Assembly: GCA_963796635.1 (NCBI GenBank)
Contig: CAWCMH010000001.1
Coordinates: forward strand, 2,788,209-2,852,208
Length of the DNA stretch: 64,000 bases
Source: an uncultured Gemmatimonadales bacterium
GTDB taxonomy: Bacteria > Gemmatimonadota > Gemmatimonadetes > Gemmatimonadales > GWC2-71-9
Direction: 5' to 3'
The notes below the pieces were generated by a model, which saw nothing but the letters and a program-made list of their open reading frames with translations, made no database searches and was not told the origin of the DNA. Both the position numbers and the translations under genes were made by a program. Below are positions 1-64,000 of this stretch, piece after piece. Positions within the stretch are counted from its first letter, which is position 1; each line of letters begins with the position of its first letter.

Positions 1-471
1 GGCGGAGATAGTGGCGCGCGGCGCACGGGCGACAGCACGGGAGGCGGTCGCCGCGGCGGGGGGAGGCGCGGCGGGAATGGCGGTGGCGGCTTTGGCGGCG
101 GTGGGTTTGGTGGCGGCGGTGGTGGCGGTGGTGGCGGCGGTGGTGGTGGTGGTGGGGGCCGCGGCGGTGGCCGTGCCTCGCGGGGCGCCGCGGACTTTGG
201 CGGAACCTACATCGTGTTCGCGCTGAAGAGCGGCCGGCCAACGCCCGTGTACGTGCAAACCGGGTTGACCGACCTCGATTATTCGGAGGTCAAGGTGGGT
301 CTGCAGCTCGGTGACTCCGTGCTGTTGCTGCCGAGCGCCGGCCTGATCCAGAATCAGCAGCAGATGCAGCAGCGCATGAGTCAGAACTCGGGGCTGCCGG
401 GTCAGGCCAAGGCGGCAGCGCCGGCCGGCGGCGGGGGCGGCGGCGGTGGTCGCCGCGGCGGAGGCATCTGA
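1..471 (+). CDS. Periplasmic efflux adaptor (HlyD/MacA-like), C-terminal part; 5' end outside window
   Basis: Frame 1 is open from nt 1. The C-terminus TYIVFALKSGRPTPVYVQTGLTDLDYSEVKVGLQLGDSVLLLP resembles the terminal strands of MacA-type adaptors. The stop overlaps the ATG of the MacB-like permease (TGATG 469-473). It contains a long Gly/Arg-rich insert (nt ~40-200). Confidence 0.6.
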   Translation, partial: GGDSGARRTGDSTGGGRRGGGRRGGNGGGGFGGGGFGGGGGGGGGGGGGGGGGRGGGRASRGAADFGGTYIVFALKSGRPTPVYVQTGLTDLDYSEVKVGLQLGDSVLLLPSAGLIQNQQQMQQRMSQNSGLPGQAKAAAPAGGGGGGGGRRGGGI

Positions 472-1682
472 TGCTGATCGGTGAAACGGTTCGCGTCGCG
501 TTCGGCAGCATCCGCGCCAACAAGCTCCGCGCGGCACTGACGATGCTGGGCGTGATCATCGGCGTGGCCGCGGTGATTACCGTGGTCGCCATGGGCAGTG
601 GTGCGCAGAAGGCCGTGCAGGACCGCATCAACTCCCTCGGCGCGAACCTCGTCACCGTCAATCCCGGCATGGGATTCAGCTTCGGGGCGGCGCGCGCCGA
701 CCGTGCGCCGATGCGCGTGTCCGATGCCGACTCGCTGCGAAGCGAGGCCACGGTATTGAGCGCCGTCGTGCCGGAACTGTCGCGTAACCAGCAGGTGGTC
801 TACCTCAACAGCAACATCAACACGAGTATCGTCGGCACGACGGCGAACTACGTGTCGGCGCACAACTACACCATTACATACGGTCGCAATTTCACCGACG
901 GTGACGACGCGGCACGGCAACGGTACGCCGTGGTTGGCGCCGACGTGCCCAAGCTGCTCAACGCCAACGCCGGCGCGTTGATCGGCCAGACCATCTCGAT
1001 CCGCGACATTCCGTTCGAGATCATCGGCGTCCTCAGTGCCAAGGGCTCCCAGGGATTCCAGAATCCCGACGAGCAGATCCTGATCCCGATCAGCACGGCG
1101 CGGTACCGGGTCTTCGGCACCGACCTGCTGCGGTCGATTTCGGTCATCGTACGCCCCGGCGTGCCGGTCGAGCAGGGCATGGTCGACGTCGAGCGCGTCC
1201 TGCGCAAGGAGCACAAGATCCGGCCGGGCCAGGACGACGATTTCCAGATCCGGTCGCCGCAGGATATTCTCGCCACGCAGCAACAGACCGCGCAGACGTT
1301 CTCGACGCTGCTGCTGTCGATCGCCGCGGTGTCGTTGATCGTCGGCGGCATCGGCATCATGAACATCATGCTGGTGTCGGTGACGGAGCGCACCAAGGAG
1401 ATCGGCATCCGCAAGGCGCTGGGTGCCACCAAGCTGACCATCATGCTGCAGTTCCTGGTCGAAGCCCTGGTGCTGTGCATCACCGGTGGTGCATTGGGAA
1501 TCTCGTTCGGCGTCGCGGCCTCGGTCTTCGTGAGCAAGCAGTACGGGACCGACATGGTGATTTCGCCGGTGGCGATCGTCGGTTCGTTCCTGTTCTCGGG
1601 GCTGGTGGGGCTGTTCTTCGGGCTGTGGCCTGCCAAGCGCGCGGCGGGGCTGGATCCGATTCAAGCGTTGCGGTATGAATAG
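471..1682 (+). CDS. MacB-type ABC transporter permease (N-terminal TM, periplasmic MacB_PCD, C-terminal FtsX 3-TM domain)
   Basis: 403 aa. The N-terminus RVAFGSIRANKLRAALTMLGVIIGVAAVI and the C-terminus ERTKEIGIRKALGATKLTIMLQFLVEALVL...GLWPAKRAAGLDPIQALRYE are family-typical. Confidence 0.85.
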   Translation: MLIGETVRVAFGSIRANKLRAALTMLGVIIGVAAVITVVAMGSGAQKAVQDRINSLGANLVTVNPGMGFSFGAARADRAPMRVSDADSLRSEATVLSAVVPELSRNQQVVYLNSNINTSIVGTTANYVSAHNYTITYGRNFTDGDDAARQRYAVVGADVPKLLNANAGALIGQTISIRDIPFEIIGVLSAKGSQGFQNPDEQILIPISTARYRVFGTDLLRSISVIVRPGVPVEQGMVDVERVLRKEHKIRPGQDDDFQIRSPQDILATQQQTAQTFSTLLLSIAAVSLIVGGIGIMNIMLVSVTERTKEIGIRKALGATKLTIMLQFLVEALVLCITGGALGISFGVAASVFVSKQYGTDMVISPVAIVGSFLFSGLVGLFFGLWPAKRAAGLDPIQALRYE

Positions 1683-1695
1683 GCGTTAGCTGTGA

Positions 1696-1750
1696 GGCGT
1701 TAGCTGTTAGCGGCTGTGGGGCTGCCAGTGGCCGTCTAACAGCTAACGGC
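1696..1750. terminator. Long hairpin built from inverted heptamer repeats, immediately 3' of the MacB-like gene
   Basis: Perfect 13-bp stem: CGTTAGCTGTTAG (1698-1710) pairs with CTAACAGCTAACG (1736-1748). No T-run follows. It is embedded in GTTAG/CTAAC heptamer arrays spanning 1683-1768. Confidence 0.45.
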
Positions 1751-1829
1751 TAACAGCTAACGACTAACGACTTCCTGAATCTTCCTGTCGGTTGTTCCGT
1801 AGTGAAACCAACCTTCACTCGGGCTTCCA

Positions 1830-2117
1830 ATGCACTTCTTCCAGTCGCTGTTCACCCTCGTGGGATTCACCGTCACGGTGGCCGGCGCGCTGTTCGCCTT
1901 CGGGCTGGCGCGGGAGTACGTGCGCAACCGCCTGCGTTTTGTCGATGCGGTGCGGCACCCGCTGGCACCGTGGATCGTGTTCCTGGGCGCCACCATCGTG
2001 CTGGTCCCGGTGGTGGCGCTGCTCCCGCTGGTCGGATTCGGGACGGCGCTGATCGTGGGCGGTAGCGCGGGTGTTGGCACCGCGAGTGGCGTCAAGGCGC
2101 TCAAGCGCGGCGAATAG
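1830..2117 (+). CDS. Small integral membrane protein, unknown function
   Basis: 95 aa with three hydrophobic segments. It is the only one of three overlapping ORFs here with a sensible composition. Confidence 0.55.
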   Translation: MHFFQSLFTLVGFTVTVAGALFAFGLAREYVRNRLRFVDAVRHPLAPWIVFLGATIVLVPVVALLPLVGFGTALIVGGSAGVGTASGVKALKRGE

Positions 2118-2138
2118 GCGCCTGCTAGTTTACCCGGC

Positions 2139-2390
2139 ATGTCCTCAGTGCAGTGCGTTCGCTGCGGCCTCGCAGGCGAACGCCAGGCGTTCAAGCCATT
2201 CGCCACCGATCTGGGCGACCGGATCTACCAGACCATCTGCAAGTCGTGCTGGGCCGACTGGCTCAAGCAACAGCAGCAGCTGATCAACCACTACGCCCTG
2301 GTGCCGCATCAGCCCAAGGCGCGCGAGCTCCTGCTGCGCAACATGGAGCAGTTTCTCTTTGGTGAGGGGGCTGCCGACCGCGTGCCGTGA
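2139..2390 (+). CDS. yggX: Fe(2+)-trafficking / oxidative-damage protection protein, YggX family
   Basis: 83 aa. The pattern CxRC...G..IY..ISK..W..W...Q..LINH...LLRNMEQFLFGEG aligns with E. coli YggX along its length. TAGTTT lies 7 nt before the ATG. Confidence 0.75.
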   Translation: MSSVQCVRCGLAGERQAFKPFATDLGDRIYQTICKSCWADWLKQQQQLINHYALVPHQPKARELLLRNMEQFLFGEGAADRVP

Positions 2391-2436
2391 GGCGGCGTTC
2401 GTTCGTCCCTTGATACGCCTGTTTCAAGGAGATTCG

Positions 2437-2964
2437 ATGACGCAGCCATTCGAGGCGCAGCCTCCTCGCGATGCCGCCCTCCGCCGCGAAGGCATCATCG
2501 CGGGCGTGCTGGGCGCCGCGGTCGTGGCGGCCTTCTACCTGGTGGTCGACCTGATCCATGGCCGGGCCTTGATGACGCCGAGCGTGCTGGGCGAGGCGTT
2601 CGTGCTGCATGTGCCCGTTTCGCTGACGCAGCCGGATACCGGCGCCATTCTCGCCTACACGGCGCTGCACCTGGTCGCGTTCATCGCGTTCGGATTGCTG
2701 CTGACCGCGTTGATCCGCACGTCGGAACACAGCGTCATCGCGCGCGACGCGGCCATTCAGTTGCTGGTGGCGTTCCTGGTGTTCTTCTACGGCATCCTGT
2801 CGGTGGGATCGGAAGTGGTGCGCGGGATGTTTTCGTTCGTCGGCGTGCTGGCGGCGAATGCACTGGCTGGCGCGGTGATGATCTGGTGGCTGCTGTACCG
2901 TCATCCCGAATTGCGGGCCGCGTTCCGCCGGACCCCGCTCGACACGGACGACCTACCGGTCTGA
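2437..2964 (+). CDS. Integral membrane protein, unknown function
   Basis: The ATG at 2437 is preceded by AAGGAG (2425-2430). About 5 hydrophobic helices. The ORF-track start at 2359 is less likely. Confidence 0.6.
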   Translation: MTQPFEAQPPRDAALRREGIIAGVLGAAVVAAFYLVVDLIHGRALMTPSVLGEAFVLHVPVSLTQPDTGAILAYTALHLVAFIAFGLLLTALIRTSEHSVIARDAAIQLLVAFLVFFYGILSVGSEVVRGMFSFVGVLAANALAGAVMIWWLLYRHPELRAAFRRTPLDTDDLPV

Positions 2965-3933
2965 CGTCGTCGCTCCCCACCGCAGTCCGATACTGAACCC
3001 GACATCGAGTGCAGGGCCTCGCGGGGCGAGGTCCTGCGTCATGCCGAGCTGCAGCTCCGGCCAGGTGCGCCGGACATGCAGCAGAAACCCGAAATCCGCA
3101 CTCAGCTCGGCGTCGTCCATGGTGTGAAAGCCGGTGTCGTGCCAGCTCGGCGACTGCGACCACACGCCGAAGAACGCCGACTGTCGACCGGCGAATCGCC
3201 ACCGGAGCGACGCCAGCCCGCTGGCAAAGCTGCGCTGCTGATACTCGGCCAGCGCGCCGTGCGTCGGCGTATAGCCAGCGCTCACACTGGCATCGAGTGC
3301 GACGCGCGCGTTGCGAATCAGCGCCGCCGTGGCGGCAAGCGAGGTTCCGACGACATGTCGCGCCCAGCCATCGACGGCGGTCGTGGCGGTCGGCAGCGTC
3401 GCGGTCGCAATCAGCTCGACGCGCCCCGTGCGCCACCCGGCGCCGCCGCGTACATCGCCGAGAAACGTGCCCGGACGCGGGCGGTCGACGTTCATGTCCG
3501 GGAGCACGAACGCCCACCGAAAGTGATCGAGCGGCAACTGATTTCGCGCGGGAACCGCGAGACCGAAGAGGCGGTGGTACCAGTTCAGGAAGCCATCGAG
3601 AAAACCGTCGTACCCCCCGCGCAACGGCACGTCGGCGATCGCGAAGAAGTGGCGGCCAAGATCGCGCGAAATCCATGCATCGGCCTGGAGAACTTCACTG
3701 TCGAAGACGTATTGTCGCCGGAACGGCACGTCGGTCTCGGCGACCTCGACGGCGTTGTAGTAATCGGTGAGGACCCGCAGTTGCCAGCCTTGATGCGGTG
3801 ACAGGTACGGCTGTGCGTACAGCGCGCTGCGGGACTCGAGAACCGGATTGGCGGGGACGTACGGCGGAATATCCTGCGCCGCCAGCGCCGACGGTGCAAG
3901 GAACAGAAGCGCCAGTGCGAGCGTGCGGCCCAT
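2953..3933 (-). CDS. Secreted beta-rich protein, probable outer-membrane protein (DUF3187-like, tentative)
   Basis: Signal peptide MGRTLALALLFLAPSALAAQ and alternating beta-type sequence through to the C-terminus. TATATT lies 5 nt before the ATG at 3933. Confidence 0.55.
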   Translation of the reverse strand: MGRTLALALLFLAPSALAAQDIPPYVPANPVLESRSALYAQPYLSPHQGWQLRVLTDYYNAVEVAETDVPFRRQYVFDSEVLQADAWISRDLGRHFFAIADVPLRGGYDGFLDGFLNWYHRLFGLAVPARNQLPLDHFRWAFVLPDMNVDRPRPGTFLGDVRGGAGWRTGRVELIATATLPTATTAVDGWARHVVGTSLAATAALIRNARVALDASVSAGYTPTHGALAEYQQRSFASGLASLRWRFAGRQSAFFGVWSQSPSWHDTGFHTMDDAELSADFGFLLHVRRTWPELQLGMTQDLAPRGPALDVGFSIGLRWGATTSDR

Positions 3934-3936
3934 GCG

Positions 3937-3958
3937 GCAATATATCAACATATATTGC
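3937..3958. promoter_or_regulatory. Perfect AT-rich palindrome filling the divergent intergenic gap; two symmetric -10 boxes
   Basis: GCAATATAT-CAAC-ATATATTGC. TATATT (3951-3956) lies 7 nt before ATG 3964. TATATT on the minus strand (3944-3939) lies 5 nt before ATG 3933. Confidence 0.5.
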
Positions 3959-3963
3959 GGTCA

Positions 3964-4551
3964 ATGCGTCAACCGGTTCGCGCCGCCGTGATCTCCGTGG
4001 TCGCCATCATCGTGGCCCACCTGCTCGATGGGTGGGCGTTTGTGCATCTGTCACGCGCCGGCGTCTATGATCACGATCTGGGCCGGATGCTCCGCACCGC
4101 AGGCTACCTGCCGGTGTGGTGGATCATCGCGCTGGGCATCGGCCTGCAACTGCAGCGGAAACGCGAAGCGTTGCAGCTCGCGATCGTGCCGACCGTGAGC
4201 GGGCTGCTGTGCGAAGTGCTCAAGATGCTGTTGCGGCGCGAACGACCGGGACTGCACGCCGGGCACTACTACTTCCGCCCGTTTACCAACCAACCGTTCT
4301 ACACCCGCGATATCGGACTGCCCAGCAGTCACGCGATGGTGGCATTCGCGGCGGCCTGGGTGCTGTGCTGGCTGTATCCGCGCGGATGGCCGGTGTGGGT
4401 CGGGATGGCCGTTGCCTGCGGCATCACTCGCGTCATGGCGACGGCGCACTTCCTCAGCGACGTCACGGTCGGCGCGGTGGCCGCGTATTTCCTCGTCGAG
4501 ATCATGATGCGGCGGTGGGAAGGTGCGGCCGCGGCTCCTCGCGTGGCATGA
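3964..4551 (+). CDS. PAP2-family (type 2 phosphatidic acid / undecaprenyl-PP type) phosphatase
   Basis: Three signature motifs: KMLLRRERP, PSSH, TRVMATAHFLSD. Multi-TM protein. Confidence 0.8.
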   Translation: MRQPVRAAVISVVAIIVAHLLDGWAFVHLSRAGVYDHDLGRMLRTAGYLPVWWIIALGIGLQLQRKREALQLAIVPTVSGLLCEVLKMLLRRERPGLHAGHYYFRPFTNQPFYTRDIGLPSSHAMVAFAAAWVLCWLYPRGWPVWVGMAVACGITRVMATAHFLSDVTVGAVAAYFLVEIMMRRWEGAAAAPRVA

Positions 4552-4554
4552 AGC

Positions 4555-4582
4555 GCCGGGGCGTGCGGTCGCACGCCCCGGC
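4555..4582. terminator. Bidirectional GC-rich hairpin between convergent genes
   Basis: GCCGGGGCGTGCG / CGCACGCCCCGGC. Arms of 12-13 bp flank a central GT. It sits between the stops at 4551 (+) and 4591 (-). Confidence 0.6.
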
Positions 4583-4590
4583 CGCTACGG

Positions 4591-5790
4591 CTACGGCATT
4601 TTCACCGGGATCGTCTCGGCGTGCTTCTGCCGCACGACCTGGAGCTTGAACTCCTCACCCCGGTCATAGCTCGCCACGATGCGCATCAGCTGCGATGGCG
4701 TGGTGACCTTGCGTCCGTCGACTGCGGTGATCACGTCGCCGGGCAGGAGGTCGAGCTCCGGTGTCTTGAAATTCATTTGGATGGAATCGGCGAGCACGCG
4801 TACATCGCCCCGTGCCACCACGCTGGTGCGGGGTCCATCGTACGCCACCCAACTGCGGCGATCCGCGACGTTGTTGATCACCAGGACGCCTTCGGTCGTT
4901 CCGAAATAGGCGCCCAGCTTGTCGTTCATCGGCGCGAGTTCGATGTTGCCGAACAATCGCGCCGGTCCGTACGCGTCGCCGAATCCGTCGCCTTCGAACA
5001 CGCTGAACGACTGCATGTCAGGCGCCAAGGCGGGCACGCTGATCGTCGACACGACATTGCCCCGTGGCGCGGCGAACAACTTGGTGAACGGCTCGCCCTG
5101 GGCGATGGCTGGCTGCGTCATGTCGCTCTCGTCCGGCGTCACGTGCACGGTGTGCATCTGGTTGCCGCGACGCAGTTCGACGGCCACCGACTTGCCGATG
5201 TCGAGCTGCGCAATGATCGTTGTCAGCCGCACATACGGCAGCGACGCATCGGTGGCGCTCGCATCCTTGCGGTCCTTCTCGACCAGCGACTTGCCGGCAA
5301 TGCGGGTGATGATATCGCCCGACAGGATCCCCGCCTGCGCCGCCGGACTGCCCGGTGTCACCGCCATCACGTAGGCGCCCCAGCGGTCCGTATCCCGGGG
5401 CCGGTAGTCGACAGCAATACCGAAGTGCGGCTGGGCCCGCCACGACGCCTGCAGGCGCGACTTCAACCCCTGCAGTTCGTTGCGGGTGGCGAGCTCGACT
5501 TGCGGCAACCGCAGCGCCAGCGTGGTGATCGGCTGCAGCGTGTCGAGGCGGACCTGTGCCATGTCCCGCTGCAGATCCTTGAGCCGGGCGGCCATCAGTC
5601 GACCGGCCTCCGCCACATTGCGGGCGCCGAGGATACTGTCGAGCTGGATTTCGATGCGCGCGGTGCGCGCTGAGTCGGCGAGCTGGATGACCTGATCCGT
5701 GCGATCCGGCCGGCGAATGATCAGTTCGGTCTGCGCCGTGGCCGCCGTGGCCGTGCACACGCTCAGTCCGATGACGATGAGAGATCGCAT
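4591..5790 (-). CDS. Periplasmic protein with two PDZ domains
   Basis: Signal peptide. PDZ carboxylate-loop regions PGSPAAQAGILSGDIITRIAG and LLPGDVITAVDGRKV. AGGAG lies 8 nt upstream. It is the last gene of the sigma/anti-sigma operon. Confidence 0.7.
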   Translation of the reverse strand: MRSLIVIGLSVCTATAATAQTELIIRRPDRTDQVIQLADSARTARIEIQLDSILGARNVAEAGRLMAARLKDLQRDMAQVRLDTLQPITTLALRLPQVELATRNELQGLKSRLQASWRAQPHFGIAVDYRPRDTDRWGAYVMAVTPGSPAAQAGILSGDIITRIAGKSLVEKDRKDASATDASLPYVRLTTIIAQLDIGKSVAVELRRGNQMHTVHVTPDESDMTQPAIAQGEPFTKLFAAPRGNVVSTISVPALAPDMQSFSVFEGDGFGDAYGPARLFGNIELAPMNDKLGAYFGTTEGVLVINNVADRRSWVAYDGPRTSVVARGDVRVLADSIQMNFKTPELDLLPGDVITAVDGRKVTTPSQLMRIVASYDRGEEFKLQVVRQKHAETIPVKMP

Positions 5791-5814
5791 GATAGTGCTC
5801 CTGAAAACGACGGG

Positions 5815-6423
5815 TCAGAGACCTACGTTGCTGGCTTGGCCGAGCTGGACGTTGACGAGGGCGTTCATGAGCCCGACTCGCTCCTGCCACAGGCGAAGGT
5901 CGCGCCGCACGCGTGCCTGCGGTTGCAGCGGAGCCGCCTGCGCCAGTTGGGCGTCGAGGTCGGCGATGCGCGCCTCGAGTTGCACGACGGCCATCGCCGT
6001 GCTGCCGTCGGTGACGCGCGCGTCGGGATTCCAGGCGTGCAGCTCACGTTCGAGCTGCTGCGACCGACCCATCTCCGCCTGCAACTGCTGCTCGGCGTCG
6101 AGCTCGCGGGGATGGATCAGGTCGCGGCTGATGAACCCGAGCAACAGGGCGGCGGCGAGACCGATGCCGGTGCCGGCGGCCAGGCGCACGCGGCGCTGGT
6201 GCCGATCAACGGTGATCCGCTGTCGGACGGCGGGAAATTCATCGGTCGCAGGTGCCAGCCCGGGCAGCGCACGCAGCCGTGCCGTGCGCTGATGCAGTCG
6301 CTGCAGCTCGTCCTGACAGTGCGGGCAATCGGCCAGATGCTGGTGCACGCCGGCCATGCCGGGCTCGCTGCGATCATCGTCGCGCAGCGCGAGCAGCTGC
6401 GCCATGTCGAGGTGGCCGGTCAT
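5815..6423 (-). CDS. Anti-sigma factor (zf-HC2 N-terminus, one TM, coiled-coil periplasmic part)
   Basis: HxxxCxxC motif HLADCPHCQDEL and TM segment GTGIGLAAALLLGFI. Its start overlaps the sigma gene stop by 4 nt. Confidence 0.65.
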   Translation of the reverse strand: MTGHLDMAQLLALRDDDRSEPGMAGVHQHLADCPHCQDELQRLHQRTARLRALPGLAPATDEFPAVRQRITVDRHQRRVRLAAGTGIGLAAALLLGFISRDLIHPRELDAEQQLQAEMGRSQQLERELHAWNPDARVTDGSTAMAVVQLEARIADLDAQLAQAAPLQPQARVRRDLRLWQERVGLMNALVNVQLGQASNVGL

Positions 6424-6974
6424 GCCGGGACCTCCTCACCCAACCAGATGCGCAGCCGGGCGTGGGCCCGGGCCAGCTGGGATTTCGAGAAGCTCGCCGT
6501 CCGCCCCATCTGACCGGCGATTTCCTCGTGGGTATACCCCTCGACATCGTGGAGCCAGACCACCGCGCGGGCCGTGTCGGACAGCCGTGACAGCGCGCTT
6601 TCGAGATCCATCCGGAGCCCTTGCGACGCAGGCCGGGAGGCAACCACCTCGTCGTCGAGCTCATCGGTGACGCGATACTTGTTGCGGCGCAGTCGCATCA
6701 GCGCCTTGCTCGACGCCACGGTACGGATCCACGCCCAGATCGAGCCGTCTCCCCGGTAGTTGCGAATACTACGACAGACCTCGAAGAAGGTCTCCTGCAG
6801 GATATCCTCGGCGTCTTCCGTGGTGCGGCAGATCCGGCGCGAGAGATTGTAGACCGGCGTGGCGTAGGCCCGGTACAGCGCTTCGAGGGCGACCGGGTCG
6901 CCCGCCCGGGCGCGGGCCACGATCGCATCGGCATCCGGCAGGGCCATGGTATCCATGGTCAGGGTTCGTGTCAT
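6420..6974 (-). CDS. ECF (group IV) sigma-70 factor
   Basis: Region 2 (DAEDILQETFFEV...WAWIRTVA) and region 4 (VVWLHDVEGYTHEEIAGQMGRTASFSKSQLARA). TATACT (6986-6981) lies 6 nt before ATG 6974, which favours this start over the ORF-track start at 7046. Confidence 0.85.
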   Translation of the reverse strand: MTRTLTMDTMALPDADAIVARARAGDPVALEALYRAYATPVYNLSRRICRTTEDAEDILQETFFEVCRSIRNYRGDGSIWAWIRTVASSKALMRLRRNKYRVTDELDDEVVASRPASQGLRMDLESALSRLSDTARAVVWLHDVEGYTHEEIAGQMGRTASFSKSQLARAHARLRIWLGEEVPA

Positions 6975-7056
6975 GGTAGGAGTATAGATGCGGGACCGTG
7001 GGGATGGGTTGCGGGAGGCCCCGGCGAACAGGGCCGACGCCGACAAACTCCTGACG

Positions 7057-7098
7057 GCTAATGCCTAATGCCTAACGCCTAACGCCTAACGCCTCCCC
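7057..7098. repeat. Tandem heptamer array (GCCTAAY)x5-6
   Basis: ggctaat gcctaat gcctaac gcctaac gcctaac gcctccc. Confidence 0.8.
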
Positions 7099-7132
7099 GC
7101 TATACTTCCGTCCTCCTTCCCAAGGCTGCCCC

Positions 7133-7723
7133 ATGTGGAAATGGATCGTCGGCGCCGCGCTGGTCCTGGTCGTCGTGCTGGCCGGAACCTGCTGGTGGGG
7201 CTATCGCCGACTCACGGCGGGTGGCGACGTTGCCCGCGTCAGCATCGATGCGCCGCCAGCCAGGGTGTTCGCGTCGCTGGCCGATCCCGATTCGATGGCC
7301 GTCTGGATGAGCACCGGCAGTACGGTAACCGCGTCACATCACGGCATGCTCGCCGTCGGTGACACGGTGCACGTCGACCGGATGGAGCGCGCGCGGCACG
7401 AGCGATACACCTGGACCGTCGCGGCGCTGGTCCCCGATCAGCTGCTGGTGCTCGAAATGCGCAGTGATTCAAGCGGGCAGGCAGTCGCCACCCAGCGCGA
7501 TTCACTGGCACAGCACGGCGACTCGACCGACGTCATCAGTACCATCGCCTCGCCGCTCATCGACTCCCTGCGCCAGCGCCGCGGCGACAGCAGCGCCAAG
7601 GTGCCAAGTGCGATTCTCGAGATGAGCTCGAAGGTGCTGACGTCTGCGCTGCGCGTGCTGGCGGAGCAGGAACTGGATCGGCTGAAGGCGAGGATCGAAG
7701 GGAAGCCGATGCCGGCGAGATAG
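7133..7723 (+). CDS. SRPBCC/START-like domain protein with N-terminal TM anchor (tentative)
   Basis: N-terminal TM helix, then VSIDAPPARVFASLADPDSMAVWM, typical of polyketide-cyclase/SRPBCC N-termini. TATACT at 7101-7106. Confidence 0.55.
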   Translation: MWKWIVGAALVLVVVLAGTCWWGYRRLTAGGDVARVSIDAPPARVFASLADPDSMAVWMSTGSTVTASHHGMLAVGDTVHVDRMERARHERYTWTVAALVPDQLLVLEMRSDSSGQAVATQRDSLAQHGDSTDVISTIASPLIDSLRQRRGDSSAKVPSAILEMSSKVLTSALRVLAEQELDRLKARIEGKPMPAR

Positions 7724-7753
7724 GCGTTAGGGGTTAGGCGTTAGACGTTAGGG
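7724..7753. repeat. Tandem heptamer array (GTTAGNN)x4, inverse complement of the 7057-7098 array
   Basis: gttaggg gttaggc gttagac gttaggg. Confidence 0.8.
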
Positions 7754-7760
7754 GGGACAG

Positions 7761-10232
7761 TCAACCGACGACGAAGTTGATCAACCGCCCTGGCACGTAG
7801 ATCACCTTGCGGACGGTGACGTCGGCGAGATGGCGCTGCACCGCCGCGTCCTGTTGGGCGGCGGTGTGAACAGCGGCCTCAGTGGCCGTCCGCGACACGT
7901 CGACCTGCCCGCGAACCTTTCCGTTGACCTGCACCACGATCGTGACGATATCCGTCACCGTGAGCGCCGGATCGAACGCCGGCCACCGCGAATCGAAGAT
8001 CGACGTGGTGTGTCCCAGCCGCTCCCAGCATTCCTCGGCAAAATGTGGCGCGAACGGCGCCGTCATCTGCACCAGTTCGCTGACGACGGTGCGCTCGGTG
8101 CAATTCTGGTCGCGCAACGCATTGACCAGTTCCATGAGTGCCGCGATTGCCGTGTTGTAGTGCAGCGCCTCGAGTTCGCCGGTGACGCGCTGCTTGGTCT
8201 GATGCCATTTGACCAGGATATCGCGGCGGATTTCGGCGTCACGGCAGTCGGGGTCGATGGCATCGGTCACCAGATCCCAGACCCGGTCGAGAAACCGGCG
8301 CGGCCCGCTGATGCCGGCGTCGCGGAAGTCGCCGCCTTCCTGATAGGGACCCAGAAACATCAGGTAGGTGCGCAGCGTGTCGGCACCCCAGCGCGCGATG
8401 TACTCGTCGGGGTTGACGACGTTGCCCTTCGACTTCGACATCTTGGCGCCGTCCTTGATGATCAGGCCATGCGCCCGGAATCGGCGAAACGGTTCCTCGA
8501 ACGCCAGCAGGCCGGCGTCGTGGAGCACCATCGTGATGAAGCGGGCATACAGCAGGTGCAGCACCGCGTGTTCGTTGCCGCCGATGTAACTGTCGACCGG
8601 CAGCCAGTGCCGCGTGCGGTCCGCGTCGAAGGGCCGATCGGAGAAATCGGTGCTCGGATACCGCAGGAAATACCATGCCGAATCGAGGAACGTGTCGGAG
8701 ACGTCGGTTTCGCGCCGCGCCGCCCGGCCGCACGTCGGGCAGTCGACGTGGTACCACGAGGCGTCGCGCGCCAGCGGTGAGACCCCGGAATCGTCGGGGC
8801 GGATGTCCTCGAGCGGTGGCAGCACGACCGGGAGCTGGTCGTCGGGCACCGGCACGATGCCGCACGCGTCGCAATAGATCACCGGAATCGGCGGTCCCCA
8901 GTAGCGCTGCCGGGAAATGCACCAATCGTACAGGCGGTACTGCGTGGTGCGCCGCACCAGGGCGCCGGACGCAGGTCGCGTCGATTCGAGGTGCGCGAGG
9001 ATCGCATCGCGTGCGTCGTCGGGGGCGAGGTCGCTGAACGCTCCGGAATTGACCACGCGATCGGACGCCGAGTCGCTGACATAGGCCGCCGCAAGTGGCG
9101 CGTCGGCCGGTTCGCCCGTGGCCGCGATGACTCGCACGATCGGCAAGTCGAACTGTCGTGCGAAGGCAAAATCGCGCTCGTCGTGGCCGGGCACCCCCAT
9201 GATCGCGCCGGTGCCGTATTCCATCAGCACATAGTCGGCAATCCAGATCGGCAACCGTCGATCGACGCCGGGGATGGTGGCGTGTGCACCGGTGAAGACA
9301 CCGGTCTTCTCCTTGTCGGCGACTTTGCGCGACACCAGATCACGGGCCGCGACGCTGCTGCGATACTCGTCGACGGCGCGACGGTGTTCCGCCGTGGTGA
9401 TCGCGTCGACCAGCGGATGTTCCGGCGCGACCACCAGGAAGGTCGCGCCGAACAGCGTGTCGACCCGCGTGGTGTACACGGTGATCGCGGCATCATGCCC
9501 GGCGACCGAAAAGGTCAGCTCCGCGCCCTCGCTCTTCCCGATCCAGTTCTTCTGCGCCGTGACCGTGGTCGCCGACCAATCCATCTTGGTGGGGTCGTCG
9601 AGATTCGCGAGCAGGCGTTCGGCGTAGTCCGTGATGCGGAAGTACCATTGCTCCAGCACCCGCTGCTCGACGATCGCCCCGCAGCGCTCGCAGGCGCCGG
9701 CGATCACCTGTTCGTTGGCGAGCACGGTCTTGTCGACCGGGCACCAGTTGACGATCCCCTTCTTCTTGTACGCCAGGCCGCGCTTGAGCAACTGCAGGAA
9801 GATCCACTGGGTCCATTTGTAGTACGACGGATCGGTGGTCGCCAGCACGTGGTCCCAGGCGAACATGCCGCCCATGCCGGCCAGTTGCCGCGTGAAATTC
9901 GCGATGTTGCGCGGAATCAGTTCAGCCGGATGCATCCCCAGCTTGAGCGCAAAGTTCTCGGAATGAATGCCGAACGCGTCGAACCCGATCGGTTCGAAGA
10001 CGTCCTGCCCCTGCATGCGCTTGAACCGCCCGAACACGTCCGCGCCGGTGAACGCGAACAGGTTGCCGACGTGCAACCCCTCGGCCGATGGGTAGGGAAA
10101 CATCATCAGGTTGTAGAACGGGCGCGGCGCCGCGTCGAGATCGGGCTCGTTGGTGCGCCGTTCCGACCAGCGTTGGCGCCACCTGGCTTCGACGGCGTGC
10201 GGATCGTAGGCGGGGCGGGAATCGTCGGGCAT
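7761..10232 (-). CDS. leuS: Leucyl-tRNA synthetase
   Basis: HIGH-type motif (GLHVGNLF), KMSKS motif (AKMSKSKGN), CP1 editing domain, full-length similarity. The start at ATG 10232 (MPDDSRPAYDP...) has TATTAT 5 nt upstream. The ORF-track extension to 10427 runs into a repeat array. Confidence 0.95.
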   Translation of the reverse strand: MPDDSRPAYDPHAVEARWRQRWSERRTNEPDLDAAPRPFYNLMMFPYPSAEGLHVGNLFAFTGADVFGRFKRMQGQDVFEPIGFDAFGIHSENFALKLGMHPAELIPRNIANFTRQLAGMGGMFAWDHVLATTDPSYYKWTQWIFLQLLKRGLAYKKKGIVNWCPVDKTVLANEQVIAGACERCGAIVEQRVLEQWYFRITDYAERLLANLDDPTKMDWSATTVTAQKNWIGKSEGAELTFSVAGHDAAITVYTTRVDTLFGATFLVVAPEHPLVDAITTAEHRRAVDEYRSSVAARDLVSRKVADKEKTGVFTGAHATIPGVDRRLPIWIADYVLMEYGTGAIMGVPGHDERDFAFARQFDLPIVRVIAATGEPADAPLAAAYVSDSASDRVVNSGAFSDLAPDDARDAILAHLESTRPASGALVRRTTQYRLYDWCISRQRYWGPPIPVIYCDACGIVPVPDDQLPVVLPPLEDIRPDDSGVSPLARDASWYHVDCPTCGRAARRETDVSDTFLDSAWYFLRYPSTDFSDRPFDADRTRHWLPVDSYIGGNEHAVLHLLYARFITMVLHDAGLLAFEEPFRRFRAHGLIIKDGAKMSKSKGNVVNPDEYIARWGADTLRTYLMFLGPYQEGGDFRDAGISGPRRFLDRVWDLVTDAIDPDCRDAEIRRDILVKWHQTKQRVTGELEALHYNTAIAALMELVNALRDQNCTERTVVSELVQMTAPFAPHFAEECWERLGHTTSIFDSRWPAFDPALTVTDIVTIVVQVNGKVRGQVDVSRTATEAAVHTAAQQDAAVQRHLADVTVRKVIYVPGRLINFVVG

Positions 10233-10284
10233 GCGGAATAATAAGGTTAGGCGGCGAGCTCGTCGCTCGTCGCTCGTCGCCCGT

Positions 10285-10897
10285 CGCTCAAGCCACGGCT
10301 CGGCCGTGCGAAGTCGCTGACGCGACTGATCCAGGCCAGCGTCATTCAGGACGCCGATGCCGGCGTCACCAAGGTGACGGCTCGGCCGCGCGAGGTCGCT
10401 GACGCGACTGATCCAGGGCAGCGTCATTCATGACGCTTCGCAGGGCCGAGCCGCGGCCTTGGCCGCGCCGGCATTACGCGCGACCGGCAGCCGGCGTCAC
10501 TGAAGTGACGGCTCGGCCGCACGAAGTCGCTGACGCGACTGGTTCAAGGCCAGCGTCATTCAGGACGCCGATGCCGGCGTCACCAAGGTGACGGCTCGGC
10601 CGCGCGAAGTCGCTGACGCGACTGGTTCAAGACCAGCGTCATTCATGACGCTTCGCAGGGCCGAGCCGCGGCCTTGGCCGCGCCGGCATTACGCGCGACC
10701 GGCAGCCGGCGTCACTCAAGTGACGGCTCGGCACCACGAAGTCGCTGGCGCGACTGATCCGGGCCAGCGTCATTCAGGACGCCGATGCCGGCGTCACCAA
10801 GGTGACGGCTCGGCCGCGCGAAGTCGCTGACGCGACTGGTTCAAGACCAGCGTCATTCATGACGCTTCGCAGGGCCGAGCCGCGGCCTTGGCCGCGC
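10285..10897. repeat. Tandem array (about 3 x 215 bp) of a multi-hairpin module, family A
   Basis: GCCGGCGTCAC recurs at 10359, 10490, 10573, 10705 and 10787, giving alternating 83- and 131-bp subunits. Each subunit carries short perfect hairpins: CGTCAC/GTGACG, AGTCGC/GCGACT, AGCGTCAT/ATGACGCT, GCGGCC/GGCCGC. Confidence 0.85.
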
Positions 10898-10919
10898 CGG
10901 CGTACGCTGGAGCCGCCAG

Positions 10920-11744
10920 CTACGTCGTCGGCGTGGCCACGTGCGCGCCGAGGTCGATCGTGAACGTCGATCCGTTGATCGTCGCCGTGGCGCTCGAGGT
11001 CCCGTTGAACGTGATGGTGACCGTGCGGGTGACGGTCTTGCCCGCGTTCGGTCCGGAGGTCAGCGTGATGGTGTAGGTCCGGGTAATGGTCCCCGACACC
11101 GGCCAGCCGTTGCCACCGTCGGCCCGTACCGGCAGGAGGACGTCGGTGACCACGTTGTTGCCGGTGATGTCGTACGAGCGAGTGCTGTCGTTGCGCGTCA
11201 CGCGTGAGCGCGACACGGTTTCGCTGCCCGTGCCGTTGACGTCGCGGGTGGTCTCGTCGCCGGCCAGGCCGCTGACGACGAAATCCCGGTGCCGCTGGAC
11301 GGTGGCAGTCCACGGGCCATGCGTCACCTCACCGGAAATGTCGGCAATGATGTGGATCGACGCCGTGGTGAGCGAGTCGTAATCCGTCTGTTCCTGGCCA
11401 TTGGCGTCAAGGAACGTGACACTGCGCGAAATGTCGAGACCGTTGCGGGTGGTATCGGGACAGACGAAGGTGCCGTGGACGAGACGGCATCCGGTGAGAC
11501 CGGGGTGGTAGCCGTGCGGCGAGATGAAATCCGCCCCGGTGGCGGCGGTGTTGCCGATGTTGCCGTCCATCCCGGTCATGATATCGACATCCTCGGCGAC
11601 CCCGTCGGCGGCGACGTTGGAAATATCGGCCGTGATCGCGGCGTTGTCGATCGAACCGCCGATGCTTCCCGTGGGCGAGTCAGCGCTGTTGCACGCGGCG
11701 GCAATAACCAGCACCGCGGCGAATGCCATTCGGGTACGAGACAT
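10920..11744 (-). CDS. Lipoprotein, unknown function
   Basis: Lipobox VIAAAC after a basic N-terminus. Thr/Gly/Asp-rich beta-type sequence. GAGGA lies 9 nt upstream. Confidence 0.65.
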   Translation of the reverse strand: MSRTRMAFAAVLVIAAACNSADSPTGSIGGSIDNAAITADISNVAADGVAEDVDIMTGMDGNIGNTAATGADFISPHGYHPGLTGCRLVHGTFVCPDTTRNGLDISRSVTFLDANGQEQTDYDSLTTASIHIIADISGEVTHGPWTATVQRHRDFVVSGLAGDETTRDVNGTGSETVSRSRVTRNDSTRSYDITGNNVVTDVLLPVRADGGNGWPVSGTITRTYTITLTSGPNAGKTVTRTVTITFNGTSSATATINGSTFTIDLGAHVATPTT

Positions 11745-11863
11745 GGAAGAATCCTCTTATCGATGTGGTGGCGAAAACCGTGCTCCACAGCCAAGGACGA
11801 CGATGCCCCGGAGGAGTTAAGGATGTTCTAGAGTGCGACGTTTGCCTGCGAGGTGACGACGCG

Positions 11864-12934
11864 CTACAGGAGCGGTTCGATCGCCGCGAGGAGGGGGTCG
11901 AGCTGGCGGGGGAGCAGGTCGCCCATGTGCGCGATCCGGATGACGCGATCTTCGTCGCCATCGAGGCCGGTCGAAACCAGAAATCCCTGACGGGCGAGCG
12001 CGTCGACGGCGGCGAGAGCGGAGACTCCCTCGCGCAGCGTCAGCGCGGTGACGGTATTGGCTCGACGCCCTGGCGGAGCCATGATATCGCACTTGCCATG
12101 TGAAGCGACCCACGTCTCCACCCGGTCGCGCATGGTCTGGTGTCGCGCGAAGCGGAGTGGCAGACTCTCCTCGGCGATGCGTGCGAGCTGCGCTTCGAGG
12201 GCGTAGATCACCGGCAGCGCGGGTGTCTGCGGAAAGCGGGACTCGTTTGCGGCCGCGAGCAGATCGATAACGTCGAGATAGAAGCCGCGCTCCTCGACGG
12301 TGCTCGCTCGCTCGACAAATCGTTCACTTGCCACGGCGAAGGCGAGCCCGGGCGGGACGCCGATGGCTTTCTGCGACGCCGTCAGCACGAAGTCGGCTTC
12401 CCAGCGGTCGGCTTCGACGGGTATCCCGCCTGCCGACGACACGGCATCGACGATGGTCATCACGTCCTTCATCTCGCGGAACCGACTGATCAGCTCGGCG
12501 ACCGGCGCGAGCGCACCGGTCGAGGTCTCGCAGTGGACCATGGTGACCGCGTCGACCGGCGGCCCGTCCATCATCTGGTCGAGCAGTCCGGGTTCGAGCA
12601 CCTCGCCGCGGTGCACGTGCAGGCGGATCACGTCGCGACCGCACCCTTCGGCGATGCGCGCGAAGCGTTCGCCGAACAGGCCGCTCACGATGCAGAGTAC
12701 CTGGTCTCGCACGCCGGAGCGGATCGCCGCTTCCATCAGCGCCGTTGCCGAACCGGTGGCGAGCATGACCGGGCGCTCGGTGCCGAGGATGGCGCGCAGG
12801 CCCGGCTGCAATCGCGCGACGAGCTCCGACGCCTGGGCGGTGCGGTGCGCCATCATCGGCTGCTGCATCGCAGCCATCACCGCGACGTCGACCTCGACCG
12901 GTCCGGGAATGAAGTACCGCCCCGACAGCGTCAC
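11864..12934 (-). CDS. Class-V PLP aminotransferase (serine-pyruvate / alanine-glyoxylate type)
   Basis: 356 aa. The PLP lysine context is TASQKAIGVPPG. The GTG start overlaps the upstream stop (GTGA). Confidence 0.85.
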   Translation of the reverse strand: MTLSGRYFIPGPVEVDVAVMAAMQQPMMAHRTAQASELVARLQPGLRAILGTERPVMLATGSATALMEAAIRSGVRDQVLCIVSGLFGERFARIAEGCGRDVIRLHVHRGEVLEPGLLDQMMDGPPVDAVTMVHCETSTGALAPVAELISRFREMKDVMTIVDAVSSAGGIPVEADRWEADFVLTASQKAIGVPPGLAFAVASERFVERASTVEERGFYLDVIDLLAAANESRFPQTPALPVIYALEAQLARIAEESLPLRFARHQTMRDRVETWVASHGKCDIMAPPGRRANTVTALTLREGVSALAAVDALARQGFLVSTGLDGDEDRVIRIAHMGDLLPRQLDPLLAAIEPLL

Positions 12935-13566
12935 GTGACGATCTCGTCGGTGGTGCGCAGCGCGATGCCGCGGGCGGCCCAGTCGGCGATGCAGGCGTCA
13001 CTGCGCGCCGGATCGATGCCGCGGATCGCGTCGGTGACAACGATCAGTTCGGCCGCCGGGCGCAAACGCGCGAGTCCGTCGACGGCGGCACGGGTACAGA
13101 AATCGGTCGCGACTCCGTAGACGATGATGCGATCCGGGGCAAGTGCGTCGAGCACGGTGACGGCATTGGGATTCCAGCGGAAGACGTCGGTGCCGGGCTT
13201 GTTGAGCAGGATGTCGCCGTCGTGATCGAGCACGCTGCGCCGCACGGCCTCGGCATCGAGCGGCACCGGTTGAATCACCAGGGGATTGCGGAGCGTGGTG
13301 GCCGCGATCCGGCGCTGCCCGTCGGTACCGCGCATGCAATGCGGCGGAAAGGTCGTCTGCCAGTCGGGAGCATCGGAGATCTCGGCGTGGCCGACGTCGT
13401 GATCGTCGGCCGTGGCGACGATACGGATGCCGGTGCGGTGGGCCCAGTCGGTGAGTCGTTGCAGGTTGCCGATCAACGCTTCGGCGCCGGGAACCGCGAG
13501 CTTGCCGTCGCTCATGATGAAGTCGACCTGCGTGTCGACGTCCCAGCACAGAGTCGAGTCACTCAT
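12931..13566 (-). CDS. pncA: Nicotinamidase / isochorismatase-family hydrolase
   Basis: DVDTQVDF N-terminal motif and catalytic Cys context YGVATDFCTRAAV. The ATG overlaps the upstream stop (ATGA at 13563-13566). The 494-aa ORF-track entry is a composite with a shadow frame. Confidence 0.8.
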   Translation of the reverse strand: MSDSTLCWDVDTQVDFIMSDGKLAVPGAEALIGNLQRLTDWAHRTGIRIVATADDHDVGHAEISDAPDWQTTFPPHCMRGTDGQRRIAATTLRNPLVIQPVPLDAEAVRRSVLDHDGDILLNKPGTDVFRWNPNAVTVLDALAPDRIIVYGVATDFCTRAAVDGLARLRPAAELIVVTDAIRGIDPARSDACIADWAARGIALRTTDEIVT

Positions 13567-14624
13567 GGGACAATTTCCAGTCGTGGGCTCGGCCGATATT
13601 CCCGCCCCACCTTGGCGCAGGGCTGGCCTTCGTGGCGCACCACGTCGGCGGTGAAGTCGAAACGGCCGCGGAAGAGCGATGAGCCCACGCCGTACGCGTC
13701 CACCGGGACGCCGTGATTCTCGAAGTCGCGGATCTTCTCGACGGTGAATCCGCCGGACACCACAATGCGCACCTGCGGATGCCCGGCGCGATCGAGCGCA
13801 TCGCGCACATTGTGCACCAGTTGCGGCGTGACGCCGGTGGGCTTGGTGCGGCCCATCATCGGAATGACCGAGCGATCGACCAGCATCTCGCTGGTGTCGA
13901 TGCGCACGCCGTAGAGTCCGTCGCCGAGCGCGTCGGCGAGTTCGAGCGACGCGCGCACGCAGTCGTTGTCGAAATCCACCAGCGTGACGAGGCGGATCGA
14001 TGGATCGGTGTGCTCCAGGAATTTCTTCGACGCGAGCACGGTGTTGCCATTGTACGCGGCGATCAATCCGTGCGGCACGGTGCCGATCCCTTCGCTGCCC
14101 CACCACGACGCCTGCGCATCGGTCGACACGCCGATCGCGCCGGCGATGTGCGCGGCATAGCCGTCGCCGGTCTGCACCAGCCAGTGGTCGTGGCGGGCGG
14201 GAAAGAACATCACGTCCTTGGGTCGGGCGGCGTTGACGACACGGCGCGTGTTGGTGCCGACGCGCGTGCGACGGGCGAGCACCCCGAGGTAGAGTGTCTC
14301 GAGGTGCGCGAAGTAGTCGTAGGGGCCCTCGATTTCGAGCACCACCTCCCACGGCGCGATGGCATCGCCGTCGTACAGCGCGCGCACCGTGAGTGCGTTC
14401 CAGTCGTCGCTGCACAGCTTGAGAATCGCGATGGCCTCATCGATCCCGCCGAGGTAGGCGTCGGCCTTGCCAAAGACCTGCAGGGTGACGGTGGGGTTGT
14501 AGTGATCGGCGCGGAGCACGTCGCGCGCGCGGACGAAGTACTTGTCGGAGTAGTACCCTTCGCGCATGCGCTCGACGGGGAGGTGAAAGATCGCGGGATC
14601 GAGACGCGGGCGGCGGGCGGACAT
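13563..14624 (-). CDS. pncB: Nicotinate phosphoribosyltransferase family protein (short, type II PRTase fold)
   Basis: 353 aa. N-terminal YYSDKYF and a C-terminal barrel with VSGGF..E and YGVGS. Operon with nicotinamidase. TAATAT lies 7 nt before the ATG. Confidence 0.75.
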   Translation of the reverse strand: MSARRPRLDPAIFHLPVERMREGYYSDKYFVRARDVLRADHYNPTVTLQVFGKADAYLGGIDEAIAILKLCSDDWNALTVRALYDGDAIAPWEVVLEIEGPYDYFAHLETLYLGVLARRTRVGTNTRRVVNAARPKDVMFFPARHDHWLVQTGDGYAAHIAGAIGVSTDAQASWWGSEGIGTVPHGLIAAYNGNTVLASKKFLEHTDPSIRLVTLVDFDNDCVRASLELADALGDGLYGVRIDTSEMLVDRSVIPMMGRTKPTGVTPQLVHNVRDALDRAGHPQVRIVVSGGFTVEKIRDFENHGVPVDAYGVGSSLFRGRFDFTADVVRHEGQPCAKVGREYRPSPRLEIVP

Positions 14625-14759
14625 CGTGGGAATATTAGCGGACAGGTGCCGGCAGGCGCTGGCGAGTTGCGTCGGGCGCAGGCATGCCGCTAGGCGGTTT
14701 TCATGCGCCGCGTCGTGAAGTACCTTAGGAATCCGCTATCGAAGTCAGGCCCGGTCCGG

Positions 14760-17700
14760 ATGGACCTTCGAGAACAGCTTCAGCAGCACCTTGGCAGCGC
14801 GTACGTCATCGAGCGTGAGCTCGGCGGCGGTGGCATGTCGCGAGTGTTCGTGGCGGTGGAGACTCGGCTCGGTCGCACGGTCGTGGTCAAGGTGCTGAGT
14901 CCTGATCTCGCCCAGGGCATCAACGCCGAGCGATTCGAACGCGAGATCCGGCTCGCGGCGTCGCTGCAGCAGGCCAACATTGTCCCGCTGCTCGTGGCCG
15001 GAGACCTGGCCGGGCTGCCGTATTTCACCATGCCGTACATTGACGGCGATTCGATGCGTGCCCGCCTCGAGCGTGGCCCGCTGCCGATCGCCGATGCGGT
15101 GATGATTCTCCGGGACGTGGCCCGCGCGCTGGCGTACGCCCACGGCCGGGGTGTGGTGCATCGCGACATCAAGCCCGACAACGTGCTGCTATCCGGCGAG
15201 GCCGCGGTGGTCACCGATTTCGGTATCGCCAAGGCGTTGAGCGCGTCGCGCACGGCCGCTTCTGGTGCGACACTGACACAGCTCGGCACGTCGATCGGCA
15301 CGCCGGCGTACATGGCGCCGGAGCAGGTCGCCGGCGATCCTGCGGTCGATCACCGGGCCGATCTCTACGCCCTCGGTTGCATGGGATTCGAGCTGCTGAC
15401 CGGTGAGCAGCCATTCACCAAGCGGACGCCGCAGCAAGTGCTGGCGGCGCACTTGAGCGAACCGGTACCTTCGGCCGCCATGCAACGTCCGGACGCGCCG
15501 CCGGCACTGGCAACGCTGCTTGCGCGCCTGATGGAGAAAGACCCGGCGCACCGGCCGCAGAGTGCCACCGAAGTGCTTCGGGCGCTCGACGGGGTCACGA
15601 CCAGCCGGCAGAGCCTGGCGCTACCGGTGGCTGTTCCGGTGGGTCGCGCAGTGCTCTGGTGGGCGACCGCAACGGTTGTCGTGGTGCTGTGCGCCAAGGC
15701 CGCGATCGTCGGGATTGGTCTGCCTGACTGGGTGCTTCCGGGGGCGATCGTCGTGATGGCGCTGGGTCTCCCCGCGGTGCTGATCACGAGTTACGTGCAG
15801 CGGGTGGCGCGCCGCTCGGCGATGGCGACGCCGACATTGACACCGGGTGGTTCGCTGATGCGCGCTGCGCCCGGCGGGACCGTGGCGACCATGGCGCTCA
15901 AGGCCTCGCCGCACATTACCTGGCGGCGCACCTGGCGTGGGGGAGCGATCGCGGTGGGCGTCTTCGTCGTTGTCATCGCGGCCGTGATGACCTCGCGCGC
16001 GTTCGGCGTCGGCCCGTGGGCGTCGTTGCTCGCCGCCGGCAAGCTCGGCGCCGACGACCGGATCGTGCTCGCTGATCTCGCCGCGCCGCCCGCTGACAGC
16101 GGGCTGGTGGCGATCATCGGCGAGGCGGTGCGCACCGCCCTCGACCAGTCGCGCGCCGTGCACCTGCTGCAGCCGGCGGAAGTTGCCGACGTGTTGCAGC
16201 AGATGAAGCAGCCGCGCGACGAGCGCCTCGCCAGGCCTGACTTGGTCCACGAAGTCGCCCAGCGCGCCAACGCGCGCGCCGTGCTTGGCGGACGACTGGT
16301 ACCGCTCGGCAACGGCTACGCCATCAGTCTGGATCTCACGGCCGCCAACAATGGCGCGACGCTGGCGTCGTTTCAGGCGACCGCCGCGAGCTCGCAGGAC
16401 TTGCTCAAGGTGATCGACAGGCTGACGCGGCAGTTGCGCGGCAAGGTGGGGGAGTCGTTGCGGCAGGTGCAGCAGTCGATTCCGCTGGAGCGCGCCACGA
16501 CCACGTCGCTCGAGGCATTGCGGAAATACAGCGAGGCGACGATCGCCAACGATGTCGACGAAGACCACCCACGGGCGATTCTGCTCGCGCGTCAGGCGAT
16601 CGCCCTCGACTCCACCTTCGCGCTGGCGTGGCGGAAGCTCGGCGTGACGCTTTACAACAACAACGCGCCGCAGGCCGCAATCGATTCCGCCCTCGAGCAC
16701 GCGGTGCGCTACGCCGACCGTCTCCCCGAACGCGAACGCGACCTGGTCCTCGGTGCGTACTATGAGGAAGACCAGACGGCGATGAACCGCGGCAAGCTGA
16801 TCGCCGCTTACCAGGCGGCCTTCGCCGCCGATTCGACCTCGACCACCGCCGCCAAGGATCTGAGCAATTATTTCCAGATGCGGCAACAGTTCGACAGCGC
16901 GTTGCGCTACGCCCGCATCTACCGGCGCCTTCGGCCAGGGCCCGCTGCGGCCGCTTCGGTGGCCCAGATGCAGATCGGCCTGGGCGACACCGCGGCAGCG
17001 CGCACCCTGCTCGACTCCATCGTGTTGCCAGCCGGGGGAACTCCCAGCGTCGAACAGTTATGGGCACGGTATGAACTGGCGCTGGCGGCCGGGAACCGCG
17101 ACTCGGTCCGCGCGGCACTCCTGGTGGCGCACCGCAGCCCGCAAGCCGTGTATCGCCTTCAGGGGGCGATGACTCTGGGTGCCCTCGACGCCACGTGGGG
17201 ACGGGTGCGCGTGAGCGATTCGCTGGCGCGTGCGGCGCAACAGATCGCCGACTCGGCCGGTCTTACCAACGCCTTTGCCGGCATCTCGATCGCCGCCAAC
17301 GACATCCTCGTTCGCAATCGTCCCGACCGGGGGCTCAAGATCCTCGACTCGACACTGGCGTCGCCGGCGTGGCGACGGGCGAACACCGATGATCTGCCGG
17401 TGGACGTCGTGGCGTCGCTCTACGCGCTCGGTGGCAGTCCCGAACGCGGCAAGGCGTTGCTCGACGAGAGCATCAAGGTGACCCCGGGGTATCGGTCACC
17501 GGCGCTGCAGGAATATGTCGCGAGAGCTCGGGCGCGGATCGCGCTGGCGCGCAAGGACTATCCCGAGGCATTGGCGCAGTTTCGGACAGCGCTCGATGGT
17601 GACGACGGCAAGCCGGCGTATCAGTTCTGTGACGCCGTCTTCGGCATTGCCGAGACGTTCGACCGGATGGGGCAGGCCGATTCGGCCCGGGTCTGGTTCT

Positions 17701-17954
17701 GGAAGTATCTCGCGATTCCCCGAGTAATCCGCAACGACCGGACGACAGCAATCACCTCGCTCTTCGAAGGTTCGACCGCCGCCGCCGACAAGCGCCTCGG
17801 CGAACTGTACGACGCGGCGAACGATCGGACCAACGCGCTCAAGTACTACGGTGACTTCGTCGACCAGTGGAAAAACGCCGATCCCGACCTGCAGCCGGTC
17901 GTGACCACCGTCAAGCAGCGGATGGCGGAACTGGAGAAGGGCGAAGGGCACTAG
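14760..17954 (+). CDS. Ser/Thr protein kinase with TM segments and a long TPR-like C-terminal region
   Basis: GGGGMSRVF...VVVK (ATP site), HRDIKPDNVLL, DFGIAK, APE. The alternative start at ATG 14703 cannot be excluded. Confidence 0.85.
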   Translation: MDLREQLQQHLGSAYVIERELGGGGMSRVFVAVETRLGRTVVVKVLSPDLAQGINAERFEREIRLAASLQQANIVPLLVAGDLAGLPYFTMPYIDGDSMRARLERGPLPIADAVMILRDVARALAYAHGRGVVHRDIKPDNVLLSGEAAVVTDFGIAKALSASRTAASGATLTQLGTSIGTPAYMAPEQVAGDPAVDHRADLYALGCMGFELLTGEQPFTKRTPQQVLAAHLSEPVPSAAMQRPDAPPALATLLARLMEKDPAHRPQSATEVLRALDGVTTSRQSLALPVAVPVGRAVLWWATATVVVVLCAKAAIVGIGLPDWVLPGAIVVMALGLPAVLITSYVQRVARRSAMATPTLTPGGSLMRAAPGGTVATMALKASPHITWRRTWRGGAIAVGVFVVVIAAVMTSRAFGVGPWASLLAAGKLGADDRIVLADLAAPPADSGLVAIIGEAVRTALDQSRAVHLLQPAEVADVLQQMKQPRDERLARPDLVHEVAQRANARAVLGGRLVPLGNGYAISLDLTAANNGATLASFQATAASSQDLLKVIDRLTRQLRGKVGESLRQVQQSIPLERATTTSLEALRKYSEATIANDVDEDHPRAILLARQAIALDSTFALAWRKLGVTLYNNNAPQAAIDSALEHAVRYADRLPERERDLVLGAYYEEDQTAMNRGKLIAAYQAAFAADSTSTTAAKDLSNYFQMRQQFDSALRYARIYRRLRPGPAAAASVAQMQIGLGDTAAARTLLDSIVLPAGGTPSVEQLWARYELALAAGNRDSVRAALLVAHRSPQAVYRLQGAMTLGALDATWGRVRVSDSLARAAQQIADSAGLTNAFAGISIAANDILVRNRPDRGLKILDSTLASPAWRRANTDDLPVDVVASLYALGGSPERGKALLDESIKVTPGYRSPALQEYVARARARIALARKDYPEALAQFRTALDGDDGKPAYQFCDAVFGIAETFDRMGQADSARVWFWKYLAIPRVIRNDRTTAITSLFEGSTAAADKRLGELYDAANDRTNALKYYGDFVDQWKNADPDLQPVVTTVKQRMAELEKGEGH

Positions 17955-18009
17955 CCGCTGGAGCCTTTCGGCTTCGGCCAATCGCGAGTCGTCGCAATGA
18001 CCACGCGAC

Positions 18010-27069: not shown

Positions 27070-28280
27070 TCCTTGCCGGCGATCAGGGTGTGCCGTACCG
27101 GCGTGCCGCCCAGCGTATAGGGAAGATCGCGCCAGTCACGGCTGTCGAGCACGAGCAGATCGGCCCGCTGGCCGGCGGCGATCCGGCCCCGGTCGCGCAA
27201 ACCCAAAGCGGCTGCGGCGTTGACGGTCGCGGCGGTCAGGGCTTCCGGGGGCGTGAGATGATCGAGTCGCACCGCTAGCGCCATGGCCAGTTGGGTGGAG
27301 AAGACCGGCGATGACCCCGGATTGAGATCGCTGCCCACCGCGACGATGGCACCGCAATCGATCAAGTCGCGCGCCGGAGCCGGTGTAACGCCCAGATGGA
27401 GTGCGACGCCGGGCAGCACGACCGCGATGGTATCGCTCGCGGCGAGCACGTCGACCTGGCGTGTCGTGGACGCTTCGAGATGATCGACCGACAGCGCGCC
27501 GCACGCCACGGCAAGTTCGACCCCGCCCAAGGCGTGAAACTGGTCGGCGTGCGCCTTGACGGCGAGGCCGTGGTTGCGCGCGGCGGCAAAGATGCGTCGC
27601 GCTTCGTCGACGGTGAACGCCTCGCGCTCGATGAACACGTCGACGGCGGCAGCGAGCCGGCGTCGTGCGACGGTCGGCACGAGGTCGTTGCAGATGCGCG
27701 TGACGTATGCGGCGCGGGTGTCGTCGGCCGGCGGCACATGCAGCAGCAGCGTCGCGACGATCTGCACGTCGGTGCGCTGGGCCAGCAATCCGATCGCCTC
27801 GAGTGACCGGACTTCGGCGTCGAGACTCTGGCCGTAGCCGCTCTTGACTTCGACGGTCGCGGCCCCGCTCCGGCGCAGCGCCGTCACGCGCGGGAGCGCG
27901 AGCGCGGCGAGTGCGTCCGCGTCGACGCATTGCGTCGCTGCGATGGTGTGCCGGATGCCGCCGCCGCGGGCGAGCATGGTTTCGTATCCGACGCCACTGC
28001 TGCGGGCCTCGAAATCATCCAGCCGGTCGCCGGCCCAGACGGCATGCGTGTGCGGATCGACGAGCGCCGGAACGACGGCGCAGCCGCCGGCGTCGACCTC
28101 GTGCGCGGCCGTGTCGCGCCATGCACGTCGCGGCCCGTGCCACGCAATCCGGCCGTCGGCAATGGCGATGGCGGCATCGTCGACGATGTCGAGTGCGCGC
28201 ATGGCAGCGCCGCGACACGGCCCATTGCCCGACGGCGAGACGGTATGTCCGATGTTGGTGAGCAGCGTGTCGGCCGGCAT
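27060..28280 (-). CDS. hutI: Imidazolonepropionase
   Basis: Amidohydrolase metal motifs VDPHTHAVWAGDR and KAHADQ. Overlaps hutH by 10 nt. TACTTT lies 7 nt before the ATG. Confidence 0.9.
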   Translation of the reverse strand: MPADTLLTNIGHTVSPSGNGPCRGAAMRALDIVDDAAIAIADGRIAWHGPRRAWRDTAAHEVDAGGCAVVPALVDPHTHAVWAGDRLDDFEARSSGVGYETMLARGGGIRHTIAATQCVDADALAALALPRVTALRRSGAATVEVKSGYGQSLDAEVRSLEAIGLLAQRTDVQIVATLLLHVPPADDTRAAYVTRICNDLVPTVARRRLAAAVDVFIEREAFTVDEARRIFAAARNHGLAVKAHADQFHALGGVELAVACGALSVDHLEASTTRQVDVLAASDTIAVVLPGVALHLGVTPAPARDLIDCGAIVAVGSDLNPGSSPVFSTQLAMALAVRLDHLTPPEALTAATVNAAAALGLRDRGRIAAGQRADLLVLDSRDWRDLPYTLGGTPVRHTLIAGKECA

Positions 28281-28448
28281 GGGGTGGAAAGTAGGCGGGG
28301 GTTGTCGACGCCGGGCGCACCGCCCCGTCGCGGGATTGGCTGTACGTCCGCGGACCGGAGTTCTCGGGCCAGTTTCGCCGACGACCAGGACGTCCGGTTC
28401 GACGCGGCGGATCGAGTTACGTTACGACGCATTCTCGAGGATCGGACG

Positions 28449-29387
28449 ATGCGACGATCAATCTGGGCGGTGCTGCTCCTGCTCTTCGCCCGTGCCCACG
28501 CCGGCGCGGCGCAGAGCTTTCAGGCGCTGGTCCAGCGAGCCAACGTTGCCGACTCGACGGGCGACCATGTCGCGGCCTTCCGCTTGTACGAGCAACTCTA
28601 CGCCATGTCCGGATTCGATCCGACCGGATTGGCGCTCGCGGCGATGCAGGCGGCGCGCGCCGGGCTCCGCGACGACGCGTTTCGCGACCTCCGTCGTGCG
28701 ATCGACGGCGGCATGCTGCAGCCCAGGCTGCTCGACGACAGCGCCTTCATTCCGCTGCGGCATGATCCGCGCTGGCCCGCCGTGGTCGCGGGAATGCAGC
28801 AGCGCATCGGCCGGCTGGACCAGCCGCTGCGCCAGGAACTGCTTGCGCTGGCGGACAGCGATCAACGCAATCGGCAGGGATTCGGCGACGTGATGGTCAA
28901 GTACGGTCGGAACTCTCCCGAGGGTGATTCAGCCGTGCGGGCACTGGGCGCCGCGGATGCCCCGGTGCAGGCGCGCCTTCGCGCGATCATTGCGCAGCAT
29001 GGCTGGCCCACACGGACCCTCGTGGCCGACGACGGTGCGCACGCCGCATGGCTGGTCGTCCAGCACATGCCCCTGGCGTATCAGCGCGTCACGCTTCCCA
29101 GGCTGCTCGTCGCGGTTGCGCACGACGAAGCGCGTGCCGGCGACGGGGCGCTGTTGCAGGACCGCGTGCTGGTCGGCTCGAAGCAGCCGCAGGTGTACGG
29201 CACGCAGCTCGCCAACGCTCCGCACGGCGGAGTGCCGGTCCTGGATCCCATCGCCAACGAATCGTGCGTGGACGTGCGGCGCAAGCGCGTGGGTCTCGAG
29301 CCGCTCTCGGCGTATTTGAGCGACTTTGGCGTGACCTACACGAAGCCGCAGCGGAGTGACGCCGAATGCGGCAAGGCGGCACGCTAG
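28449..29387 (+). CDS. Secreted protein, unknown function (helical-repeat N-terminus, DUF6624-like C-terminus; tentative)
   Basis: Signal peptide MRRSIWAVLLLLFARAHAGAAQ. GAGGA lies 8 nt upstream. The ORF-track start at 27930 lies antisense inside hutI. Confidence 0.55.
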   Translation: MRRSIWAVLLLLFARAHAGAAQSFQALVQRANVADSTGDHVAAFRLYEQLYAMSGFDPTGLALAAMQAARAGLRDDAFRDLRRAIDGGMLQPRLLDDSAFIPLRHDPRWPAVVAGMQQRIGRLDQPLRQELLALADSDQRNRQGFGDVMVKYGRNSPEGDSAVRALGAADAPVQARLRAIIAQHGWPTRTLVADDGAHAAWLVVQHMPLAYQRVTLPRLLVAVAHDEARAGDGALLQDRVLVGSKQPQVYGTQLANAPHGGVPVLDPIANESCVDVRRKRVGLEPLSAYLSDFGVTYTKPQRSDAECGKAAR

Positions 29388-29424
29388 GCGCTCACTCGCC
29401 GGGCAAGGGCGGCGCACCCGCGGT

Positions 29425-30396
29425 TCAGCGCGCGGTCAGCATCCCAATCCAGAACCGCCCGTCGTGATCCGTCCATAGCTGATCGATGCCGAACCCTGCG
29501 TCGGTCGCCAGCCGGTGGAGGTGCGGTTCGTCGTACTTGTGGGATGACTCGGTCCAGATCGTCTCGCCGCGCTTGAACCCGATCGTCTGCCCTGCGATGT
29601 GGACGTCCTGGTCGGTCGTGCTGACCAGGTGCATCTCGATGCGTCGTTCGGCGGCGTTGAACGTGGCGCGGTGGCGAAAGCGCGACAGGTCGAAGTCGGC
29701 GCCCAGCTCGCGATTCAGCCGCGCCAGCAGGTTGAGGTTGAATTCGGCCGTGACGCCGGCGGCGTCGTCGTAGGCGGCCTCGAGCACCGAGGCCGCTTTC
29801 ACGCGATCGGCGCCGAGGATCAGGGCGCCGTCGTCACCGACGGTGTGACGGATCCGCCGCAGAAACGCCACCGCGGCGTCGGGCTCGAAATTGCCGATGG
29901 TCGAACCGGGGAAGAACGCGACGCGGCGGCCCGCGCGCGGCAATTCGGGCAACGCGATCGGCATGGTGTAGTCGGCTTCCAGCGGCAGGATTGCGACATC
30001 CGGATAGGCGTCACGCAAGTCGGCGGTGACGGCCGCAAGCTGTTCGCCGGAAATGTCGATGGGGACATACGCGACCGGTGCATCAAGCGCGTCGAGCAGC
30101 AGCCGGATCTTGACGCCCGCCCCGCTGCCGTACTCGATCAAGGCGCAGCGCGGACCCAGGTGCGCCGCAATCTCGCCGGCGCGACGCTGCAGGATCTCGA
30201 GTTCGGCGCGGGTGAGGTAATACTCCGGGAGCGCGCAGATCTGTTCGAAGAGTGCGGCGCCGCGCGCATCGTAGAAGAGCTTCGGCGGCAGCTTCCGCAC
30301 CGGCGCGAGCAATCCGCGCAGCACTTCCGCCGAGTCGATGGTGCTGGTTTCGCCCGGACCGTGCGGAGGACGGCGCGGCGGCGACGACGACGTCAG
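29425..30396 (-). CDS. egtD: L-histidine N-alpha-methyltransferase (ergothioneine biosynthesis)
   Basis: LPPKLFYDARGAALFEQICALPEYYLTRAELEIL aligns with the mycobacterial EgtD N-terminus. SAM-MTase core IEYGSGAG. The start is uncertain: there is no in-frame ATG, only CTG 30396 (overlapping the egtB stop) or GTG 30324. Confidence 0.85.
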   Translation of the reverse strand: MTSSSPPRRPPHGPGETSTIDSAEVLRGLLAPVRKLPPKLFYDARGAALFEQICALPEYYLTRAELEILQRRAGEIAAHLGPRCALIEYGSGAGVKIRLLLDALDAPVAYVPIDISGEQLAAVTADLRDAYPDVAILPLEADYTMPIALPELPRAGRRVAFFPGSTIGNFEPDAAVAFLRRIRHTVGDDGALILGADRVKAASVLEAAYDDAAGVTAEFNLNLLARLNRELGADFDLSRFRHRATFNAAERRIEMHLVSTTDQDVHIAGQTIGFKRGETIWTESSHKYDEPHLHRLATDAGFGIDQLWTDHDGRFWIGMLTAR

Positions 30397-31673
30397 CTGC
30401 GCTCCGCGAGACGGATGCCGGTAAACTGCCAGCGCGCGTCGGAGGGGAAGAAGTTGCGGTAGGTCGCGCGCGCGTGGGACTTCGGCGTGGCGCAGGACGC
30501 GCCGCGCAGCACCCACTGGTCGGCCATCCACTTGCCGTTGTATTCGCCAATGGCACCCTTGGCCGGCCGGTATCCGGGATAGGCGGTGTACGCGCTCTGC
30601 GTCCACTGCCACACGTCGCCGTACAACTGATGCATCCCGTCGCCCGATGGAGCGGGCGCCGGATGAAAGCGGCCGGATTCGACGAAGGTCCCTTGCACCG
30701 GTTCGCCGCGCGCCGCGACTTCCCATTCGGCCTCGGCGGGGAGGGAATACCCCGCCCACCGCGCATACGCATCGGCTTCGTAATAGCTGACATGGCACAC
30801 GGGCGCGGCCGGGTCGAGCTGGCGCATGCCGGCGAGCGTGAATTCGCTCCAGGTTCCCTCGCCGCGCTCCCAGTACAGCGGCGCCGTCCATCGACGCTCG
30901 CGCACGGCCGCGAGACCGGCGGACAGCCACAGGTCGGCGCGCTGATAGCCATCGTCCTCGATGAACGCGAGGTATTCGCCGTTGGTGACCAGGCGATTCG
31001 CCAGCCGGAACGGATTGATCAGCACGCGATGCGAGGGCGACTCGTTGTCATACGCAAACCCCTCGCCCTCGAAGCCGATGCGATGAATGCCTTCATCGAC
31101 GTCGCGCCAGTCGAGTGGATCGACGGCACGCGACGGAAGCTCCGGCCGGGCGCGGTACACGGGATGCAACGGGTTCATCCAGAGCACATGCTTGATGTCG
31201 GTGAGCAGCAATTCCTGATGCTGCTGCTCGTGGTGCAGGCCGAGGATGATGAGGGTGTATGCGGGATGATCGGGGTCGTCGCCGATGCGATCGATCAATC
31301 GACGCATCGCGTCGTCGACGTGATGCCGGTATGCGAACACCTCGGCGACGGTGGGCCGCGTGACCAGTCCGCGCTGTGCGCGGCAATGCCGTTCGCCCGC
31401 CTGCACGTAATACGAATTGAACAGGTACGCGTACTGCGGATGGGGCGACCGGTACCCGGGCGCATGCTCGGCGAGGATGAAGGTCTCGTAGAACCAGCTG
31501 GTGTGTGCCAGGTGCCACTTGGTGGGACTCACATCCGGCATCGACGACACCACCATGTCCTCGACCTCGAGCGGCTCGCAGAGCGCTTCCGTCTGGGCGC
31601 GAACACTGGCGTAGCGGCCGGCGAGCGTCATGCCGGTGCGCGACGTCGTTGCGTTGTCGAAGCCTGGATCCAT
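30393..31673 (-). CDS. egtB: Hercynine sulfoxide synthase (DinB_2 + FGE-sulfatase domains)
   Basis: 426 aa. SPTKWHLAHTSWFYETF (DinB-type His site) and a C-terminal FGE-like region. A perfect TATAAT (31684-31679) lies 5 nt before the ATG. Confidence 0.88.
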   Translation of the reverse strand: MDPGFDNATTSRTGMTLAGRYASVRAQTEALCEPLEVEDMVVSSMPDVSPTKWHLAHTSWFYETFILAEHAPGYRSPHPQYAYLFNSYYVQAGERHCRAQRGLVTRPTVAEVFAYRHHVDDAMRRLIDRIGDDPDHPAYTLIILGLHHEQQHQELLLTDIKHVLWMNPLHPVYRARPELPSRAVDPLDWRDVDEGIHRIGFEGEGFAYDNESPSHRVLINPFRLANRLVTNGEYLAFIEDDGYQRADLWLSAGLAAVRERRWTAPLYWERGEGTWSEFTLAGMRQLDPAAPVCHVSYYEADAYARWAGYSLPAEAEWEVAARGEPVQGTFVESGRFHPAPAPSGDGMHQLYGDVWQWTQSAYTAYPGYRPAKGAIGEYNGKWMADQWVLRGASCATPKSHARATYRNFFPSDARWQFTGIRLAERS

Positions 31674-31770
31674 GGCAAATTATAGGGACGATGCGGGCGA
31701 GGAGCCAGCGCACATTCGGGTTTCGTGCGCGCGTGCTCGTCGCTGAAGCGACGAGGCGGCGTGCGCCCCT

Positions 31771-33426
31771 TCAGCGACGAGGCGCGATCCCAATCGACGG
31801 CATGTCCACCCCGCGCTCCCGCGCCACCGCAATCGCCTTGTCGTAGCCCGCGTCGGCGTGACGCACCACGCCCAGGGCTGGGTCGTTGACCAGGCACAAT
31901 GCCAGGCGCCGATCCGCGTCATCCGATCCGTCGGCGACGGCGACCAGCCCGGCGTGCTGCGAGTATCCCATCCCGACGCCGCCACCGTGATGAAACGACG
32001 TCCACGCCGCCCCGCTCGCAATGCCGGTGGCAAAGTTGAGCAGCGGCCAGTCGCTCACGGCATCCGACGTGTCCTTCATGGCTTCGGTCTCGCGATAGGG
32101 TGACGCGACCGAGCCCGCATCGAGATGATCGCGCCCGATGACAATCGGCGCCTTGAGCGTGCCGTCGCGCACCATGCGGTTGAACATCAGTCCGGCCTGG
32201 TCACGCTGGCCGAGGCCCAGCCAGCAGATGCGTGCCGGCAAGCCCTGGAAGGCAATGCGTTCGCCGGCCCAGCCCAACCACTGCTGCAGGCGCGCGTCGT
32301 CGGGAAAGAGTTCGAGCATCGCGCGATCGGTGGCGGCGATGTCGGCAGCATCGCCGGACAGCGCCACCCAGCGGAACGGGCCGCGGCCTTCGCAGAACGA
32401 ATCGCGAATGAACGCCGGCACGAATCCCGGGTAGTCGAACGCGTTCGCGAGTCCGCCGAGCTGCGCCTGCGCGCGCAGGTTGTTGCCGTAGTCGAACGCC
32501 ACGGCGCCGCGGCGCTGCAACTCCAGGATTGCCTCGACGTGCCGGACCATCGCCGCGCGGGCGCGCGCGAGATATTCGTCGGGCTGCTTCGCACGCAGCT
32601 CGTTGATGTCCTCGTCGGCCCTGGCGGGTGGGATGTAACCCCACATCGGGTCGTGCGCGGAGGTCTGGTCGGTGACGAGCTGCGGCGTGAAGTTCCGGGC
32701 GACCATTTGCGGCAGCACGTCAGCGGCGTTGCCGAGCAGGCCGATCGACAGCGCCCGCTTCTCCTTCGCCGCGCGCGTGGCACGCGCGATGGCGTCGTCG
32801 AGCGACGTCGCCACCTCATCGAGATAGCGCGTGTCGAGCCGGCGCTGGATGCGCGATGCATCGATTTCTATACATAGGCTGACGCCACCGGCAAGCGAGA
32901 CCGCCAGCGGTTGCGCACCGCCCATCCCGCCCAACCCGGCGGTGACGGTGATCGTCCCGGCGAGCGAGCCGCCGAAGTGCTTGTCGGCTGCGGCGGCAAA
33001 CGTCTCGTACGTCCCCTGCAGGATGCCCTGTGTGCCGATGTAGATCCATGACCCGGCGGTCATCTGGCCGTACATCATGAGGCCGAGCTTGTCGAGCCGA
33101 TCAAATTCTTCCCAGGTCGCCCAGTTGGGCACCAGGTTCGAATTGGCGATCATCACCCTGGGCGCCATGTCGTGCGTGCGGAACACCGCCACCGGCTTGC
33201 CGCTCTGGATCAGCAGCGTCTCGTCGTTCTCCAGCCGGTCGAGGGTCGCAATGATCGCGTGATATGCGTCCCAGTTGCGCGCCGCCTTGCCGCGCCCGCC
33301 GTATACGATGAGTTCCTCCGGCTTTTCGGCGACCGCCGGATCGAGGTTGTTCATCAGCATCCGCTTGGCGGCTTCCTGGATCCAGCCCTTGGCGGTGCGG
33401 GAGGTGGAATGAGAGGCGTGCGGCAT
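31771..33426 (-). CDS. hutU: Urocanate hydratase
   Basis: [43 protein letters not shown] and full-length urocanase similarity. I prefer ATG 33426 (TATTTT 5 nt upstream) over the ORF-track start at 33456. Confidence 0.92.
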
Positions 33427-33452
33427 GATGGAAAATAGCGAATAGACGTGAG

Positions 33453-33473
33453 ACATTAGACGTTAGACGTTTT
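33453..33473. repeat. Short heptamer array (ACRTTAG)x3
   Basis: acattag acgttag acgtttt. Same GTTAG family as 1683-1768 and 7724-7753. Confidence 0.5.
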
Positions 33474-33611
33474 CACTTCAACCCTGTCATGCTGAGCTGA
33501 GCCGCGCCCACGGCGCACGCCAGCCATCCCTGTCGTCCTCATCGCTCACAGCTCATCGCGTATCACGATGCCCCCCCTTCCGCGCTTTGCGATTGTGCGG
33601 AGATTCCCCGC

Positions 33612-36294
33612 ATGCCATCGCTCCCTCTCAGTGTCGTACTCGAACAGGAGTACGCCGCCATCAGCGGCAAGCGCCCGCCGGCGGCGCCACTGGCGCCTTC
33701 GCCTACCGAATCCGTCGATGACATCCGGCTTGCGAATGCGATCGCCGCGCTGCATGGCGAGCATCTGAGCGCGCTCTGTCTGTCGGGCGGCGGCATTCGC
33801 AGTGCCACCGTTGGTCTTGGCGTGATCGAATCACTGGCTCGCAACGGCCTGCTGCAACGATTCGATTACCTGTCGACCGTCTCCGGCGGCGGCTATATCG
33901 GCGGCTGGCTGAGCGCCTGGATCGCGCGCCGCTCGTTCGCCGGGGTGCGCGCGCAACTGCGGCGCGGTGCCACGTCGCCGCGCGACCCGGAACCCACTCC
34001 GATCCGTCATCTTCGCCGCTTCACCAGTTATCTCGCACCGCGCGTGGGGGCGCTGTCGGTCGACACGTGGACTGTTGCCGCGACATTCATCCGCAACCTG
34101 CTGCTCAACTGGCTGGCGTTCATTCCGCCGCTGGCGGCGGCACTGTCGCTGCCGTTGCTGTTGCTCGCCGTGATCGCCTGGCACCCGCTCGGCCCCTGGA
34201 TCGATGTGCAATACGGTGTCGCGATCGGGCTCGCCGCATCCTCGGTCGTCGCGGCGATTGGTGCGGTGCGGTACGTCCACGCCAATCGCCCCCGGCAGCG
34301 CGGTCCCACCGAAGGTACCGGCACGTGGGATCCCCGCCGAAGTCAGCGCGACTTCCTGCGCCAATGTCTCGGTCCCTTGATATACGCCGCCGTCGCGGCA
34401 TCGATCTGCTGGGCGTGGGCGACGGCATATGCCACCCCTATCAGCAGCCTGCTCTTCGGCGCGGATGCGTGGAAAACGCTCGGCGTGATCGGCGCGGCGA
34501 CGCACCTGGCGGGCTGGTGGCTCGGCATGCGATCGATTCGCCGCGCCGGCGGTGCCGTGGCATATCCGTCCCGTGCACATCGCCGGAGCACTGCTGAGCG
34601 GCTTCGTGCTGGGGCTGTTTGCCGGAGAACTGGCTCGTCTCGCGCCACCGTGGTGGGCGTTGACGATCGCCGAACGCAACAGCTACGTCTGGCTGGCCGT
34701 GCCGGCGTTGCTCGCGCTCGTTGTCGTGATCAGTCACGTCTACGTCGGGCTGACCAGCGCCTGGCAATCCGACGCCGAGCGCGAGTGGTCGGCGCGATTC
34801 ACGGGATGGATGCTCATCGCGGCGACCGTCTGGTTCCTCGCGACGGGCGTGGTGTTGATGGGTCCGGTCCTGCTCGCGATGGTTGCGCGAATCTCCGCGA
34901 GCGTCCGCAGCGGGGCGGTGCCCGCGCTGTTGTCGATTGTTGCGGTGCTGTGCGGCATCATGGCCGCCGTGGTCGCGCGGAGCCCCGGGACGCCGGCTGC
35001 GAGACGACGCCGCGGGACATCGTTCGTGGTGCGCGGCGGCCTGGGGCTGGCGGTCGTGTTCTTCCTGTGGCTGACGGTCGCGCTGTCGATGGTCGACACA
35101 CGGATCATCAACGTGGCGCGTAGTCTGGCCGGCGTCAGCGACGACAGCGCAACCGCCGGTGTTGCCATGGCGATCGCCGCCATGTTGCTGCTGTTCAGCG
35201 TGGGGCTGCTGCTCGCGCGCGCCATCGACAGCAACAAGTTCTCGTTGCACGCGATGTATCGCATGCGCCTGATCGCCGCGTATCTCGGTGCATCGCGCGA
35301 GGCCGGTGCGCGTGCGGCCAACCGGTTCACCGGATTCGATGACGACGACAACGTCCACCTGCGCGACTTGTGGCCGCAGCCGGCGCGTCGGGGCGGGAAC
35401 CGGCGACCGTTTCATGTCCTCAATGCCACCGTCAACCTTGTCGGCAGCGACAATCTCGCGTGGCAGGAGCGCAAGGCCGCGCCGTTCACCTTTTCGCCAT
35501 TGCACTGTGGCAGTCCCGCCCTCGGCTATCGACCGGTGCAATCCGATCCGCGCGATCCGACATCGCCGGGATACGGCGGCGAGCTCGGTGTTTCGCTGGG
35601 AACAGCAATGGCGATTTCCGGCGCTGCGGCCAGTCCCGACATGGGCTACCACTCGTCGCCCATCCTGTCGCTGCTGCTGACGTTCTTCAACGTCCGGCTG
35701 GGCTGGTGGCTCGGCAATCCAGGTGATGCCGGCGAGCGTACATGGCAACGATCGAGTCCACGCTCGTCGTTGAGGCCGATCATCGACGAAGCATTGGGAC
35801 TCACCAATGAACACAATCCGTACGTCCACCTGACCGACGGCGGCCATTTCGACAACCTCGGCCTGTATGCGATGGTGCAGCGCCGCTGTCACCGGATCGT
35901 CGTCGTCGATGCGTCGAGCGATGGCGGCGCGCGGTTCGGCGATCTGGCCCAGGCGATCCGCAAGGTCCGGATCGATCTGGGCGTGGAAATCGACATCGAT
36001 CTGTCGGCCATTCGGTCGGGTGACACCAACTGCGCGATCGGCACGATCGACTACGCCGCCGTGGATGGCGATGCTCGGCGGGGAACGTTGATCTATCTCA
36101 AGCCCGAATTGACGACGGCAGATCCGGTGGACGTCGCGTCGTATGCCGCCACGCATCCCGGGTTTCCGCACGACAGCACGGTGGACCAGTGGTTTACCGA
36201 ATCGGAGTTCGAGAGTTACCGGGAGATGGGCGTGCGGCTCGGCGCAGCGGTGGCACCCGACCGAAGCAGAGGCGAACGGCGGGAAGTTTGCTGA
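33612..36294 (+). pseudogene. Large patatin-like phospholipase with a central multi-TM insertion; frame broken near 34545-34552
   Basis: The N-terminal frame carries LSGGGIRS (oxyanion hole) and STVSGGGY (nucleophile Ser). The second frame (ORF 34552-36294) carries HLTDGGHFDNLG (catalytic Asp). At least 8 hydrophobic helices lie between them. The frames differ by 1 nt within GCCGGCGGTGCC. Confidence 0.7.
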
Positions 36295-36353
36295 GTCCTC
36301 CTGCGGTGCGCACCGCGAGCGGCGAAACCGCGCGACTATACACACGAGGATCG

Positions 36354-36725
36354 ATGCGACGATCGACCCAGTTGCTGGGAGGATTCTTCCTGCTGGCCGG
36401 AATTGCACATTTTCTGCGGCCGGCTGCCTACGCGGGCATCGTTCCGCCGCAACTTCCCGATCCGCGGCTGCTGGTGATCGTCAGCGGGCTGGCTGAAATC
36501 GCCGGTGGCCTGGGCGTCTGGTGGCCGGCGACCCGGCGCGCGGCCGGCGTCGGCCTGATCGTGCTCCTCATTGCGGTGTTTCCGGCGAACATCACCATGC
36601 TGCTGCAGGGGATTGCTGCGCATCGACCAACGTGGTGGCTGGCGTTGCTCTGCCTCAGGCTGCCATTGCAACCGTTGATGATCTGGTGGGTGTGGCGGGC
36701 GGCGGTGCGACGAATTCAGGTGTAA
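36354..36725 (+). CDS. DoxX-like small membrane protein
   Basis: 123 aa with 4 TM segments. LLAGIAHFLRPAAYAGIVPPQLP...GLAEIAGGLG. GAGGA lies upstream of ATG 36354. Confidence 0.65.
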   Translation: MRRSTQLLGGFFLLAGIAHFLRPAAYAGIVPPQLPDPRLLVIVSGLAEIAGGLGVWWPATRRAAGVGLIVLLIAVFPANITMLLQGIAAHRPTWWLALLCLRLPLQPLMIWWVWRAAVRRIQV

Positions 36726-36857
36726 TCGTGACCCACAGAGCGATCACGAGCTCGAGATTGAACAGCGAGAACGGGATGCCGACGCCCGAGAAGGCGGTGC
36801 CAAGCGAGGAGAAGGCGCGGTAGGGTGCGAGTGCATCAGGCGGTCGTGTGGGCGTCG

Positions 36858-37241
36858 TCAAGTGTAGTTCGACAACGCCATCGCGAGCTCAATGACGAAC
36901 AGGGCAAACAGCCCGCTCACGACCCCGACGATCGTGCCGAGCGACGAGAAGGTGCGGATGCGCGGCTGCGAAATGTCGGTCAATGCGTACGCGACGCGCG
37001 CACAGCAACGCTGCGCGTCGTGCCACGGAATGCCGGAGATCGAATCCCGCGTGACGACGACGGAATCGAGCTGTTCCCGACGATCGTGGACGTTGAACTC
37101 GACCATCGTCTTGGGCTCCACGCGTGGACGGGCCGCGACGTCGATCGGCTGGGTGTGGGTGCAGCCGACAAGGAACATCGTGGCACACGATCCGGCCATG
37201 AAGATCCGGTGCCGGCGACTGAATCCGTTCCGCTCGACCAT
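36858..37241 (-). CDS. Small lipoprotein with C-terminal TM helix, unknown function
   Basis: Lipobox MFLVGC and C-terminal helix GTIVGVVSGLFALFVIELAMAL. TACCTT lies 6 nt before the ATG. Confidence 0.5.
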   Translation of the reverse strand: MVERNGFSRRHRIFMAGSCATMFLVGCTHTQPIDVAARPRVEPKTMVEFNVHDRREQLDSVVVTRDSISGIPWHDAQRCCARVAYALTDISQPRIRTFSSLGTIVGVVSGLFALFVIELAMALSNYT

Positions 37242-37285
37242 GGACGAAAGGTATCCGCGCGACCGATCACGTCGCCAGCGCGAGG

Positions 37286-39172
<1,887 letters not shown>

Positions 39173-39228
39173 CGCGAATCGACTCCAGTGTGGTTGGCAC
39201 TCGGCGGCCGGTGCTCCAAGTTAGGTAG

Positions 39229-47097: not shown

Positions 47098-47849
47098 GTG
47101 CCAGCCGACCAGGAACTCATCAGTCGATTCCGCCGCGCGCGCACGGACCCCGCGCTCGCCGTGCTGGAAGGCTTTCATGCGCTCAAGCACGCGATGCGTT
47201 TCGGCGCGGTGATCGATATGGCGCTCACGCCGGACGGGGCCGCACTGGAATTGCGCTGGCTCGGGCGCAGCTCGCGCCGGACGTGGCCGAGTGCGATCGC
47301 GACGCCTGGCCGGAGCGGTGCGGCGGAGACATATTCGCCGCGCTATCGCCCACGCCGCCCGAAACCCGCGTGATCGCCATCGCTCGCCGCCGGCACGACG
47401 CGTTGGCGGATGTGCTGGCGAGCACCGCGCCGATCAGTGCTGCTGGAGTCGCCGGCGCACAGCGGCAATATCGGCGCGGCCATCCGGGCGAGTGCCGCGG
47501 CCGGCGCGGGCGGCGTGCTCGCCACGGGCAGTAACGATCCCTGGAACCCCGGCGCCCTGCGCGGTTCGGCCGGCCTGCATTTCGCTCTGCCGGTGATGCA
47601 CGTCGGCATCGATGACGTGCCCCGGGATCGGCTGATCGCCATCGATCCCGACGGTGAATCGCTCGCCGACATGGCGATTCCGGACGACGCCATCCTCGCC
47701 TTCGGCAGCGAACGGCGCGGGCCTGTCGCCCGAACTGCTCGAGCCGCTGTCCGCGACGGGTGCGCATTCCGATGGAACCTGGCGTGTCGAGCCTCAATCT
47801 CGCGACGGCGGTCGCCGTCGTCCTCTACCTCTGGCGGATGCGCGCATGA
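47098..47849 (+). pseudogene. SpoU/TrmH-family RNA 2'-O-methyltransferase with at least 4 frame disruptions
   Basis: Conserved pieces lie in alternating frames: VLEGFHALKHAMRFG, then FAALSPTPPETRVIAIARR, then VLLESPAHSGNIGAAIRASAAAG...AFGSERRG, then LSPELL, then RVRIPMEPGVSSLNLATAVAVVLY. Shifts lie near 47250, 47436, 47719 and 47760. TATAAT lies 7 nt before GTG 47098. Confidence 0.7.
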
Positions 47850-48775
47850 ATCGATCGCGGGAAGACGAGCGGGCCGCGTACCTGGCGCTGGCGCTCGCCG
47901 GCATCATCTGGGGTACCTCGTTCATCCTCGGCAAGATCGCGCTGCGCGAGCTGGGCGTCGACCAGATGATGCTGTATCGCTTCGTGTTCGCGTCGCTTGC
48001 CTTTCTTCCGCTCATCATCCGGGCTCGACCACGGTTCGGCCACCGCGATCTCGCGCTGGTCTTTGTCGCAGCCCTGATCGGCGTGCCGTTGCAGTTCCTG
48101 ATGCAATTCCAGGGACTGTCGCTCACCACCGCATCGCACGCGGCGCTGATGATCGGCACCGCACCGGTGCTCGTGGCGATCGGCGGCTTCTTCGTCTTCC
48201 ACGAACGATTGAGCTCCTTCGCCTGGCTCGCGCTGATCGCCTCGACCCTCGGCGTGGCGCTGATCGTCCATGGCGGCGGCGGCGGTCACGGCGTCGACCA
48301 TCCGACGCTGCACGGCGACCTGCTGGTGCTGTTTTCGATGTTCTCCGCCACCGTCTGGGTGCTGTCGAGCAAGTACCTGATGCAGCGGCACTCGCCCACG
48401 GTCGTCAGCGGGACGATCACCCTGATCGGCACGGTGATGCTGGCGATCTGGGTGATCGCCCGCGACGGCGCGCCCGCGACCGATCTGCACAGCAGCACGT
48501 GGATCGCCGTACTCGCGCTGGGCGTGATCGCCACGACCTGCACCACGCTGCTGTGGAACTGGGGCCTGCAGCACACCGACGCCGGGCGCGCCGGCGCCTT
48601 CATCAACCTGGAGCCGGTCGTCGGCGCGATCCTGGGCGTGTGGCTGCTGCACGAATCGCTGGGTCCGTGGGCAGTCGCAGGTGGAGTGCTGATCGTTGCG
48701 GGCGCGATGGTCGTCAGCTTGACGACAACGACGGAGAAAGGAGAACGGAAAACGGAAAAAGGAGAGAGAAGGTAG
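47846..48775 (+). CDS. EamA/DMT-family transporter
   Basis: 10-TM pattern with two EamA halves. The ATG overlaps the SpoU stop (ATGA). Confidence 0.85.
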   Translation: MNRSREDERAAYLALALAGIIWGTSFILGKIALRELGVDQMMLYRFVFASLAFLPLIIRARPRFGHRDLALVFVAALIGVPLQFLMQFQGLSLTTASHAALMIGTAPVLVAIGGFFVFHERLSSFAWLALIASTLGVALIVHGGGGGHGVDHPTLHGDLLVLFSMFSATVWVLSSKYLMQRHSPTVVSGTITLIGTVMLAIWVIARDGAPATDLHSSTWIAVLALGVIATTCTTLLWNWGLQHTDAGRAGAFINLEPVVGAILGVWLLHESLGPWAVAGGVLIVAGAMVVSLTTTTEKGERKTEKGERR

Positions 48776-48804
48776 AAGGGAGAAGCATGAGGTCGCAGTA
48801 CCGT

Positions 48805-48982
48805 GTCATCCTGAGCGGAGCCGCCGGAGGCGGCGCAAGGGAGAAGGGAAACGGGAGGACCGGCAGGAATGTCATCCTGAGCGAAGCGCCCGCAGGGCGC
48901 GGAGTCGAAGGATCTGCTTCGCATGCAACTTGGGACAGCAGATCCTTCGACTCCGGCGCTTCGCGCCTGCGCTCAGGATGAC
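48805..48982. repeat. Family B element: solo arm (48805) plus a 112-bp long hairpin (48871-48982) between convergent genes
   Basis: GTCATCCTGAGCG...GGAGTCGAAGGATCTGC pairs with GCAGATCCTTCGACTCC...CGCTCAGGATGAC. The outer 13 bp and inner 17 bp are perfect. Confidence 0.8.
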
Positions 48983-49011
48983 AGATCGCCCCGAGGCCGA
49001 GCGCCCCATGC

Positions 49012-51681
49012 CTACTCCAATCGCAGCACCACCACTGGATCGACTCGGCCCGCCCGTCGCGCCGGCGGCAGCGTCGCGACGGCCACCGTGACCGCGAGCA
49101 GCGCAAAGGCCGCGGCATATGCGACCGGATCGAACGCGTGGATGCCGAACAGATACGGCGTCAACGCATCCGCCAGCACGAATGCGAGGGGGGCGCCGAC
49201 CACCACACCGATTCCGGCGCCGATCAGTGTCTCCCGCAACATCAGTGTCATGATTGCCGGTGGCTGCGCGCCCAATGCAACACGAATGCCGGCCTCGCGC
49301 ATGCGCTGCGCCACGGTGCGGGAGATCACGCCAAAGATGCCGACGCCGGCCAGGAAGGCGGCCAGAATGCCGAACAGCGATCCGAGCAGTGTGCGATAGC
49401 GCTCGTCGGCATAGGAATGCTGAATCAGCGTGCGCACCTCGTCGACGCCCTGGACCGTGACCGCCGGATCGAGCGTGGCCAGACGGGCCTTGACCAGCTG
49501 TTCGAGTGCGCGGCGATCAGCGCTCGCACGAATCGTCAGCACCACGCTGTTGCCCGGCCACTGGGCGGCCGGAATGTAGATCATCGGCTGCGCATCCTGC
49601 GACAGCTGATTGTAGCGGATGTCGGCCGCCACCCCGATGATCGTCCACGTCTTTCCCTGCCAGATCACGTGCCGTCCGATTGGCGAGTGCCCGTCGAAAT
49701 CACGCTGCACTTCCGATCGCGTCACCACCGCCACCGGCTCGGTACCGATCTGGTCGGCGTCGGTGAAGTCGCGCCCAGCGGTGACCGGCACGCCGATCGT
49801 ATGCAAGTACGCCGGCAGCACGACGCGCTGCTGAATCGACGGCGGGCCGGCGCTGTCGGAGTAGGTGACGCCTTCGACCTTGATGGGTGAGCTGCTGCCG
49901 CCGCCCTCGAACAGCCCGCCGGAGCTTCCGCTTGCCGCCGTCACGCCGGGAATCGCACGCAACGCCGCGGTGGCGGCCGTGTAGAATCGCGTCATGCGCG
50001 CGTCGTCGTGCCAGAACTTGCCGGCGGCGAACGTGTTGACTTCGAACAGGCCGTTGGACACGAAACCGGGATCCACCGTCGCGAGGCGCACCAGGCTGCG
50101 GCCCAGCAGCGCACAGCCCACCAGCATCACCAACGACAGTGCGACCTCCACCGCGACCAGCGTGCGCTGCACCGTGACCGCGCCGCGCGCCGACTGGCCG
50201 GCACCGACCCGAACACTCCCCTGCCGCCGCCAGCGCAGCAACGCGAACGTGGGCAGCAAGCCGAATCCGACGCCGATTACGAGTGCGCAGGCCACCGTGA
50301 ATGCCAGCACACGCGCATCGACATGCGCCTCGGCGATCCCCGGAATGCCGTTGGGCGCGGAGTGGACCAGCAGTCGCACACCGACCCACGCGGCCAGCAC
50401 GCCGAGCAGGCCGCCGGCGCCGGCGATGACGATGCTCTCGGTCATCAACTGGCGCGCCAGGCGCGCCGGCGTGGCACCGAGCGCGCGCCGGGCAAAGATC
50501 TCCGGCTGGCGGCGAACCGCTTCGCCGAGCATCAGGGTGGCCACGTTGACGCACGCGATCAGCAGCAGCAGCGCAACCGCGCCCGAGAGGATCAGCAGCG
50601 ACGGGCGGGCGGTCGCCGTCTGATCGGCCTGCCACAACGCGGCCCGGCCCGACGTGCCACCGGCGCTGCCTTTCCACTGGACCTTCACGTCGGTGAAGAT
50701 CCGGGCGACTTCGGCATTGGCTTGTGCCACGGTGACGCCGGGCGCCAAACGTCCCAATCCGCGGTACGAGCGATTGTGCTGGGAAGGAATGTCCGACGAA
50801 TCGGTGAAGGCCGGAAACCAGATGGCCGGCGGCGGCCCGGTTCGTTCGAGTCGTTCGCCGCGCGGCAGCACGCCGACGACGGTGTAGTGCGTCGTATCGC
50901 CGAGCACGATGCTGTGGCCGACGATGCTGCTGTCGCCGGCAAAGTGCGACTGCCACGCTTCCCAGCTCAGCAGGACAATCCGCGGGCCGTTGAGCGCGGT
51001 TTCGCCGGGCTGGAACACGCGCCCGATCGCGGCGTGGATGCCGAGCAGCGGAAAGAGACTCGCCGTGGCGCGCACGGCGTCGACCGGTTCGAGTTGGCCG
51101 GCCGTGTTGAGCGTGGCGCCGCTCCGTGCCCACGCCGCGACCTGCGACAGCGCGCGGCTGCGCTCGCGCAGCGCGTTGTATTCGCCCTGACCGATGACGA
51201 CGCTCTGCCAGGGAATCGACACCGCCGAATTCCGGAAGCCGGCTTCGGTGGCCCAGATGGCGACCAGCCGGTCCGGATGCGGAAACGGCAGCGGGCGGAT
51301 CAGCACGCTGTCGGCCACGCTGTACATGGTGGTGGCAGCGCCGATACCGAGTGCCAGCGGCAGAATCGCCATCAGCGCAAAGAGCGGCCGCTGACGCAGC
51401 AGGCGCAGGGCAAAGTGGATGTCCTGCACCAGGTTCGTGAGGTAGCGGTTGCGTCGCACGGCATGCTCCCGTTGGGTGGCGAGGTGCCGGAGTTCGCGGC
51501 CCGCATGTTCGAGCGCGCGCAGGCGCTCGCGGGCGAGCCGCTCGGCGTCGGCCGGAGCCTGACCACCGGCAATCAGGTCGCGCACATACATGTCGTGATG
51601 AAAACGGAGCTCGTCGGCCACTTCGTCGCTGGGTGCGCGATCGAAGATCGGCTCTGGCAGCGGGGCGCCGGGGTCGCTCAT
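49012..51681 (-). CDS. ADOP-type duplicated MacB/FtsX permease (PadR-associated)
   Basis: 889 aa with two MacB_PCD+FtsX repeats. The ATG overlaps the PadR stop (ATGA 51678-51681). Confidence 0.88.
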   Translation of the reverse strand: MSDPGAPLPEPIFDRAPSDEVADELRFHHDMYVRDLIAGGQAPADAERLARERLRALEHAGRELRHLATQREHAVRRNRYLTNLVQDIHFALRLLRQRPLFALMAILPLALGIGAATTMYSVADSVLIRPLPFPHPDRLVAIWATEAGFRNSAVSIPWQSVVIGQGEYNALRERSRALSQVAAWARSGATLNTAGQLEPVDAVRATASLFPLLGIHAAIGRVFQPGETALNGPRIVLLSWEAWQSHFAGDSSIVGHSIVLGDTTHYTVVGVLPRGERLERTGPPPAIWFPAFTDSSDIPSQHNRSYRGLGRLAPGVTVAQANAEVARIFTDVKVQWKGSAGGTSGRAALWQADQTATARPSLLILSGAVALLLLIACVNVATLMLGEAVRRQPEIFARRALGATPARLARQLMTESIVIAGAGGLLGVLAAWVGVRLLVHSAPNGIPGIAEAHVDARVLAFTVACALVIGVGFGLLPTFALLRWRRQGSVRVGAGQSARGAVTVQRTLVAVEVALSLVMLVGCALLGRSLVRLATVDPGFVSNGLFEVNTFAAGKFWHDDARMTRFYTAATAALRAIPGVTAASGSSGGLFEGGGSSSPIKVEGVTYSDSAGPPSIQQRVVLPAYLHTIGVPVTAGRDFTDADQIGTEPVAVVTRSEVQRDFDGHSPIGRHVIWQGKTWTIIGVAADIRYNQLSQDAQPMIYIPAAQWPGNSVVLTIRASADRRALEQLVKARLATLDPAVTVQGVDEVRTLIQHSYADERYRTLLGSLFGILAAFLAGVGIFGVISRTVAQRMREAGIRVALGAQPPAIMTLMLRETLIGAGIGVVVGAPLAFVLADALTPYLFGIHAFDPVAYAAAFALLAVTVAVATLPPARRAGRVDPVVVLRLE

Positions 51682-52007
51682 GCGCGAGCCTCGAGCACGC
51701 GGGTCACTTCGCGGGCGAACCGGAGCCAGTCGTGTGTTTCGGCGTGCAGCTGCCGGCGGCCGGCCGCAGTGAGCTGGTAGAACTTGGCGGGGCGATCGAG
51801 TTCCGACATGCGCCGGTCGCTCTTGACCCAGCCCCGCTTTTCCATCCGGTAGAGGGCGGGGTAGAGCGATCCCTCCTCGATCCGCAGCACGTCGCTCGAC
51901 GTGGCCTCGAGCCAGCGCGCGATGGCGTAGCCGTGGCGCGGCCCCCAGGTGAGGGTCTTGAGGATCAGCACCTCGAGCGTGCCGCGAAGCTGGTCGCGAG
52001 CGGGCAT
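51678..52007 (-). CDS. PadR-family transcriptional regulator
   Basis: LEVLILKTLTWGPRHGYAIARWL...GSLYPALYRMEKRGWV winged-helix pattern. GGAG lies 6 nt upstream. Confidence 0.88.
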   Translation of the reverse strand: MPARDQLRGTLEVLILKTLTWGPRHGYAIARWLEATSSDVLRIEEGSLYPALYRMEKRGWVKSDRRMSELDRPAKFYQLTAAGRRQLHAETHDWLRFAREVTRVLEARA

Positions 52008-52030
52008 GACGGCTCCATACATAGAGTTCG

Positions 52031-52046
52031 ATGTAAGTATAGACAC
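52031..52046. promoter_or_regulatory. Candidate PadR operator half-site pair
   Basis: ATGT-aagtatag-ACAC matches the published PadR consensus ATGT-N8-ACAT at 7 of 8 positions. It lies in the AT-rich padR upstream region, next to TACAT-N8-ATGTA (52017-52034). Confidence 0.3.
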
Positions 52047-52125
52047 CCGGCGCGCCCGAAGGGTTGCGGGCGGCGTCCCGGCGGTCGGGTATACTTGTAC
52101 GCCCCTCCTTCCGGAGCCGTCGCCC

Positions 52126-52485
52126 ATGAAGCTGTCGTCCCGCGCGCTGGTCGCCGCCTCGGCCATCGGCACCGTCCTGCAGGTCGGCATGGTGCTGCTG
52201 GGACACGACAATCCCGCCATCAAGTCGTACTTCGCCGTCGGCGGGATGGGACTGTCGCTGATCGCCGGAATTCTCTACGCCGTACTGTCCACCGAGGTGG
52301 TTATCCGCGACAACGTCATCGGCGGGCTCGTCGCGGGAGCGGTGTGTGCCTTTGTGGGCATCCTGCTGTCGGCGATCCTGGGCGATGTGCCCGCGTCGCT
52401 GCTGATTCTCGGCACGCTGAGCTCGGCGGTGACGGGCGCCGTCGGCGGATGGATTGGACGACTGTTTTCGAGTGGGAGGGTGTGA
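52126..52485 (+). CDS. Small integral membrane protein, unknown function
   Basis: 119 aa with 4 hydrophobic, Gly-rich helices. GGAG lies upstream. TATACT at 52090-52095. Confidence 0.55.
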   Translation: MKLSSRALVAASAIGTVLQVGMVLLGHDNPAIKSYFAVGGMGLSLIAGILYAVLSTEVVIRDNVIGGLVAGAVCAFVGILLSAILGDVPASLLILGTLSSAVTGAVGGWIGRLFSSGRV

Positions 52486-52494
52486 CGAAGGAGA

Positions 52495-52523
52495 GCCGCA
52501 GAGAAGCCGGTTACGGCTGCGGC
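52495..52523. terminator. Hairpin between convergent genes
   Basis: GCCGCA...GCCG-gtta-CGGC-TGCGGC. Overlaps the stop at 52511. Confidence 0.4.
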
Positions 52524-53257
52524 GTCGCCACCCCGCGCGCGAAGGTCGGTTGACGCGGATGGTCCGGGCCGCGGTTCCAGGTGATCCTGCGACCGACGCC
52601 GGGGCCCAGTGAGCGCACCTTCAGCGCACCATGTTCAATCCACGCCACCGAGTCGCCGCCCCAGCGCACCGGATCATGGCCTTCGGGTGCGATGTCGGCC
52701 GTGTCGCCGCGCGGCCCGATGACACACACGCCCCCACCGGCACAGGCGATGGCGCGCGCAAACCTGGGTGCGCCCAGCCAGACGGTGAGCATCGTATCGG
52801 CGCGCGCCGTGTCGGCCGTGACGACGCGCGTCACTGTGGTGGCGCCGGGACGCGCAGCAGTCTCCCAGAGACCACGCGTGGTGCGGACGTAGAGCAGGCT
52901 GGCGTCGTCGTTCCAGGCCAGCGCGACGGGCACGCCGGCGCTGTCCGGCAGGTGGACCGGCAGCTCGCCGCCGCTCAGCAGGTTCATCAGGACCACGCGC
53001 GGCGGGGTCGTGGGCATCGCGTCGTTGCTACGCAGGAACGCCACGACGTCGCCGTTGGGCGTCAATTGCGGATCGGATTCGGTGAGCGGTGTGAACGTGA
53101 ACTGCGCGACATCGCCGCCGTCGGCCGGGACGGCAAAGAGATCGGTGTGATGATCGATCCCTTCACCCACGATGACGAAGTACGGATCGTGACCCACCGA
53201 GATCCGGTGCGCCAGGGGCGAGAATGAGCAGGCGGTAACAGCGAGTGTCGCTGTCAT
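52511..53257 (-). CDS. Lipoprotein, unknown function (beta-propeller-like guess)
   Basis: Lipobox LAVTAC. The start ATG is provided by the GGGATGAC end of a family B element. Confidence 0.55.
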   Translation of the reverse strand: MTATLAVTACSFSPLAHRISVGHDPYFVIVGEGIDHHTDLFAVPADGGDVAQFTFTPLTESDPQLTPNGDVVAFLRSNDAMPTTPPRVVLMNLLSGGELPVHLPDSAGVPVALAWNDDASLLYVRTTRGLWETAARPGATTVTRVVTADTARADTMLTVWLGAPRFARAIACAGGGVCVIGPRGDTADIAPEGHDPVRWGGDSVAWIEHGALKVRSLGPGVGRRITWNRGPDHPRQPTFARGVATPQP

Positions 53258-53325
53258 CCCGAGCGAAGCAAGGGATCGCTTACCGACCGACCGGTCCCTC
53301 GGTCGCTGCGCTCCCTCGGGATGAG
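53253..53325. repeat. Family B element (type-1 arm + type-2 arm)
   Basis: GTCATCCCGAGCGAAGCAAGGGATCGC ... GGTCCCTCGGTCGCTGCGCTCCCTCGGGATGAG. Confidence 0.75.
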
Positions 53326-53367
53326 GTGTTTCGGAAATCTGTCCGTTACAGCGTTCCGCTGGACATC

Positions 53368-54174
53368 TCACCGCCCGAGTTCCTTCGTGAAGAACGCATC
53401 GATATCGGTGCGCGCGCGCTCCGCTTCGGGCGAATCGCTTCCCTGACGGCCCGGCTTGAGAAATCCGTGGCCCACGCCCTTGTAGATCTCGAACGTCAGC
53501 GTCTTGCCGTGATTCTGCATGGCTGCGCGAATCGCGGGCAACATGCCGGTGACCCGCGCGTCGTTCTCGGCGTCGACCGCAAAGACCGGCGCGTTCACCG
53601 TGCGCAGCATCGTCGTATCGGTGACCGGTCCGTAGCACGCGACTACCGCCTTGAGCGCCGGATTCGCCGCGGCATACTTCCACACCGTGCCGCCGCCCCA
53701 GCAGAAGCCGATGATGCCGACGTCGCCGGTCTGCGTGGCCGGCAACGCGTTGACGTATTTGTAGGCCGCGTCGAGATCGGCGACCACGCCGGCGTCACTC
53801 AGCGTCGCGACCAGCTTCCGGCCGCTGTCCTGCGACGCGGGCGACATGCCGTAACGTGAAGACAGCAGGTCCGGCGCAATCGCGACATAGCCCTTGGCCG
53901 CAAAGCGATCGGCGATGGTCGGTTCCCAGTCGGTCATGCCGAAGATCTCGTGCACCACGATGATGGCGGGCGCCTTGTCCTTGCGTTCGGGATACGCGAC
54001 GTACGCGCGCACGCTGTCGCCGCTCGCGTTGGCGAACTTGATCCATTCGCCGTGCGTCGTGACGCGCATGTATGGGTGATGCTGGCCGAGGACAAAGCCG
54101 CCGGCGATGGCGGCGGCGGCCAACGCGACCGCGGTGATTGGCGCGATCAGCGAAAAGCCGCGAGTGGAACGCAT
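53368..54174 (-). CDS. Dienelactone hydrolase-family protein, membrane-anchored/secreted
   Basis: VVHEIFG, nucleophile context IGFCWGG, C-terminal GVGHGF. GGAG lies 6 nt before ATG 54174. Confidence 0.85.
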   Translation of the reverse strand: MRSTRGFSLIAPITAVALAAAAIAGGFVLGQHHPYMRVTTHGEWIKFANASGDSVRAYVAYPERKDKAPAIIVVHEIFGMTDWEPTIADRFAAKGYVAIAPDLLSSRYGMSPASQDSGRKLVATLSDAGVVADLDAAYKYVNALPATQTGDVGIIGFCWGGGTVWKYAAANPALKAVVACYGPVTDTTMLRTVNAPVFAVDAENDARVTGMLPAIRAAMQNHGKTLTFEIYKGVGHGFLKPGRQGSDSPEAERARTDIDAFFTKELGR

Positions 54175-54237
54175 ACGGAGCTCCGTGAGCAGGTGGCTGG
54201 AAAATACCCGCAACCGGTCACGGAGCGTTGCGGGCGC

Positions 54238-55650
54238 TCAGCGCACGGCTGTGGGCACTGGCCGGTTGCTGTCTGTGCTGTCGCCAATTTCGCCGTAGAC
54301 ATTGTCACCCCAGCAATACGCGGTTCCGCCGGCGGTGAGGCCGCAGGTGTGCACGTGTCCGGCAACGAGCTTGGTAAACGTGAGTCCCCCGACCACGGCC
54401 GTGGGCGTGAGACGCGCGGTGGTCGTCCCATCGCCGAGCTGGCCGAACGCGTTGTCACCCCAGCAGTAGGCGGCGCCCAGGGTGGTGATAGCGCAGGTGT
54501 GATCGGTGCCGGCGGCGATCTGGGTGAAGTGCAGGCCGCCGGCGACCGGCGTCGGTACGGTGAAATACAGCGTCTTGGTGCCGTCGCCATCCTGGCCAAA
54601 GCTGTCGTCGCCCCAGCAGTAGGCAGCGCCGCTCGCGACCACACCGCAGGCGTGCGACCACGCCGTCGTGATGTGGACGAATGACAGCCCGCCGGCAATC
54701 GGCACCGGTGACGAGCGCGATATCTGCGTGCCGTCGCCCGCCTCTCCGTTGAGGTTGGCGCCCCAGCAATACCCGGCACCGCTGGCGGTGTGGGCGCAGG
54801 TGAACGCGGCCGCTGTGGAAATTTCCGTGAAGCTGAGGCCGCCGGCCACTGCGACTGGAGCATAGCGATCAGCATTGCCGCCGTCACCGACCGAGCCGGC
54901 GTTCCCCCAGCAGTATGCGGCGCCGGCGGATGTGAGCGCGCAGATGGCCGCGCTGCCGACCGTGATGTGCGTGAACGACAATCCCCCGCTGACCGCGGTG
55001 GGAACCAGCCGTGCGTTCTGCGTACCGTCGCCGATCAGCGGATTGCCCCAGCAGTACGCCGCACCCGCTGAGGTGAGTCCGCACGTGCGCAGCGGACCGG
55101 TGACGAGTTGTGCGAAGGTGACACCGCCGCTCACGCGTGTCGGTACTTGCCGATTGAACGTGCTGCCGTCGCCGATCTGGCCGGCGTTGTTGTGGCCCCA
55201 GCACCAGCTCGTGCCGTCGGTCGTCCGGCCGCACGTCGTGTAGTCGTAGTCGGCCGTGATGTCGGCGAAGATGCGCGACGCGCCGGTGCCACTCGACACC
55301 GTGATGACGACGCTGCCCAGTTTGCTGCCGGCCGTCGCGGTGATGGTCGCCGACCCCACCGCCACGGCGGTGACCACGCCGGTTTGCGACACGGTCGCGA
55401 CACCGGTGGCCCCGCTGGCCCAGGTGAAGCCGCGGATGAGCACGGAATCGCTGGCGTTATAGGCCGTGGCCGTGAGCGTGTCGACCGCACCGGGAGCGAT
55501 GGTGACGACGGATGCATTGACCGATACGCGGGCGACGGTCGTGTCGGCCGCGGTCCCACCGGTAGTGGGTGAGTTGCTGCTGCACGCCATCGTGGCGGCG
55601 AGTGCGGCGGTGCTGATGAGTGAGGTGCGGGACAACGTGGAGCGTGTCAT
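54238..55650 (-). CDS. Lipoprotein with Big_2 Ig-like domain and RCC1-type beta-propeller repeats
   Basis: Lipobox TMAC. Repeated ..YCWG.N..GQ.GDG.. units (about 7). Confidence 0.8.
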
Positions 55651-55742
55651 CGCGAAACCGGCGGTCTGAGGAGCACCAGTCTAGCCCAGGGTGCCCGAAG
55701 CGGATAGGGTCGACAAAGGAGCGGGGAGCTTCTTCGCCCGGT

Positions 55743-64000: not shown

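Follow-up and report, generated by a model that had tools for sequence, protein, structure and literature searches.

The repeat array between leuS and a lipoprotein gene

The window analysed here is a 64-kb stretch of DNA with a G+C content of 64-68%, in which a tandem repeat array separates leuS from a lipoprotein gene. leuS occupies 7761-10232 on the minus strand (TIGR00396, E 3e-274), and the deposited LeuS protein (P0001, 823 aa), which is 100% identical, fixes its start at 10232. The other flank is a second minus-strand gene (10920-11744), coding for a protein of 274 aa whose signal peptide is of the lipoprotein type and ends ...IAAAC. An earlier note on this DNA had placed about three copies of a ~215-bp unit between these two genes, and both the assignment of the genes and the repeat itself were confirmed. 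At 10282-10901, Tandem Repeats Finder detects a 214-bp unit repeated 2.9 times (94% matches, score 1105). The array, of ~620 bp, sits upstream of leuS and extends to 10277 through a degenerate first arm. No tRNA or tmRNA was found in a scan of the 64-kb window.

A heptamer run, (GCTCGTC) x 4.6 (10258-10289, plus strand; Tandem Repeats Finder), separates the array from the leuS -10 box, a -10-like hexamer TATTAT (10238-10243, minus strand) that stands 5 nt upstream of the leuS ATG (10232) and has a putative promoter role. Both the window and five related loci (L128-L132) have a TATAAT-like hexamer 5-7 nt ahead of the leuS ATG. leuS appears to be leaderless, and the array, lying upstream of this conserved box, falls outside any leuS leader, as had been proposed. 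The open reading frames predicted within the array are likewise spurious, given that the deposited LeuS starts at 10232 and that the intergenic distance in relatives is just 103-171 bp; for annotation, the array explains both an 888-aa extended leuS frame and the frames of 53-179 aa inside it.

The motif GCCGGCGTCAC-NNNN-GTGACGGCTCGGC starts at 10359, 10490, 10573, 10705 and 10787, giving spacings of 131/83/132/82, in agreement with the proposed alternation of 83-bp and 131-bp subunits with a common start; with two more matches, at 42593 and 42737, it occurs seven times in the window compared to 0.00 expected in shuffles. Each subunit had been described as a string of four perfect stem-loops, a description that holds for the hairpins of the 131-bp subunits and fails for the 83-bp subunits. 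AGTCGC-TGAC-GCGACT occurs six times in the array. The CAGCGTCATTCATGACGCT hairpin is perfect in the three 131-bp subunits only, the 83-bp subunits carrying the imperfect CAGCGTCATTCAGGACGCC, and both AGCGTCAT-TC-ATGACGCT and GCGGCC-TT-GGCCGC, the latter missing from the 83-bp subunits, are intact in the 131-bp subunits only. The loops of the first hairpin do vary (CAAG, TGAA, TCAA), in a position-dependent manner, with CAAG always in the 131-bp subunit.

The array is in fact built differently from a string of hairpins in two kinds of subunit. At its two ends, every 131-bp subunit carries arms that form a long-range inverted repeat (39 nt, 79% complementary), a level of organisation that the earlier note had overlooked. 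At the core of the array, two half-elements of ~55 nt each, in inverted orientation, make up a dyad-symmetric element of 115 nt, and the super-unit is the sum of a lone half-element, this inverted doublet and a 17-nt spacer (83 + 115 + 17 = 215 bp). The 83-bp subunit is the lone half-element with a degenerate hairpin and without the right arm. The invariant motifs of each half-element, GCCGGC and GGCTCGGC, surround hairpins with compensatory stem substitutions, and the order, 5' to 3' on the GCCGAGCCG strand, is hairpin A, spacer, GCCGAGCCG, hairpin B (a 5-bp stem with a 4-nt loop of TTCA type) and CGCCGGC. The left arm consists of P1 (GCCGGCG), the arm hairpin TCAC CAAG GTGA and P3 (CGGCTCGGC); the right arm, as on the plus strand, of P1 (CGCCGGC), the arm hairpin CGGC CTTG GCCG and P3 (GCCGAGCCG). 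The GCCGGCG and CGGCTCGGC motifs identify, in both orientations, 13 arms in the window, and the right half, when reverse-complemented, resembles the left. Full elements are inverted doublets of half-elements, 95-136 nt long, and all of them carry GCCGGCG...CGCCGGC as terminal inverted repeats.

Read along the plus strand, the array begins with its most degenerate copy, the leuS-proximal half-element (10277-10358; covariance model R1, 35 bits), comprising an arm (10277-10304), AGTCGC-TGAC-GCGACT (10312-10327) and an imperfect hairpin (10337-10355). The first full element, an inverted doublet of 114 nt (10359-10472), is followed by the 17-nt spacer ATTACGCGCGACCGGCA (10473-10489), which resembles the right flank at 10902-10919 and is identical in both internal copies (the second at 10688-10704). 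The 83-nt lone half-element at 10490-10572 (left arm, hairpin 2, degenerate hairpin 3) then leads to the full element used as reference (115 nt, 10573-10687). In this element P1 pairs 10573-10578 with 10682-10687 and P3 pairs 10593-10600 with 10660-10667, enclosing a left-arm hairpin (10579-10592), two central hairpins (10608-10623 and 10635-10652) and a right-arm hairpin (10668-10681). The third copy consists of an 82-nt lone half-element (10705-10786) and a full element (10787-10901), the latter forming part of a 140-nt stretch that is 100% identical to 10548-10687. Because the super-units share 190-202 of ~215 positions and two 140-nt stretches are 100% identical, the expansion of this locus would be recent, or its copies would be undergoing homogenisation.

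A second array and copies in related genomes

Further copies exist at a second locus in the window, as singlets in the closest relative and on other contigs. The second array (42428-42869), 32 kb away, is flanked by ftcD on the minus strand and, on the plus strand, by a gene for a ligD polymerase domain, with a period of 144 x 2.6 (Tandem Repeats Finder) and a repeat that reaches 8 nt into the ligD coding sequence. Its oldest unit (136 nt; 42428-42563, plus strand) carries the hairpins AGCGTCG-TGTA-CGACGCT, a compensated variant of AGCGTCAT-TC-ATGACGCT, and GCCC-TGCC-GGGC, and embeds a 17-nt fragment of another palindrome family (42448-42464). Two further full elements (42593-42707 and 42737-42850), two 29-nt spacers (42564-42592 and 42708-42736) and a matching 19-nt flank (42851-42869) that runs into the ligD ATG at 42870 follow on the same strand. 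Both the GATATT box and the ligD start recur in the spacers, where ATG is changed to GTG: the 144-bp units end in CCTTCGCGATATTTCTTGCGTGCCCCGTC, a 26/29 match to the sequence entering ligD, CCTTCGCGATATTTCTGGCATGCCCCGCC. Since the ligD start, ATGCCCCG, is conserved in the closest relative, the spacer copies derive from the flank, and locus 2 clearly grew by tandem segmental duplication of the element together with its flank, not by repeated insertion. At locus 1 the spacer matches the lipoprotein-side flank at 12/17 positions, a score reached by 158 of 5000 shuffles, which is suggestive only of a diverged flank copy and of a duplication with flank as at locus 2. Such repetition of the spacers, with two identical 17-nt copies at locus 1 and 29-nt copies at locus 2, also excludes a CRISPR array, which had already been judged not to fit.

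Where LeuS and FtcD homologues have a named source organism, it is almost always a Gemmatimonadales/Gemmatimonadota MAG. The closest relative, JGI contig Ga0376646_0000679, encodes LeuS and FtcD that are each 87% identical to those of the window, in the same gene order. From the lipoprotein gene to leuS, the window has 687 bp with the full array, the closest relative 171 bp with an unrelated 24-bp-arm palindrome and one half-element, and relatives with LeuS of 78-79% identity 103-137 bp with a hairpin then a T-run, read by eye as an intrinsic terminator, and no element. From ftcD to ligD, the window has 462 bp with the array and the closest relative 94 bp with no element. The half-element of the closest relative (L128:9915-9975) reads CGCCG-TTTA-CGGCG ... 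GCCGAGCCG TCAG-TTCA-CTGA CGGGG and matches the leuS-proximal copy of the window in position and orientation. Because it occupies the same place and both end in CGGG, the leuS-proximal copy (10277-10358) is probably the ancestral one. In the simplest history, the element at the leuS site would predate the split of the lineages and have expanded only in that of the window, and the ligD-site element would have been gained, or lost in the relative, more recently, two events that presence and absence alone cannot tell apart.

When the window was searched with a covariance model built on the arm, 14 full arms scored 35-47 bits, every one of them within the two arrays and therefore in two intergenic regions. 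Two partial matches at the edge of locus 2 reached 16.8-21.3 bits, and the remaining matches scored 17.7 bits or less. The copies in relatives are intergenic too. A scan of a collection of species-representative genomes, from which the source genome is absent, with the TCAC-type arm gave seven matches; the only true relative is L004, a Gemmatimonadales MAG contig that ends inside an element, and the rest are coincidences in coding sequence. A degenerate two-arm pattern run against metagenomes matched at least 120 loci, mostly by chance in GC-rich coding DNA, and the true elements among the matches listed are L014, L025, L048, L051, L103, L111 and L124, the last of which is Gemmatimonadales by protein similarity. 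These metagenome relatives keep GCCGGCG, CGGCTCGGC, GCCGAGCCG and CGCCGGC exactly, with central hairpins unrelated to those of the window (GCCCG-TGAA-CGGGC, CCGC-TTGA-GCGG) and one arm that differs. In density, copies range from two loci in the 64-kb window and two singlets in 44 kb of the closest relative to four elements on one 4-kb soil contig (L014). The family is patchy among relatives, since ~115 kb of DNA from other relatives has no arm. No true copy was found in viral contigs (four matches, all in coding sequence, three of them the same conserved coding region), and a plasmid collection gave no match (blastn, distant mode). The orientation of the elements with respect to neighbouring genes varies, both between L124 and L014 and between the two loci of the window, and on other contigs they also lie between co-directional genes and after stop codons.

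Folding, covariation and the nature of the family

Because the arms of the 131-bp subunits are long-range inverted repeats, the 115-nt core is predicted to form a single long imperfect palindrome, the tip of which bears two hairpins. For the reference element (10573-10687) the predicted energies are -84.6 kcal/mol (z = -8.6) for the plus strand as RNA, -85.1 kcal/mol (z = -9.6) for the minus strand as RNA and -50.2 kcal/mol (z = -7.3) as DNA, and the elements of the metagenome relatives fold alike (z = -4.5 to -5). According to these models, a full element can extrude as a long hairpin or as a cruciform with side hairpins.

The stems of the arm hairpin are perfectly complementary in 27 of 27 full arms from the window and related contigs, which fall into three stem types (TCAC/GTGA, CGGC/GCCG and CGAG/CTCG). 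For the covariation test, the singlets of relatives were added to give an alignment of 11 sequences with five stem types, in which four of the five pairs of the arm hairpin changed on both sides, 98.2% of the cells are paired and no one-sided or G-U change occurs in the arm stems. The covariation score was matched by none of 500 shuffles, and shifting the partner by one column lowers the pairing to 9-26%. The arm hairpin is thus, on this comparative evidence, under structural constraint. Since the long-range helices P1 and P3 show no variation, covariation speaks neither for nor against their pairing, and they may be no more than recognition sequences conserved as an inverted pair. In the window, moreover, the loop of one arm hairpin complements that of the other (CAAGG/CCTTG at locus 1, TGAAG/CTTCA at locus 2), a relation seen also in some copies from metagenome relatives (L048, L103, L124) and not in others (L014, L025, L111).

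We consider it likely that the array belongs to a family of extragenic palindromes of the REP/REPIN/BIME type in Gemmatimonadales. This reading is favoured because the elements show dyad symmetry, hairpins conserved in shape between invariant flanks, singlets as well as doublets, and heterodimeric arms, and because they have structured spacers, an extragenic location, a patchy distribution, no target-site duplication in 13 elements and either orientation. The earlier note had offered a REP/BIME-like repeat, a structured RNA or a binding platform as alternatives; the first is supported by these data, and the other two are disfavoured for the reasons given below. Under the REP-like reading, the elements would reach new intergenic sites as single-stranded hairpin DNA, leaving no target-site duplications, and the mobilising enzyme would most likely be a HUH/Y1 (RAYT-like) transposase or another reader of the invariant flanks and the hairpin shape. 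No transposase, RAYT/Y1 (PF01797) or other, was detected in the 64-kb window (Pfam on 50 ORFs, NCBIfam on three others) or in the gene tables of the related loci. After arrival, the arrays of the window grew by ordinary tandem segmental duplication of the element and its adjacent flank, clearly so at locus 2 and perhaps at locus 1. At locus 1 the array occupies the site of the intrinsic terminator that follows the upstream lipoprotein gene in relatives, from which it follows that any effect on the host would most likely be that of a transcription barrier, or of a 3'-end stabiliser, between the lipoprotein gene and the leaderless leuS promoter. A scan for intrinsic terminators (a G+C-rich hairpin and a T-run) gave 0 sites in 10100-11100 and 0 in 42350-42950, and a promoter scan of both loci gave nothing.

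It seems rather unlikely, although conceivable, that the family represents a third class of REP tag with its own Gemmatimonadota enzyme, or a functional structured RNA mistaken for selfish DNA. The scaffold of such a class would be GCCGGC ... GGCTCGGC / GCCGAGCC ... GCCGGC, carrying four interchangeable hairpins; the candidate enzyme would be a new HUH clade or a non-RAYT nuclease, and the RNA alternative concerns a multi-helix unit of 95-115 nt.

A structured RNA at this site, whether a cis element in the 3'-UTR of the lipoprotein gene, a set of small RNAs or a regulatory leader of leuS, is unlikely in our view. It would account for the very strong predicted folding (z about -8.6 to -10), for the covarying hairpins and for the position of the array, directly after a stop codon and at the site of the terminator of relatives; moreover, REPs are often transcribed and may act at the RNA level (PMC3733652). 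However, the two strands fold equally well and the element has dyad symmetry, which fits selection at the DNA level better, the arm stems lack the G-U or one-sided changes, and the orientation relative to neighbouring genes is variable. Rfam 15 gave 0 matches in the whole window at gathering score, T-box leaders included, and in E-value mode the array returned only sub-threshold noise (miRNA and sRNA models of 8-22 bits, the best at 21.7 bits against a threshold of 80). A T-box or other leuS leader was rejected, as the array lies upstream of the conserved -10 box of an apparently leaderless gene and relatives are without it. Indeed, because close relatives lack the array, it would be dispensable for the expression of either gene.

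The mobility of the REP-like family also had to be weighed against a classical MITE, that is, a deletion derivative of a DDE-transposase insertion sequence mobilised via its terminal inverted repeats. The size of the elements (95-136 nt), their GCCGGCG...CGCCGGC termini, their intergenic dispersal and the filled and empty orthologous sites would all suit a MITE, which we nevertheless regard as quite improbable because none of the 13 elements inspected has direct repeats, or any target-site duplication, in its 20-nt flanks. Furthermore, lone half-elements exist with a conserved structure of their own, the internal hairpins are swappable modules and not a decayed IS interior, no transposase lies nearby, and the DNA analysed contains no insertion sequence with these termini.

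The invariant motifs might instead serve as double-stranded DNA, with GCCGAGCCG and CGCCGGC acting as operators through which a regulator or nucleoid protein tunes the leuS and ligD promoters. Motifs of 8-9 nt that remain invariant across diverged genomes while their surroundings change, and two arrays that both adjoin promoter regions, would be expected of such a platform, but it leaves the compensatory stem changes unexplained if the DNA stays double-stranded, the elements of other contigs also lie between co-directional genes and after stop codons, and the closest relative has the same genes without arrays, so we hold it to be very unlikely. Lastly, an assembly artefact, or a purely local duplication without a family, is barely credible: although the source is a MAG, with LeuS on a 3.2-Mb contig, and a neighbouring gene is broken across reading frames in the way that sequencing errors would cause, the super-units differ at specific positions (190-202 of ~215 identical) and the same modules recur at the second locus and in independent assemblies from other samples.

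Significance and comparison with known repeat families

Most catalogued repetitive extragenic palindromes come from Proteobacteria, with a few other phyla also represented. A search of the full-text literature for Gemmatimonadetes or Gemmatimonadota together with RAYT or REP found nothing relevant and, as far as this literature goes, a REP/REPIN-like repeat family has not been previously described for Gemmatimonadota. The family falls within a familiar category of bacterial "junk-or-helper" DNA; it is no new system and opens no new biological question. For the REP field, its invariant flanks, covarying stems and absence of a GTAG/CGTC tag make it a clean substrate for finding the recognising enzyme, and the family lets one ask whether REP-like DNA can spread without a RAYT. 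The elements may also explain contig breaks in Gemmatimonadales MAGs, one contig ending inside an element. As for local expression, the array stands in the place of a terminator, and the arrays adjoin two putative promoters.

ERIC/IRU and the Correia elements of Neisseria are intergenic imperfect palindromes of 100-150 bp that can fold into a single long hairpin and influence how neighbouring genes are expressed, and the elements described here resemble them in size, intergenic site and long-hairpin fold. A TA target duplication and defined terminal repeats characterise Correia elements, whereas no target duplication flanks the 13 elements inspected here. Side hairpins and modular exchange, both present in our family, are to our knowledge not features of ERIC or Correia elements. 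The BIMEs of E. coli, described by Gilson et al., are reportedly mosaics in which palindromic units alternate in orientation and a few conserved linkers connect them. They are intergenic and variable in repeat number, and their mosaic arrangement is like that of our arrays, with unrelated sequences.

In the GTAG/CGTC REP families, head-to-head heterodimers with different stems occur, spacers of 20-100 bp can hold two stem-loops, loops are of 4-5 nt, and the usual site of an element is downstream of a coding region, between two genes read in the same direction (Di Nocera et al. 2013, PMC3733652). Our arrays are like these families in their different-stem dimers, two-stem-loop spacers, short loops and location, and the CGTC-type families also have no dedicated transposase nearby (PMC3733652). 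However, the unpaired flanks of all arms are GCCGAGCC and GCCGGC, and an unpaired GTAG or CGTC tag is absent. Here CGTC appears only inside the stem of one arm type, where it is paired (CGTCAC...GTGACG), and is missing from the other arm types; in addition, the stems are of 5-8 bp, in contrast to the 8-9-bp stems with A/T at the first two positions of the CGTC families, and there is no CCA tail. Membership of the CGTC families was rejected on these grounds.

The REPINs of Pseudomonas fluorescens SBW25 consist of two short inverted palindromes that together form one long hairpin, are extragenic and have singlets that look like remnants, and some are ordered in clusters of tandem near-identical elements with their flank, up to ~700 bp long (PMC3116915). 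Our family differs from them in lacking the GTAG tag, in having two hairpins per half instead of one, in its invariant flanks and variable stems, in the absence of a RAYT gene from the 64-kb window, and in its host phylum, Gemmatimonadota and not Proteobacteria. Nevertheless, its unit is likewise an inverted doublet that folds into one long hairpin (z = -7 to -9 in the window), and tandem growth of the element with its flank is matched at locus 2 (26/29) and weakly at locus 1 (12/17). Both arrays have the same architecture as the REPINs and tandem REPIN clusters of SBW25 (Bertels & Rainey 2011, PMC3116915).

Gene starts at leuS and ligD

In the window and in each of the five related leuS loci (L128-L132), the ATG of leuS is preceded at a distance of 5-7 nt by a TATAAT-like hexamer, in the variants TATTAT, TATAAT, CATATT and GATATT (window 10232-10243), and no Shine-Dalgarno-like sequence was seen between the hexamer and the ATG. 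Because the hexamer lies so close to the start codon and nothing resembling a Shine-Dalgarno sequence intervenes, the sequence suggests that the leuS mRNA is leaderless in this clade. The ligD gene of the window carries GATATT at the same distance from its start as the hexamer of leuS, while ligD of the closest relative is without it. Furthermore, in both internal spacers of the locus-2 array (42564-42592 and 42708-42736) the GATATT box is copied, and after it comes GTGCCCCGTCGCCGGCGTCACTGA, a 7-codon ORF that originates from the ligD start. Since the ligD start and its box are thus copied in the spacers, the array may hold extra transcription or translation starts, which would be directed through the elements to ligD.

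The split ligase gene beside ligD

The ATP-dependent DNA ligase gene adjoining the ligD polymerase-domain gene is split over two reading frames (43727-45672), with the Pfam domain DNA_ligase_A_M in one (43727-45199) and DNA_ligase_A_C in the other (45049-45672). In the approximately 2 kb that follow (45700-47650) the G+C content is lower (0.639), and none of the five ORFs scanned there had a Pfam match. In the relative, this place is occupied by genes for an intact ligase (344 aa) and a SpoU methylase. The split region represents either pseudogenisation or frameshifts of sequencing or assembly.

Other repeats in the window and in related contigs

The window also contains a second family of palindromic repeats, unrelated to the main REP-like family; its motif is GTCATCCTGAGCG...CGAAGGATC / CCTTCGCTGCGCTCAGG. 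One long palindrome of this second family separates the EamA and MacB/FtsX genes (48805-48990), and in the closest relative another, with 24-bp arms, lies downstream of the lipoprotein gene (L128:9841-9912). The locus-2 array contains a 17-nt fragment of the second family within its first unit (42448-42464). The urocanase gene has at its 3' end (31736-31781) an 8-bp-stem hairpin, CTCGTCGC-TGAA-GCGACGAG, with a partial second copy; the stem and loop of this hairpin are like those of the main family's hairpins, but it is without that family's conserved flanks.

Short tandem repeats with 7-mer or 14-mer units flank genes or hairpins in inverted orientation: (AACGCCT)7 (7046-7094) and (TAGGCGT)4.6 (7721-7752) on either side of the gene at 7133-7723, 14-mer runs at 1680-1768 that make up a palindrome of 31-nt arms (1680-1766), and (GCTCGTC)4.6 adjoining the leuS promoter (10258-10289). 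At the leuS site of relatives, GAGAGAC heptamers lengthen the terminator stem (L131:9864-10010).

Lastly, in a 4-kb soil metagenome contig (L014:1700-3900), related elements stand between tandem paralogous genes for small proteins beginning MRF(A/T)ML. As the elements separate these paralogs, their arrangement suggests that duplication in this contig took in whole blocks of gene plus element.
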